Position numbers and translations under genes: made by a program
Shown here: piece by piece, positions 1-64,000 of the stretch
How the letters are laid out: the number at the start of each line of letters is the position of its first letter
Numbering within the stretch: position 1 is the first letter of the stretch
Origin: Thermodesulfobacteriota bacterium
GTDB taxonomy: Bacteria; Desulfobacterota_D; UBA1144; Nemesobacterales; JAJCZQ01
Direction: 5' to 3'
Assembly (NCBI GenBank): GCA_965215275.1
Contig: OZ244044.1
Span: 960,001-1,024,000 of the forward strand
DNA: 64,000 nucleotides
Notes under the pieces: generated by a model
Seen by the model: the letters and a program-made list of their open reading frames with translations, nothing else
The model's database searches: none
Told to the model about the DNA's origin: nothing

Positions 1-1
1 A

Positions 2-76
2 CCCTTCTGTGAATATCCCGAAGAAATAGAAAGGATAATAAAGGAGAAGTTTTATAATGAACCTGAAAGGATTTGA
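2..76 (+). CDS. C-terminal end of an upstream ORF (partial), possibly the MutL/HATPase-like gene that usually precedes Z1 in Mza-type loci
   Basis: Frame +2 is open from the window edge (PFCEYPEEIERIIKEKFYNEPERI*) and overlaps the Z1 start; identity inferred from context only. Confidence 0.35.
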   Translation, partial: PFCEYPEEIERIIKEKFYNEPERI

Positions 77-2777
77 AGATGCTATTATGATGTATTTTAG
101 GGATCACAATAATGTGTCCCCTTGTGAAATCCGTGAGATTGCTACCTCTTTTTCACCAGTTTTTAAAGTTAGTGAGACAGATATAGAACCCGTCATCAGG
201 AATGTGGAAAGCAAACTGGTCGTTACAATGAGTAAAGGTATTTCACTTGTTGACCAGAATGCAGATCATGATGATGAATGGTACAGAAAGCGTGAGATTG
301 AGTGGAACTACTGGAAGGAGTACGAATTGTACCTGACCGGTTGGAGTCCAAGGGTCATTAGCACTCTTGAAAATGTTACAGAGAGAATTCTCGGACTGCT
401 GAAGGATCCACAGGAAGCATCCGATTGGGACAGACGCGGTCTGGTAATCGGGCACATACAGTCAGGAAAGACAGCAAATTATATAGGTTTAGTATCCAAG
501 GCTGCTGATGCAGGATATAAATTTATCATTGTTATTGCCGGTATTCACAACAATCTAAGAAAGCAGACACAGCATCGTGTAGATGAAGGGTTTGTTGGAA
601 GAAGCATCACTTCAGACAAGAAAAGAAAAGTGGTTGGAGTAGGTAAACTTAATCGCAACAGAAATTATCCTGTCTCTCTTACTACCACAAACAGTGATTT
701 CACTAATAAAATAGCCAGCCAACTTGTTGCTGATCTAAGAGGCTTCAGTCAGCCGGTCGTTGTTGTTATCAAAAAAAACGTGCGAACTCTGAAAAATCTG
801 TATAACTGGCTGAGAGAACTGAACCTCAGAGATTCATCAGGTCAGATCGCAGATATCCCCATGCTGATGATTGATGATGAAGCAGACTACGCCTCTATCA
901 ACACTAAAAAACAAGATATTGACCCTACCAGAACAAACGAGGAAATACGCAGTATTCTGAAACTTTTCAAAAAAAGCTGCTATGTTGGGTATACAGCTAC
1001 GCCGTTTGCTAATATTTTTATCAACCCTGAGTCTTCCGCCGAAATGCTTGGTGACGACCTGTTTCCAAAGGACTTCATCTACTGTCTGGATGTCCCAACT
1101 AACTATTTCGGGCCAAGTAAAGTATTTCTGGATGAAGAATCCGGTAAAAAAATCCTCTGTACCATAAGTGATGCAGAGGACTATATTCCTTTTTCTCATA
1201 AAAAGAACTGGATAATTGAAGAACTGCCACCTTCGATGAAGCAGGCAATCAACTCATTTGTGATCGGAAAAGCTGTCAGAATGCTGCGTGAACAAGGGAA
1301 TGAACACTGCTCCATGATGATTAACGCTTCCAGGTTTGTAAACGTACAAAAACAGATAAAGGAACATGTTTTGTATTATATAAAAAACATGTGTCGTGCT
1401 GTAAAATTCAGTTATAACCTTCCAAATGAAAATAAAATTAAATGTAAGTACCTGGCAGCTCTGAAAAAAATATACGATGAGGAGTTTTCAAATATCAGTG
1501 AAACCTGGTCAGATATACAGAAAACATTAGCTGATGCTACAAGTTCGATCAGAACCTTCCTGATTAACAGTCAGTCAGAAGAATCCTTGGATTATAACTA
1601 CTACAAAGAAAATGGAGAATCTCTGACCGTAATTGCTGTAGGCGGATTGAGTCTATCGCGTGGACTTACGCTGGAAGGTCTGATAGTCAGCTATATGTAC
1701 CGGAATACCAGAATGTATGACACACTAATGCAGATGGGAAGATGGTTTGGGTACCGTGATTCATTTGATAACATCTGCAAAGTTTGGCTGACAGATGAAT
1801 CTCAAGGCTGGTACAGCCATATTGCCGAAGCTACTGAGGAGCTTCGGCAGCAGATAAAACAGATGCAGCGTGACAGATTAACCCCAAAAGATTTTGGTCT
1901 TTATGTTCGTACTCACCCCAATGCTCTTCTTGTAACGGCTCGTAACAAAATGCGATCAGCTACAAAGGTAATATTAGACTTTAATTTTGCCGGAAGACTG
2001 AGGGAAACAGTGATTGTTCCATATGATGAACAAATCACCAAGGATAACCGTGAGATGATTTCTGATCTGTTCAAGAAATTAAGTAAGGACCATCACGAAA
2101 AATTAGAAGAGCGTACAGGGTCCTATTTCTGGAAAGACATAAATTATAAAAATGTCGAAGAATTCCTGATTAAGTTCAAGGTCCATAAAAGCCTCATCAG
2201 AGACCAAGAAGCGGTGTTGGAATACCTGCGTAAAATTGCTGAAAAGTATCCGGATGTTGATGTGGCGTTCATCTCTCTCAAAAATCCAAAAAGTGATTCT
2301 GTTTATATGCAGCTTGATAAAAAAAGAAAATTGTTTTGTCAGAAACGTGCCGTCGGTATTGATAACAAGGGCGAAAGAAAAATTCCTGCTGGGGAAGATG
2401 GTCTATGGATTACAAATACAGGGCGTGTTGCCAGCCGTGGAGCCGAAGATATCGGCTTGACAGACGAACAGGTGCGTGAAGCCGAAGAAGCTAAAGCAAA
2501 AACTGAGACTGGTAATAATATATCAGACCACTTCTACAGGAAGGTCCGATCAAAACCATTGCTTATGATTCACTTACTGACACTTGGTTATAAGAATCCG
2601 GGGGAAGACAAGGAATCTGAAACTCTTCTTGATAAAGTTCCAGCAACTAGTATCAGTTTCCCTTATAATTTCAAAACAGAGGATCATTTAGAATATGTTG
2701 AATGTGTAGTTAATAGGATATGGCTGCAGCAGGATATGTTTGATGACCCTGATGATGAGGATGATTATGACAACTGA
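57..2777 (+). CDS. Z1 domain-containing SF2 helicase-like protein (Mza-like defence system)
   Basis: Walker A-like GHIQSGKT, IDDEAD, YVGYTATPFANIFI, LSRGLTLEGL, YDTLMQMGRWFGYR; followed by DUF4420 and AIPR genes. Confidence 0.9.
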   Translation: MNLKGFEDAIMMYFRDHNNVSPCEIREIATSFSPVFKVSETDIEPVIRNVESKLVVTMSKGISLVDQNADHDDEWYRKREIEWNYWKEYELYLTGWSPRVISTLENVTERILGLLKDPQEASDWDRRGLVIGHIQSGKTANYIGLVSKAADAGYKFIIVIAGIHNNLRKQTQHRVDEGFVGRSITSDKKRKVVGVGKLNRNRNYPVSLTTTNSDFTNKIASQLVADLRGFSQPVVVVIKKNVRTLKNLYNWLRELNLRDSSGQIADIPMLMIDDEADYASINTKKQDIDPTRTNEEIRSILKLFKKSCYVGYTATPFANIFINPESSAEMLGDDLFPKDFIYCLDVPTNYFGPSKVFLDEESGKKILCTISDAEDYIPFSHKKNWIIEELPPSMKQAINSFVIGKAVRMLREQGNEHCSMMINASRFVNVQKQIKEHVLYYIKNMCRAVKFSYNLPNENKIKCKYLAALKKIYDEEFSNISETWSDIQKTLADATSSIRTFLINSQSEESLDYNYYKENGESLTVIAVGGLSLSRGLTLEGLIVSYMYRNTRMYDTLMQMGRWFGYRDSFDNICKVWLTDESQGWYSHIAEATEELRQQIKQMQRDRLTPKDFGLYVRTHPNALLVTARNKMRSATKVILDFNFAGRLRETVIVPYDEQITKDNREMISDLFKKLSKDHHEKLEERTGSYFWKDINYKNVEEFLIKFKVHKSLIRDQEAVLEYLRKIAEKYPDVDVAFISLKNPKSDSVYMQLDKKRKLFCQKRAVGIDNKGERKIPAGEDGLWITNTGRVASRGAEDIGLTDEQVREAEEAKAKTETGNNISDHFYRKVRSKPLLMIHLLTLGYKNPGEDKESETLLDKVPATSISFPYNFKTEDHLEYVECVVNRIWLQQDMFDDPDDEDDYDN

Positions 2778-3747
2778 TACCTCTCCGTGGGAAAAAATTA
2801 ACATTCCACCCAATGAGTTAAACTTGCTTAGGGCATTACCTGATCACCCTCATGACTTTTTCTGGGGAAGAGACTCAGCGGGACATTATCTTCTGGTACT
2901 GAAATGTGAGAAAGCAGATTTCAAAGAAAAATTAGCCGGCAGAAAAATAGTGCTGTCCGGAATCAAGACTGATTTCAGACTAATTCCTGATACAGGTGAA
3001 GCCTTTCTGATGCTTGTTCTCCAGGAAATGGAGAATGCCGATATTTTCTTGACACTCTGCAACGATATCATTCAGAAGACGCAACCTGTAAAAGAAACTG
3101 GCACAGCAATGAACATTCTTTTCACACGTCTTGAGCATTGGCGATTATTCCTAAGCCGTGCCAGAAAAAATACCCTGAGTGACCGTGAGGTGCAGAAGCT
3201 TTTCAGCGAACTGAAGTTCATGGAGAAATGCATTGAACGACAGATCTTTTCTCCTGCGGCAATAATAGAAGGTTGGCAATTGCGGTCAGGTGGTCCTCAT
3301 AGTTTTGTATTAGGTCATTCAGCAGTGGAGATAGAATATGTCACAGGTTCACGAAGTGACTCAGTCCTTATCTCCTCTGAAAATCAGTTGCAGACACATC
3401 TGGAGCATCTCTTTCTGAATGTATTTTTTCTCTCCAGAGATTCGGACTGCACGACAGGTATGTCACTTAATAACACAGTCAGACAGGTGCGAGAGAGATT
3501 TGCCGACAATAATCTTCAGTATATATTTGAAAAACGCCTTATGGAATCTGGATACATTGACATTCCCGAATATGATCTTCCCTGCTTTTTGGTATCTGAA
3601 GTTCGTACTTACCTGGTGGAAAGCAATAAATTTCCATGTATTACCCCGGATATACTGCCTGAAGGCGTAAAAGATGTATTATACAGGATTAGTTTCAGCA
3701 GCATCTCAGACTATCTCTGTAATATTTCTGCAATTGGAGATAAATAA
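2767..3747 (+). CDS. DUF4420 / PD-(D/E)XK-motif family protein (catalytic motif degenerate)
   Basis: Lies between Z1 and AIPR; ISSENQL and GY...EYD motifs; likely start MTTDTSPW at 2767 overlaps the Z1 stop. Confidence 0.8.
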   Translation: MTTDTSPWEKINIPPNELNLLRALPDHPHDFFWGRDSAGHYLLVLKCEKADFKEKLAGRKIVLSGIKTDFRLIPDTGEAFLMLVLQEMENADIFLTLCNDIIQKTQPVKETGTAMNILFTRLEHWRLFLSRARKNTLSDREVQKLFSELKFMEKCIERQIFSPAAIIEGWQLRSGGPHSFVLGHSAVEIEYVTGSRSDSVLISSENQLQTHLEHLFLNVFFLSRDSDCTTGMSLNNTVRQVRERFADNNLQYIFEKRLMESGYIDIPEYDLPCFLVSEVRTYLVESNKFPCITPDILPEGVKDVLYRISFSSISDYLCNISAIGDK

Positions 3748-3752
3748 TAACG

Positions 3753-5813
3753 ATGGACATTGAAGAGTTTTTTCATGATTTCAGACAGGATTTACTGGTA
3801 GATGCTGAAGTAAAACAGGATTTTATGGAAGCGGAGTTTGCTCTGCGAGTTTCGAAAGAACTTGATGAATCAGGAGCTATAGAAGGATTTGAACCATGTC
3901 ACTATAAAGCACAAAGAGGCATGCGAGTTGATGGCTACTGGTTCAATGAAGATGGAAGCATCCTTGATCTTTTCATTGTGGATTTTGCCAACAGGGAAAA
4001 CCTAGAATCTTTGACTCGTACAGACGTTGAGGGAATTTTCAAACGCCTGGAGAATTTCTTCACAGCCAGTGCAGAGAAGGAGCTTTTCTATGATCTGGAA
4101 GAAACGTCGCGTGGTTACGGCTTGGCGAGAGATATTTCCGAACGTGAACACTCTTTAGCAAAAGTTAATTTCTATCTTTTGTCAGAACGCCGGTTGAGTG
4201 AAAAGCTGCAGGCTATTGATGATAAACAGAGAGGAAAAAAGATGTTCACTTATCATGTATGGGATATATCACGTCTGTACAGAGTGGAAACATCCAGAGG
4301 TAAAAAGGAAGAGTTAGTTATCGATTTCAATGAAATGTTTGGTCGAGGTATTCAGTGCCTGCTGGCACACATTGATTCTGCGGATTATGAATCCTATCTT
4401 CTGGTCATGCCGGGTGAAATACTTGGCGATCTGTATGGACGCTATGGCAGCAGACTACTTGAGCAGAACGTACGTTGCTTCCTGCAGGCTCGCGGAAAGG
4501 TTAACAAGGGTATCCGTGCCACAATCATGAACGACCCTGATATGTTCTTCGCCTATAATAATGGAATTACGGCAACGGCTAAAGAAGTGGTGACTGAAAA
4601 ACATGATGATGGCATTTATATCAAGAAGATACGCGACTTGCAGATTGTTAACGGAGGTCAGACTACAGCATCTATTTTCCATACAAACAAAAAGGATAAG
4701 GCTTCGCTGCATAATATTTTTGTGCAGATGAAACTGTCAGTTGTAGATGTTGAAAAAGGTGAAGAGGTTATTCCAAAGATATCGGAATATGCCAATACCC
4801 AGAACAGGGTGAATGCGGCAGACTTCTTCTCTACTCATCCTTTTCATATAAGGATGGAGGAATTCTCCAGAAGGCTGTGGGCACCATCAGAGCAAGGAGC
4901 ACAACGTGAAACGAAATGGTTTTATGAACGTGCCAGAGGTCAGTATGATGATGCACAGTCAAATTTGTCGAAAGCCGAAAAGAAAAAATTCCAGGCGGAA
5001 TATCCAAAAAATAAGAGGTTTACCAAAACAGACTTGGCAAAATTTGAAAATGTATGGGATGAAAAACCAACTTACGTGAATCACGGTGCTCAGAATAATT
5101 TCGCTCATTATGCAAAACGGATCGGTCAGATGTGGAATAAGAATGCTGACCAGTTCAACGAATTTTATTTTAAGCGCGTCATTGCCAGAGCTGTTCTGTT
5201 CCGGAAAACTGAAAGGATGGTGTCTGCACAGCCATGGTATGATGGCGTATACCGTGCAAATGTTGTTGCTTATACGCTGGCTCTTCTTGGAGAATTATGT
5301 TCCAGTAATGGCAAGTCCCTGGATTTTATGAAAATATGGGATAAGCAGGACATCTCCGATACTGTTATGCGGTCTCTTGAAATAACGGCAAAACTTGTTC
5401 ACGACGATATTACAAAACCAATAGCTGATGTATATAGTATATGGAACTGGTGTAGGATGGAGGCCTGCTGGGACCGGCTGCAGACAAAAACAGCAGAACT
5501 GAAATCCATGCTTCCGGCAAAATTCATGGAGGAACTGGTTTCAAAAGAGGAAGTTGATCAGGAAGTTAAATCTGCAGCCAAAGTGCAGAAGATGGAAACA
5601 GGTATTGAAGCACAGAAAAAAGTAATTGATATTTCTGCCAGTAAATGGGAATCAATATTTACTGAAGGTCAGAAAAAACGTATTTTCAGTCCGAAAGAAA
5701 TCAATATTCTGAAGATTGCAACCCTGATCCCTCAGAAAATTCCATCAGAGAAACAATCAGCTGTGCTGCTGGAAGTGCTGAAAAAAGCAGAGGAAGAAGG
5801 AATCACGATATAA
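3753..5813 (+). CDS. AIPR family protein (abortive infection phage resistance)
   Basis: RLLEQNVRCFL, FFAYNNGIT, QIVNGGQTT, ANTQN, WFYERARGQY motifs. Confidence 0.92.
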   Translation: MDIEEFFHDFRQDLLVDAEVKQDFMEAEFALRVSKELDESGAIEGFEPCHYKAQRGMRVDGYWFNEDGSILDLFIVDFANRENLESLTRTDVEGIFKRLENFFTASAEKELFYDLEETSRGYGLARDISEREHSLAKVNFYLLSERRLSEKLQAIDDKQRGKKMFTYHVWDISRLYRVETSRGKKEELVIDFNEMFGRGIQCLLAHIDSADYESYLLVMPGEILGDLYGRYGSRLLEQNVRCFLQARGKVNKGIRATIMNDPDMFFAYNNGITATAKEVVTEKHDDGIYIKKIRDLQIVNGGQTTASIFHTNKKDKASLHNIFVQMKLSVVDVEKGEEVIPKISEYANTQNRVNAADFFSTHPFHIRMEEFSRRLWAPSEQGAQRETKWFYERARGQYDDAQSNLSKAEKKKFQAEYPKNKRFTKTDLAKFENVWDEKPTYVNHGAQNNFAHYAKRIGQMWNKNADQFNEFYFKRVIARAVLFRKTERMVSAQPWYDGVYRANVVAYTLALLGELCSSNGKSLDFMKIWDKQDISDTVMRSLEITAKLVHDDITKPIADVYSIWNWCRMEACWDRLQTKTAELKSMLPAKFMEELVSKEEVDQEVKSAAKVQKMETGIEAQKKVIDISASKWESIFTEGQKKRIFSPKEINILKIATLIPQKIPSEKQSAVLLEVLKKAEEEGITI

Positions 5814-6094
5814 TTCCAAGTTCCGGGTGGTCTTCACATCATATGCTAATAAATGTAACTTAATCAAGCAGAAAAATCTTTCAAATCACCATTGCTCCGT
5901 GACTTTAAAAGTCAGCAGCACGGTTTTTCTGCACAGTTTACAGATTCCTACAGGCATCATCTTACTCTTTAATTATATAATCATTGTCAGTACGATGTAA
6001 TCTGGAGGTCATGTATAAGATTTGCTTAAATACTTTAAGGATAAAAGAAAACAGTTTTCTCGTATTTTAAAAGCCGATATCAAATCTGCACAAA

Positions 6095-6187
6095 TTAAAC
6101 CGATAAGATGAAATAACAACAGGGCATTGAGAAACAGGCCCCCGTTACAAGCCCGACGTACCCTGTACCGATAACAGCGATATTCAT
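6095..6187 (-). pseudogene. ugd: 5' fragment of a UDP-glucose/GDP-mannose dehydrogenase gene
   Basis: Minus strand reads MNIAVIGTGYVGLVTGACFS (typical Ugd Rossmann N-terminus) after a GAGG SD, then unrelated sequence and a stop at codon 31. Confidence 0.75.
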
Positions 6188-6444
6188 ATTTATAACCTCA
6201 AAAAATCTGGAAATTATATACTTATTTACCCGAAGAAGCTAAGTGGTACTATAACACCTTAAGCCCGTGTTGGGAGATATGCGTCCTTATCTACTCCACC
6301 CCACGATGTAAAAATAAAAACTTTTCTGAGAACGTTCTCATAAACATTGTACTGGCATGTTATGCATTATCACACCAGAAAGAAACTCGTACACTTAAAT
6401 ATTTCTCCTTTGCTCGTTGATATAACTAATATAATTCCCAATTT

Positions 6445-7113
6445 TTACTTCAAGAGACCCTTTAGATCATCAATAAACCTGTCAAACATTTTTACTTTAT
6501 CACTGTTCTCAATATCACTTTCATTCAAAACATAGCTTCCATCCGTGTCTGCTTCCACAATTGCACGTCCCTTTTTAGCGGGTTTTCTTATCATCAGTAC
6601 TCCATCCTCGTCAAGTGTAATAAAATAAAACTTTATGTGCCTGGTAAGAGATTGATTTTGCAACTTCATTTTCCAGTATCCCGTTTGGGCAATTCTTTCC
6701 CGAAGCGTTACCTTGACAGAGAGTGCGGCAATGATTTTATTTGTCTTTGGGTCGTAAATAACAATATCAACGTCGGGAAGATGATAACCAAATTCACCAT
6801 AATCGATCAGCAAATTTTTTTTAACCTGTCCGAGATCTTCAGAAAGATTGCTTTTATTTGTTCGTTTCAGAGCATTGCTGTTTATAGCTTTTAATCCTAA
6901 GCCGTGGACCTCATCAGTGATAATGTACTCAATCAGTTTTTCAAGGTTGTTTCCTTTGAAAGATCTCCACGACTGTTCGTGGTCAGTTCCACGAAAATCC
7001 TTTTTGTGCTGCTCCTTGGCTTCTTTGAATACAGTTGAAATCTGTCTGTACGCCTGTGTGCCGTACCTTTTCTTTTTCTTTTTGTAAATTTCGATCAGAT
7101 CATCTATTGTCAT
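6445..7113 (-). CDS. Type II restriction endonuclease, BsaWI family
   Basis: QSWRSFKGNNLE, LPDVD...SVKVTLRERIAQ PD-xK-RER motif; coupled to the upstream MTase (ATGA overlap). Confidence 0.8.
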   Translation of the reverse strand: MTIDDLIEIYKKKKKRYGTQAYRQISTVFKEAKEQHKKDFRGTDHEQSWRSFKGNNLEKLIEYIITDEVHGLGLKAINSNALKRTNKSNLSEDLGQVKKNLLIDYGEFGYHLPDVDIVIYDPKTNKIIAALSVKVTLRERIAQTGYWKMKLQNQSLTRHIKFYFITLDEDGVLMIRKPAKKGRAIVEADTDGSYVLNESDIENSDKVKMFDRFIDDLKGLLK

Positions 7114-8390
7114 ATTTTTTGCATAACTAATATATATTCCGTTGGGTAGGCAAAAACCTTTTTCCTGTCCGTTGCCTTCGCAAAACGACCCGTTGTTTTA
7201 TCCCTTATCGAAGGCAGGTTCTTTGAGGGGATCTTCCGTTTTATAATACCATCAATTCTAAAACCAAGACCTTGTAACTGCTCAACAAAAACCTGAGCAT
7301 TCAGGATCTCCACTCCTTTTAAACTCGTATTACCTATTACGATACAAGTTCGGCCGCCTTTTTTTAATATTCTTTTCATCTCTTCAAAAACCTGGTTCAT
7401 TTCACCAAAATACGTTGAGACTTCCTCAGCCGTTCTTTTGTCTTTCTTCAACAGTTCAGTTTTTATATTCTCTGCAATTTTACTGTTCAAAGTAAGCCCT
7501 TTTTTATTATGGTAGGCAGTGCCAATAAATCTTTTTCTAAAATCACTCAAATCTTTTGTGTATTCAAACCAAAGAGCAGTAAGCTGATGCAGGTCAGCGT
7601 ATTCATACGAAGTAACATAGGGTGGCGATGTAACGATCAAACTGACGGAGTCAGATCCTGCAGGTATTTTTCTCGCGTCCGTACAGTAAACATCGCAAGG
7701 GGTTGTCAGATATTGTCTTTCTTGCAAAAGACTGAAAAAATCAGTATTGCCCCGAAACATAGCTTTGACGTGACGAGAAAAAATAATAAAAGGATCAGCT
7801 GGCTGCTTCTTTAGATCCCTTGTAGGTTTATTGCTTTTCTGAAGCCAAATCGAGCAATTTTTGAGAATATTTGAAAAACCGCAGTAGAAAAAATCCTTTA
7901 TATCCCGGTCTTTTATTTTTGAAATTTCAGAAAAAAGAAAAGCAAGTTTTCTTTTCTGTTCCTGTTTAAACCAGTAATCAATACTCTTGTGTTCTGGTGC
8001 TTTGACTTTTGTATGTTTATCAAAAGAATCTATTTCAGTTCTTAACTTAAAAAATTGTTTTTGAATTTTGATCGGTTCGATCGGAGTTTTTTTTGCTTTT
8101 GTCATCAAGACCGCAACAGGATTTATATCTACTCCAATTGACGACCTGCCCATAATTTTAGATTCAACAAGGGTAGTTCCACAACCGCCGAACGGATCAA
8201 CGACCAAATCACCCTCTTTTGTGTATTTTGCAACAAGACGAGAAACTATCTGGGGAATGAATTTTGCGGGATAGCGGTGATAACCATGAGTAATATAAGC
8301 AGTATCTTTTCTTGTTTTATCGGCAAAGGCCCAAGAAGGTTTAACTCTGGATTTCTCAAATAAATTTAATATATCTTGTTTTTGTGACAT
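7110..8390 (-). CDS. N4-cytosine DNA methyltransferase
   Basis: HGYHRYPAKFIPQ, DPFGGCGTT (motif I), TSPPY (motif IV). Confidence 0.88.
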   Translation of the reverse strand: MSQKQDILNLFEKSRVKPSWAFADKTRKDTAYITHGYHRYPAKFIPQIVSRLVAKYTKEGDLVVDPFGGCGTTLVESKIMGRSSIGVDINPVAVLMTKAKKTPIEPIKIQKQFFKLRTEIDSFDKHTKVKAPEHKSIDYWFKQEQKRKLAFLFSEISKIKDRDIKDFFYCGFSNILKNCSIWLQKSNKPTRDLKKQPADPFIIFSRHVKAMFRGNTDFFSLLQERQYLTTPCDVYCTDARKIPAGSDSVSLIVTSPPYVTSYEYADLHQLTALWFEYTKDLSDFRKRFIGTAYHNKKGLTLNSKIAENIKTELLKKDKRTAEEVSTYFGEMNQVFEEMKRILKKGGRTCIVIGNTSLKGVEILNAQVFVEQLQGLGFRIDGIIKRKIPSKNLPSIRDKTTGRFAKATDRKKVFAYPTEYILVMQKI

Positions 8391-8549
8391 ACGTTTATTA
8401 TTTGAGCTGCAAAAATGGCAAAGCAGAACAAGTTTGTGAAGTATATTGAGATGAAACTAAAGTCAACTGACCACCAGTACTTCCAGTCTTGTAAGTTAAC
8501 TGATCTGAAAATTCGTCTAAATCCTTATCCCATGAACTACTTATTACTC

Positions 8550-8579
8550 TTGACATATCGTTAATAACGATACTATAAA
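8550..8579 (+). promoter_or_regulatory. Sigma70-type promoter with a palindromic operator in the spacer
   Basis: TTGACA (8550-8555), perfect inverted repeat TATCGTTA-A-TAACGATA (8556-8572), TATAAA (8574-8579). Confidence 0.55.
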
Positions 8580-8921
8580 TTCACAGGTTTAGCAAGCCAT
8601 CTGCTTACTGGTCTCGGCAACACTATATGTAATCCCCCCCCCCAAAAAAATTTTTTGAAAAAGTACATAAACAAAGAAGAAAGAAAAAACCATACAAGAA
8701 ACAAGCCTTTTGGACATTACTTTCGTGGTTTTACAGTTAATGGGAAAATAATCGTATAAAACTTTTGCCAATTTTGTTTTAGGTCATAATGTTTAACATA
8801 CTAATTGTTATACTTTATAGCGTGTAGTTATAAGGAATCTTTTGATAACTTATTTAAGGGAAATACAAAAATAGTTATATGAAAGTATATATAAAAAGAG
8901 AAAGAAATAAGAGAACAGAAA

Positions 8922-10949
8922 ATGAACTATCAGAATAAACACTATATACATAAAAATAAAAAGAAAGAAAACAAAAGAAAAGAAATAAAGAGAGAATTAA
9001 AGAAAAAAGATGAGCAAACCTATAGACAATCAAGACAAAACAAAAAAGTTCTTGAGAAAGTTCAGGAAATTATACAAAAATCATCTGATGGTGATTACAT
9101 CTACCGCGGCGAACCTGCTCACTACGAAAAAGTATCTTCCTCCCTCTATCGCCTGTGTGAGAATATAAATATGGAACACCCTATTAGCGATATCCAAAAG
9201 CAAATTTTACAGGAGGCAAGAACATATATTAATTCAACATACGATGAAATTAATATTCTGTCTCAAATTCAACACTATGGAGGATCAACCAACTTCATAG
9301 ATTTTACCACAGATTATAACATAGCCCTTTTTTTTGCTTGCAATAGTGAACCCGAGAAAAATGGCAGAGTCATTCTAAAAAAGAAACAGAATGTAGAAAC
9401 CTATATTAGAGAACCACGTATTCCAACAGAACGCATCAGTGCTCAAAAAAGTGTTTTTATCCAACCGCCAGAAGGATTCGAGAAACCAGACGACATAGTT
9501 TCCGTTCCTGCAAAATTGAAAAAGGATATATTAGACCATTTAAGTAAATATCACAATATATCCACAAAAACCATTTACAACGATATTAACGGAGTTATAA
9601 AAAGACAAAAAATCCGCGAAAATGCATATGCGGAGTTTTACGAAGGTTATAAGTACGTTAATAAGAAAGAGTATGACAAAGCCATTGAATCTTATACCAA
9701 AGCAATCCGCCTCGCTCCGCAATCAGTAGAAACTTATGTTAACAGAGGAAATACCAGAACCGGACTTAAACAATATAAGGAAGCAATTAAGGACTATAAC
9801 AAAGCCTTAGAGATCAATCCGCAATCGGCAGAAGCTTATTTCAAAAGAGGAAATGCCAAAGTCAGACTAGGACAATACGAGGAAGCAATTGAGGACTGTA
9901 ATAAAGCCTTAGAGATCAATCCGCAATCGGCAGAAGCCTATTGTAACAAAGGAAATGCCAAAGTCAGACTAGGACAATACGAGGAAGCAATTGAGGACTG
10001 TAATAAAGCCTTAGAGATCAATCCGCAATCGGCAGAAACCTATTTTAACAGAGGTATTGCCAAAGCCAGACTAGAACAATACGAGGAAGCAATTGAGGAC
10101 TGTAATAAAGCCTTAGAGATTAATCCGCAATCGGCAGAAACCTATTTTAACAGAGGAAATGTCAAAGCTGTACTTAAACAATACGAGGAAGCGATCAAGA
10201 ACTACGACACAACCATAAAGATCAACCAACAATCAGCAGAAACCTATTTTAACAGAGGTATTGCCAAAGCCAGACTAGAACGATACGAGGAAGCGATCAA
10301 GGACTACGACAAAGCCATAAAGATCAACCCGCAATTGGCAGAATCCTATTTTATTAACAAAGGAAATGCCAAAACTGGACTTAAACGATACAAGGAAGCG
10401 ATCAAGGATTACGACAAAGCTATAAAGATCAACCAACAATCAGCAGATACCTATTTTAACAGAGGTATTGCCAAAGCTGGATTTAAACGATACAAGGAAG
10501 CGATCAAGGATTACGACAAAGCTATAAAGATCAACCCGCAATTGGCAGAAGTTTATAATAACAGAGGTATTGCCAAAGCCAGACTAGAACAATACGAGGA
10601 AGCGATCAAGGATTACGACAAAGCTATAAAGATCAATCCACAATCGGCAAAAGCCTATTTTAACAGAGGAAATGTCAAAGCTGTACTTAAACAATACAAG
10701 GAAGCGATCAAGGACTATAACAAAGCCTTAAAAATCAATTCACAATTTATATATATTTACTATTATCTGGGAATTATCCAATTATGCCTGAGCGAATGGG
10801 AAAATGCCAAAGCATATTTAAGCCCTGCTATAAAATATTTAGATATTGCTAAGTCATTCCAAAAACAATATAAAAGCGTCACTGAATTTGAGAAAAGATT
10901 TAATGTTACACTGCCGGCAGACATCAAGGCATTGCTGACCTATAAATAA
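8922..10949 (+). CDS. FRG-domain protein with about 12 tetratricopeptide repeats
   Basis: YIYRG, QHYGGSTNFIDFT, ALFFAC, ERISAQKSVF FRG motifs, then 34-aa repeats (AETYFNRG...YEEAI.D..KA..INPQ). Confidence 0.88.
   Translation: MNYQNKHYIHKNKKKENKRKEIKRELKKKDEQTYRQSRQNKKVLEKVQEIIQKSSDGDYIYRGEPAHYEKVSSSLYRLCENINMEHPISDIQKQILQEARTYINSTYDEINILSQIQHYGGSTNFIDFTTDYNIALFFACNSEPEKNGRVILKKKQNVETYIREPRIPTERISAQKSVFIQPPEGFEKPDDIVSVPAKLKKDILDHLSKYHNISTKTIYNDINGVIKRQKIRENAYAEFYEGYKYVNKKEYDKAIESYTKAIRLAPQSVETYVNRGNTRTGLKQYKEAIKDYNKALEINPQSAEAYFKRGNAKVRLGQYEEAIEDCNKALEINPQSAEAYCNKGNAKVRLGQYEEAIEDCNKALEINPQSAETYFNRGIAKARLEQYEEAIEDCNKALEINPQSAETYFNRGNVKAVLKQYEEAIKNYDTTIKINQQSAETYFNRGIAKARLERYEEAIKDYDKAIKINPQLAESYFINKGNAKTGLKRYKEAIKDYDKAIKINQQSADTYFNRGIAKAGFKRYKEAIKDYDKAIKINPQLAEVYNNRGIAKARLEQYEEAIKDYDKAIKINPQSAKAYFNRGNVKAVLKQYKEAIKDYNKALKINSQFIYIYYYLGIIQLCLSEWENAKAYLSPAIKYLDIAKSFQKQYKSVTEFEKRFNVTLPADIKALLTYK
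9725..10745 (+). repeat. Tandem ~102-bp near-identical TPR-coding repeats (about 10 units)
   Basis: Recurring blocks such as GAGGAAGCAATTGAGGACTGTAATAAAGCCTTAGAGAT and GAAGCGATCAAGGATTACGACAAAGCTATAAAGATCAA at 102-bp period. Confidence 0.9.
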
Positions 10950-10993
10950 GAATAAAGATTAAAGGTCAGATATTACAAACCGTCTGCAATTTT

Positions 10994-11020
10994 TGGGATT
11001 ATATACTTTGTTAGTCAAGA
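10994..11020 (+). mobile_element. Solo IS1595-like terminal inverted repeat relic
   Basis: TGGGATTATATACTTTGTTAGTCAAGA matches the left end of the intact element at 42026 at 22/27 positions. Confidence 0.55.
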
Positions 11021-11235
11021 CAATATAATTATTTAGTTAAAAAAGAAAGCGGAAAGATAAATATAGTAATAATATCATTTAAAACCTCTCTTCGAGAAAG
11101 AGCTGGACAAACTTACAAATGAAAAATTTTAAGGCAACTGCACACGATTTTCAATAAAGTATTTGTTCTTGCCGTCGCTTAAACCATATCTATCTCACAA
11201 ATTAAATCGTTAAGGTGAAGTAACAACAGAGCATT

Positions 11236-11703
11236 ATGACAAGTAACCCCACAAACGATAAAACCAAAGGGAACAAAGCCCGTATCTTTATAGATAAAAA
11301 AGGGAACTGGTTCCAGGACGGCCTTAAGATAACCCACAGATGGACCTATCTGGAAAACAACAGGAACCTTGACGTTGATAAAGACGGCAGGTTCTTTGTG
11401 GACGAAGGATTCGGCAAGGTTTACGTAGAGGTGGAAGACACGCCCTTTGTCGTTAAGATGGTCAATAAAAAGGACGGCGGTTTCTACGCAACCTTGAACG
11501 ACGAAACGACAGAATACACTGATCTTAAAAACGCCTGGTTCGGCAGCAATAACGTCCTTTACACAAAAGTAAAAAGCAATAAATACAGTGCCAGGTTCTT
11601 AAGTCCCGCTTATTATGAACTGATGAAATACCTTGAGCAGGACGGGGACGACCTCTATATCAGGGCGAACGGACAGAAAATAAAAATAGGCAGCACGGTT
11701 TAG
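11236..11703 (+). CDS. DUF1285-like protein
   Basis: IDKKGNWFQDG, VEVEDTPFVV and ARF..PAYYEL pattern. Confidence 0.65.
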   Translation: MTSNPTNDKTKGNKARIFIDKKGNWFQDGLKITHRWTYLENNRNLDVDKDGRFFVDEGFGKVYVEVEDTPFVVKMVNKKDGGFYATLNDETTEYTDLKNAWFGSNNVLYTKVKSNKYSARFLSPAYYELMKYLEQDGDDLYIRANGQKIKIGSTV

Positions 11704-12866
11704 CAAAGGGGTTTAAAAGCCTCAACGATGCTGTATATCAGCCTGTTGGAAAATATCCTTCCCCTGTCGGTGATCCTCAGGTTGCCACTGTCTTCTTCGA
11801 GCAGTCCATCCTCTGCCGAATTTTTCAGCCCGTCACGGCAAAGCACGGCTCCGTAGGTCTTTTTGATCTGCTCTATGTTAATACCTTTTTTAAGACGCAG
11901 ACCCATCAGCAGTCTGTCGGTCAAAGCCTCGTCCCTTGACAGTCTCTCGGTAAATTCACGAGCTGAACCACTTTCTTTTACAGCTTTTATATAAGCTTTC
12001 GGGTCCCTGAAATTGGTCCATCTTTCTCCCCATGGCGGATGGTCTTCCCCGTTCAGATGTGAATGCGCACCAGCACCCACGCCAATGTAACTCCCGCACT
12101 CCCAGTAGGTCAAATTATGTCTGCACTCAAAACCCGGTTTACAGAAGTTCGAGATCTCATAGTGCTCAAATCCGTTTCTCACCAGCAGGGAGTCCGTCAG
12201 GGTGAACATCCTGGAAAGAGCTTCGTCCTCGGGCAGTCTCAGCAGACCTTTTCCGTACATATCTCCAAACCTCGTACCGTCCTCTATCGTAAGACAGTAA
12301 GCGGACACGTGGGGCACGTTCAGTTCAAGGGAGGCATTAAGATCATACTCGACCTCATCAAGGGTCTCGTCAGAACTTCCGTATATAAGGTCCAGACTGA
12401 AGTTCTCAAAACCTGACCTGGCAACGTCCCTCAGGACGCTTTTACCCTCTTCCGGGGAATTAAAACGCCCAAGGAACTTCAACTTTCTGTCAGAAAAGGA
12501 CTGTATTCCCACGCTGGCACGATTTACACCAACGTCTCTGAAATGCCTGAGCTTTTCAAGGTCCGCGGTTCTGGGATTTATCTCAATGGATATCTCAGCG
12601 TCCTCGGCAAGAACGGCGTATTCACCAACTTTCTTTATTATTTTTTCAATGCTTTCAGGTCTGAACAGCGATGGAGTACCACCGCCAAAGAATATTGTGG
12701 AGACCGTACACAGGGACAGATATTCGGAGTGAGAATCTATCTCGTGCATAACGGCGGAAGTATAGTCATCTTCAGGAAAGCTTCCTCCCACGCCGTAGGA
12801 ATTAAAATCACAGTACGGACATTTCGTTATGCAGTAAGGCAGATGGATGTAAACGCTCGTGCTCAT
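11700..12866 (-). CDS. hemW: Radical SAM heme chaperone HemW (HemN-like)
   Basis: YIHLPYC...CPYCDF, FFGGGTPS, HYEISNF, HNLTYW, GVGAGAHS. Confidence 0.88.
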   Translation of the reverse strand: MSTSVYIHLPYCITKCPYCDFNSYGVGGSFPEDDYTSAVMHEIDSHSEYLSLCTVSTIFFGGGTPSLFRPESIEKIIKKVGEYAVLAEDAEISIEINPRTADLEKLRHFRDVGVNRASVGIQSFSDRKLKFLGRFNSPEEGKSVLRDVARSGFENFSLDLIYGSSDETLDEVEYDLNASLELNVPHVSAYCLTIEDGTRFGDMYGKGLLRLPEDEALSRMFTLTDSLLVRNGFEHYEISNFCKPGFECRHNLTYWECGSYIGVGAGAHSHLNGEDHPPWGERWTNFRDPKAYIKAVKESGSAREFTERLSRDEALTDRLLMGLRLKKGINIEQIKKTYGAVLCRDGLKNSAEDGLLEEDSGNLRITDRGRIFSNRLIYSIVEAFKPLC

Positions 12867-13003
12867 TATAAAACTTTTCCCTTACGATACCTGAACCCCT
12901 GGACCTGAACCATTGACAGCGGCCTCTTTACCCCTTTTTCAGACAGTTCGTTCATAAGCCAGTATTGGCAAAGACATCGTTGTGTATATATTTTCTGATG
13001 GTA

Positions 13004-15787
13004 ATGGATAATATACACATCAAAGGTGCAAGACAACACAACCTGAAGGATATAAGTCTGAACATCCCAAGACGGTCGCTCGTGGTTATCACGGGGGTCA
13101 GCGGTTCGGGAAAATCATCTCTTGCGTTCGATACGCTTTTTGCAGAGGGACAGAGGAGGTTCATGGAATCCCTTTCGACCTATGCAAGACAGTTCGTCGA
13201 TAAACTGGAAAAGCCGGACTTTGACTACATTGAAGGACTTTCACCTTCCATATCCGTGGACCAGAAGACGTTCCACAGAAATCCCCGGTCAACGGTCGGG
13301 ACGATCACGGAGATCTACGACTTCATGAGACTGCTCTTCGCCCGTATAGGAACTCCCTACTGTCCGGACTGCGGTAACGAGATCGTCTCCCTGTCAACGG
13401 GATCCATTGCCGAACGTATCTCCGAGGACGCAGGTGATAAAAGCATCCGTATATACTCGCCGATCGTACAGGGCAGAAAAGGTCAGTACAGAAAGGAACT
13501 TGAAGATATAAGAAGGGAGGGATTTTTAAGGGTCCGTATCGACGGGAACGAATATGATCTGGAGGAGCAGATAGACCTCGGCAGATACAAGGTTCACACC
13601 ATAGAGATACTGATAGACGTTCTGAGCTCATCGGACAGGAACTTCAAAAGCAGGATTGAGGAATCTCTTGATTTTGCAGTCAAGCGGTCCGGGGGAACTG
13701 TCGTATGCGATTTTAACGGCACGTCCGCAGCGTTCAGCAAGAACTCATCCTGTACCAGGTGCGGCTTCAGCTACAGGGAGATCTCACCGAGGATATTTTC
13801 GTTCAACAGTCCGTACGGAGCATGCACTGAATGCAGTGGGCTGGGCACAAGCTCTTTTTTTGACCCTGACCTTATAATAGAGGACCCCGAAAGGTCCATC
13901 GCGGAAGGGGCGATCGTACCATGGAGGAACTCATCCTACTACATGCAGCTTCTGCACTCGCTCGCGGATCGTTACAAATTCAGTCTTTCCAGGCCGTTCA
14001 GTAAGTTAAGCAAAAAAACAAGACAGATGATCCTGTACGGTACTGGAGAAAATACCAGTAAAGAAAACGGGTCCACAGATGATCCGGACGGGTTTGCCGG
14101 GGTAGTGAATATAATAAGTGACTGGTACAGTGAAACGGGTTCTGACGAAGTGAGAAGTTCCCTTTCAAAATACCTTGTATCAACGACGTGCCGCTCATGT
14201 GAAGGTTCAAGACTTAAAAAAGGGTCCCTGTCGGTCCTGATAGATGAAAGGTCCATCTTCGAACTGGTAAAACAGCCGGTGGATAAATCGATCAGGTTCT
14301 TCGGTGGTATAAAGCTCAAAGAAAGAGAAGCGGCCATCGCCAGCGGGATACTTACCGAGATAAATTCACGTCTGGGATTCCTTAAAGACGTCGGACTGGG
14401 TTATCTGTCGCTGGACAGAACGGCACCGACCCTTTCCGGAGGAGAAGCACAGAGGATCAGACTTGCCACCCAGGTGGGATCAAAACTGACGGGAATAACC
14501 TACGTTCTGGACGAACCGTCCATGGGTCTTCACCCCAGGGACAATAAAAAACTGATAGACACGTTAAAAACGATAAGGGATTCAGGCAATACCGTGGTCG
14601 TAGTTGAGCACGATGAGGACACGATAAGGAGCAGCGATCACATAGTGGACATGGGACCCGGGGCCGGGGAGCAGGGGGGAGAGATAATTGCCGAGGGCAG
14701 CATAAAACAGATACTGAAACGAAGAAGCTCCCTGACCGGAAGCTACCTCTCGGGACGGCAGACCATTGAAGTTCCTTCAAAAAGAAGAAAGCCCAGAGAG
14801 TTCATAGAGATATACGGAGCATCGGAAAACAACCTTAAGAACATAGACGTAAAATTCCCTCTCGGGGTCTTTACCTGTGTAACGGGGGTATCCGGGTCCG
14901 GAAAGAGCACACTTGTAGTGGATACCCTGTACGGTCACTTATCCAGAAAGCTCTATAATACCAGGGGAGCTGCCGGACTTATAACGGGACTCTCGGGAGA
15001 GGATAAGATCAACAAGATCATAGAGGTCGATCAGTCACCGATCGGACGAACTCCAAAATCCAGTCCGGCGACCTACACGGCGGTCTTTGCAGATATAAGG
15101 AACACGTTCTCCATGCTGCCGGAATCAAGGGCAAAAGGCTACGGTCCGGGCAGGTTCAGCTTTAACGTGAAGGAAGGCAGATGTGCTCACTGTAACGGTA
15201 ACGGGGCGATCATGATCGAGATGCACTTCCTGCCGGACATTTACGTAACCTGCGAGCAGTGCGGCGGGAAAAGATACAACAGGGATACCCTGGAGATCAG
15301 GCTCAGGGGAAAAAGCATCTCCGATGTACTTAACATGACGGTCCATGAGGCTTTGCTCTTCTTTGGGAACTATCCGAAGATAAGAAAAAAACTGGAAGTT
15401 CTGAACGAGGTCGGGCTTGACTATATCAGGCTCGGACAGTCCTCAACGACCGTTTCCGGTGGAGAATCACAGCGTATGAAACTGTCCAGGGAACTTGCCA
15501 GGAGGTCCACGGGACGGACCCTTTATATACTGGACGAACCGTCCGTGGGACTGCACTTCGAGGACGTGAAAAAACTCCTGAACGTGATACAGAAACTCGT
15601 TGAACTGGGCAACACGATCATAGTAATTGAGCACAACGTTGATATCATTAAGTGTGCGGACCACGTTATAGACATGGGTCCGGAAGGCGGCAGGGAAGGA
15701 GGGTACATCGTAGCCGAGGGAAGTCCGGAAGAACTAACAAGGTCAAAAAGATCATACACTGCCGGGTTTCTCAAAAGAGTGCTCTGA
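13004..15787 (+). CDS. uvrA: Excinuclease ABC subunit A
   Basis: GARQHNLK, two Walker A GVSGSGKS, LSGGEAQRIRLA, zinc fingers; start taken at MDNIHIKG. Confidence 0.97.
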   Translation: MDNIHIKGARQHNLKDISLNIPRRSLVVITGVSGSGKSSLAFDTLFAEGQRRFMESLSTYARQFVDKLEKPDFDYIEGLSPSISVDQKTFHRNPRSTVGTITEIYDFMRLLFARIGTPYCPDCGNEIVSLSTGSIAERISEDAGDKSIRIYSPIVQGRKGQYRKELEDIRREGFLRVRIDGNEYDLEEQIDLGRYKVHTIEILIDVLSSSDRNFKSRIEESLDFAVKRSGGTVVCDFNGTSAAFSKNSSCTRCGFSYREISPRIFSFNSPYGACTECSGLGTSSFFDPDLIIEDPERSIAEGAIVPWRNSSYYMQLLHSLADRYKFSLSRPFSKLSKKTRQMILYGTGENTSKENGSTDDPDGFAGVVNIISDWYSETGSDEVRSSLSKYLVSTTCRSCEGSRLKKGSLSVLIDERSIFELVKQPVDKSIRFFGGIKLKEREAAIASGILTEINSRLGFLKDVGLGYLSLDRTAPTLSGGEAQRIRLATQVGSKLTGITYVLDEPSMGLHPRDNKKLIDTLKTIRDSGNTVVVVEHDEDTIRSSDHIVDMGPGAGEQGGEIIAEGSIKQILKRRSSLTGSYLSGRQTIEVPSKRRKPREFIEIYGASENNLKNIDVKFPLGVFTCVTGVSGSGKSTLVVDTLYGHLSRKLYNTRGAAGLITGLSGEDKINKIIEVDQSPIGRTPKSSPATYTAVFADIRNTFSMLPESRAKGYGPGRFSFNVKEGRCAHCNGNGAIMIEMHFLPDIYVTCEQCGGKRYNRDTLEIRLRGKSISDVLNMTVHEALLFFGNYPKIRKKLEVLNEVGLDYIRLGQSSTTVSGGESQRMKLSRELARRSTGRTLYILDEPSVGLHFEDVKKLLNVIQKLVELGNTIIVIEHNVDIIKCADHVIDMGPEGGREGGYIVAEGSPEELTRSKRSYTAGFLKRVL

Positions 15788-15804
15788 TAAAAAAGGTGTA
15801 AACA

Positions 15805-16614
15805 TTGGATTCTGTTCAGTCATTTATATTGGGCGTAATACAGGGAGTAGCTGAGTTCCTTCCCGTCAGCAGCACCGCGCACCTTGTTTTATTCCCGTGG
15901 ATACTTTCATGGCAGGACCCCGGACTGCCTTTCAACGTGGCCCTTCATCTCGGAAGTCTCATTGCGATACTCACCTATTTTCGAAACGACTGGAAGCATA
16001 TAACGTCGGATTTTGTAAAATGCACTCTCAAGGGGTCGTACAGGGAAAGCGTTAACGGAAAGACGGGGCTTTTTCTGATAATAGGAACAGTGCCGGGAGT
16101 TATATCCGGATTCGTCTTTGAACCTTACGCGTCGGGAATACTAAGGAACCCGCTGTACATTGCGGTCGCGCTTGCACTGTTCGGCCTGCTTCTGCTCCTT
16201 GCGGATAAGAAGACCTCCAACGAACGGGAGATAAAGGATATGAACCTGACGGACTGTCTATTCTTCGGGATATCACAGGCGTTTGCAATAATACCCGGCT
16301 CGTCCCGCTCGGGAGTTGCCATCACGGGCGGACTTATCAGGAACTTCAGACGCGAAGAGGCGGCAAAATTCTCATTTCTTCTGTCCGCTCCCCTGATCGC
16401 GGGAGCCACCGTTCTGGAGTCAAGGCACATGGACGTCGAAACCCTCACAAGCATCCCGTTCATCACCGGGGTGGCCTCTTCCACCATCACCTCTTATCTG
16501 GTCATAAGATTTCTGCTTGGCTTTCTGAAAAAACAGAACTTTAAGATATTCGTTTTCTACAGGCTGGTCCTGGCACTTATTATAATCGCCTTAACTCTGA
16601 TCAGCAAAGCGTGA
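15805..16614 (+). CDS. uppP: Undecaprenyl-diphosphate phosphatase
   Basis: QGVAEFLPVSSTAH, PGSSRSG, AAKFSFLL; multi-TM. Confidence 0.93.
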   Translation: MDSVQSFILGVIQGVAEFLPVSSTAHLVLFPWILSWQDPGLPFNVALHLGSLIAILTYFRNDWKHITSDFVKCTLKGSYRESVNGKTGLFLIIGTVPGVISGFVFEPYASGILRNPLYIAVALALFGLLLLLADKKTSNEREIKDMNLTDCLFFGISQAFAIIPGSSRSGVAITGGLIRNFRREEAAKFSFLLSAPLIAGATVLESRHMDVETLTSIPFITGVASSTITSYLVIRFLLGFLKKQNFKIFVFYRLVLALIIIALTLISKA

Positions 16615-16649
16615 TATAATAAGCATCAAGGTCATCAGGAGAAATTTCA

Positions 16650-17873
16650 TTGCCCAGGTCCAAGCAGCTTAAACCAGCTTTACTGATCCTGATAACAGTC
16701 ATCTTATCAGCCGGGACCTTGTATCTGTTCTTCGAAAAAGAACTGAGGGCTGTAACAGAGCTTATAAAGGTCCCTTTTGCTGAACAGAGGGAACTTCCCT
16801 CCGCCATAAAAGCAGCAGAGGTCCCGCCATGGGCCAGGATCGGCCTGGAAAAGACCTATACGGGATTTAAAGAACCGGTCTATCTGACGACTTCCGGCGA
16901 CAGTTCACGGGCGGTTTTCATCGTTGAGAAAAAAGGCAGGATAATAGCTGTAAATAACGGCAAAAGGAGTGTGCTGCTCGACGTTACGGACAGAGTCAGG
17001 TCCAGGGAATACGAGCGAGGACTGCTGAGCGTGGCGTTCCATCCTGACTTTGATAAGAACGGAAGATACTTTGTTTACTACACGGACGTTCGAGGTGACG
17101 TCATAATATCGGAATTCAACGCCCTTCGTACAGGCAGGAAGGAAAAAATTCTGTTAAAGGTCCTGCAGCCCTACTCAAATCACAACGGCGGACAACTGGC
17201 GTTCGGACCGGACAGCTACCTCTATATCGGTACGGGAGACGGAGGAGCTTCGGGCGACCCTCTTGACAACGGACAGAATAAACTGTCACTGCTTGGCAAA
17301 ATACTGAGGATCGACGTTGATAAAGGTCAGCCCTACAAAGTACCTGAGGACAATCCTTTTATTAACAGACCCGGCAGGAACGAGATATGGTCCTATGGGC
17401 TCAGAAACCCCTGGAGATTTTCTTTTGATCCCAGAACGGGCGACCTGTATATTGCCGACGTGGGACAGAGCAAACGGGAAGAAGTCAACTTTCAGCCCTC
17501 GTACAGCAAAGGCGGACAAAATTACGGCTGGAGATACATGGAAGGGTTCAGTACCTTCAATGTGGACAAGGACGTGGACCTGTCCAGACTGACAATGCCC
17601 ATAGTGGAATACGGTCATGACGACGGATGCTCCGTTACCGGAGGTTACGTGTACAGAGGGAAGAAATACAAGGATATTGAAGGAACTTACTTCTTCGGGG
17701 ATTTCTGCTCAGGGACCATCTGGGGATTAAGAAAGAAGAACGGACAGTGGCAGTACGCAAAGCTTTTAAAAACGGAGACGCTTATCTCAAGTTTCGGAGT
17801 GGACCATGAAAAGGAGATATACATTACGGATTTTCTGTCCGGGAACGTACACAGGATAATCTCTACCCGATGA
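16650..17873 (+). CDS. PQQ-dependent glucose/sorbosone dehydrogenase family protein
   Basis: ERGLLSVAFHPDF, NHNGGQLAFGPD, GLRNPWR, ADVGQ...EE, SVTGGYVYRG; N-terminal TM. Confidence 0.88.
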   Translation: MPRSKQLKPALLILITVILSAGTLYLFFEKELRAVTELIKVPFAEQRELPSAIKAAEVPPWARIGLEKTYTGFKEPVYLTTSGDSSRAVFIVEKKGRIIAVNNGKRSVLLDVTDRVRSREYERGLLSVAFHPDFDKNGRYFVYYTDVRGDVIISEFNALRTGRKEKILLKVLQPYSNHNGGQLAFGPDSYLYIGTGDGGASGDPLDNGQNKLSLLGKILRIDVDKGQPYKVPEDNPFINRPGRNEIWSYGLRNPWRFSFDPRTGDLYIADVGQSKREEVNFQPSYSKGGQNYGWRYMEGFSTFNVDKDVDLSRLTMPIVEYGHDDGCSVTGGYVYRGKKYKDIEGTYFFGDFCSGTIWGLRKKNGQWQYAKLLKTETLISSFGVDHEKEIYITDFLSGNVHRIISTR

Positions 17874-18843
17874 CCTTTCTGACGACCTCCAGCACCTGGT
17901 CGTGTATCTTACCGTTGGAACCGATGATACCTGCATTGTCGTTAAGTGTTCTTCCCAGCGAAAAATCCAGCTTTTTACCGAAACAGTCGGTCACCTTACC
18001 TCCGGCTTCGGTCACTATGACGTATCCTGCCGCATGGTCCCATATCTTCTCGCGATAATCCTTCCGAACCGGCAGCCTCATATATAACGAGGCGTCTCCC
18101 CGTGCAAGAACCCCGTACTTACACTGGCTGTCTATCCTGACCGGCTCCCTTGTAATGTTCAGCATATCGGCGATCCGGGCAGAGGCGGCATGAGATGAAT
18201 GCGAAGGTTCCACCGATTCTAAAAACCTTGTCTCGGAGGCGTTTTTATGCTCAGATACGCTGATACTTATCACGCTGTCCAGACCAAGAGGTTTCATGTA
18301 AGCCCCCATGCCTCTGGCCGCATAAAAAACCGCTCCTGCGTCTTCTGCCTCCTCCAGAGGACCGGCAGGAAGGTTCGGACATCCGAGCACTCCAAGTAAA
18401 ACCTCTCCGTTCTCTATCAGGGCCAGTGCAACGGCGTACTGGTCCTTTCTTAAAAACCCCTTTGTCCCGTCGATCGGATCAAGTGTCCAGAAGCGCTTTT
18501 CCCTTCCTCCGTCATATGCCCCCTGACCGATAATGCTGATCACGTCCTCCTCCGTAATTTCAGAAAAGTACGGCCTCAGGTGACCTGACACTTTTTCTAT
18601 CAGTGCGTCGCCACGGGAGATCTCCTCAAGGTCTTCCTCGGCGGTAAACAGAGCATCCGGAAACGTATTTTTTAATTCACTGATAACTATCGTCTGCACT
18701 CCGAGGTCGGCTATGGTAACGGGTGACCCGTCCCTTTTCTCCACAGCCTCATCAGGAACCAGACCTTTTTGTACCTGCCTGCTGAAATCACAGGACTTTT
18801 CCACTGCTGAAACCGCAGCTGATAACTCCTTGCTGATATTCAT
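17863..18843 (-). CDS. 3'(2'),5'-bisphosphate nucleotidase, HAL2-like (inositol monophosphatase superfamily)
   Basis: SPVTIAD, AEE, LDPIDGTKGF, GCPNLP, DSQCKY, EKIWDHAAG. Confidence 0.88.
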   Translation of the reverse strand: MNISKELSAAVSAVEKSCDFSRQVQKGLVPDEAVEKRDGSPVTIADLGVQTIVISELKNTFPDALFTAEEDLEEISRGDALIEKVSGHLRPYFSEITEEDVISIIGQGAYDGGREKRFWTLDPIDGTKGFLRKDQYAVALALIENGEVLLGVLGCPNLPAGPLEEAEDAGAVFYAARGMGAYMKPLGLDSVISISVSEHKNASETRFLESVEPSHSSHAASARIADMLNITREPVRIDSQCKYGVLARGDASLYMRLPVRKDYREKIWDHAAGYVIVTEAGGKVTDCFGKKLDFSLGRTLNDNAGIIGSNGKIHDQVLEVVRKVIG

Positions 18844-18944
18844 CAAGTATCGCCCCCTCCATTTTTCTGGAATTTTTGTACGTTTATTTTCTCACGGACT
18901 GGAAAAAAATCTATGGTCATTGATGGTCTTTTACTGAAAGACCG

Positions 18945-20357
18945 TTAAAAATTCCTCAGCAGTTTTCCTTTTCTGTATTCAGCTATCAGTAAAACCCAGA
19001 CCGGCAGGAACTCTATCCACACTACCACGTTCCTGAACAGGTCTTCCATACCCCGGGGCTCAAGGTAAAACCAAAGATAGTAGAGCGTAAGCTGGGGCGT
19101 CACGACCAGTAAGGAAAATTTCGGTACAACGGCAAGGAACGGTAATAACCAGGTGTAGTACCATGGGAACTGGGTCGGACTGAGAAGAAATACGGCCGCC
19201 ACTATGAATAAGGTCCTTTTAAACATGTCCTGTCTGCTCATATCGTACTTTACGACCTGGAACAGTATCCAGACAAGCAGGATGACCGAAACAGTAACAC
19301 GTGCAGATATCTGAAGGTGCTGCTGATCAAAGCCCGCCGTGCTTATAACCCCTTTGAGAACGGACAGTATAACCTGGAAGAACAGGCTGTTGTTCTCCCA
19401 GCTTCTGCCGTAGGCGGCAAATCCCGAAAGTCCCTCGGGTGAAACTAATATCAGAGGCAGGAAAATAACGAAAAGCAGTATGAAGAAGACCAGGGCAGGT
19501 CTTACCGCGTCCATGATCCTGTTACCGCATGACCGCAGTAAAGACGGAAGAAGCACTACCGGCCATAACTTTATTCCCACACCCGCGGCTAAAGCAAGCA
19601 TGGAAAGAACGGATCTTTTCTTATATGCCAGAAGGAGTGCAGAAAGTACAAAAGGAAAGACCAGTGCCTCAAAGTGTCCTGAATTAAAGATCACGTTTAT
19701 CAGCAGGGGATTCCACCAGTATATCATCACGTTGGCAGATGAAAGTCCCAGCTCTCTGAGAATGGTCAGCAGTAAAAAGAACGTTATCAGGTCAAAAAGC
19801 AGCAGGAACACCCTCCAGAGATCAAAATCAAGCGGTGCCAGCTTATAAGAAACTGCAAAGAACACCTGGCTTACCGGAGGATAGATGGTAGGCAGGTGCC
19901 CGTGGTTGATATTTTCTATGATATCGCCTGATCCCCTGCTCAGAAGTTCCAGATCCGGTACCTGGACCTTACCGTCCAAGATCTGCTCCGGTGAATATCT
20001 GTACGGGTTAATACCGTGTGCCGTTACAGCACCATCCCACAGATATCTGAAATAATCATCCTCAAGCATTGGTGCGGAAAAAAGCATTAAGGCCCTGAGC
20101 AGAAAACCTACTGCAAAAATATAAAGAAGAGCCTTTCTCTCATTAAGAATGTTAAAGATTTCTGACCTGAAATTAACGGCCAGTATATAAACGACCGACG
20201 AGGTAAAAAGAACTATAACTAAGAGCAGAACGGGATCGACAGACACTGCCTCGGTATTGAAACGATGTGACAAAAGAAGAAGAACTGATGAAAAGATCAG
20301 AAGTAAAGACCCCAGAACGTATACCGAAAGAAGTTTACTGATCTTTTGGATAAACAT
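18945..20357 (-). CDS. GT-C fold membrane glycosyltransferase (GT87/DUF2029-like)
   Basis: DDYFRYLWDG, TIYPP, WWNPL, GHFE, PWY motifs; many TM helices. Confidence 0.72.
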   Translation of the reverse strand: MFIQKISKLLSVYVLGSLLLIFSSVLLLLSHRFNTEAVSVDPVLLLVIVLFTSSVVYILAVNFRSEIFNILNERKALLYIFAVGFLLRALMLFSAPMLEDDYFRYLWDGAVTAHGINPYRYSPEQILDGKVQVPDLELLSRGSGDIIENINHGHLPTIYPPVSQVFFAVSYKLAPLDFDLWRVFLLLFDLITFFLLLTILRELGLSSANVMIYWWNPLLINVIFNSGHFEALVFPFVLSALLLAYKKRSVLSMLALAAGVGIKLWPVVLLPSLLRSCGNRIMDAVRPALVFFILLFVIFLPLILVSPEGLSGFAAYGRSWENNSLFFQVILSVLKGVISTAGFDQQHLQISARVTVSVILLVWILFQVVKYDMSRQDMFKRTLFIVAAVFLLSPTQFPWYYTWLLPFLAVVPKFSLLVVTPQLTLYYLWFYLEPRGMEDLFRNVVVWIEFLPVWVLLIAEYRKGKLLRNF

Positions 20358-20399
20358 TTTGTTTTATAAGACAGGCGGAAACATATCTAACTCTCTGTA

Positions 20400-21245
20400 T
20401 TAACCTTTCCATATCTCCAGAGCTTTCCTGTAAACCTCTTTCTTCGGCAGACCAAGCTCACGAGCGGTGTCTCTGACCGCGTCGCTCAGAGACACGTTCA
20501 TATCCCTGAGGGACTTCAGTCGGTCACTGATCAGAGTCAAACTGCGACGCATCTTATCTTCCTTACTCTCCTGAAATCCCTCTATAACCAGACATATCTC
20601 TCCCTTTATGGTCCGTTTTTTCTCAAGTGTTTCACACAGATCTTCCAATGTCCCCCGCATAACCTCTTCGTGCAGCTTTGTAAGTTCTCTGCAGACAGCG
20701 GCCTTCCTGTTCCCCAGCCCCTGAAGAAAATACCGCAGTGTCTTTTTTATCCGTCTGGGTGATTCAAAAAAAATAAGGGTGTTCTTTACAGGTCTGATAT
20801 CACTTATAAGTTTTTCCATTCCCTTCTCGGACCGTGGGGGAAATCCAAAAAAAGAGAATGAACCGGCCGGCAGACCGCTGATGGTCAGCCCGGAAATTAC
20901 CGAACTTGCACCAGGTATGACCGTTACGTTCATACCTTTCTGAACTGCCAGGTCCACTATTTTATAACCAGGGTCCGATATACAGGGAGTGCCGGCATCT
21001 GTAACCAGTGCTACGTTCTTTCCGCTCTCCAGATCTTTTATCAGCTTCTGCGACTTGGTATTTTCATTGTGTTCGTGATAGCTCGTCAATCTTCCTTCTA
21101 TTTTGTAATGATCCAGGAGCTTTCTCGTGTGCCGGGTATCTTCGCAAGCTATAAGGTCAGCACTCTGTAATGTCTGAACTGCCCTGAAGGTGATATCCCC
21201 AAGGTTTCCAATTGGCGTTGATACTATATAGAGATTACCCGACAT
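20400..21245 (-). CDS. rsmI: 16S rRNA (cytidine1402-2'-O)-methyltransferase
   Basis: LYIVSTPIGNLGDIT, ACEDTR, DAGTPCISDPG, RELTKLHEE. Confidence 0.96.
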   Translation of the reverse strand: MSGNLYIVSTPIGNLGDITFRAVQTLQSADLIACEDTRHTRKLLDHYKIEGRLTSYHEHNENTKSQKLIKDLESGKNVALVTDAGTPCISDPGYKIVDLAVQKGMNVTVIPGASSVISGLTISGLPAGSFSFFGFPPRSEKGMEKLISDIRPVKNTLIFFESPRRIKKTLRYFLQGLGNRKAAVCRELTKLHEEVMRGTLEDLCETLEKKRTIKGEICLVIEGFQESKEDKMRRSLTLISDRLKSLRDMNVSLSDAVRDTARELGLPKKEVYRKALEIWKG

Positions 21246-21402
21246 TTTCCTAATTCAGCACAGACCTGACGTTCTGCAGACACAAGCCGTTAAGGCTTTG
21301 TCTGGATGTGAAACTACACCGGTAAATAATACAGCAAGTCCTCAGCATATCATAATAAGAGGCAGATCTCTGAAGTGCCAAACATTATTAATTAGGTTAT
21401 AA

Positions 21403-22257
21403 TTGAGTCGTAAGGATCAAAAATCGATCTGGATCAGGAGCAAAAGAGTGAAAGAAAAGTCCATAGGGGTAGATTATTCAGAACTTCACCAGCTTGACAG
21501 CCCTGCTAACAGGCTCATAAGAGAGACCATCTGGGGCACGGAGGATGACATAGGACAGCAGTCGTTCATTACCCCTCGCTACCTTGATCAGCTTATTCAC
21601 AGACTCGGCATAGACGATAAAACTTACGTGCTTGACGTGGGAAGTGGAGCAGGAGGTCCCGCCATATACATAGCAAGCAGATCAGGATGCAGGATCGCCG
21701 GGATAGAAATAAATGACGTAGGGGTGAAAGTATCAGAAAAGCTGGCAGAAAGATCCGGACTGCAGAAAAATACGTCTTTTTATCTGGGAGATGCAATGAA
21801 TATGCCCTTTGAGGAAAATACCTTTGACCTTGCGATAAGCCTTAACGTGATGAACGTATTTGAGGACAAAGCAGGACTTTTCAGGGAAGTTTGCAGAGTT
21901 TTGAAACGTTCCGGAAGATGGGCATTTCTAAGCGGCACATTTGATAAACTTGACGATGACACAAGGCGCAAAATGGCAAGAGGTTATCTTATTCCCCAAT
22001 ACTATGATTCACTTGAAAGTTACAGAGAAAAACTCGAACTGTCCGGCTTTGAGACCAAAGAGATTACGGAGTACGTGTCGGACTTTAAAAAACAGGTTAC
22101 AAAGTGGGGAGAAGCATATAAAAAGCATGCAGAAGAGATAGCAAAAGAACAGGGAGAACAAAACACCCAATATCACATTGAATACTTCGATACTTATCTA
22201 AAACTGGTCGAAGATGGAAAAGCCTCCAATCATCTCATTGTGTCTGCACCTTCTTGA
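21403..22257 (+). CDS. Class I SAM-dependent methyltransferase (small-molecule, sarcosine/sterol MTase-like)
   Basis: VLDVGSGAGG, GDAMNMPFEENTFD, RVLKRSG; true start may be GTG at 21448. Confidence 0.8.
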   Translation: MSRKDQKSIWIRSKRVKEKSIGVDYSELHQLDSPANRLIRETIWGTEDDIGQQSFITPRYLDQLIHRLGIDDKTYVLDVGSGAGGPAIYIASRSGCRIAGIEINDVGVKVSEKLAERSGLQKNTSFYLGDAMNMPFEENTFDLAISLNVMNVFEDKAGLFREVCRVLKRSGRWAFLSGTFDKLDDDTRRKMARGYLIPQYYDSLESYREKLELSGFETKEITEYVSDFKKQVTKWGEAYKKHAEEIAKEQGEQNTQYHIEYFDTYLKLVEDGKASNHLIVSAPS

Positions 22258-22392
22258 TAAGATCTGAACTTTTTGAAGAAAGCCCAGAATGAGACGGGAA
22301 GGGTCTAATTTCAATCGAACGAAAGACAAAAATTCATTCGCAAAAACTGCTATCGTTAAAAACTTAGTTGTAATACTGATGATTAGATAAGT

Positions 22393-23307
22393 CTATAATT
22401 CAATTTCCTCAACTTTGTCAAAAAAGTCAGAATCAATATCTTTAATTTCATAAGATTTACTTGTTTTAACACCAACATCATACTCGTACATAAGATCTGC
22501 CAGTTTTTCTCCATCTATAAGAATCATTTTGGGGCGATAATTGTCGGCTGTTTCTTTAGCATGCCTATCGAACCTTGAAGTAGTTACAAAAACTCCGTTG
22601 TTTGGAGTAATTGCCCCAATGAAATTACGAATGTCACCTTCACGGACTTCGTTTTCTTCTTTATAGCGTTTCGTTTGAATGTAGATCTTTTCAAACCCTA
22701 GTTTATCTTCATTGATTATCCCGTCAATTCCTCTATCACGAGATTTTTTCGTTTCAACGGGATCACCATAACCCATTCTCTTTAAAAGAATCAAAACAAT
22801 TTTTTGAAGATCATGAGGAGGGTCAACTGCTCTTAATTCTTCTAATAATTCTGTTGTAACCTTTTCTTTAATTTTAAGAAATGCAAAATCAATCAACTCT
22901 GGAGGAGGGTAATCTTCAATATTTTCGTATTTTGATTTACTTTTTTCAGTCCGTACAGATTTACGATGTGTCATATGTGCCACATAATCAGGGTCTTTTC
23001 TTAAATCTTGCAATGTGAGGTTTCCAGTTGTTAAAACATTCATTCCTTTATCCGTAATTTTCACTGTGCCACGTTTTGGATACTCAACAAATTTTCCCAA
23101 TTTCAAATGAGACCTTCCCCAATAGATTCTATCAAGCAATTTATTATCTCCTGTTGAAGGTACTGTTTCCTCCAGCAGATTCTTTGGTAAACTGCTGTAA
23201 TATTTATCGCGAACATGAGTTCCTAATTTTTTGTAATGTAACGGACCTTTAGCACTAAGTACTTCCAATATAGGTTTAAATGTCTCATGATATTTCGGTA
23301 ATTCCAC
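22393..23307 (-). CDS. mrr: Mrr family type IV restriction endonuclease
   Basis: Mrr N-terminal winged helix (DRIYWGRSHL) plus DRGIDG...YIQTKRY, GVFVTTSRF, LIDGEKL; likely GTG start at 23307 with AGGTG SD. Confidence 0.9.
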   Translation of the reverse strand: MELPKYHETFKPILEVLSAKGPLHYKKLGTHVRDKYYSSLPKNLLEETVPSTGDNKLLDRIYWGRSHLKLGKFVEYPKRGTVKITDKGMNVLTTGNLTLQDLRKDPDYVAHMTHRKSVRTEKSKSKYENIEDYPPPELIDFAFLKIKEKVTTELLEELRAVDPPHDLQKIVLILLKRMGYGDPVETKKSRDRGIDGIINEDKLGFEKIYIQTKRYKEENEVREGDIRNFIGAITPNNGVFVTTSRFDRHAKETADNYRPKMILIDGEKLADLMYEYDVGVKTSKSYEIKDIDSDFFDKVEEIEL

Positions 23308-23347
23308 AGTTACACCTATCTTTAAATTAGGTTTAAAATTTGTTGCG

Positions 23348-24598
23348 TTATTCCTGTAATTGTTCAAATTCTAAAATTGACTGCAATAATCTTGCATTGT
23401 ACTTAGCTATTTTTTTAATTTTATTCTGTTCTCTGCTATAAAATGCATCTTTTCCATTAGTGGTTTTTACGCTGCCCTTAATTTCAATATCAGAAAATAT
23501 AGCTTCGTTGGGGTTGATATTCAAGACAACATTTCTGTTGCCGTTCCGCGAGATTTGTTTGTGTTGGGATCTATGGATATAAATTAAGTTTCGGTAATCG
23601 TCAATAATTTTTGCTTCATTTTTATTTCGAGCCCACGAAATAGGAACGATATGATGAAGTTCAAATTTATCTTTTCTTTCAATTTGGTGAAATGTAAAGT
23701 ACTCATGCTTTGGAATAACGCTTCTTTTACTCGGTTCTTGAAAAAATCCTGTGCTTCCAGTACTGATGCGAAAAGATTTATTTTGATCAACTGCAAAGTA
23801 AACAGTGGTTTTAAGCAAACTCATTATTTGTTGTGCCTGATTTTTCCAATTATGGAAATCTCGTAGAACGGTCTTATTTCCCTTAAAATTATCTGGACTA
23901 GCGTACTCTTTAACCAAATCTATCACTTTTGAACGCTCATATTTTCTCAAACTACGGTATGAATTAAGAAGTCCTATTTTATCCAAATCACTGTTGTTAT
24001 CCGAGAAAATAAACATAAATTCATAAATACTGACTATGTCATTTGCATAATCACTAAGATTTATCGTCTCAGCTAATTCAGAAATTTTGCTACCAAAAAG
24101 TTTGTCTATGCAGTCAGTAAACTTTTTATACTCTTCAATCAAGGTTGTAGCTTCTACAAATTCAACCGCACTCTTTGTTAATATACCATGACGGACATGT
24201 TCGCCTGTTTTACTCATCTTGATTTTTATTTCCAAAAGACCCATTTTTTTCAAATCTGGGAAGAAGTTCTTTTTCAGAGAGTTGATAGTACCTCGTCCCA
24301 TTTCAGAGTGGGTCTGATCGACGATTTTCTGATATTCTTGAAAATCAACAGATAGTGTATCATCTCGGTCATAGTCACCTGGGGGAATTGCAAAATAGTT
24401 CAGACCAGCAACACGGTGGATGTTTTGCAGTATTTTTTTAATATAATTGATATCATATCTGTTGTGTTGTGAAATATGCCAACCTCGATATTCAGGACTA
24501 CAAAGTCGTTTCACTATGTATTTCAGAAAAAGATTATCTTTGTTTATAGACAAAATTTCATTCAAAATCTGTTGTGTTCCTTTTCTAATAATTTTCAC
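23348..24598 (-). CDS. Type IIS restriction endonuclease, MboII-like (C-terminal HNH)
   Basis: YRG.H.SQHNRY, NSLKKNFFPD, RDFHNWKN, FELHHIVP...NLIYI...H; follows two MboII-like MTases. Confidence 0.8.
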   Translation of the reverse strand: MKIIRKGTQQILNEILSINKDNLFLKYIVKRLCSPEYRGWHISQHNRYDINYIKKILQNIHRVAGLNYFAIPPGDYDRDDTLSVDFQEYQKIVDQTHSEMGRGTINSLKKNFFPDLKKMGLLEIKIKMSKTGEHVRHGILTKSAVEFVEATTLIEEYKKFTDCIDKLFGSKISELAETINLSDYANDIVSIYEFMFIFSDNNSDLDKIGLLNSYRSLRKYERSKVIDLVKEYASPDNFKGNKTVLRDFHNWKNQAQQIMSLLKTTVYFAVDQNKSFRISTGSTGFFQEPSKRSVIPKHEYFTFHQIERKDKFELHHIVPISWARNKNEAKIIDDYRNLIYIHRSQHKQISRNGNRNVVLNINPNEAIFSDIEIKGSVKTTNGKDAFYSREQNKIKKIAKYNARLLQSILEFEQLQE

Positions 24599-25380
24599 TT
24601 AATATCCTTTAATCTTTTCCTTGCTGCTTCTACATAAGTTTTTTCTAAATCACAGCAAAGGAAATTTCTTTTGAGCTTTTTTGCAGCGACCGCCGTTGTC
24701 CCCATACCCACAAAGCAATCCAGAACTAAATCGTTTTCGTTTGAACTTGCTGTGATAATTCTTTCAACTAATTCCAATGGCTTTGGTGTTGCGTGATTCA
24801 TTTTTTGAACTTTGCCATTTATCTTGTTTTTGTGTCTTTCGCTAGTTATATGCCAAACTTCTCCACACAATCGTCCTTTGGGATTAGGAAACCAACGTCT
24901 ACCATTTTTTAATATGCCTTTTTTCTTTGCGTGCTCAATTCTCTCTGTTGATTCGTATGGTACACGCACATCGTCATAGTTAAAGGTGTGCTTCTGACCC
25001 TTCGTAAAGAAAACTATAGTCTCTTGCCCGTTACTAAAACGCCTACGTGCACCACCCAATCCGTCTCGCTTATCCCAAGTAATCCAATTTTGAAAATTCA
25101 ATTCTCTACTTATTAAATACCTAAGTATGAAAGACGAATTATACGGTGTATTAAAAATGTATAAACTGCCATTATCTTTTATCTTTGGAATAACGGCATC
25201 AATCCAAGAATAAGTAAAATCAAAAAATTCTTTTTCTGATTTGAAAGTGTCCCAATCTGCTTTTCGCATATTGTACGGCGGGTCTATAACAGCAAGATCG
25301 ACAACGCCATCATCAACCCGCTTTAAAAATTTGAAACAGTCCATTCGGTGTATTTTATTATGCGTAATTTTATTGGACAT
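24595..25380 (-). CDS. N6-adenine DNA methyltransferase, M1.MboII-like
   Basis: DLAVIDPPYN, WITWDKRDG, GILKNGRRWFPNPKGRLCGEVWH, TPKP, DCFVGMGTT; closely resembles M1.MboII as recalled. Confidence 0.9.
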   Translation of the reverse strand: MSNKITHNKIHRMDCFKFLKRVDDGVVDLAVIDPPYNMRKADWDTFKSEKEFFDFTYSWIDAVIPKIKDNGSLYIFNTPYNSSFILRYLISRELNFQNWITWDKRDGLGGARRRFSNGQETIVFFTKGQKHTFNYDDVRVPYESTERIEHAKKKGILKNGRRWFPNPKGRLCGEVWHITSERHKNKINGKVQKMNHATPKPLELVERIITASSNENDLVLDCFVGMGTTAVAAKKLKRNFLCCDLEKTYVEAARKRLKDIK

Positions 25381-26245
25381 GCTTTTTCTCTGTTTTGTTT
25401 TCAGCTAACTTCAATTTTTTTTCTATCACTTCTTTGTAACTGCTCATTACCTCATAACCAATAAAATTACGGCCCTCTTCTTTTGCTACTTTCAAAGTTG
25501 TTCCGCTTCCCGCGAAAGGGTCCATAACGACATCGTCAGTATAGGTAAATAACCTTACACAACGATAAACAATCTCTTCAGGCATAATCGCACTATGATC
25601 ACCAAAAGCAGCATCGTTCTTACCAGGAACAGGCATTCTCCAAACCTGTTTTGTATACTCAACCCATTCTTTCTGAGTTAGTTTGCTTGCTTCTTTGATT
25701 TTCTTTGGCAGATCATTGATTGGGTTGCCGTCTTTGACATAAACAGTTATGAACTCGCTGGTATTCTGTGCATAAAAGTTTCTTGGATACGGATAACTAC
25801 CGAACATCAATTTTTTACTTGGATTGGTTCGTTCCCAAATGTAAACATCATGCAAAAACATTTTTGTTTTTTTTTGATATAAAATTGAATGTTGTATATC
25901 AGAGTTAAGATCAAATATATGTCTATTGTGGTGCGTTGAGTAATCTGCTTTTTTCATTGGTATAAGTGGAGTATTTATTACCAATTTCCCATTAGGTTTT
26001 AAAACTCGCTCACACTCCTTCCAAACCTTCAATAGTTCTTTGATAAAAAGTTTATAATCATCTATATCGCCAAGTTGTTCTTTATGTTTTTCACTATTGC
26101 TACTCTTTTGGTATCCATCCTTTGCGTAATCTTTAATATTAAAATACGGTGGAGATGTAACGATCAAATCAACTATTTCATCGGGGACTTCGCTCATATT
26201 TTGAGCGTTTCTATAAAATACTTTGTTTATAAAATCTTTATTCAT
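25370..26245 (-). CDS. N4-cytosine DNA methyltransferase (M2-type partner)
   Basis: TSPPY, MFGSYPYP, H.AIMPEEI, DPFAGSGTT (beta order). Confidence 0.88.
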   Translation of the reverse strand: MNKDFINKVFYRNAQNMSEVPDEIVDLIVTSPPYFNIKDYAKDGYQKSSNSEKHKEQLGDIDDYKLFIKELLKVWKECERVLKPNGKLVINTPLIPMKKADYSTHHNRHIFDLNSDIQHSILYQKKTKMFLHDVYIWERTNPSKKLMFGSYPYPRNFYAQNTSEFITVYVKDGNPINDLPKKIKEASKLTQKEWVEYTKQVWRMPVPGKNDAAFGDHSAIMPEEIVYRCVRLFTYTDDVVMDPFAGSGTTLKVAKEEGRNFIGYEVMSSYKEVIEKKLKLAENKTEKKHVQ

Positions 26246-26250
26246 AATAT

Positions 26251-26463
26251 CTACTTCAAAAGTTCAGCAATAGAAACACTAAAAGCTCTTGCAAGTTTTT
26301 CTATTGTTGCAAGGGTTGGATTTTTGTTGCCGTTTTCAAGGTGGCTCACATATGAACGATCAGCCCTGATTTGCTTACATAAGTCTCCTTGGGACATTCC
26401 TTTATCTAAACGCAACTTTTTTATGTTCGACCCAAGTTTTCTCGCAGAGGTTTTTCTATCCAT
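26251..26463 (-). CDS. XRE/HTH controller (C) protein of the RM operon
   Basis: LGSNIKKLR..KGMSQ..L.....DRSYVSHLENG.KNPTL.TIEKLA; first gene of the C-M2-M1-R-mrr run. Confidence 0.85.
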   Translation of the reverse strand: MDRKTSARKLGSNIKKLRLDKGMSQGDLCKQIRADRSYVSHLENGNKNPTLATIEKLARAFSVSIAELLK

Positions 26464-26470
26464 AATCTGT

Positions 26471-26520
26471 ATTATAGCAGTTTGTTGTATTAAAGAACAA
26501 TATTGTTTTATAATACAACA
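26471..26520 (-). promoter_or_regulatory. Promoter/operator of the C gene (extended -10 and 38-bp palindrome)
   Basis: Minus strand TGC-TATAAT ends 7 nt before the ATG; TGTTGTATTA-AAG-AACAATATTGTT-TTA-TAATACAACA at 26483-26520. Confidence 0.6.
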
Positions 26521-26588
26521 TTTGAACGAAACAACTAAAGCAAGTCCGTATCAAGACATACTCTCTCTTAAATACCGAACTTGTAACT

Positions 26589-26674
<86 letters not shown>

Positions 26675-26899
26675 GAGATACAATATAGTACAGACAATAT
26701 ATACGACGTGCTGGTGTTTTTGTTAAAATAACTGCTCTATATTAAAAATCCACACTTGATCTGCCATCCAGACCAGCTGATACCTATTTGACTTAAACAG
26801 TATAGTTATGTAGTATTTCCCACGAAAGTTATCATTTAGAGAAGCGGTACCTACATAGCTTAGATACTTTCTTTAATTCTTATTTATTTGAGCTACAAA

Positions 26900-28345
26900 A
26901 TGGCAAAGCAGAAAAACACCCCCGACAAACCGAATGAATTTTTTGATGAAATGTTCGGCAGTGATGGGGAACTTCGTGACCTCTATAAAGAATACAAAGA
27001 GTGGTTCAACTCTGAAAATATAGCTCATCTGAACCTGAAATCAGATGAGGCCAGGGATTTCTTTCAACGCACCGGGATTACATTTAACCTTCACGGTGAT
27101 GACGACAGCGAAAGACTGATCCCGTTCGACATCGTTCCCCGTATAATCTCCAGCAAGGAATGGGAACATCTGACAAAAGGGATCGAGCAGAGGGTAAAGG
27201 CCATGAACGCCTTTCTTGATGATATCTATCATCGGCAGGAGATAGTACGAGCCGGCAAGATACCTCTGGAAATGATCACCGAGAATTCAGCCTTTCTGCC
27301 CCAGATGATAGGAGTATCGCCTCCGGGTAACGTTTATACTCACGTGGTGGGAGTTGATATCGTCCGGACCGGTGAAGATGAATTCTACGTTCTGGAAGAC
27401 AATGCACGCACGCCGTCCGGGGTAGCCTACATGATAGAGAACCGGGAAACCATGCTCCACATGTTCCCGGAACTGTTCACTCATATAGACGTTAAGATAG
27501 TGATAGACTATCCGGTAAAGCTCAGAAGACACCTGAGAAAATGTGCTCCGAAGATCTGCGACAGTAAGCCCGTGGTGGCAGTGCTCACTCCGGGTATCCA
27601 TAACTCCGCGTACTTCGAGCACGCGTCCCTGGCAGATCTGATGGGGGTTGAACTGGTTGAAGGACACGACCTGCGTATCATTGACGGCCGGATCGCCATG
27701 CGTACTATCCGTGGGTACAAACCGATCGACGTCCTTTACAGACGTATAGACGATGATTACCTCGACCCTCTCAACTTTAATCCACAATCCGTTCTGGGAA
27801 TACCCGGTATCTTCGACGTGTTCAGGGCGGGAAGGCTCACGATCGCCAATGCTCCGGGCACAGGTATAGCCGACAATAAGGCCGTTTATTCCTACATCCC
27901 CGAGATCATTGAGTTCTATACGGGAGAAAAGGCGATCCTGAAAAACGTGAAAACCTGGCGATGCTCGCAGGAAGATGCCCTGAAGTACGTTCTGGACAAT
28001 CTGTCGGACCTCGTCGTCAAGGAAGTGCATGGTTCGGGAGGTTACGGGATGCTGGTAGGTCCCGCTGCAAGCAAGTCCGAACTGAACGAATTTAAAATAA
28101 AGTTGAAAGAAAACCCTCAGAACTATATAGCTCAGCCTACTCTTTCGCTCTCCACGGTCCCGATACTGACCAGTAAGGGACTGGCCCCTCGTCACGTCGA
28201 CCTGAGACCTTTTGTTCTGGTCTCGCCGGATAATATAGACATCGTTCCGGGAGGGCTTACCAGAGTAGCACTTACCGAAGGTTCACTTGTTGTTAATTCC
28301 AGCCAAGGAGGAGGAACTAAGGACACCTGGGTTTTATCGAAATAG
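26900..28345 (+). CDS. Circularly permuted type 2 ATP-grasp protein
   Basis: ERLIPFDIVPR, VLEDNARTPSG, YRRIDDDYLDPL, GSGGYGML, PRHVDLRPF, VVNSSQGGGTKDTWV. Confidence 0.93.
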   Translation: MAKQKNTPDKPNEFFDEMFGSDGELRDLYKEYKEWFNSENIAHLNLKSDEARDFFQRTGITFNLHGDDDSERLIPFDIVPRIISSKEWEHLTKGIEQRVKAMNAFLDDIYHRQEIVRAGKIPLEMITENSAFLPQMIGVSPPGNVYTHVVGVDIVRTGEDEFYVLEDNARTPSGVAYMIENRETMLHMFPELFTHIDVKIVIDYPVKLRRHLRKCAPKICDSKPVVAVLTPGIHNSAYFEHASLADLMGVELVEGHDLRIIDGRIAMRTIRGYKPIDVLYRRIDDDYLDPLNFNPQSVLGIPGIFDVFRAGRLTIANAPGTGIADNKAVYSYIPEIIEFYTGEKAILKNVKTWRCSQEDALKYVLDNLSDLVVKEVHGSGGYGMLVGPAASKSELNEFKIKLKENPQNYIAQPTLSLSTVPILTSKGLAPRHVDLRPFVLVSPDNIDIVPGGLTRVALTEGSLVVNSSQGGGTKDTWVLSK

Positions 28346-28363
28346 ACCTTAGAAAAAAACGAT

Positions 28364-29305
28364 ATGCTTGGAAAGACCGCAGGGGGAATGTTCTGGATAT
28401 TCCGCTATCTGGAAAGGAGTGAAAACACCGCAAGAATGCTTGACGCAGGATTTCGCATTGCGATGACCCGCTCGGAAGCAGCCGGGAACGAGTGGGCATC
28501 TCTGATCAGCACAAACGGCAGTAAAGACGTCTTTCTGCAGAAATACAAAAAATATGAATCTTCTGCCGTTATTGATTTCCTTCTGTGCGACCGGGACAAC
28601 CCATCCAGTGTAATATCGGTGATAAATGCCGCTCGCAACAATGCAAGAATGGTACGCTCTTCCCTGAGCCGGGAGGTCTGGGAAGCTATCAACACGTGCT
28701 GGATAACACTGAAGAACGTACTTAACAGGCGTATAGAGGAACGGGAACTGCCAGCGGTGATCACGACCATCTGCCAGCAAAGCACGATGATACGAGGCAC
28801 GTTCTTCGGCACCATGATACGTAACGACATCTTCAGTTTTTCACGTCTTGGCACCTGTATAGAACGGGCGGACAACATGGCAAGGATGCTTGACGTTAAG
28901 TACTACGTTCTGCTTCCCTCGGTCTCCTTAATAGGAAGCACCCTTGATAACATACAGTGGGAAACCATCCTGAGGGCCATTTCAGCTCCACACGTCCATA
29001 AGTGGCTCAATGAGGATTACATCAACCCCAAGCTGATCGCGGAGTTCCTGATACTTGAACGGCGGATGCCCAGGTCCCTTATCTGCTGTTATGAGGAAAT
29101 ACTTGATAACCTTAACTTAATTGCCAACAGTGAAAGTGATTCCTTCCCTTCCATTGACCAGGCAGAAGAAATAATGAACAATTTTGAAAACAGCTCGATC
29201 GACACTGTTTTTGAATTTGGACTTCATGAATTTATAATAGATTTCATCCATGACAACAACGCTTTAAGTGAACAGATACAAAAGGACTTTCGCTTTTACA
29301 GATAG
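28364..29305 (+). CDS. Alpha-E domain-containing protein
   Basis: FW..RYLERSENTAR and ERADNMAR duplicated ER motifs; AARNNAR..R, PRSL. Confidence 0.9.
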   Translation: MLGKTAGGMFWIFRYLERSENTARMLDAGFRIAMTRSEAAGNEWASLISTNGSKDVFLQKYKKYESSAVIDFLLCDRDNPSSVISVINAARNNARMVRSSLSREVWEAINTCWITLKNVLNRRIEERELPAVITTICQQSTMIRGTFFGTMIRNDIFSFSRLGTCIERADNMARMLDVKYYVLLPSVSLIGSTLDNIQWETILRAISAPHVHKWLNEDYINPKLIAEFLILERRMPRSLICCYEEILDNLNLIANSESDSFPSIDQAEEIMNNFENSSIDTVFEFGLHEFIIDFIHDNNALSEQIQKDFRFYR

Positions 29306-29308
29306 AAA

Positions 29309-30118
29309 ATGAAGTTAAAGATCTCTCACCTGACCAGATACGAGTTTGACAGTCCCGTTAATTATGCTGTCCAGCAGGTACATCTCACGCCGCAGTCAAT
29401 GGGGACACAGACCGTCCTGAACTGGGATATAGTCGTGGAAGGGGGAACCAAAGAGATGGACTTTACGGACCAGTACAACAATCTGGTCACTCTGACGAGC
29501 GTAAAGCCGGGCAGCACGGAGTTCAAAATAATGTGTGAAGGCACGGTCAGAACGAAAGACAAGGTGGGAATTATCGGAAGGAACCGTGGGTACGCACAGC
29601 CGTGGTATTTTAAAAGACCTACCCCGCTTACCCGGCCTGGCAAACACGTTCACGATTTTGTCAGATCCTCTCCCGGTCTTGACTCTGATAAAAAAGATAT
29701 CGAATACCTGCATAAACTGTCCGAGGCCGTTGAAAACGCGGTCTCTTACCAGAAAGGAGAGACCAGTACCTCAACTTCAGCAGAGGACATACTGGAAAAA
29801 GGAAGAGGCGTCTGTCAGGACCACGTTCACGTTTTTCTAAGTGCGGCACGGGTGCTCGGTTTTCCTGCAAGATACGTAAGCGGATACATGTTCATGGAAG
29901 ATCAGGTGGAGCAGGATGCAGGTCATGCCTGGGTAGAGGTCTGGATAGAGGAACTGGGATGGGTGGGATTTGACGTGTCCAATCAGATCGCCCCGAGCGA
30001 TAAACACGTTCGTATCGCAACCGGACTTGATTATTCCGACGCTGCACCGGTACACGGGATACGCTTTGGTAACGGCACGGAAAAAATATCCGTCTCTCTT
30101 CGAATAGAACAGATATAA
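29309..30118 (+). CDS. Transglutaminase-like protein
   Basis: GVCQDHVH, ARYVSGY, HAWVE, GFD (Cys-His-Asp triad), GLDYSDAAP. Confidence 0.92.
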   Translation: MKLKISHLTRYEFDSPVNYAVQQVHLTPQSMGTQTVLNWDIVVEGGTKEMDFTDQYNNLVTLTSVKPGSTEFKIMCEGTVRTKDKVGIIGRNRGYAQPWYFKRPTPLTRPGKHVHDFVRSSPGLDSDKKDIEYLHKLSEAVENAVSYQKGETSTSTSAEDILEKGRGVCQDHVHVFLSAARVLGFPARYVSGYMFMEDQVEQDAGHAWVEVWIEELGWVGFDVSNQIAPSDKHVRIATGLDYSDAAPVHGIRFGNGTEKISVSLRIEQI

Positions 30119-30150
30119 AAGACCTGAATAATCTGCCTTACTGCAGAAGG

Positions 30151-31047
30151 TCAGGAGATCTCCTTAAGTGCCAGGTAAAGGGCCTGCGTTCCAGACCTGC
30201 CGTGACCGATCTCCTCGGTTTTTTCATAAAGCTGCTTTGCAAGTTTCAGCCCGGGCAGGGATAAGTTCAGTTTTTCAGCCTCACGAACTGCAATACCAAG
30301 GTCCTTAATAAAATGCTCAACGAAAAAACCAGGACTGAAATCCCCTTTGATGATCCTGGGACCAAGGCTTTCCATAAGCCAGGTGGAAGCAGCACCCGCG
30401 CAGACGGTCTTTATCATCTTTTCCTGACTCAAACCCGACTTACTGCAATAAAGAAGTGCTTCACATATACCCGTCATAATCCCAGCGACCGTGATCTGAT
30501 TGCACATTTTTGCATGCTGTCCCATCCCGGCACGTCCCTCGTAAACTATCTGATGACCCAGAAGGGATAGGAACGGCATGATGGAATCCACGACTTGTTC
30601 ATCTCCACCGACCATGATCGAAAGTCTTCCGCTCTTTGCACCCACGTCACCTCCGGAAACGGGAGCGTCAACCGAATCCGAGCCAAGTTCTCTGGCCTTA
30701 TTATAGATCTCCACCGCCAGCGAAGGTTCGGTAGTGGTCATATCCACCAGGACCTTTCCCGGCACAGGCGAGCTGAATATTCCCTTCCTGCCAAAATAAA
30801 CTTCTCTGACGTCGCTCGGGAACCCCACCATCGTGAAAACAACGTCCGAGGCGTCTGCCACCTCAGAGGATGAACCGCACCATCTGGCACCCTTTTTTAT
30901 CAATGCTTCCGACTTATGCCTGCTTCTGTTGTAAACGTATAAACTGTAGCCTCCTTCCATTATACGTTCACACATGGCGGCACCCATAATCCCCGTGCCT
31001 ACCCAGCCGACGTTAACACTGCTTTTATCAATGTCTTTTGAAAACAT
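30151..31047 (-). CDS. NAD(P)-dependent oxidoreductase, 3-hydroxyisobutyrate dehydrogenase/tartronate semialdehyde reductase family
   Basis: GWVGTGIMG, DAPVSGGD, GQHAKMCNQ, HFIKDLGI. Confidence 0.9.
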   Translation of the reverse strand: MFSKDIDKSSVNVGWVGTGIMGAAMCERIMEGGYSLYVYNRSRHKSEALIKKGARWCGSSSEVADASDVVFTMVGFPSDVREVYFGRKGIFSSPVPGKVLVDMTTTEPSLAVEIYNKARELGSDSVDAPVSGGDVGAKSGRLSIMVGGDEQVVDSIMPFLSLLGHQIVYEGRAGMGQHAKMCNQITVAGIMTGICEALLYCSKSGLSQEKMIKTVCAGAASTWLMESLGPRIIKGDFSPGFFVEHFIKDLGIAVREAEKLNLSLPGLKLAKQLYEKTEEIGHGRSGTQALYLALKEIS

Positions 31048-31065
31048 TTCAGCTGTTTAAATAAG

Positions 31066-31090
31066 GGGAATTATATACTTTGTTGTCCAG
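31066..31090 (+). mobile_element. Solo IS1595-like terminal inverted repeat
   Basis: GGGAATTATATACTTTGTTGTCCAG, 21/25 identical to the TIR of the element at 42026; abuts the stop of the AT-rich ORF 31095-31757. Confidence 0.6.
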
Positions 31091-31094
31091 AACC

Positions 31095-31757
31095 TTATTT
31101 ATCAACAATGCTATAGCTATAATTTTTATCCCAGTATTTATCGGGGCTTTTCTGTTCATCCACTATTCTGTTTACAACCGCTGTAAGATAACGCATTTGA
31201 TCAGGGCTGGTATATTCCTTGCAATCGTTCAATTTTCTCCTATGTAATTCCAGTGCCCAGTTCCTGCAAACAACATGCTCTTTTTCCTTATAATAAGCTT
31301 CTATCTTACGATGACCCATAGTAGATTGAGCAACTACATCTGAATATTCTTCATACTTTGCTCTGATAAATGACCTGTCACAAAAATTTACATCAGTAGC
31401 ATAAGTAATAGACTCACCTACAAAGCACCTGCCAAAAGCATATATATGTCTGTCAGTAAAGGGTATTATAGCAATTTGTGACGTTTTATCAGATAACGAA
31501 TTAATTGTCCCAACTGCAAATCCTGTACTAAAATCCCCACCAATTGAATGAGACAATCCACCTGTGGCCAATCCGGAAATACCAGCAACGATGCTCATCA
31601 GCAGAGCTTCTCCAAATTTCTCAGAGAATGATTTGTTGTACATGACCTCTTTATAATATAAATGTAGTGAAAATTGCTTATCATCAGGTTTTTTCTGAGC
31701 AAAAGACACCGTGTTCAATGACAGAGTTAAAACTAAAGTTATGATCAGTATTCTCAT
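31095..31757 (-). CDS. Hypothetical exported protein (AT-rich, probable former IS cargo)
   Basis: Signal peptide (VSFA), Gly-rich hydrophobic segment, 4 Cys; lower GC than neighbours. Confidence 0.6.
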   Translation of the reverse strand: MRILIITLVLTLSLNTVSFAQKKPDDKQFSLHLYYKEVMYNKSFSEKFGEALLMSIVAGISGLATGGLSHSIGGDFSTGFAVGTINSLSDKTSQIAIIPFTDRHIYAFGRCFVGESITYATDVNFCDRSFIRAKYEEYSDVVAQSTMGHRKIEAYYKEKEHVVCRNWALELHRRKLNDCKEYTSPDQMRYLTAVVNRIVDEQKSPDKYWDKNYSYSIVDK

Positions 31758-31859
31758 ATTGCATCCAGAGAAGGCCGCAGGACAATTACTGCTTTTTTTT
31801 GCCGCTTTTTACCATTTAAATAAAGAGAAAAAGGAGGATCAGGCCTGCCGAACTATTCG

Positions 31860-33524
31860 TCAGTAATCGCTGTGAGCGGATACCGGCGTGCTGCTTTTAA
31901 GTAAAGGCAGATATTCTCCGCCCAGTATGACCTTTCCGCTTTTTCTGCCGCTCTTTAACCTGTCGACTATGTATTCCTTGTCCGGCCCCATGATATTAAC
32001 GCCATGGTCCGACTCGACCAGACAGATCAGGTTGGCGTCACCGGAATTATTGCTTGCGATCTCGTAGATAGCGGAATAGTTAAGTATCGCTGCTTCGATC
32101 GTGCCGCATGGAAGAGAAGGATTATTCGCTCCCGAGTGGTACTCTTTTTCGCAAAACCAGTCCGGGTCAGGATATCCATGAAAATGCAGTATCGGCATAC
32201 CGTCCTTTATCAGCTCAGGCGTGTACAGAGAGGCCGATAATGCCTGAGCCAGTATGACGTAAGTATCAAAAGAAGGTCTTACGTCCCTTCTGCTCAGATT
32301 TATTCCAGACGGGACCTCCAGATAAAGTTTACCCTTGATCAGTCCCACTCTTACAATATCCGTCTTCGGATCAAGGGAAGTCTTGTCACATCCGGACCTT
32401 GAGGTCACGACCCTTATATCCGGAACCTGCTGATAAACCACCTCTCCTTTGATCCTGGTCTTGACGTACCACCTGCCTTCGGAGTTCTTTCTCACGTAAT
32501 CGCCGTTCATACCATCAACCGTGTCCAGTCCGTCCCACTCACTGCGGTCCAGTCTTTTCGGCCCGAAATACCTCGGGACCTCGGCAAGGGCGATAAAACC
32601 ATATGACACCCCGGTCCGTCCATCAAGGATCTTGTTCACTATATCCCTGTGCGACCGTCTTCGTATCTTGTCACTGAACTTTGACCCTTTGGGAAAAAGT
32701 TCAGTCTCTTTGAGGATCTTGCCGAGATCGCACAATCTTTCGGAATATTCATTGCTTTCAGAATCGAACTCTCCCTGTATAAATCTGTTAAGCACGGGAG
32801 GTTTGATCGGGGCATATATCTTGGGGATCAGGGACTTTGAAACAAAGTCGTCCAGTTCTTCATGAACGTAAAGAGAATCGGACAGGTTCATGTTTACTAT
32901 GGTGAACCTGCGGTCGGAAACCCCTATGACTATCTCGGACATGGTGGAGATAAGGTTGTTCAGACCTAATACTATCTTTCTGTCGTACGTGGTGGATTTG
33001 TCTTCAAATTCAGGGTTGAGGTTCGTCAGGGTAATTACCTGGGTGTTGAACGGGTCCTGAACGTGTTTTGCCGTAAAATCGTCCGCCCATCCGCTGATCT
33101 TTATAATGCTCATAACGGACCTTTCCGAATTTCTCACAAGTCCGTATATGCTTTCAGCTATACCGCTGAGCAGTTTCATGACCGACGACTGCTCCCTTTT
33201 CACATCAACTACCGCACTGATGTTCCTTTTGACCTTTCGTGAACTGAAGATCCTTGAGAGCATACCGTTGGACGTGTCCGCAGAAGTGGCCTCGTCCCAG
33301 GGTACGACCTCGACCCCGCTTTTTTTCAGACGTTCAAGGAGAGACCGCCTGAAGTTTACAATATCGGACTGATAGTACGGTTCAGGCAGGGGCCTGAAAG
33401 TAACCCTGACCTTTTCAGCCATATCTTCCGGTCTTTTGGGATTGACCATATCCTTGTTCAGCGGCATGCCGGACAGGGCAGTGATCGTGTCCATGTCCAG
33501 ATCAGCCAGGTGACCGTTATACAT
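31860..33524 (-). CDS. Conserved hypothetical protein with a putative C-terminal class II aldolase-like domain
   Basis: TSRSGCDK..L, RPSFD, HFH, CGT.EAA, DHG in the order of the aldolase II/adducin motifs. Confidence 0.55.
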   Translation of the reverse strand: MYNGHLADLDMDTITALSGMPLNKDMVNPKRPEDMAEKVRVTFRPLPEPYYQSDIVNFRRSLLERLKKSGVEVVPWDEATSADTSNGMLSRIFSSRKVKRNISAVVDVKREQSSVMKLLSGIAESIYGLVRNSERSVMSIIKISGWADDFTAKHVQDPFNTQVITLTNLNPEFEDKSTTYDRKIVLGLNNLISTMSEIVIGVSDRRFTIVNMNLSDSLYVHEELDDFVSKSLIPKIYAPIKPPVLNRFIQGEFDSESNEYSERLCDLGKILKETELFPKGSKFSDKIRRRSHRDIVNKILDGRTGVSYGFIALAEVPRYFGPKRLDRSEWDGLDTVDGMNGDYVRKNSEGRWYVKTRIKGEVVYQQVPDIRVVTSRSGCDKTSLDPKTDIVRVGLIKGKLYLEVPSGINLSRRDVRPSFDTYVILAQALSASLYTPELIKDGMPILHFHGYPDPDWFCEKEYHSGANNPSLPCGTIEAAILNYSAIYEIASNNSGDANLICLVESDHGVNIMGPDKEYIVDRLKSGRKSGKVILGGEYLPLLKSSTPVSAHSDY

Positions 33525-33597
33525 TATTATCTTTTACAACCTCCAACGCTATTTATAATAACTGATTATAAATACAAAAACCTACAAGTAAAAAACT

Positions 33598-34320
33598 TCA
33601 TATCCTGTTCTCCGATCTGAGACGCTGGTCTATCACATCTTCCATGACGGTCTTGACCTTGCGTTCGAGCATTTCTCTTCCCTCTCTTCCCCGCGGCAGT
33701 TTGCTGACCTCTATCGGCTCAAGGACCCTGACCGTCATCATCTTATCGGATTCTACCTTAAATTCACCTTTCTTTCTAACGTGCATACCGCCCCATATGA
33801 CCATGGGAACGACCGGAACGCCCGAGAGCATCGCGATCAGAAATCCTCCTTTTTTAAACGGGAGCAATCTGCCATCCTTGCTTCTGGTACCTTCGGGTGC
33901 CAGGATTACGGACGGACCGTTCCTGATCTGCGAGACGATATTTCTCACCTCTCTGGTATCCTGTGACGAACCATCCCTGGCAACAAAGTAATGACCCGAG
34001 GCTTTTGCCACCCATCCGAGGAACGGCATGTGCAGCAGTTCCTTTTTCATAATCGCCTTCCACTCGATCGGGAGTGCGGCAGAAAAGGCCAGTATATCGA
34101 ACGAGCTCTGATGATTGTACATTATGATCGCCCTTTCCCGGGACAGGTTCTCCAGACCCTCCACGGACAGTTTCACGTTCCAGGCCCAGAGCATCGTTAT
34201 TCCCCATGGCCGGACGGCGTACCTGATCGCCAGCCGGTTAGAAAACAGGGACAGTACCAGTCCCGCTATTCCCCAGAACGTTGTCAGAAGACAGGACAGT
34301 ATATAACGAACTATGAACAT
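33598..34320 (-). CDS. plsC: 1-acyl-sn-glycerol-3-phosphate acyltransferase
   Basis: NHQSSFD (HX4D), APEGTRS, FKKGGF. Confidence 0.85.
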   Translation of the reverse strand: MFIVRYILSCLLTTFWGIAGLVLSLFSNRLAIRYAVRPWGITMLWAWNVKLSVEGLENLSRERAIIMYNHQSSFDILAFSAALPIEWKAIMKKELLHMPFLGWVAKASGHYFVARDGSSQDTREVRNIVSQIRNGPSVILAPEGTRSKDGRLLPFKKGGFLIAMLSGVPVVPMVIWGGMHVRKKGEFKVESDKMMTVRVLEPIEVSKLPRGREGREMLERKVKTVMEDVIDQRLRSENRI

Positions 34321-34412
34321 AATCACCTTAGAAGGATCACCCCTGAACGATCATCTGGTCATCCGCTACCGCTAATGTACCTGAAATATCAGACGGCAAC
34401 GGAAATATCAGA

Positions 34413-35309
34413 TCAGCTGCCCGTAACGAGCACCTTCAGTCCCTTTTTTGCAATACCTATATTATACGTTCCTCTTTTCATGATAAAAGGTTCTCCATCC
34501 ATATGAGCGGGGACTTCCCCGTCTATGGTCAGCTTTATCCTGTCCGATCTGACCATATTTACCTCACGTGCGTCAGTATGTCCGGCGTTCAGTACTTTAC
34601 CGAGCGTGACAAGCCTTCTGATCAGCTTCATGTCACTTATCAGATGCACGTCAAGCAGACCGTCCGTAACGCTTGCACCGGGAGCCAGCCTTATACCTCC
34701 CTGGGTCGGACCGTTAGAAGCTCCCGCCAGAAGGAATTTTCCCCTGTAAATCCTGCCGCCCGCGTTAACTTCCGCCTTGAACCCGGAAAAACCAAAGGCC
34801 TCGATCAGAGCCCCCGCAAGGTAGCCAAAGAAACCACCCAGAGATCTCAGTTTCTTAAACCTGTTAGCCACCGCGCCGTCCAGACCCACTCCCAGACCGT
34901 TTATAAAGCACCTGCCGTCAAGCTTTCCTATATCCACCGTTTTAACCTCTCCACTGACGACGTTCTCAAGTGCCGCCTTAAACTCAATGGGGATACCCAC
35001 GGTCCTTGAAAAATCATTGGCACTGCCGGACGGGACCGTCGTGAAGATAACGTCCCTGCCCTCTATCGCGTTCACTATCTCGCTCGACGTCCCGTCTCCT
35101 CCTACCGATACAACGTGCGAGAATCCGCTCTCTGCCGCGTCACCGGCAAATCTGCCCGCGTCACCTCTTCTGCCCGTATGCCGTATTTCATGATCAACTC
35201 CCCTGTCGTCCATAAACTCTTTTATCGGTCCCGCCCTGTCGCCGCCGGTACCGGAACCGGACGACGGATTGATTATAAACAGGAATTTATTATGTCTGCC
35301 GTTGTTCAT
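34413..35309 (-). CDS. Diacylglycerol/lipid kinase family protein (YegS/DgkB-like)
   Basis: INPSSG, GGDGT, PSGSANDF, GVGLDG, DGLLDV, HMDGE. Confidence 0.9.
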   Translation of the reverse strand: MNNGRHNKFLFIINPSSGSGTGGDRAGPIKEFMDDRGVDHEIRHTGRRGDAGRFAGDAAESGFSHVVSVGGDGTSSEIVNAIEGRDVIFTTVPSGSANDFSRTVGIPIEFKAALENVVSGEVKTVDIGKLDGRCFINGLGVGLDGAVANRFKKLRSLGGFFGYLAGALIEAFGFSGFKAEVNAGGRIYRGKFLLAGASNGPTQGGIRLAPGASVTDGLLDVHLISDMKLIRRLVTLGKVLNAGHTDAREVNMVRSDRIKLTIDGEVPAHMDGEPFIMKRGTYNIGIAKKGLKVLVTGS

Positions 35310-35429
35310 GATCAGGTTATTATATCCGTAACTTTATCAGTTACACCACAGAACGATACAGATGCCCTGCTTGATAAAAAAATTTTCTATGGTAATAAAG
35401 TCAGGTTAACTTTAACACAGGAGGAGATA

Positions 35430-36335
35430 ATGTCCGAAGAAGTTGAACAGAGTGAATCGATCGGCATGAAGCAGATGCTCGAAGCCGGTGTACACTTTGG
35501 CCATCAGAAAAGTCACTGGAACCCAAAGATGAAATCCTTCATTTTCGGGATCAGGAACGGTATTCATATAATCGACCTGCAGCAGACCCTGGGTCTGTTC
35601 GCACGGGCGAACAATTTTGTAAGGGACGTGGTAGGCGACGGCGGCAAGGTGCTTTTCGTGGGCACAAAGAAGCAGGCCCAGGGAATTGTGGCAGAAGAGG
35701 CCACGCGGTGTGAAATGCCCTACGTAAATACCAGATGGCTGGGAGGTACGCTGACGAACTTCAGTACCATAAGGTCCAGAGTGAATTACCTTCTTGAACT
35801 TAAAAAACTTGAAGAGGAAGGGCACATGGAACTGCTGTCCAAAAAAGAGGCAAAAACGCTTAAGAGGGAAATTCAGAAACTGGAACATATGATAGGCGGC
35901 ATTGTAAACATGCAGAGATACCCTTCTGCCGTCTTCGTTGTAGATTCACTTAAAGAATACATAGCGGTAAGGGAAGCAAGAACGCTTGGTATTCCCATAG
36001 TAGGGATCGTTGACACGAACTGTAATCCGAACGACGTGGATTATATCATCCCAAGTAACGATGACGCCATAAGGGCAATTAAACTGTTCGTTTCAAAAAT
36101 GGCGGACGCCTGCATAGAAGGAAAGCACATATACGAGCAGAAACTGATGTCCGGAACGATCGAAAAACCGGCAGAAGAAGAAACAAAGGTCGTGGTTGAG
36201 AGAAAGGTCTTTGTATTTAAAGAGTACGGAGAAGATAAAGACCAGGAAGAAGAATCCATATCCGTGGCCATTTCAGAAGGTTCAGACCCTAAAAAATCCA
36301 GCGAGAACAAGGAGAGATCACAGGAAGATGCCTAA
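35430..36335 (+). CDS. rpsB: 30S ribosomal protein S2
   Basis: MLEAGVHFGH, RWLGGTLTN, DTNCNP, NDDAIRAI; start at 35430 after a GGAGG SD. Confidence 0.97.
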   Translation: MSEEVEQSESIGMKQMLEAGVHFGHQKSHWNPKMKSFIFGIRNGIHIIDLQQTLGLFARANNFVRDVVGDGGKVLFVGTKKQAQGIVAEEATRCEMPYVNTRWLGGTLTNFSTIRSRVNYLLELKKLEEEGHMELLSKKEAKTLKREIQKLEHMIGGIVNMQRYPSAVFVVDSLKEYIAVREARTLGIPIVGIVDTNCNPNDVDYIIPSNDDAIRAIKLFVSKMADACIEGKHIYEQKLMSGTIEKPAEEETKVVVERKVFVFKEYGEDKDQEEESISVAISEGSDPKKSSENKERSQEDA

Positions 36336-36942
36336 CGTTACCACGGCCAAGATGGTCAAAGAGCTGAGAGATCAGACAGGAGCTCCCTTTATAGACTGCA
36401 GGAACGCCCTGAACGATTCAGAGGGGGACCCGGATAAAGCCCTCGAGATCCTTAAGATCAAAGGGGTCGCCAAAGCACTGAAGAAAGTGGGAAGGGACAC
36501 CCCGGAAGGAGTTATAACCTCCTATGTACACGCGGGAGGCAAGATCGGTGTAATGCTAGAGCTTAACTGCGAGACCGATTTTGTCGCAAGGAACGAAGAG
36601 TTTCAGAAGCTTTCCAAGGAAATAGCCATGCAGATAGCCGCCTCCAACCCCATTTACCTGTCACGGGAACACGTGCCGGAGGACGTGCTGGAAAAGGAAA
36701 GGAGTATAATCAAGGCACAGATGGAAGAAGCGGGGGAGAAAAAGGAAGCCAGGATAGTGGAAAAGATGATAGAGGGCAGGATGAACAAGTTCTTTGAGGA
36801 AGCATGTCTTTCAGAGCAGGCCTATATAAGGGAACCCAAGACAAAGATAAACGACCTTATCCAGAACACGATAGCCAAAGTGGGTGAGAACATAGTGATC
36901 AGAAGATTTATCAGATATCAGCTGGGAGAACCTGCCAGTTAA
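36328..36942 (+). CDS. tsf: Elongation factor Ts (short ~200-aa form)
   Basis: VKELRDQTGA, ELNCETDFVA, GENIVIRRFIRY; ATG at 36328. Confidence 0.96.
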   Translation: MPNVTTAKMVKELRDQTGAPFIDCRNALNDSEGDPDKALEILKIKGVAKALKKVGRDTPEGVITSYVHAGGKIGVMLELNCETDFVARNEEFQKLSKEIAMQIAASNPIYLSREHVPEDVLEKERSIIKAQMEEAGEKKEARIVEKMIEGRMNKFFEEACLSEQAYIREPKTKINDLIQNTIAKVGENIVIRRFIRYQLGEPAS

Positions 36943-37689
<747 letters not shown>

Positions 37690-37691
37690 TA

Positions 37692-38258
37692 ATGTACGAC
37701 GAAATAACCATGTACCTGGAAGATGCCGACGAGAGGATGAACAAGACCGTCAGCATGCTCAGGCAGGAACTCAACAAGGTGCGCACGGGCAGGGCATCAT
37801 CGGCACTCGTAGCCGATATAGTAGCCAATTATTACGGCAACCCGACCCAGCTGAACCAGATGGCCAATATTACAATACCGGACCCAAGCTCCATCGTGAT
37901 ACAGCCCTGGGACGAATCCAGCCTGGAGAACATCGAAAAGGCAATTATAAGATCCGACCTGGGAATAACCCCTTTTAACGACGGCAAGATAATCAGGCTG
38001 AGCGTTCCTCCGCTCAGCGAGGAAAGAAGAAAGGAACTGGTGAAACACGCGTCCAAAGTCGCCGAGGATCATAAGGTGGCAGTAAGACAGATCAGAAAAG
38101 ATACCAACAATCACGTAAAGGATACAAAAAAGAGCGACAACGTGCCAGAGGACGTTATAACGAAAAACCTTACGAAAGTTCAGGACATGACGGATAAAAA
38201 GATCAGTGAGATAGACGGGATCTTTCAAAAAAAGCAGAAAGACATACTGGAGATATAG
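37692..38258 (+). CDS. frr: Ribosome recycling factor
   Basis: RTGRA, YYG..T.L.Q.A, PPLSEERRKELVK. Confidence 0.97.
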   Translation: MYDEITMYLEDADERMNKTVSMLRQELNKVRTGRASSALVADIVANYYGNPTQLNQMANITIPDPSSIVIQPWDESSLENIEKAIIRSDLGITPFNDGKIIRLSVPPLSEERRKELVKHASKVAEDHKVAVRQIRKDTNNHVKDTKKSDNVPEDVITKNLTKVQDMTDKKISEIDGIFQKKQKDILEI

Positions 38259-38273
38259 AACCTCGCGGCCTGT

Positions 38274-39611
<1,338 letters not shown>

Positions 39612-39713
39612 TTACTTTTGAAGCAAGTTGCATATAATTCCCTGTGGTTTACAAATTGATCGAGAAGTACTTTATGTTTCAGGTACTTTCCATATAGATC
39701 TGAAGGAGACGAG

Positions 39714-40433
39714 ATGAAGGAACTCAACAACGGAGTGGAAATAACCTATTTTGGTCATGCAACGTTTTCGGTAAGGTCGCCGGGCGGTATCAATATACTT
39801 ATAGATCCCTGGACCGAAGGTAACCCTCTGTGCCCCGAGCAGCTTAAAAACCCTGAGAACGTTGATGTGATAGCGATAACTCACGGTCATCAGGACCACA
39901 CGGGCGATCTGATCAGAATTGCCAATAACTGCAACTCTTTCGTTATATCCACTTACGAAATAAACCAGTGGATTTCCAGACAAGGCGTCAAAAGATGCCT
40001 TCCAATAAACAAAGGGGGCTCACAGTCATTTAAGGGAATTAAGTTCATAATGACCCACGCACAACACAGCAGCAGCATTGAGACAGAAGACGGTTCCTTA
40101 ATATACGCCGGAGAACCTGGCGGCTACATAATTAAACTGGAAGATGGCTTCACGATCTATCACGCCGGGGACACGAACTTGTTCGGAGATATGAAATTAA
40201 TAGGTGAGATATATGGTCCCGACCTGGTTATGTTGCCAATAGGTGACGTTTTTACGATGTCACCTTTTGAAGCTTCTCATGCCTGCAGACTTTTAAGACC
40301 TGAATACGCCATACCCATGCACTACGGCACGTTCCCCATACTCACTGGAAAACCCAGCGAACTTGCAAAGCTGACAGAAGACGTTGAAGGACTGAAGGTA
40401 CTGGAATTAAAACCAGGAGAAACGCTTAAGTAG
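39714..40433 (+). CDS. Metal-dependent hydrolase, metallo-beta-lactamase fold (UPF0173-like)
   Basis: GHATF, IDPW, THGHQDH, YHAGDT, PMHYGTF. Confidence 0.9.
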   Translation: MKELNNGVEITYFGHATFSVRSPGGINILIDPWTEGNPLCPEQLKNPENVDVIAITHGHQDHTGDLIRIANNCNSFVISTYEINQWISRQGVKRCLPINKGGSQSFKGIKFIMTHAQHSSSIETEDGSLIYAGEPGGYIIKLEDGFTIYHAGDTNLFGDMKLIGEIYGPDLVMLPIGDVFTMSPFEASHACRLLRPEYAIPMHYGTFPILTGKPSELAKLTEDVEGLKVLELKPGETLK

Positions 40434-40448
40434 CAGAAGAAGGGTGCC

Positions 40449-41126
40449 ATGAATAAAAAGATCATCTTGTTCTTAATACTTGCCGTGACAGTAACGGCTG
40501 CGTCCTGTGGTACAAAAAATATCCGCAGTGCGTCCGCCAAGCAGCTCTACGCAGACGCCACGAACGAGCTTTACAACAAAAAAAGCGGGTTTCCCTGGAT
40601 ATTTACCGGTCCAAATTACGATATAATACTGGAAACCCTGAAAGAAATAAGGCTCAGGTACACGTTCAGTCCCTTTGCCACCCTGGCAGAGATCAGAACC
40701 GCTGATACTTATTTCAGGCAGGGAAAATACAGTCAGGCCATCATAGAATACGGGCAGTTTTTAAGAGATCATCCGGGACACAATGAATACTCGCACGCTT
40801 TATACCAGCTGGCAATGTCAAACTATGAACTGAGGAACCCGAAGGACAGGGAACCAACGTTCACCCGAAATGCAATTGCGAGATTTGGAGAATTCATAAA
40901 AAGATACCCTGGGTCTGAACTGGTATCCGAGGCAGAAGAGAATATCATCGAATGCAAAGAGATACTTGCCGCAAGAGAAATACATATAGGAAAGTTTTAT
41001 CTTAAGAAAAAGAACTATAAGGCCTCGTTAGAAAGATTTAAACTTGTTCTGAAACAGTATCCAGATACAGAATACTACGATGAGGCCATGCGGCTTATAG
41101 CAAAAATACCGAAGGAAACAGAATGA
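40449..41126 (+). CDS. bamD: Outer membrane protein assembly factor BamD (lipoprotein)
   Basis: Lipobox AASC, TPR-like helices, DREPT.T..A, LAARE..IGKFY. Confidence 0.85.
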   Translation: MNKKIILFLILAVTVTAASCGTKNIRSASAKQLYADATNELYNKKSGFPWIFTGPNYDIILETLKEIRLRYTFSPFATLAEIRTADTYFRQGKYSQAIIEYGQFLRDHPGHNEYSHALYQLAMSNYELRNPKDREPTFTRNAIARFGEFIKRYPGSELVSEAEENIIECKEILAAREIHIGKFYLKKKNYKASLERFKLVLKQYPDTEYYDEAMRLIAKIPKETE

Positions 41127-41237
41127 AATTCAATAATACAGAAACCGCTCCGTCTTGTAATTTTTTTAAAATATATAAATACAATAAAAATAATTATATA
41201 TTTTAAAAACTCCTGAACTATGTTAGAGATTTTTATT

Positions 41238-41345
41238 TTAAACTCTAATATATTTACCTAATACAAAACTATGAATAACTCCATTATTACCTTTTCTAAC
41301 ATATTAAATCATATTATCTACAACATCTTTGAAGGAAATTGTAAA
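41238..41345 (-). pseudogene. 3' remnant of the HicB-like paralog family found at 46.4-47.8 kb
   Basis: Reads FKDVVDNMI*YVRKGNNGVIHSFVLGKYIRV*, matching FKEVIDDLIQDTKKYNNGIIHSFVLGREVRV; followed by a partial copy of the conserved element at 41208-41233. Confidence 0.7.
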
Positions 41346-41481
41346 TGAATGGTATAAATTTTTTAGGATATGTATTAGGTATATTTATTACCAGTAATTA
41401 TTCTTGTTGCAGGTGCAATAGGGTCGGCAATTTTTGATTTATTAGGTTTTTAAATAATAAAAAACAAGGAGGAATAGTCAG

Positions 41482-42025
41482 TTGAATAAGAATACTACTT
41501 CTACCCCCCCCCATCAAATACGCTATTTTATGGCGATTGTTTAGATGTAATGCAACAATGGTCAGAGGGTTTTGTTGACCTGTGCTATCTTGATCCACCT
41601 TTTAACTCTAAAACAAACTACAATATCTTATTTGGAAAACAAAGTAACAATAAAGCTCAAGCCATTGCTTTTAAAGATACATGGTTTTGGGATGATAAAG
41701 CACTTGAACGAGTAAGTAAGATAAAAAAAGCCGTAGGTCATGGTGCTCATCAGTCTATAACTGGATTACATTTTATACTTGGAGATTGTGGAATGATTTC
41801 TTATCTCTCTTATATGGCTGAAAGACTTATTGAAATTAGAAGAATATTAAAATCTACTGGTAGCATATATCTTCATTGCGACCCAACAGCTTCTCATTAC
41901 CTCAAGGTTATTTTAGATGATGTTTTTGGACAGAAAAATTTCAGAAACGAGATTATTTGGTGTTACACAACCCCTGCAAATGTAAAAAGATATTTTCCGA
42001 GGAAAACAGACACTATATTATTTTA
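41482..42025 (+). pseudogene. 5' half of an N6-adenine MTase / Mrr-like nuclease fusion, interrupted by the IS and out of frame at a C9 tract
   Basis: AGGAGG SD + TTG at 41482; NTLFYGDCL, YLDPPFNS, GSIYLHCD, FRNEIIW; TAG stop created by TSD + TIR. Confidence 0.88.
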
Positions 42026-42069
42026 GGGAATAATATACTTTGTTCGCCAAGAAAGTAAACAGAAAATAC

Positions 42070-42097
42070 TTGACTGTTTTGAAATAAATGATACAAT
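42070..42097 (+). promoter_or_regulatory. Transposase promoter
   Basis: TTGACT-16 nt-TACAAT with an extended -10 TG; AAGGAG SD before ATG 42122. Confidence 0.65.
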
Positions 42098-42121
42098 ATT
42101 CGCCATAAAGGAGAATAAATC

Positions 42122-43075
42122 ATGAGTAAGAACAGTAAGAAATCATCAACAGGTAAAATAAGTATAGTTCAGTTTTTTAAGAAGTTTCCAGATGAGGATT
42201 CAGCAAGAATATGGTTTGAAGAGCAGAAATGGGGTAAAGACAGTAAAGACCGATACTGTCCTCACTGCGGGAGTTTTAACACTGCATCTGTTAAGCATAG
42301 AATGCCGTATAGGTGTAGGGATTGCCGTAAACATTTCAGTATAAGAAGTAAAAGTATATTGTCTGACAGCAATGTTTCTTTTCAAAACTGGCTATTAGCT
42401 ATATACTTGATAACTACCAATCTTAAAGGAGTATCCAGCCATAAACTGGGAAGGGATTTAGAGGTAACACAAAAGACAGCTTGGTTTTTAGGTCACAGGA
42501 TAAGAGAGGCATTTAACGATCAGTCAGATGCAAAGATGTTAGAACCAATAGAGATGGATGAGACCTATGTCGGTGGTTTAGAGAGGAACAAGCATGCCAG
42601 TAAGAAGGTAGAGGGAACACAGGGTAGAAGCACTAAAACTAAATCTGCGGTAGTAGGTATTAAGTCCAGAGTGGATAAGAAGGTTAAAGCAAAGGTAACT
42701 GAAACCGTTAAAAGTGATGAACTACATAAAATGATCAAGGAAACAGTTACAGACGGGTCAACAGTTTATACAGACGAGAACAGAGGGTATAGTGGACTGA
42801 ATAAGAAGGGGTATAAACACAAGACAGTTAATCACGGAGTAGGTGAATATATCAAGGAACAAGCACATACCAATGGGATAGAAAGTTTCTGGTCAATGCT
42901 TAAAAGAGGTTTTATCGGAGTGTATCATAAGATGTCCAGGAAACACCTGCAACGCTACATTAATGAGTATGTAGGTAGACATAATATTAGACCATTACCA
43001 ACTATGGATCAGATGAAAATTATATTTAAGGGATTAGAAGGAAAGAGATTGAAGTATAAAGAATTGATTAGTTAA
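42122..43075 (+). CDS. IS1595 family transposase (zinc ribbon + HTH + ISXO2-like DDE/N domain)
   Basis: CPHCGS...CRDC, QKTAW..GHRIR, DETYVGG, VYTDE, VNH, HTNGIESFWS.LKR, HLQRYINEY..RHN. Confidence 0.95.
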   Translation: MSKNSKKSSTGKISIVQFFKKFPDEDSARIWFEEQKWGKDSKDRYCPHCGSFNTASVKHRMPYRCRDCRKHFSIRSKSILSDSNVSFQNWLLAIYLITTNLKGVSSHKLGRDLEVTQKTAWFLGHRIREAFNDQSDAKMLEPIEMDETYVGGLERNKHASKKVEGTQGRSTKTKSAVVGIKSRVDKKVKAKVTETVKSDELHKMIKETVTDGSTVYTDENRGYSGLNKKGYKHKTVNHGVGEYIKEQAHTNGIESFWSMLKRGFIGVYHKMSRKHLQRYINEYVGRHNIRPLPTMDQMKIIFKGLEGKRLKYKELIS

Positions 43076-43077
43076 AT

Positions 43078-43108
43078 GGTTGACTAAGCATTCACGGTTT
43101 GATATAAG
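43078..43108 (+). promoter_or_regulatory. Post-transposase cargo promoter
   Basis: TTGACT-17 nt-TATAAG with an extended TG, 2 nt after the tnp stop; 28/31 identical copy at 58999-59029. Confidence 0.75.
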
Positions 43109-43135
43109 GTTGTTTAAGTATTAAGGAGAAAAGAA

Positions 43136-43924
43136 ATTATAAACTTAAACCCAACCGATTTTAAAAACTATAGGAAGGATTTAGGATTTACTAACCAAGA
43201 GAAAGCAAAAAGGTTTTTAGCTGCAAAAGATTTAGTTGCTGATATTGATTTTAAGTATCTTGAAAAGTTAAATGACAGAATATTTGAAATAGTTGGTAGG
43301 TTAAATTCTATTATTGCTGAAAATATACGGCATAAAGATATTTACAAGTTTAAAGAATATAATATAGATAAACCTTATAAAATATTAAGGGATAATAGAA
43401 AAATCCAAGTTATGAATAATCTTGGCAGAAGACCCGAGCAAACAACTTTTTCTTGGTTAAGGGGATATGTTATTTTACAATTTTTTCTTCCAGCAATTGA
43501 ATATATTTTTGAAGGAAAAGATATTAAAAACATAGGAGATGATGATTTATATAATATAAAGAAATTTAAAAAAACTCCTACTGCGGATTTAGAGGTAAAT
43601 GACGGTAGAAATAAAATACGATTAGAAATTCAATCAGGTTTTCAAGGGATTAATGATATTAAGCAACATAAAGTGTTGGAAGCACAAAGAAAGTTTAGAG
43701 ATGAAGGGATACCTACTATTGCTATTCATTTTGATATTTTTAATGGACAAACTGCTTTTGTAAGAATAGATAAAATTGCTGATGATGATTTAGGATGGAT
43801 TACAAGACAACAGATGGAAGGTCAAACTGTTTTTGAAATAGACCAAAACAATTTTTTATGGTATCTGCCACATAAAGTACCAACTATATCTGATCTAAAA
43901 CCAGTATTAGATGATGCAATATAA
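43136..43924 (+). CDS. Putative type II restriction endonuclease (PD-(D/E)XK-like), cargo of the IS; probable non-canonical ATT start
   Basis: Frame is open 92 codons upstream of ATG 43412 (YRKDLGFTNQ..AK.F.AAKD); TADLE...LEIQSG...DIKQHK; overlaps the cognate C5 MTase. Confidence 0.72.
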   Translation: MINLNPTDFKNYRKDLGFTNQEKAKRFLAAKDLVADIDFKYLEKLNDRIFEIVGRLNSIIAENIRHKDIYKFKEYNIDKPYKILRDNRKIQVMNNLGRRPEQTTFSWLRGYVILQFFLPAIEYIFEGKDIKNIGDDDLYNIKKFKKTPTADLEVNDGRNKIRLEIQSGFQGINDIKQHKVLEAQRKFRDEGIPTIAIHFDIFNGQTAFVRIDKIADDDLGWITRQQMEGQTVFEIDQNNFLWYLPHKVPTISDLKPVLDDAI

Positions 43925-44990
43925 TATAATAGATTTATTTGCAGGGGTTGGTGGGTTAAGTTATCCGTTTCATAGAAATGACAATTTTAAAGTCATTGCC
44001 GCAAATGAGATACTCAAAGAACCAGCGAAGGCTTACTTGATGAACAATCCTGAAACTCGGATGTATAACATGGATATATCTGAATTTTCAGTAAAGCAAG
44101 TTTTTAAAGATACAGGGGAGAACAGAGTTGATATTGTTTTAGGTGGGCCTCCGTGTCAATCATATTCCACAGCAGGTAAGCGAGATTTGAAAGATCCCCG
44201 TACAGAACTATTTAAAGAGTACTATCGGATTTTACAAGAGTGCCAACCTAAATTGTTTATTTTTGAAAATGTTAGTGGTATGTTGTCAATTAAAAAAGGT
44301 TCACTTTTTATTAAAATGTTATATATGTTTGAAAATATAGGATATACAGTCCAATATAAAATACTTAATGCCGTTGATTATGGAGTACCACAGGTAAGAA
44401 AACGAGTTATAGTAATTGGAACAAAAGACAATATACATTTTGAATTTCCTGAAACAACACACGGTGATGGAAAGATTCCTTTCTTAACAGTTTCAGATGC
44501 TATAAGTGATTTGCCGTTTATTAAAACAGGTGAAATAAGTAATAAATATGCTATGCATCCTCAGAATGAATATCAGAAACATATGAGAAAAGAAAGTAAT
44601 GGTTTATTATCAGATCATTCAGCTCCAAAAAACAATGAAAGATTGTTAAAGATAATGGAATTGTTGCCAGATGGAGGTACACCAAATGATCTACCTGAAA
44701 AACTTAGACCCACTTCAGGTTTTGATAATACATATAGTCGTCTCTGGTGGAATAGACCAAGTACTACTATAACAAGGAATTTAGGTACTCCGTCCTCAGC
44801 ACGATGTGTACATCCAAGAACTCCAAGACCATTAACAACACGGGAAGGAGCAAGATTACAATCATTTCCAGATAGTTTTAAATTTTATGGTTCACGAGGA
44901 AAAAAGAATTTACAAATCGGTGAAGCAGTTCCACCGATACTTTCAAAAGCATTATTAAACAATGTTTGTTATTCACTAAATATAAATTGA
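43911..44990 (+). CDS. DNA (cytosine-5)-methyltransferase, cargo of the IS
   Basis: DLFAGVGG, GGPPCQ, FENV, YGVPQ.RKR, REGARLQSFPD; TRD resembles the H. pylori ACGT-specific M.Hpy99XI as recalled. Confidence 0.95.
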   Translation: MMQYNIIDLFAGVGGLSYPFHRNDNFKVIAANEILKEPAKAYLMNNPETRMYNMDISEFSVKQVFKDTGENRVDIVLGGPPCQSYSTAGKRDLKDPRTELFKEYYRILQECQPKLFIFENVSGMLSIKKGSLFIKMLYMFENIGYTVQYKILNAVDYGVPQVRKRVIVIGTKDNIHFEFPETTHGDGKIPFLTVSDAISDLPFIKTGEISNKYAMHPQNEYQKHMRKESNGLLSDHSAPKNNERLLKIMELLPDGGTPNDLPEKLRPTSGFDNTYSRLWWNRPSTTITRNLGTPSSARCVHPRTPRPLTTREGARLQSFPDSFKFYGSRGKKNLQIGEAVPPILSKALLNNVCYSLNIN

Positions 44991-45001
44991 TATAAACAAA
45001 A

Positions 45002-45157
45002 ATGACAGAGAAAAAGAGAAGTTATACAAGTAGATTTATACCGCATATACCAGCAACTATGGAAGAAGTAGCTGAAGCTATATTCAAACCTAACGCTGAA
45101 TTTGCTAAAAAACAAAGAGAAATTCGTAAAAATAAAAGCAAGAAAAAAACTAAATAA
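45002..45157 (+). CDS. Small basic 51-aa ORF at the right end of the IS
   Basis: MTEKKRSYTSRFIPHIPATMEEVAEAIFKPNAEFAKKQREIRKNKSKKKTK*, stop 5 nt before the right TIR. Confidence 0.5.
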   Translation: MTEKKRSYTSRFIPHIPATMEEVAEAIFKPNAEFAKKQREIRKNKSKKKTK

Positions 45158-45195
45158 TAACTTTGGCGAACAAAGTATATTATTCCCTTATTTTA

Positions 45196-46093
45196 TGTAA
45201 AATCAGAAAAAAGTAACTATACCTTCAACCATAATGATGTTAGAGTGCCTTATAAAAGAGGTAGCAAGTTAGATGGTAAAGGATGGGATACGGGTGTGAC
45301 ATATAGTAAAGAAGAAATAAATAAAGGGAAATTGGTAACAAATTGGTGGTCAGATATAACTCCAGTTCAAAGATTAATAAAAGAGATGATGGGTTATCCT
45401 ACACAAAAACCCGTTGCCTTGCTTAAACGCATAATAAAGGCATCCTCTAATAAGGGAGATATAGTATTAGATCCGTTTTGTGGGTGTGGTACTACAATAG
45501 ATGCAGCAAATGAGTTAAATAGGAACTGGCTAGGAATAGATATATCACCTTACGCTGTAGATTTAATATGTAAGCGTAGATTTGAACATCAGAAAATAGA
45601 TGTAAACGGTATACCAACGAGCATTGCAGGTGCAGAAAAACTGGCAAAGGATAAGCCGTTTGATTTTGAAAAGTGGGCGATCACTCGTATTTCTGGAATG
45701 TTACCAAACAACAAACAACGTGGAGATGGTGGAGTGGATGGACGAGGAACTATTTATCATCCTATACAAGGATCAAAAGGATTAGTATTGGCACAAGTTA
45801 AAGGTGGTCATTTTAGTTTGAGTCAACTACGAGATTTTTTACATACGGTAGACAGAGAGAAAGCAACATTTGGTGTTTTTATTACATTGAAGAATGATGG
45901 AATATCTGACAATGCTAAAGTGGAAGTACAAAAAGCTGGGAAAATAAAAATTGGAGCAAATAGTTATAATAAAGTGCAGATATGGTCTATTGAAGATTAT
46001 TTTGATGATAAAAAAGCTGACCTACCTTCATTAGCCGATCCATTTACAGGCACCGCTATGAAACAATCTCTTTTTAAGCAACATATTTTATAA
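45196..46093 (+). pseudogene. 3' half of the interrupted MTase / Mrr-like nuclease fusion
   Basis: In-frame continuation YVKSEK...; GYPTQKP, LDPFCGCGTT; C-terminal FEKWA...DGGVDG...QVKGG nuclease-like domain. Confidence 0.88.
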
Positions 46094-46238
46094 TGACAAC
46101 ACAAAAAGATAAAAACAGAAAAAATTGATTATGACCCTGTAAGTGAAGAATAATTTACAGAGTTCGCAAAGCAAGTGTTATTGATGAAAAGTTATCCCCA
46201 TACCTACCCATATTAAATTTTTAGAATTACCCATCATA

Positions 46239-46391
46239 TTAAATATTCTTTAAAACAATAATTATAAATAACCCTACTACAGTAACAACAGTTAAATATT
46301 TTAATAAGTTAACTCGTAATTTAAGTTTTTTAATCTCTTCTTCTAAAAACTTTAAATCACTATTTAAATCCTTTTTATCTTTATTCATCAT
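46239..46391 (-). CDS. Small coiled-coil + C-terminal TM protein (50 aa)
   Basis: MMNKDKKDLNSDLKFLEEEIKKLKLRVNLLKYLTVVTVVGLFIIIVLKNI*; starts at the end of the conserved element. Confidence 0.45.
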   Translation of the reverse strand: MMNKDKKDLNSDLKFLEEEIKKLKLRVNLLKYLTVVTVVGLFIIIVLKNI

Positions 46392-46426
46392 CTTACTATT
46401 AAAACTCCTGATAACTGTTATAGATT

Positions 46427-46786
46427 TTAAACTCTAACCTCCCTACCTAATACGAAACTATGGATAATTCCATTATTATATTTTTTAGTATCTTGAATAA
46501 GATCATCTATAACCTCTTTAAATTTTTTCAACATAGCATCAAAACTTTCATAAAAAGTCTCATTCTCATCATAATAGTCATCAACATTTAATGCAGGACA
46601 ACATACCTGATCGATACCAGGTTCATTAATACCTGTAAAATAATAGATATCATGACCTTTATGAGTTTCCAGATACTCAATATTTCTCATAAAGTCATTC
46701 CGATCTCCGAATATATTTTTCCTTTCAGACATATCATATCTGCTTTTAATAATCTTTTGTATTTTTGTCATTTTTCTATTCCTCAT
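46427..46786 (-). CDS. Hypothetical protein, HicB-like paralog
   Basis: Aligns over its length with the C-terminal half of 46845-47483 (RY.....F.DR.DFM.NI.Y, CP.LNV, SFVL). Confidence 0.55.
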   Translation of the reverse strand: MRNRKMTKIQKIIKSRYDMSERKNIFGDRNDFMRNIEYLETHKGHDIYYFTGINEPGIDQVCCPALNVDDYYDENETFYESFDAMLKKFKEVIDDLIQDTKKYNNGIIHSFVLGREVRV

Positions 46787-46844
46787 GGATTAATTTCTCA
46801 TCTCACGATCAGAACTCCCGAGAAGTGTTATAAATTTGAGTTTA

Positions 46845-47483
46845 TTAAACATAAAAATGTTTATCTAATACAAGACTCCAAATTTTTCCATCACTTATTC
46901 TTCTAGAACTGTCAATAACAAGATCCATACCACTTTTAAGATTTTCTATTATCAAACCTTCATCATCATTAAACTCACCTATCTGATCTGAGCTATGAAC
47001 ATTTAATTCAGGACAGGCAGCTTGAAGGTAATCTTTTCCTTTATCATTAAAGATAAACATAGTAAATCCTCTATATTCACCTACATATTTTATATTTTCC
47101 ATAAAATCTAATCTATCTTTAAATACCTTATTACCATCATATCTTTCATTCATTTTTTCTATTTTTGACATTCTTCTATATCTCCTTATTTCATCCAATT
47201 TATATTTCACATTCTTAGATTTATCCATTTCTTTTATATCTTTAATAGCTTTTTTTAAATCTTGTTTATGATAATTATCACAATCTCTATTTGCATGATA
47301 AGCAATTTCAACAAATATATCAGGATATCTATAATAACAATATCTAATATGAGAATCTTTACCTGTTTCTTCTATATTAAAACCTAACTTTTTAACTTTA
47401 CGAATAAAGTTACGAATCTTCATAACACCTTTACCGGTCAATTGAGCAATTAACCTCTCATAAATATAATTTCTATCATCCAT
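46845..47483 (-). CDS. HicA-like toxin domain fused in frame to a HicB-like domain
   Basis: KKLGF....GKDSH....IAYH (HicA dsRBD-like); Y.GF...F.D...QAACPEL...IENLK..MDL.ID (HicB-like); internal AAGGAG + ATG at 47171. Confidence 0.6.
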   Translation of the reverse strand: MDDRNYIYERLIAQLTGKGVMKIRNFIRKVKKLGFNIEETGKDSHIRYCYYRYPDIFVEIAYHANRDCDNYHKQDLKKAIKDIKEMDKSKNVKYKLDEIRRYRRMSKIEKMNERYDGNKVFKDRLDFMENIKYVGEYRGFTMFIFNDKGKDYLQAACPELNVHSSDQIGEFNDDEGLIIENLKSGMDLVIDSSRRISDGKIWSLVLDKHFYV

Positions 47484-47560
47484 AGTTATACTCCTTATTT
47501 ATTTGTCATTTCACTATTAGAACTCCCGAGAACTGTTATAGATTTGATTATTTTTAATTA

Positions 47561-47768
47561 TTAAACTCTAATTTCTTTACCTGATACAAAACTCCAAACT
47601 TTTCCATCACTTATTCTTATAGAACTGTCGATAACAAGACCCATACCACTTGTAAGATTTTCTATTAGCAAATATTCATCATCATTGAATTCACCGATTT
47701 GATGTAACCTGCGAGTATTTAATTCAGAACAGGCAGCTTGAAAATAATCTTTTCCTTTATTATTAAAA
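47561..47768 (-). pseudogene. Truncated duplicate of the HicB-like domain
   Basis: FNNKGKDYFQAACSELN...QIGEFNDDE.L.IENL.SGM.LVIDSS.RISDGK, nearly identical to about 46870-47050. Confidence 0.75.
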
Positions 47769-47919
47769 ACAGAGAAAGAAGTCCACACTTGACATTCGTT
47801 CATAATACTTGGTAAAATAAAAGAGTTATGAAAAATCCAAACATAAAAACATGTAGTTCCATTACCCCCCCCCGTGTATACCTGACCTTTCAGCCTGGTA
47901 TAAGTGTTTTTTAAGAACA

Positions 47920-50900
47920 ATGTTTAAGATAATCCCCCCCCCATCTAAGTTAATCCTTTCTTTATTCTTATTTTTTCTGTGCATCATTACTATAGCTGCA
48001 AAAGGGCAGAGCAGCTTAGAAGAAACATTATCTGAATGCAGAGATATCAGTGCAGACACGGAAGATCCGTTATACGGATGTCAGTGGCATCTGAAGAACA
48101 CGGGGCAGCTTATTTATTCAGGAAAGAGAATAACATCAGGAGAAGATATAAACGTAGAGGGAGTGTGGAACGAAGACGTATACGGTACCGGAATTAACAT
48201 AGCAATAGTAAGTGACGGTATCGACCTTTCACATGAGGACCTTTCTGCTAAGGTCCGTTCCGGACCGAACTATGATCTTTCTGAAAGAAATAATTCTGAA
48301 GAGAACAGTTCAGAAAAAGATAATTCAGAAAGAGATGATCTTTCATACGGTTCATCCTTTAGTGGAACACGAGCGGCAGGTGTAATAGCAGCAACTGGAT
48401 ATAACGGACTGGGAGTAAGAGGAACAGCACCTGGTGCGAGTATATACAGTTACGGGTTAACTGGTGATCTCAGGGAAGCGGACGCGGTGGTCCGTAATAA
48501 GGAAATAACGGCAGTATCGGTTAACGGCCGGGGATCTGAGGACGGAGCTTTTTTTCAGGAGGCTTTATCTTCCTGGGAAGAAGGAGTGGAACTTGGTATA
48601 AGTAAAGGGTTTTATGGTAAAGGAGTGTTTTACGTCCGGGGAGCAGGGGACGGTCATGAGAATAACGATCAGGCTAATTTTTCTGAACATTCTAATTACT
48701 ACGGCGTAACTGCCGTTTGTTCAACTGACGGTTATGGAAAGAAGAGTATATTTTCAGAAGAGGGAGTAAATCTATGGGTATGTGCACCTGGTTCTGATAT
48801 TGTAACTACAGATAACAACAACGATTACGTTGTAACTTCCGGAACATTTCTATCAGCTTCACAGGTTGCAGGAGTGGCAGCACTGCTGAGAGAGATAAAC
48901 GGGCAGCTGAGCTGGAGGGATATAAAGCTTATACTTGCGGGTTCAGCACGGCAGAACGATTTTTTTGACATGAGCTGGGAGACAGGAGCTGTTAAATACG
49001 GTTCTGATACGGAAAGATATAAATATAATCCTAAGTATGGTTTTGGCGTGGTAGACGCAGAAGCAGCGGCAGAGCTTGCCAGAAGCTGGAAAGGCGTTGG
49101 TGAAATGAGGACCGTTACAGCTTCTTCAGATAATGAACTGACAATTCCTGATGGAGAAGGAGAAGCAGACGGTGTCCTTGTCTCCAGACTTATTATCCCT
49201 GACCTGGAAGAAATATTTACGGAATTCGTAGAGGTTGAACTTGTTTTTTCTCATGACCGCTTACAGGACCTCAATATACAGATAACCTCTCCTTCCGGGA
49301 CAGTATCGGAACTTGTCCGGGAGTTTTCAGGGGAGGAAGAAGATGCTGATATCAGTTACCTGAGAAGAACACATCGTTTCGGGTCGGCTAAGCACCTCGG
49401 AGAATACCCTTCCGGAGAATGGGTCCTTCATATATATGATACTGCTTCCGGAGATGGAGAAGCAGAAAATTCAGAAAATACGGGGACCTTGCACTCATGG
49501 AGCATCAGGGTCTACGGGCATGTTTTTTTATCAGACCGTGGCAAGGAGATAACTACTAAAATAACAACCTTGCCACCTATTAGTGACAAGGTCTACGAAC
49601 AAGGTAGACTAGTAAGTGAAGTGATGCCTGAAGCAACGGGAGGAACTACACCTAGATTTGCCTTTACTCACCCTCTACCTGATGGATTGGAATTTGATCG
49701 TGATACCAGAGTGTTAAGTGGGGTACCAACTACTGTGGGTGTGACTAGTGTTAGATATCTTGCTCAAGGTGCAGATAATTTTCAATCCGTAAAGACCTTC
49801 ACTATAACTATAACAGCTTACACTGGACCAAGCTTCGGCAGTGAGAGTATAGAAGATAAAGTATATATAAACGGAGAAGCAGTAAATGAAACACTGCCTG
49901 AAGCAACATCAGGGAATGCTCCATTAACTTACAGCTTAACTAATACTGGGTTAACTACTTTGACTTTACATCGTGGATTGGATTATACAGACAGAGTTAT
50001 AAGTGGAACACTCAATATCAATATTCCAGAAATACTTCCTCACACTTGGAGTTATACATATAAAGTAACAGACAATGATGGAGATACGGATGAGTTAACG
50101 TTCAGTATCACGGTAAGGGATGCAACTGACGTACCTACCTTCAGTGGTGAGACGATAGATGATCAGGAGTATACAGCAGGGGTTCAGATAACACCGGTAA
50201 CGCTGCCTGAGGCAACATCAGGAGATGCTCCGTTAATATACCGTTTAACCCCTGCCTTGCCTGATGGATTGATCTATAACAATATCACCGGAGTTATAAG
50301 CGGAACACCGACTGCTGCAATGTCTGAGACTATGTATACATATACAGTAACGGATAATGATGGAGATACGGATGAGCTGACGTTTAATATTGAGGTAGCA
50401 GCAAGCTTCAGCAACGTAACGATAGAAGATAAGGTTTATATAGCAGGTACAGCAGTAACGGAAATGCTGCCAGAGGCAACTGGACATAATGGAACGGTAA
50501 CATACAGTTTAACCCCATCATTACCAACTGGACTGGACTTTAATACGGCTACCCGGGAGATAAGTGGAACACCTGCTGCTGCAACGTCTCAGACTGCTTA
50601 TACATATACCGTTACTACTGGTGCAGGAGGACCTGCACGAACTTTGACGTTCAGGATAACAGTAGAAGAAGACAGCATGCCGGACTTCAGCGGTGTGACA
50701 ATTCCTGATCGTGTTTACACGGGGAGAACAATAACGCTGCCGGAGGCAACGGGAGGGAATCCACCAGTTACTTACAGTATAACACCTGATCTGCCAGCTG
50801 GATTGAGTTTTAACGAAGTAACGCGGGTTATAAGTGGTACACCCAGGAGAGCATCGACAGGTACTTACACGTATAGTGTAACGGACGGAAATGGAGATAC

Positions 50901-51129
50901 GGATGAGGTGAGTTTCATGCTCAGTGTAGAGGTTCCTTCTACTCCAGGACCAACACCACCACAAGGACCAAGAACGTCAGGTAGTGATTCAGGCGGAGGT
51001 GGAGGAGGATGTGCTGTCTCAGATCAGAGCAGCGTTGTTTCTGATATTCTTGGAGTAATGGCATGTCTGATACTTATACCTGTGTCAGTAGTGATAAGAA
51101 GGAAGAGAAGATCTCAGATAAAGAATTAG
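47920..51129 (+). CDS. S8 kexin-like pseudo-peptidase with P-domain, about 5 Ig-like repeats and a C-terminal membrane anchor
   Basis: Signal peptide; DPLY..QWHL, LSWRD, YGFG.VDA; P-domain; LPEATGG...LP.GL...R.ISGTP repeats; GGGGC-TM-RRKRR tail; catalytic D/H/S substituted. Confidence 0.85.
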   Translation: MFKIIPPPSKLILSLFLFFLCIITIAAKGQSSLEETLSECRDISADTEDPLYGCQWHLKNTGQLIYSGKRITSGEDINVEGVWNEDVYGTGINIAIVSDGIDLSHEDLSAKVRSGPNYDLSERNNSEENSSEKDNSERDDLSYGSSFSGTRAAGVIAATGYNGLGVRGTAPGASIYSYGLTGDLREADAVVRNKEITAVSVNGRGSEDGAFFQEALSSWEEGVELGISKGFYGKGVFYVRGAGDGHENNDQANFSEHSNYYGVTAVCSTDGYGKKSIFSEEGVNLWVCAPGSDIVTTDNNNDYVVTSGTFLSASQVAGVAALLREINGQLSWRDIKLILAGSARQNDFFDMSWETGAVKYGSDTERYKYNPKYGFGVVDAEAAAELARSWKGVGEMRTVTASSDNELTIPDGEGEADGVLVSRLIIPDLEEIFTEFVEVELVFSHDRLQDLNIQITSPSGTVSELVREFSGEEEDADISYLRRTHRFGSAKHLGEYPSGEWVLHIYDTASGDGEAENSENTGTLHSWSIRVYGHVFLSDRGKEITTKITTLPPISDKVYEQGRLVSEVMPEATGGTTPRFAFTHPLPDGLEFDRDTRVLSGVPTTVGVTSVRYLAQGADNFQSVKTFTITITAYTGPSFGSESIEDKVYINGEAVNETLPEATSGNAPLTYSLTNTGLTTLTLHRGLDYTDRVISGTLNINIPEILPHTWSYTYKVTDNDGDTDELTFSITVRDATDVPTFSGETIDDQEYTAGVQITPVTLPEATSGDAPLIYRLTPALPDGLIYNNITGVISGTPTAAMSETMYTYTVTDNDGDTDELTFNIEVAASFSNVTIEDKVYIAGTAVTEMLPEATGHNGTVTYSLTPSLPTGLDFNTATREISGTPAAATSQTAYTYTVTTGAGGPARTLTFRITVEEDSMPDFSGVTIPDRVYTGRTITLPEATGGNPPVTYSITPDLPAGLSFNEVTRVISGTPRRASTGTYTYSVTDGNGDTDEVSFMLSVEVPSTPGPTPPQGPRTSGSDSGGGGGGCAVSDQSSVVSDILGVMACLILIPVSVVIRRKRRSQIKN

Positions 51130-51348
51130 CAATGCGGTACTTTCCAAAACACTGAACAAATTAAAATCTCTCAGTCAGAATAAAGGAATAATAGTGGAAA
51201 GACTAAATATAGACCTATCTGCAGATGGAGACATTTATGGTATTGATGCCTGTTTTTTTAATCTCGGACCAAAGTATATAATGTCATAAAAAAGTGTCTT
51301 ATACCTAGTATGTTCAAGTAAATATTTCCGGAAAAAACAGCAAGACAG

Positions 51349-51711
51349 CTAAATGCTGGATTTATTCTCTATTTTCTCATCTTCTTCCTTGCAGACAATA
51401 CACAGATTAGCTTCAGGCCTTGCTTTTAACCTCTCTTCTCCAATTTCCTCTTCACATTTTTCGCAGGTCCCGTAAGAACCACTTTCTATTCTCTGCAAGG
51501 CGTCCTGGATCTTGTGAATGAACTTCCTTTCCCTGTCGCGCTTTCTAAGCTCTATGGACTTGTTAAACTCGGAAAGTGCCCTGTCAATGGGATCGGGGAA
51601 CAAGATATCACTATTGCTGAGCTTGTTCAGAGACTCCTCCGCAACGCCAAGCAAGTTGGCAAGTTTACGGATTAAGACCTCTCTGTAGACTTGAAGTTCT
51701 TTCTGCTCCAT
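51349..51711 (-). CDS. dksA: RNA polymerase-binding protein DksA (4-Cys zinc finger)
   Basis: DPIDRA, RDRERK.I.KI..AL.RI..G.YG.CEKC...RL.ARP...LCIVC. Confidence 0.9.
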   Translation of the reverse strand: MEQKELQVYREVLIRKLANLLGVAEESLNKLSNSDILFPDPIDRALSEFNKSIELRKRDRERKFIHKIQDALQRIESGSYGTCEKCEEEIGEERLKARPEANLCIVCKEEDEKIENKSSI

Positions 51712-51859
51712 CGTTACTCCGCAAAACTCATAATCGCTTTATTAAAATAACAAAAACAGCAAAAAAAGAAAGTTATACATATAAACTCAATTCAGTCAGC
51801 AGCATAATTAAAACCCGACCTGCTTTCGTACAATTATCATCAGTTATTATTAAACCCTT

Positions 51860-52726
51860 ATGATGAAACTGATAAGAATCCATTTAACCGTTCCATCTGA
51901 GATCAGAGATCTGGCGTCGGATTTCCTTCTCGGACTTGGAGCTGTATCAACTTCCGAAGACGGCACTGGGACAGAGGTCTTGATATCAGCACTTTTTCCT
52001 GTTGACGCGGACATGCAGACCATAATCCACAGATTTAAGAATTATCTGGAATTCTTAAAAAAAGACTTTCTGGACTTTGACCCTGGAGAGATAAATATCG
52101 AGCACGTCAACCGCTCGAACTGGGAGGCATGGAAAAAAAGATTAAACAAGATAAAAGTCGGTAACGTTTGCATTGTGCCGCCATGGGACATGGACGGACA
52201 AGACGACAGTAAGCTGCTGGTCGTGATCAATCCCTCAATGGCATTTGGCACCGGGCATCATGAAACCACAAAGCTCTGCATTAAATATATAGAAAGCCTG
52301 ATCGGCAATAAAAACCTGGATACGCTCCTGGACGTTGGATGCGGAAGTGCCATCTTATCGATCGTAGCTGTAAAATCAGGAATAAAGAAAGCGGTATGTT
52401 TTGATATCGACCCCGTGGCAATAAAAGAAGCCAGGGAGAACTTAGTGAGAAATAAAGTGAAAAACAGTGTAATCTCTTTCTGTGGATCAATTCAGAGCAT
52501 AAGAGGAACATACGACATTATAGCTGCAAATATAACGCTGGGGACATTACTGTCAATGAGGAACGAGTTCAAGGCCAGACTTTCATCTCGTGGGGTTTTA
52601 ATACTGTCCGGTATTATGGTTACACAAAAAAGACAGCTGATAAACGGATTCATCGACGCGGGGTTCAAACAAGTGGAAGAAAGAACTGATGGAGAATGGG
52701 CTGGGGTGACGTTTACAGCAGCATAG
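51860..52726 (+). CDS. prmA: Ribosomal protein L11 methyltransferase
   Basis: PSMAFGTGHHETT, LDVGCGS.ILSI, DIDPVA, AANI, LSGI. Confidence 0.93.
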   Translation: MMKLIRIHLTVPSEIRDLASDFLLGLGAVSTSEDGTGTEVLISALFPVDADMQTIIHRFKNYLEFLKKDFLDFDPGEINIEHVNRSNWEAWKKRLNKIKVGNVCIVPPWDMDGQDDSKLLVVINPSMAFGTGHHETTKLCIKYIESLIGNKNLDTLLDVGCGSAILSIVAVKSGIKKAVCFDIDPVAIKEARENLVRNKVKNSVISFCGSIQSIRGTYDIIAANITLGTLLSMRNEFKARLSSRGVLILSGIMVTQKRQLINGFIDAGFKQVEERTDGEWAGVTFTAA

Positions 52727-52742
52727 GCAGGGAAAACGTATT

Positions 52743-53783
52743 ATGTCTTCGTTTAAAACAATAGACTGGGCTGATAATAAAGTCGTTATGATAGATCAGC
52801 GGAGATTGCCGGACGAGGAGGTCTATCAGGAATATACATCTTATACCGAGGTAGCCACAGCAATCAGATCAATGGTGATCAGAGGTGCGCCGGCAATAGG
52901 GATCGCTGCGGCCATGGGCGTAGCCCTTGGATCACTTGAAGCAGAAACTTCCAGTAAGGAAAAATTCCTGGATGACATTAACAGGATCTGTGAAGTACTG
53001 GCTTCAACGAGGCCCACTGCCGTTAATCTGTTCTGGGCAATAGAAAGAATGAAAAAGGTCGTCTTTCTGAATAAAGAAAAAGAAATCCCAGAGATCCAGC
53101 AGGAACTCATCGCAGAGGCCAGGAAAATACTGAACGAAGATATAAAGATGTGCCAGAGTATAGGAAAGAACGGTTCAGGACTGATAAAAGAAGGTTCCGT
53201 CGTTCTGACTTACTGCAACGCCGGGGGCCTGGCCACGGGAGGATACGGAACTGCACTGGGAATTATAAGAAAAGCCCATGAAGAAAGTAAGAACATCAAG
53301 GTCATCTCCTGCGAAACCCGTCCTCGTCTTCAGGGAGCAAGATTAACCGCCTGGGAACTGGACAGAGAGGGTATACCCGTAACACTGGTCACCGACAACA
53401 TGGTAGGACACCTTATGAGCAGTAAAATAATAGATTCAGTGGTCGTAGGTGCAGACAGGATAGCTGCCAATGGAGACGTTGCCAACAAAATAGGCACTTA
53501 CACTGTTTCTGTACTTGCCAGACATCACAGAATTCCGTTTTACGTTGCGGCACCGACCTCAACGATAGACCACAACTGTCCCTCTGGAAAAGAAATAACG
53601 ATCGAGCAAAGGCACGGGTCGGAAATCACCCACTTTGGAGAAAGTAAGGTAGCAGCAGACGTTGAAGTTATGAACCCGGCATTCGACATTACTCCAAACG
53701 TCAACGTGGATTCAATTATCACGGAGACGGCTCTGCTCACGCCGCCTTATGATAAATCGCTGGGGGACTATATAGTTAAGTAG
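52743..53783 (+). CDS. mtnA: S-methyl-5-thioribose-1-phosphate isomerase
   Basis: IRGAPAIG, RPTAVNL, CNAG.LAT..YGTAL, ETRP.LQG.RLTAWEL, GADRI, NKIGTY, NPAFD. Confidence 0.95.
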   Translation: MSSFKTIDWADNKVVMIDQRRLPDEEVYQEYTSYTEVATAIRSMVIRGAPAIGIAAAMGVALGSLEAETSSKEKFLDDINRICEVLASTRPTAVNLFWAIERMKKVVFLNKEKEIPEIQQELIAEARKILNEDIKMCQSIGKNGSGLIKEGSVVLTYCNAGGLATGGYGTALGIIRKAHEESKNIKVISCETRPRLQGARLTAWELDREGIPVTLVTDNMVGHLMSSKIIDSVVVGADRIAANGDVANKIGTYTVSVLARHHRIPFYVAAPTSTIDHNCPSGKEITIEQRHGSEITHFGESKVAADVEVMNPAFDITPNVNVDSIITETALLTPPYDKSLGDYIVK

Positions 53784-53831
53784 ACAAGAGAAGAAGTTTC
53801 TAAACAAGCAGGGAAATGGTAGTATTTTGGT

Positions 53832-53918
53832 ATGGTTAGAACGGTAAGATACAGATTAAGATCTAATAACAGGAAGAAGTATAACAAACTGGAATCAACT
53901 GCTGGCTGTTGCAGGTTT
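53832..53918 (+). pseudogene. 5' remnant of an IS200/IS605 TnpB-like gene
   Basis: MVRTVRYRLRSNNRKKYNKLESTAGCCRF resembles the TnpB N-terminal HTH (YRL...L....G..RF); truncated at the convergent gene. Confidence 0.6.
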
Positions 53919-53928
53919 ATGCAGTTTA

Positions 53929-54366
53929 TTACAGTCCTTTTTCCATCTCCTCCTGAGCCTCCACGCTCAGGGTGGCAAAAGGAAGTGCCCTGAGCCTCCC
54001 TTCCCCTATCTTGTCTCCAGTAACTTCACAAACGCCATAGGTACCGTTCTCTATTTTTTTCAGCGCCTGATCTATCTGCGTTAATTTTTCACGCTCCCTG
54101 TTTGATAAGATCAAAGCCAGTTCACGCTGCTTGTCTTCGGAAGCATGGTCATAAAAATCCCCGACATCAAAACGCAGATGATCGGACTCCTCTTTAACAG
54201 ATTTAGCCACCTCTTTAAGTAACTCGTTCCTCATCTGCAAAAGCACCTGGCTCATTTCTTTCAGAAAATCAGAAGAATAACCAACCGAACTTTTAAATTT
54301 CCTTGTTCTGGCCTTTGGCCTGGTCTTTGTCTTTACTTTTTTTGCAGTGGTTTTTTTAGCAGACAC
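53929..54366 (-). CDS. TraR/DksA family regulator, zinc-finger-degenerate (one Cys)
   Basis: GDFYDHA, REREKL..I..AL.KI..GTYGVCEVTG..I...RL.ALP.A.LSVEAQ. Confidence 0.85.
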   Translation of the reverse strand: MSAKKTTAKKVKTKTRPKARTRKFKSSVGYSSDFLKEMSQVLLQMRNELLKEVAKSVKEESDHLRFDVGDFYDHASEDKQRELALILSNREREKLTQIDQALKKIENGTYGVCEVTGDKIGEGRLRALPFATLSVEAQEEMEKGL

Positions 54367-54662
54367 AGCTTTATGATCCTGTAGTATTTGAATTTTAGCT
54401 TTATTAAATTAATCCCATTTAACCGTTTGTCAATAAAGAGAAAGAGTAAAAAGGCATAAGCACATACGACCGCTGCATCATAAACTGATTAATAGTGCCT
54501 TGTAAAATCCCATAAAGTTATGGAATACCGCTCTTTTTAAAACAGATCTCACGGTCAAACCTCATAACATGAAAATTATATATTTAAACAAAAAAAGGAA
54601 TGATCCGGACAGCCTGAGGTGATATTTATCATTGCAAGAAAGGAAAGAAAAAGACGTTATAC

Positions 54663-54691
54663 TTGACATTGCGGTAGGACAGAAGTACAAT
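54663..54691 (+). promoter_or_regulatory. Sigma70 promoter of the riboswitch-btuB transcript
   Basis: TTGACA-17 nt-TACAAT immediately upstream of the riboswitch. Confidence 0.75.
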
Positions 54692-54702
54692 CCCATTGAG
54701 TT

Positions 54703-54870
54703 TATAGGTTAAGGGAATTCAGATGAAAGTTCTGAACTGTGCCCGCAGCCGTGATTAAGGTATGTTTTTGGATCTTAATTGAAGCTAAACCATTTAGCTT
54801 CAGACCACTGGCTAAAAGCTGGGAAGGTTAATCCAAAGATTTAATCCTTATAAGTCGGAAGACCTGCCTG
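54703..54870 (+). ncRNA. Cobalamin riboswitch
   Basis: AAGGGAA, TCAGATGAAAGTTCTGA, GCCCGCAGCCGTGA, GACCACTG...CTGGGAAGG and B12 box AAGTCGGAAGACCTGCC upstream of a TonB receptor. Confidence 0.88.
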
Positions 54871-55051
54871 AATACAGTAAATAAGTGTATTGCCTCGGGA
54901 GCAAGGTATCAGCTTTTTATGAGTTACTGCGGAACATCTCAGATCATTACTTTCATATAAATTAATGCGACTATCTGAAAGGATCAGAAACTCATCAGCG
55001 TTTTAACCGGTCCGTTCTCCTTGGGGTGCTGCTTATGGAAGGAGATGTTAA

Positions 55052-56989
55052 ATGAAAAATACCGTACTTGTTTTTTTAACGTTAGCTCTTGTATGTTCTG
55101 CACAGACTTCGTCTGCCGAAGATACAAAAGAATTTCAGGAAGTCGTCGTTACAGCAACAAAAGTACCAACTCCGCTTGAGCAACTGGGAGCTTCAGTGGA
55201 AGTCATCACAGAAGAAGACATTGAGCAGAGCCGTGCAACGGACGCAGCAGATATATTAAGAAAAATCCCGGGTTTGATATTGCCACAAGGCGGAAGCAGG
55301 GGTGGTACCGCCTCACTGTTTGTAAGAGGAGGTGAAAGCGACTATAACCTTATAATGATAGACGGAGTTCAGGTCAATCAATCTGCAGGCGCGTTCGATC
55401 TTTCCAACCTTACCACGGAAAACATAGAAAGGATAGAGATCATCAAAGGATCTCATTCTGCAATTTACGGTTCTGACGCTTTAACGTCCGTAATTAACAT
55501 AATCACGAAAAAAGGTACCGGAAAACCCAGTTTTTTCTTATCAGGAGCACTTGGAGCGAGAAAGGAGAACGAAAACCTCATACAGGAATACAAAGCTGGT
55601 ATTTCTGCCGGGAACCAGAAATACAGCTATTTTCTTTCTTTTGGCAGATCAAGTGATGAGGGAATACTGGACGTAAATAATCAGTATAAAAACAACACTT
55701 ACACAGGCACCTTTAACCTGACCGAGGAGAACTTAAACTTCTCTCTTACAACTATCCATCAGGACTCTACATTTGAATTTCCCACAGGAAGTGCCGGGGA
55801 CAGGTTCGACGTTCCTGACCCGGATAATTTCTCGCAAAATGATACGACCGTCGTAGGAGTTAATATCTCCTACAGATCTCTGCCATGGTGGGAGAACGTT
55901 CTCTCCCTCGGGTGGACAAGACAGGAAAGGAATAACACAGATGCAGATAACGGTGTGGAAATAGACCCGTTCGGAGGCTCTGAAAGTAAAGTGGAAGAAA
56001 GAAGACGAACGGCTGACTACAGATCCAACGTATTTTTTAACAGCAACGACTTATACTCGGTTACAACGCTGGGATTTGAATATGAAAAAGAAAAGTACGA
56101 CGGTTTCGGACTGGACAACTCAAGGAAAAACTACGCTTATTATATACAGGAACATATTGGCTTATATGAAAGTCTTTTCATTACCGCAGGTATAAGGTTT
56201 GATGATAATGGAAATTACGGAACGGAGTTCACGCCAAGGGCTTCACTGTCATACCTTATCAAGGGTTATGGAACAAAACTGAGATCATCGGCAGGCAGGG
56301 GAATTAAGGAACCAAGCTTCTTTGAGAACTTCGCCAGCGGTTTTACCACGGGAAATCCAGACCTTAAACCCGAAGAATCCTTTAGTATAGAAGGCGGTAT
56401 AGATCAGTCTTTATTAGATGACACTGTGAAACTTTACTTCACTTATTTCTGGAACAGATTTGAAAATCTGATCCAGTATAAAAGTGATGGTTTTGACAAT
56501 GGAACAAATTATGCCAACATCCAGGAAACTAATACAAGCGGCATAGAGGTCGGTGGAGAATTTAATGTCAGCAGGGAATTAACGTTAGGGTTAAACTACA
56601 TTTATCTTGATGCCGAAGTAACTGAAGACGGCGGTTTAGGTTCTGCTGGATTTTCCGCAGGGTCTGAACTGATAAGGCGACCCAAGCATTATCTTTCTTT
56701 TGTGGCAAACTATTTTTACAAGGATTTTAACCTGAACGTATCTGGAACTTACATTGGCAAGAGAGATGACCTGGATTTTTCATCATTCCCCTCAAACAGG
56801 GTGAAAAACGACGCATACTTCAGAGCTGACCTTGCCGCAAGTTACAAACTCCCGCCGGGTCTTTCATATTTACAAGGGACAACCGTGTTTACAAGGATAA
56901 ACAATATTCTCAATAAGGATTATGAAGATATTTTCGGTTTTTCAAGTCCCGGATTTAACTTTACAGTGGGGTTGCACCTTATGTTTTAG
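55052..56989 (+). CDS. btuB: TonB-dependent receptor, vitamin B12 transporter
   Basis: Signal peptide, EVVVTAT TonB box, plug motifs (IDGV, IERIEIIKG..SAIYGSDA...VINIITK), C-terminal F; under a cobalamin riboswitch. Confidence 0.85.
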   Translation: MKNTVLVFLTLALVCSAQTSSAEDTKEFQEVVVTATKVPTPLEQLGASVEVITEEDIEQSRATDAADILRKIPGLILPQGGSRGGTASLFVRGGESDYNLIMIDGVQVNQSAGAFDLSNLTTENIERIEIIKGSHSAIYGSDALTSVINIITKKGTGKPSFFLSGALGARKENENLIQEYKAGISAGNQKYSYFLSFGRSSDEGILDVNNQYKNNTYTGTFNLTEENLNFSLTTIHQDSTFEFPTGSAGDRFDVPDPDNFSQNDTTVVGVNISYRSLPWWENVLSLGWTRQERNNTDADNGVEIDPFGGSESKVEERRRTADYRSNVFFNSNDLYSVTTLGFEYEKEKYDGFGLDNSRKNYAYYIQEHIGLYESLFITAGIRFDDNGNYGTEFTPRASLSYLIKGYGTKLRSSAGRGIKEPSFFENFASGFTTGNPDLKPEESFSIEGGIDQSLLDDTVKLYFTYFWNRFENLIQYKSDGFDNGTNYANIQETNTSGIEVGGEFNVSRELTLGLNYIYLDAEVTEDGGLGSAGFSAGSELIRRPKHYLSFVANYFYKDFNLNVSGTYIGKRDDLDFSSFPSNRVKNDAYFRADLAASYKLPPGLSYLQGTTVFTRINNILNKDYEDIFGFSSPGFNFTVGLHLMF

Positions 56990-57085
56990 CCATTAATATC
57001 ACAACCTAATCTGCTTTACACGGGTTACCCATATTAACCCGCTCTTATTATAGATCTGAAATCTTATTTTTCTTGGCAGGTTCCT

Positions 57086-58111
57086 TCACTTTACAAAAGG
57101 AATAACCTCTTCTCCAAACAGTTTAATACATCTGGCGATCGCCTCGTTCGGCGCTTGCGGGAAGACCATTCTGCAAGCTATGTAATTAATGCCTGTTTCC
57201 TCTCTGTACTTACTTATCTCATCAACGCAGTAACTTGGGGTCCCGATCATAAACCTGTCATCGGCAATATGCTCAAACAACGGATCATCAATACTTTTTA
57301 CCTGCTGACCTCTGATAAATATCTTCACACCCAGAGTGAAATAAAACTTATACATATTTATTATATACTCCCTTCCCCCCTCCATCGCCTTATCCCCTGT
57401 TTCAGCAATGAACGTCTCTCTGAGCAGAATATGTTCAAAATCATCAGGGTTATACCCTTCCTTTGAGGCAGAGTCGTTAAACCAGTCTAACGTGTCCTTT
57501 ATCATATCGGTCGTCCTTCCAGGACCTATAAGTAAAGGACATCCCAGTCGCCCTGCCCTTCTGATCGCCGGCTCTTCAAATGCTCCGATGTAGATCGGGG
57601 GAGGGTTTTGTAACGGCTTGGGGGTAACGTCGATATTTTCAAAGTTAAATCTTTTACCTTTGAACGTAAACGGCTCGTTACTCCAGGACTTCTTTATTAT
57701 TTCAATTCCTTCTTCAATCCTCGAAGGACGCTCAGCTATTGGTATATTAAATCCATCAAATTCTTCTTTTCTGTACCCTATAGCCACTCCAAGATCAAAA
57801 CGTCCGCCGGATATTAAATCCACCGTAGCAGCATCCTCAGCAACACGAACGGGATTGTGAAGTGTAAGTATCAGGGCCCCGGTACCGATCCTGATAGTAC
57901 TGGTGGAAGCTGCCATTGCCGCAGCCATAGTAAGGGGAGACGAACAGTATCCATCCTCCAGGAAGTGGTGTTCAGACAACCAGGCAGAATGAAATCCCAC
58001 ATTTTCTGCCAGTTTAACATTCTCCAACGTGTTTCTGTAAAGATCCCGATGGGTTACGTCCGGAAGGTCCTTATGAGTCTGCATACTGAAAAGTCCAACG
58101 CCAAGTTTCAT
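57086..58111 (-). CDS. LLM class flavin/F420-dependent oxidoreductase
   Basis: GFHSAWLSEHHF, NPVRVAEDAATVD.ISGGRF.LG...GY, PKP.Q.PPPI. Confidence 0.9.
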   Translation of the reverse strand: MKLGVGLFSMQTHKDLPDVTHRDLYRNTLENVKLAENVGFHSAWLSEHHFLEDGYCSSPLTMAAAMAASTSTIRIGTGALILTLHNPVRVAEDAATVDLISGGRFDLGVAIGYRKEEFDGFNIPIAERPSRIEEGIEIIKKSWSNEPFTFKGKRFNFENIDVTPKPLQNPPPIYIGAFEEPAIRRAGRLGCPLLIGPGRTTDMIKDTLDWFNDSASKEGYNPDDFEHILLRETFIAETGDKAMEGGREYIINMYKFYFTLGVKIFIRGQQVKSIDDPLFEHIADDRFMIGTPSYCVDEISKYREETGINYIACRMVFPQAPNEAIARCIKLFGEEVIPFVK

Positions 58112-58191
58112 AAAACATCCTCCAGAAATAATCTTAAGTAATGAAAATTATATACAAAGATACATAAAACAGTTACTTATCTGCTAATTCA

Positions 58192-58359
58192 GGGAACTAT
58201 ATAGGAAAGTTGGCGAAATAGCAATTTGAGGAATATACAGATGAGTTTTCAGAAGGTTAAACGATAGGTAACGTTAAAACAGACACACAAGACCGATTGG
58301 ATGCTCTTTTTAGCAGTATGGCAGGAAAAACTATTACCTTTTAACAATTAACACAGTAA
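58192..58359 (+). mobile_element. Degenerate IS1595-family relic (TIR-like end + transposase C-terminus)
   Basis: GGGAACTATATAGGAAAGTTGGCGAA, then YTDEFS...GNVKTDTQDRLDALFSSMAGKTITF*QLTQ* with internal stops. Confidence 0.55.
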
Positions 58360-58578
58360 TGACGACCCAGGATAGAGGAGTCCTGACCGTGTCTGGTAGT
58401 TATTCCTTTTATGATGAAAAAGTTTAAAAGCAAAAAAGATGTTTTTTAAAATGGAATCAATCCCGCATAAACGACTATAAAAAACCAACTAAAGTAAGGA
58501 CTGAATAAAAGTTTTAAATCAGTAGTAAACTCTATAGGAAATCCTTTTATAAAAGAAGTTAATAATTAAAGGAAGTTA

Positions 58579-58992
58579 TTAGTTACCATTTTCTTTTTTA
58601 TTCTTAATAAAATCATTAAAAGACCTGATCAATTCGTCTATAACTTTCGCATGAGAATCTAATTTTTTATTCATATCTTCCAACTGATTTTTTGTCTGAG
58701 AAGACAACTGATAAATATCCTTTTTAACTTCCTCAATCTTGTCTGAATATTCTTCTAACATTTCCTTCTCCTTAATACTTAACTGATTATCTATATATAT
58801 TCTGATAAATAAAAACGTAGCAGCAACTATTGACGTTGATAGTAATACAAAAGCAACTAAATTTAATCCTAATAGCTTATAATAATTATAATAAGTCGCT
58901 ATACCAAAAACACATATACCGAGTACAAGGTATATAAATATCAAAACAGTTAACAAACTATCTATTGTACCTTTAAGGTTCCTGCGTTCCAT
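58579..58992 (-). CDS. Hypothetical 2-TM + coiled-coil protein, probable IS cargo
   Basis: Two hydrophobic helices then a heptad-rich tail; AT-rich; ATG 6 nt after the cargo-promoter -10. Confidence 0.7.
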   Translation of the reverse strand: MERRNLKGTIDSLLTVLIFIYLVLGICVFGIATYYNYYKLLGLNLVAFVLLSTSIVAATFLFIRIYIDNQLSIKEKEMLEEYSDKIEEVKKDIYQLSSQTKNQLEDMNKKLDSHAKVIDELIRSFNDFIKNKKENGN

Positions 58993-58998
58993 AATAAT

Positions 58999-59062
58999 CT
59001 TATATCAGACCGTGAGTGATTAGTCAACCTTTTTAACGGATCAGATATTTATACTTTATCCG
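58999..59062 (-). mobile_element. IS1595 transposase 3' tip + cargo promoter (second copy)
   Basis: RIKYKYLIR* (59062-59033) vs RLKYKELIS* of the intact tnp, followed by GGTTGACTAATCACTCACGGTCTGATATAAG. Confidence 0.75.
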
Positions 59063-59284
59063 TATCAAAGATAACCTTGAACTTTCCATAACTGTGCCAG
59101 TTTTAACCGTGAAGGTATATTGTGGAGAACGGTTATTGCAGCAGTAAGAATATCAGCGTATTAATTAAATATTCAACCATTTCCGATGTAAATCAAGCAA
59201 AGGATTTTCCAAAACGCTTCCAATGAAACTATTGAACCTTTAAATAGAATATGTTTTAATCAATGATGAGAATTCCTTGAAGAG

Positions 59285-60349
59285 GTGATAAAAATGGCTA
59301 AAGATATTAAGTTTGGACTTTCCGCTCCTATGCCTGGTGCTGACGTTAAAGGACTGATCGAATTTTCCGTTAAGGCTGATCAACTGGGTTTTGACACCAT
59401 ATGGTATCCCGATCATCTATTATTTGTAGCACCCAACGCAATCGCACCGGAGGCATGGACGGTCGCAGCGGCAGCGGCAACGCAGACCAGTAATATTAAC
59501 CTGGGGACCGTCTCCGACCCTCACAGAATGCATCCCGCCGTTTTTGCTCAGAGACTCGCCACGGTGGACCAGCTTTCAAAGGGAAGAACGGTTTTGACCC
59601 TGGGCGTGGGTGAATCAATGAACCTTGACGCCTTTGGAATTGAATGGAACAAACCTCTGGCAAAGCTCAGAGAATCAATGGAGGTCATGGAAATACTCTG
59701 GGAAACTGACGAACCAACCGATTTTAAAGGGCAGTTCTATAATCTTGAAAGTGCATTTTTGCAGATAAAACCCTATGAAAGGACAAGCATACCGTTTTAT
59801 ATCGCCACTCATACGCCAAAGGGACTTAAACTGACTGGAGAAAAAGGCAACGGATGGCTTCCGATCGACCTTAATCCCGACCTTTACTCAAAATACTATG
59901 CAGATATAAGGTCCGCCGCTGAAGGTGCTGGACGCTCCCTGGATGATTTTGATCCTGCCCTCTGGGTGTTCACGTCCCTTGGAAACAGCGTTGATGAAGC
60001 ATACAAGACACTTGAACCGTTCAAATACGTGCTCGTGATGCAGGACCAGCTTCTTAAAGCCGGATACGACGTTGAAATACCAGAAGAATATCATGGGCTT
60101 AACTACTTCAATATCGTACCAACTGATGAAAAAGGAAGACAGAACTTCAGAGAGCTGGGACAGCTGTTCCCAAGAGAGGCAATTCTGGACTTCACGATCA
60201 CCGGGGCCAAGAAAGACTGCATTGAAAAGATCGAGAAGTTTATTGACGCAGGAGTCAGGAACTTTGTGCTCTTTTATCGCTTCAGTCCCGATCCAGATCT
60301 GGCGCTTGAGACTTATGCAAAAGAGATCATACCTTATTTTAAGGGTTGA
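59285..60349 (+). CDS. LLM class flavin/F420-dependent oxidoreductase
   Basis: GFDTIWYPDH, HPAVFAQRLATVDQLSKGR..L.LGVGE..N, GNGW. Confidence 0.9.
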   Translation: MIKMAKDIKFGLSAPMPGADVKGLIEFSVKADQLGFDTIWYPDHLLFVAPNAIAPEAWTVAAAAATQTSNINLGTVSDPHRMHPAVFAQRLATVDQLSKGRTVLTLGVGESMNLDAFGIEWNKPLAKLRESMEVMEILWETDEPTDFKGQFYNLESAFLQIKPYERTSIPFYIATHTPKGLKLTGEKGNGWLPIDLNPDLYSKYYADIRSAAEGAGRSLDDFDPALWVFTSLGNSVDEAYKTLEPFKYVLVMQDQLLKAGYDVEIPEEYHGLNYFNIVPTDEKGRQNFRELGQLFPREAILDFTITGAKKDCIEKIEKFIDAGVRNFVLFYRFSPDPDLALETYAKEIIPYFKG

Positions 60350-61938
60350 TCCTTAACAAACTCAACTCTGTTGAAATAGATAAGGTCCAGTGGGTCGGGT
60401 TCCAGACCACGGATAAAAGGTTTGATCATGTTCTGCTGAACGTGATTAACGTATGGCACTACAGGAACGTCCTTTTCAAGCAGTATTTTCTGTGCCTGGT
60501 CATATATATCCTTTCTTATCTCTTGCTTCTGTTCTGCCGCGGCTCTTTCCACAAGACGGTCGTACTCCGGGTTGCACCAGCCAGTATGATTATTACCGCT
60601 TTTACACTTAAAGAGGTTCATAAAGTTGTGAGGGTCAGGAAAGTCTGCTCCCCAACCACCGCGGGATATTTCAGGGGGATCGATCTGCCGGGTCTTCAGG
60701 TACACTTTCCATTCCTGATTAACGAGCTTTACCTTGACTCCGAGATGTTTTTTCCACATGCTCTGCAAAGCCTCGGCCACGATCCTGTTATTACCAATAT
60801 CCGGATATAAGAACGACACCTTCGGAAAATTAACTCCACCCGGATAACCGGCATCTGCAAGCAGTTTCCTGGCATTAACGGGATCAAAGCCAATACCTAT
60901 ATCAGGATTATGAGCAAGCATGTTCCTAGGTATCCATGAAGTCGCTGCCACTCCGGCTCCCTGTATCAACCTGACGATGCTGTCCCTGTCAATAACGCTG
61001 CCAAAGGCTTTTCTAACGACAGGATCATCAAAAGGAGGTTTACTCACGTTAAATGCCACGTAGCTTCCCCTGAACGCCTCTTTACTTACAAACTCCTTCG
61101 ATCTGCGCAGCCTCGGGACCTCCAGCACGGGCAAGCCCTTACTGTCCAGAAAGTCCAGTTCACCACTTTCGTAAAGTGCAAGCGTGGAAGTGGGGTTTTC
61201 GTTCATGATCATCCTTACCTTTTTTACACTTCCTGGCTTATTTCCCCAGTATTTTTCATTTTCTCTAAGGACTATGAAGTTGTGATGTTTCCATTCTGCA
61301 AGATCGTAAGCACCCAGTGTCACTATATTTTCCGGTTCGGTCCAGTTTATCCCGTGACTTTCCACTATGTCTTGCCTCATGGGAAAAGTGGACATGAAAG
61401 TAACAAGACTTATGAAGTAGCTGGCAGGACGTTCCAACTTAACCTGTAAGGTCCGATCATTGACTGCCTTCACCCCTACTTTACGAAAATCACTGATCTT
61501 TCCCGCGTTGTATTTTTCGGCGTTTTTAATATCAAATAAAAAATACGCGTAATCTCCCCCGGTTGACGGATCCAGTATCCTGCTCCATGAATAAACAAAA
61601 TCCTGTGCTTTAAGAGGCTTTCCGTCCGACCACAGAACGTTCTCACGGATATTAAAAGTGTACGTCATGCCGTCTTTACTTATATTCCAGCTTGCCGCCA
61701 GTGCCGGTTCAGGTTTATAATCCGCATTAAATCTGGTAAGCCCGTCCATAATGTTATTAAGAATGGTGTAAGAGGTACTGTCGGTGGCAAGGGACCAGTC
61801 AAGAGAGAAAGGTTCAGTTCCTATATTGATATTTAACGTGTCCTTTACTTTTATGCTTTTGTCCTTATTATCAGTGCCCTGGCAGGAATAATAAAAGACG
61901 GTGATTAAAATAAGGAGCAGACAGAAACATCTTTTCAT
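60334..61938 (-). CDS. oppA: Oligopeptide ABC transporter substrate-binding lipoprotein (family 5)
   Basis: Lipobox Cys, EP.SLD, PALA.SW.IS.DG.TYTF.IR....WSDG, PFDDP.VRKA, GW.ADFPDP. Confidence 0.88.
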   Translation of the reverse strand: MKRCFCLLLILITVFYYSCQGTDNKDKSIKVKDTLNINIGTEPFSLDWSLATDSTSYTILNNIMDGLTRFNADYKPEPALAASWNISKDGMTYTFNIRENVLWSDGKPLKAQDFVYSWSRILDPSTGGDYAYFLFDIKNAEKYNAGKISDFRKVGVKAVNDRTLQVKLERPASYFISLVTFMSTFPMRQDIVESHGINWTEPENIVTLGAYDLAEWKHHNFIVLRENEKYWGNKPGSVKKVRMIMNENPTSTLALYESGELDFLDSKGLPVLEVPRLRRSKEFVSKEAFRGSYVAFNVSKPPFDDPVVRKAFGSVIDRDSIVRLIQGAGVAATSWIPRNMLAHNPDIGIGFDPVNARKLLADAGYPGGVNFPKVSFLYPDIGNNRIVAEALQSMWKKHLGVKVKLVNQEWKVYLKTRQIDPPEISRGGWGADFPDPHNFMNLFKCKSGNNHTGWCNPEYDRLVERAAAEQKQEIRKDIYDQAQKILLEKDVPVVPYVNHVQQNMIKPFIRGLEPDPLDLIYFNRVEFVKDQPLK

Positions 61939-62119
61939 AACGGCATAAGGATAATGAGGACTGATGTAACATCAATAGAAAAGCTGAACTTATTACACTT
62001 TGCCTTGACTACACTGAATATGTTCCTTTAAATATACTTTAACATCTTAAAATACTGAACGAGCAGTCCAAACTGCCACAAAATATATACAAGGAAAAAC
62101 AGAGGAATAAATATAATTA

Positions 62120-63052
62120 ATGTCTAATCTAATATCCTGTAAAGACCTGTCAAGCAGTGCGGGAGAACATCTGTTCGGAACCGCCCCCAGGACCTATCAC
62201 TGGTTCTTGCTGGAATACCCTTACCACTGGGAAAAAGATATTCTGAACAACATCAAGGTCCCACAAAATGTAAAAGACGAACTGAACCGCCTGCTCGGAT
62301 CATTTCCGCGGTCCCGACTTCAGCTGATCAAGAAGAACGGACCTCAGAGTTCCAAAATATGTTTCTACTATGTAAATTCCGCTGAGTTTGATCCCAAGGT
62401 GTACAAGTTCACATTAGACAGCTTTGAGGATATAATTCCCTTAAACCTGACCGACCTGATAGAAAACAAAGATATAAAGAACTCGGAAACGGATGAAAAG
62501 CTGGCCTTGATCTGTACTCACGGAACATACGACAGATGCTGCGGTACCTATGGGGTGCCGGTATATAATGAAATATCCTGCAGCGAACATTTAAACGTGT
62601 GGCAAACAACTCACGTCGGGGCACACAGGTTTTCAGCTAATCTTGTAATGCTTCCCGAGGGGATCTACTACGGCAGGGTCGATCCCGGCAACGTAGAAAA
62701 TATCACAAGAGCACATATCAACGGCGAGATATACCTGGACTGCTTCAGAGGAAGATGCTGCTACGGTCAGATCTCTCAGGTCTCTGATTACTTTCTCAGA
62801 AAAGAAATAAAGAAATACAGTATTTACGACCTGGAATGGGAGTTTGAAAAAGACATGGACGCTTACACGGCAACTGAATTCAAACTGCGGGACGAAGACA
62901 TTGGATACAGCGTTAACTCGGTCGTGCTGAATAACGCGATCGTTATAAAGCCAAGCTGCAGCAGCGATAAAACCGAAGCTGTTCCACAGTTTTACTTCTA
63001 CAGCCTTATACCTTATACGCCCAGGAAGGAACAGGAAGACAAAAACGGCTAA
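62120..63052 (+). CDS. Sucrase/ferredoxin-like family protein
   Basis: GTAP...WFLLE.P..W, ICTHG..DRCC, HVGAHRFSAN...LPEG.YYGR. Confidence 0.85.
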   Translation: MSNLISCKDLSSSAGEHLFGTAPRTYHWFLLEYPYHWEKDILNNIKVPQNVKDELNRLLGSFPRSRLQLIKKNGPQSSKICFYYVNSAEFDPKVYKFTLDSFEDIIPLNLTDLIENKDIKNSETDEKLALICTHGTYDRCCGTYGVPVYNEISCSEHLNVWQTTHVGAHRFSANLVMLPEGIYYGRVDPGNVENITRAHINGEIYLDCFRGRCCYGQISQVSDYFLRKEIKKYSIYDLEWEFEKDMDAYTATEFKLRDEDIGYSVNSVVLNNAIVIKPSCSSDKTEAVPQFYFYSLIPYTPRKEQEDKNG

Positions 63053-63978
63053 TAACCGGTCTGCTCAATTATACTTCTTGATATTTTCTCTGATTTTGCA
63101 TCATCGGATATAAGCGTGTCGGTTACAAACGAACCGACCCCGAGCCCGCGGATATCCTCTTCCTCCATCTCATCAGAGGTATCTATGACCATCAGGTCCA
63201 GAAAATCCTTATACAGATTTGCTATCTCATAAGAAGAAACTTCAAGCCCAAGCCCTTTCATCAATCTGTCTGCCGGACCCTTGACCGGCTTACCTCCGAT
63301 CAATGGACTGATCGCGACCACCTGTGCATCACATTCCACCAGGGCCTGACGTATACCTTTTACTTTCAGTATAGGACCAATGCTTATTATCGGATTGCTG
63401 GGACATATAACGATCAACCTGGAGTTCTCGATCGCTTCTATCACACCCTCGCACGGACCTGCCTCTGAAATACCTTTAATATCTATTCCCAAGACTTCGG
63501 GCTTCATCCTGTGCTTTATGTAGTATTCCTGAAAGTGCAGTTCCCCAATATCCGTTTCTATCCACGTTTCAACCGCGTCTTCGGTCATCGGCAACAGGGT
63601 AACTGTCTCCAGACCGAAAGCCTCTGCGGTCCTTGCCGTAACCTGACGCAGGGAATAACCACGGCAGAAAAGGTCTTTTTTAAATATCTGTACGGCAATA
63701 TCCTTATCGCCAAGCCGAAACCAGGTTTCAAATCCCAGTTCCGTCAGGGATTTCATACAACTGAAACTGTCATCCCTGATCCCCCAACCCTTTTCCTTGT
63801 CAACCTGGTCTGAAAGTCTGTATATGATCGTGTCAATATCGGGTGAGACCCTGTAACCGTAAACGTCTATATCATCACCGGTGTTGATCACCACGGTAAG
63901 GTCCTCTCCGGAGATAATATTGTAAAGCCCCTTTAAGAATTTCGATGCCCCCACTCCTCCACCTAAAGCAGTGATCAT
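63049..63978 (-). CDS. cofD: 2-phospho-L-lactate transferase (F420 biosynthesis)
   Basis: GGGVGASKFL, NTGDD, SPDIDT, WFRLGD.D, HFQEY, PSNP..SIGPIL, KGPA. Confidence 0.93.
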   Translation of the reverse strand: MITALGGGVGASKFLKGLYNIISGEDLTVVINTGDDIDVYGYRVSPDIDTIIYRLSDQVDKEKGWGIRDDSFSCMKSLTELGFETWFRLGDKDIAVQIFKKDLFCRGYSLRQVTARTAEAFGLETVTLLPMTEDAVETWIETDIGELHFQEYYIKHRMKPEVLGIDIKGISEAGPCEGVIEAIENSRLIVICPSNPIISIGPILKVKGIRQALVECDAQVVAISPLIGGKPVKGPADRLMKGLGLEVSSYEIANLYKDFLDLMVIDTSDEMEEEDIRGLGVGSFVTDTLISDDAKSEKISRSIIEQTGY

Positions 63979-64000
63979 TATTTTCCTTCCGGCAATTGGA

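Follow-up and report, generated by a model that had tools for sequence, protein, structure and literature searches.

A short repeat trailing HicB-like antitoxin genes probably multiplied by tandem duplication downstream of fused hicA-hicB genes with a candidate internal start

Short repeats between small genes are familiar from Xer/pdif modules and from attC arrays, both of which carry toxin-antitoxin cargo. A dif or pdif site has a conserved 11-bp XerD arm 6-8 bp away from the XerC arm, and an attC site has RYYYAAC...GTTRRRY boxes and a stable hairpin. IS1595-family elements with passenger genes are a known concept as well.

The defining features of HicAB toxin-antitoxin systems are described in the accessible parts of PMC2701414 and PMC11594946, the latter of which presents HicA as a dsRBD-like domain with a catalytic histidine. 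A partial RNase H fold in HicB and a toxicity that direct binding neutralizes are further hallmarks. In the main text of Gerdes 2024 (PMC10865869), Class 11 is composed of a fused HicA-HicB ORF with a C-terminal HTH or RHH domain, and the regulation of fused HicABs is left open. In the Rpn systems, the C-terminal antitoxin is translated from a proven internal start and the toxin is a PD-(D/E)XK DNase, according to the accessible part of Zhong et al. (PMC10327210). In these systems the shorter product, made in the cell, blocks the longer. A commentary by Koonin raises the question of intragenic antitoxins outside Rpn (PMC10400984).

We analyzed a 64,000-nt stretch of contig OZ244044.1 (hereafter the window) from the genome of a Thermodesulfobacteriota bacterium. 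A 41-bp element recurs there among small genes on the minus strand, and the order predicted from the letters (HicB-like fragment, element, HicA-HicB, element, HicB-like gene, element, small ORF) is confirmed by the coordinates (Table 1). HicA-HicB is present in the array as predicted, but as one fused ORF. A fourth, partial element and a HicB-like remnant lie ~5 kb away, again as predicted, and the methyltransferase gene is positioned between this remnant and the main copies, placing its locus inside the array. In two other genomes, G001 and G002, bamD adjoins a dksA-like gene, indicating that the intervening 10 kb is an insertion here. Element copy 3 provides the 50-aa ORF with a Shine-Dalgarno sequence (SD; -6.9 kcal/mol) and an ATG. 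The tail of the truncated copy of subfamily B1 becomes B2 type about 30 nt ahead of the stop.

Table 1. Features of the array and its surroundings (positions in the window unless a locus is named).
Feature	Position	Strand	Remarks
bamD/yfiO	40449-41126	+	left core-gene boundary
Decayed element copy	41199-41233	-	24/41 matches; after the HicB-like remnant
HicB-like (B2) 3' remnant	41238-41363	-	internal stop
N6/N4 methyltransferase with C-terminal Mrr-like domain	41482-46093	+	inside the array; split by IS1595
IS1595-family element	42026-45187	+	26-bp ends; 8-bp target duplication
50-aa ORF	46239-46391	-	hydrophobic C-terminus; single-copy in genome; no family above cut-off
Element copy 3	46388-46428	-	35/41 matches; overlaps HicB-like stop
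Solo HicB-like gene, subfamily B2	46427-46786	-	start likely 46771; fusion-seam remnant upstream
Element copy 2	46798-46838	-	36/41 matches; 6 nt past fused-gene stop
Fused HicA-HicB ORF, 212 aa	46845-47483	-	HicA-like aa about 20-90 (His45); HicB-like aa 105-212
Predicted internal start in fused ORF	47169-47187	-	Shine-Dalgarno AGGAG and in-frame ATG (Met105)
Element copy 1	47506-47546	-	begins 14 nt past stop of truncated HicB-like piece
5'-truncated HicB-like piece, subfamily B1	47561-47770	-	belongs to 716-bp duplication; cut off by S8 leader repeat
Leader/promoter repeat of S8 protease paralogs	47771-47919	+	unrelated to the element
Second array	L001:7900-9250 (G000:C1:545,9xx-547,250)		77-aa ORF, fused HicA-HicB (220 aa), element, 5'-truncated HicB-like copy, element, short ORF

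The array is interrupted and bounded by other mobile or repeated sequences. Besides its transposase, the IS1595-family element contains a C5 methyltransferase and ORFs of 170 and 51 aa; the 170-aa ORF has no family match and is possibly the endonuclease of the C5 methyltransferase. The statement that the window lacks a recombinase is thus correct for site-specific recombinases, but neglects this DDE transposase. Several complete IS1595 elements in the genome bear methyltransferases, nucleases, or HicAB-family passengers (C1:1304051-1307389, 1812584-1815955), and short non-autonomous forms of 420-445 bp are present, too. At 41482-41550, the N6 methyltransferase gene shows a TTG under an SD, but a C9 run behind this TTG shifts it out of frame with the coding region. 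C9 also occurs in a partial copy (C1:1,490,3xx), and phase variation of the gene is possible. On the other side, the S8 leader repeat truncates the first HicB-like copy; 38 copies of this repeat are found, and for 36 of them an S8 locus is no more than 1.5 kb away. The S8-protease family has 56 loci genome-wide, including a copy with Ig-like repeats in the window (47771-51129). Poly-C runs of 8-13 are located near the 5' end in 36 of the 56 loci, and among the 19 loci with a placeable start, 4 (window copy included) are in frame and 15 out of frame. The S8 loci may make up a large repertoire of phase-variable surface proteases, with errors in assembling the homopolymers as the alternative. The genome also contains tandem arrays with a 63-bp period at C1:1927067-1927759 and C1:1988465-1989997, one 97-99% identical with 19% GC and the other about 76% identical with 35% GC.

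Three matches to the core pattern of the element lie in the window, against none in any of 100 shuffles. Across the genome, a single 1.99-Mb contig that is 99.9% complete, there are exactly five copies at a threshold of at least 27/41 matches (range 33-41/41), three in the window and two elsewhere (C1:545,932 and C1:546,290). In a position weight matrix scan the five copies score 53-62; the next site scores 14, within the control range of 7-20. The two copies outside the window belong to a second array (Table 1), in which the repeat unit is 358 bp with 88% identity and the 77-aa ORF has no family match.

At all six copies, the decayed one included, the element starts close to the stop codon of a HicB-like gene (offsets -2, -2, -2, +4, +6, and +14, all from one lineage), and homology upstream of the element runs ~40 nt into the HicB-like coding tail. 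The element follows no other kind of gene in the 1.99 Mb, indicating that it trails HicB-like genes and does not head diverse cassettes. The repeated element of the original prediction is therefore real, but the wording that it precedes each gene hides the constant HicB-like family upstream. The genome-wide motif search with flanking genes that had been proposed places the motif only beside one paralog family (6/6 copies). This HicB-like family has 15-17 matches in the genome, dispersed in low-GC islets, and the element is missing at eight more distant members. Outside its own genome the pattern is found in none of the genomes scanned (1/41). The family loci of G001 and G002 lack the element (best 20-23/41 matches), and viral contigs give no match. 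Matches in metagenomes (four stretches, three distinct) have no similarity in their flanks and no family gene and are attributed to chance; records close to the own genome possibly fell outside the viral and metagenome scans. Two HicB-like genes of G001 (L037 and L041) each have another common ~45-bp tail containing ATAATTCC, which resembles an IS1595 end. These tails are a further instance of a tail that moves with its gene.

The element had been described as better conserved than the genes. Within a subfamily, element and coding identities are alike (35/40 versus 88/102, 31/40 versus 75/102, 34/40 versus 74/102, and 32/40 versus 83/102; p 0.13-1 in all four pairs). Between B1 and B2, the element (30-37/40) is more conserved than the coding sequence (60-67/102), with p<0.05 in five of six pairs, which are non-independent. 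The description accordingly holds across the two subfamilies only. Divergence of the element at the coding rate, as simple duplication would give, is seen in 4/4 within-subfamily pairs and fails across subfamilies. The higher conservation across subfamilies is the main result against plain duplication. The origin of the array as a relic of tandem duplication, one of the options originally raised, is supported, with the motif restricted to a paralog family.

A mosaic in the coding tail can account for the excess. MaxChi places breakpoints 30, 30, and 15 nt upstream of the stop (p 0.0002-0.001), the truncated B1 copy being B1-like up to 15-30 nt from the stop and B2-like thereafter. The breakpoint lies in conserved C-terminal codons, so that one crossover can move tail and element together across subfamilies. 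A crossover inside the coding tail can thus explain the cross-subfamily conservation of the element, if the mosaic is read correctly; the breakpoint signal could instead reflect divergence of the fused gene's own tail. On the downstream side, the homology breaks off 0-9 nt beyond the element, at a point that varies among copies, and such ragged 3' junctions look unlike a fixed crossover. In phylogenetic trees the element-bearing genes lie on one side of a branch with support of 96/94 without an outgroup and of 79/79 and 83/79 with one; the support for this branch is not strong once the outgroup is added.

Gene order across strains had been suggested as a check, and another tandem arrangement exists in run X7. 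In run X1, which is possibly the source sample, contigs agree with 45149-46643 and 46723-47814 without a difference, and the fused frame is intact. Run X7 comes from a separate study and is about 97% identical to the window; three of its contigs are informative. One contig connects the element with a further B2 3' end (joint 46834 to 46426), and the shared part has 2x depth. Another connects a B2 3' end with sequence resembling the end of bamD (a 30-letter loose end, compared by eye). Two contigs have IS1595-like ends with an 8-nt overlap between the fused-gene stop and the element. These joints indicate that the number of units differs between strains, and the X7 contigs make a separate insertion of the methyltransferase locus likely. 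X7 contigs do not cover 46060-46407 or much of the methyltransferase/IS interior, a gap that is not informative by itself. The back-joint could be a circle, but the doubled depth and the two distinct flanking contigs favor a tandem copy. Among the joints listed for the contigs of seven runs, none deletes a unit between two elements, which is not evidence of absence. Two further cases are known from proteins: a 40-kb contig of another assembly encodes two nearly identical B2 proteins (P0005/P0028), and the fusion P0030 has near-identical solo forms, P0011 and P0029, in other assemblies. Scans for loci that started from the proteins gave no match.

The N-terminal part of the fused protein is HicA-like. 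PF07927 matches four of the five genomic fusions (E 2.7e-7 to 0.007; one above the cut-off), and His45 is invariant in the domain. The assignment of the C-terminal domain as HicB-like is indirect. It is suggested by a match of the family profile to the N-domain of a canonical HicB in G002 (E 8.4e-5; hhalign 91%, E 9.7e-7) and by a model (pLDDT 65) that shows a weak alignment with several solved HicB N-domains (Z 3.9-4.7, level with unrelated chains). Pfam has no match for this domain and Foldseek none at E<=0.001. PDB sequence searches give nothing at E<0.29, and PADLOC and NCBIfam no meaningful match. A single-sequence protein search returns the query alone, an Atlas search gives no usable match for the domain and just a 0.76 HicA lead for P0012, and single-sequence structure prediction is unusable (pLDDT 43). 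There is no match to PF05534, and the proteins end about 12 residues past the HicB helix, with no C-terminal DNA-binding domain seen.

The family is narrow. It has 27 representatives among 1.84 billion sequences, is found in 3 of 101 genomes in the order, and appears restricted to a narrow uncultured lineage. A single clade of fused members is rejected (7 changes; p-AU 0.001). Their spread over the tree fits either an ancient fusion from which solo antitoxins split off again and again or fusion on several occasions. Eight fusions, with HicA parts only 8-45% identical, retain an open frame and the aligned histidine, and a split hicA/hicB pair is located at C1:356 kb. Two members, a fusion (C1:1812 kb) and a solo gene (C1:1304 kb), lie inside complete IS1595 elements with 8-bp target duplications, suggesting that carriage by IS1595 is one route of spread. 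Six of 15 family loci are within 300 nt of an IS1595 end, compared with 27% of random low-GC windows; we therefore claim no enrichment.

At the seam between the two domains, four of the five genomic fusions have an in-frame ATG with an SD of -8.2 (the window fusion), -12.2, -10.8, and -11.8 kcal/mol, computed against the 16S tail of the same genome. Among 959 internal ATGs of low-GC ORFs, 26 reach -8.2 and 4 reach -10.8. The seam SD is retained beneath differing encoded residues. Solo copies begin at the position of the seam ATG, and the solo gene at 483 kb has upstream bases in common with the seam of the 889-kb fusion. At the protein level, three external fusions (P0030, P0004, and P0014) have Met at the seam; it is missing in the 506-kb fusion and in P0033. 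In two fusions, further internal ATGs have an SD of -6 or stronger. On these sequence features, the fused gene is predicted to make a free antitoxin from the internal start, in the manner of Rpn.

Several other identities of the element have to be weighed. A site-specific recombination site, of Xer type or new, that shuffles small-gene cassettes was among the options originally raised, and we consider it very improbable. The spacing of the direct repeat, the difference in unit number between strains, an 11-mer loosely resembling a XerC arm, and the presence of genes for XerC and XerD all speak for it. The genome's own dif, however, is located at C1:188661-188688, 1.3 kb from the GC-skew maximum, and the best match of the element to it is 14-15/28, with 3-7/11 in the XerD arm, which leaves no XerD arm. 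The two attC boxes occur together in none of five copies, and the predicted folds are not more stable than those of shuffled copies (z -0.45 to +2.2 in 6/6); the AACTC/GAGTT inverted ends are present in one copy, at 5 bp. Scanning for catalytic domains finds two tyrosine recombinases, with best matches to XerC and XerD, and no resolvase or integron integrase in the nearly complete genome. With one family upstream in 6/6 copies, an integron cassette array is rejected, and the crossover mapping to the coding tail and the varying 3' junctions also disagree with a recombination site. Taken together, this reading is already largely refuted. The element is no terminal repeat of IS1595 either, scoring -6 to -13.5 against at least 17.4 for the 188 IS1595-type ends in the genome; the six element-bearing copies sit 663-4560 nt from any such end. 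A search of Rfam gives no match and the terminator scan is negative. Substitutions are not enriched at third positions (alignment judged by eye), which argues against a hidden peptide. Less improbable, but still unlikely, is a functional cis-site under selection, serving a yet unrecognised factor as operator or promoter, by which each unit carries the control for the next gene. An AGTTCT-N4-AGTTCT direct repeat with a ten-bp period leaves an operator role possible, and the element, more conserved than coding DNA across subfamilies, lies 23 nt ahead of the ATG of the fused gene and has an SD-like purine run in its right half. As a promoter it lacks consensus support, for 0 of 15 sigma-70 sites overlap a copy (12.0 expected by chance). 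Moreover, no copy precedes the 546-kb fusion or any gene outside the arrays, X7 does without all but about 8 nt of the last copy, and the family has no RHH domain of the kind found in the canonical G002 HicB.

A different doubt concerns the genes. The element may have arisen by duplication while the fused ORFs are decaying after the loss of a stop codon, with a seam SD inherited from a formerly independent hicB and an array that is debris without function. In favor of this are the truncation or breakage of several copies, the split pair at C1:356 kb, the narrowness of the family, and HicA Pfam scores mostly under the cut-off. We nevertheless hold this to be rather doubtful, as the open frames and aligned histidines of the eight divergent fusions, the SD maintained under different residues, and the dispersal of fused forms across the tree are against it.

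The element is probably a 3' spacer that belongs to a single lineage of HicB-like antitoxin genes. It likely spread as antitoxin-plus-spacer units, which were duplicated in tandem and recombined by homology downstream of a fused hicA-hicB gene, and no recombinase would have acted on the element itself. Units of antitoxin and spacer would have been copied by slippage or homologous recombination, and a B1-type gene would have acquired the spacer via a crossover within the conserved C-terminal codons. The right half of the spacer may serve as the ribosome-binding site for whatever gene comes next. The SD and ATG that the parent fusion has at its HicA/HicB seam likely keep the duplicated units expressible. 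The methyltransferase, the IS1595 element, and the S8 gene are probably later, independent insertions. The full-length fused toxin is predicted to be restrained by the separately translated antitoxin, with extra antitoxin-only copies in addition. More tentatively, the locus may represent a lineage-specific gene-within-gene HicAB family, in which a fused HicA-HicB toxin is paired with an internally started free HicB antitoxin without a DNA-binding domain. Control would then be exerted by the translation ratio and not by autorepression, antitoxin-only copies would be stockpiled in strain-variable tandem arrays, and the arrays would expand and exchange tails through recombination at the conserved 3' spacer; we regard this as possible, if somewhat short of probable.

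Compared with known systems, the element itself is ordinary and not a new cassette system. The array differs from Xer/pdif and attC arrays in having no XerD arm, attC boxes, hairpin, integrase, or fixed crossover, and in holding one gene family. The scheme of IS1595 with passengers fits two other family members, which lie inside IS1595 ends; the six element-bearing copies do not fit. The nearest conventional relative of the family is the canonical class 4 hicA-hicB(RHH) operon of G002 (C17, L035), located beside an apparent tRNA gene. It resembles the fusions in the profile match to its HicB N-domain and in the order hicA then hicB, but consists of two separate genes, has an RHH domain, and lacks the element.

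Fused HicABs and the intragenic antitoxins of Rpn are already known. The present fusions share with Class 11 a single ORF with N-terminal HicA followed by HicB, but end without the C-terminal HTH or RHH. None of the 14 classes in the main text of Gerdes 2024 (11-13 are fused) is a HicA-HicB fusion without a DNA-binding domain, and the word "internal" does not occur in that main text (PMC10865869); its supplement may bear on novelty, as Table S1 may contain such proteins. No report combining HicAB with an internal start was found in the literature searched, in which coverage of subscription journals is limited. The likeness to Rpn extends to an internal-start antitoxin, tandem-duplicated copies, and an extra solo antitoxin at some loci (accessible part of PMC10327210; PMC10400984). 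The difference is that Rpn has a DNase toxin and a proven start, whereas the present family pairs a HicA-like toxin with a HicB-like antitoxin and has a start that is only predicted. The family does not belong to Rpn, its N-domain being HicA-like and not PD-(D/E)XK, although it may work like Rpn. Its confinement to a narrow uncultured lineage limits its reach. The fused genes are more notable than the element: four divergent fusions in one genome, with a strong SD and ATG at the seam, make a candidate for an intragenic antitoxin. A gene-within-gene HicAB, if true, would bring an RNase toxin under the principle known from Rpn and would explain what restrains some of the fused HicABs.
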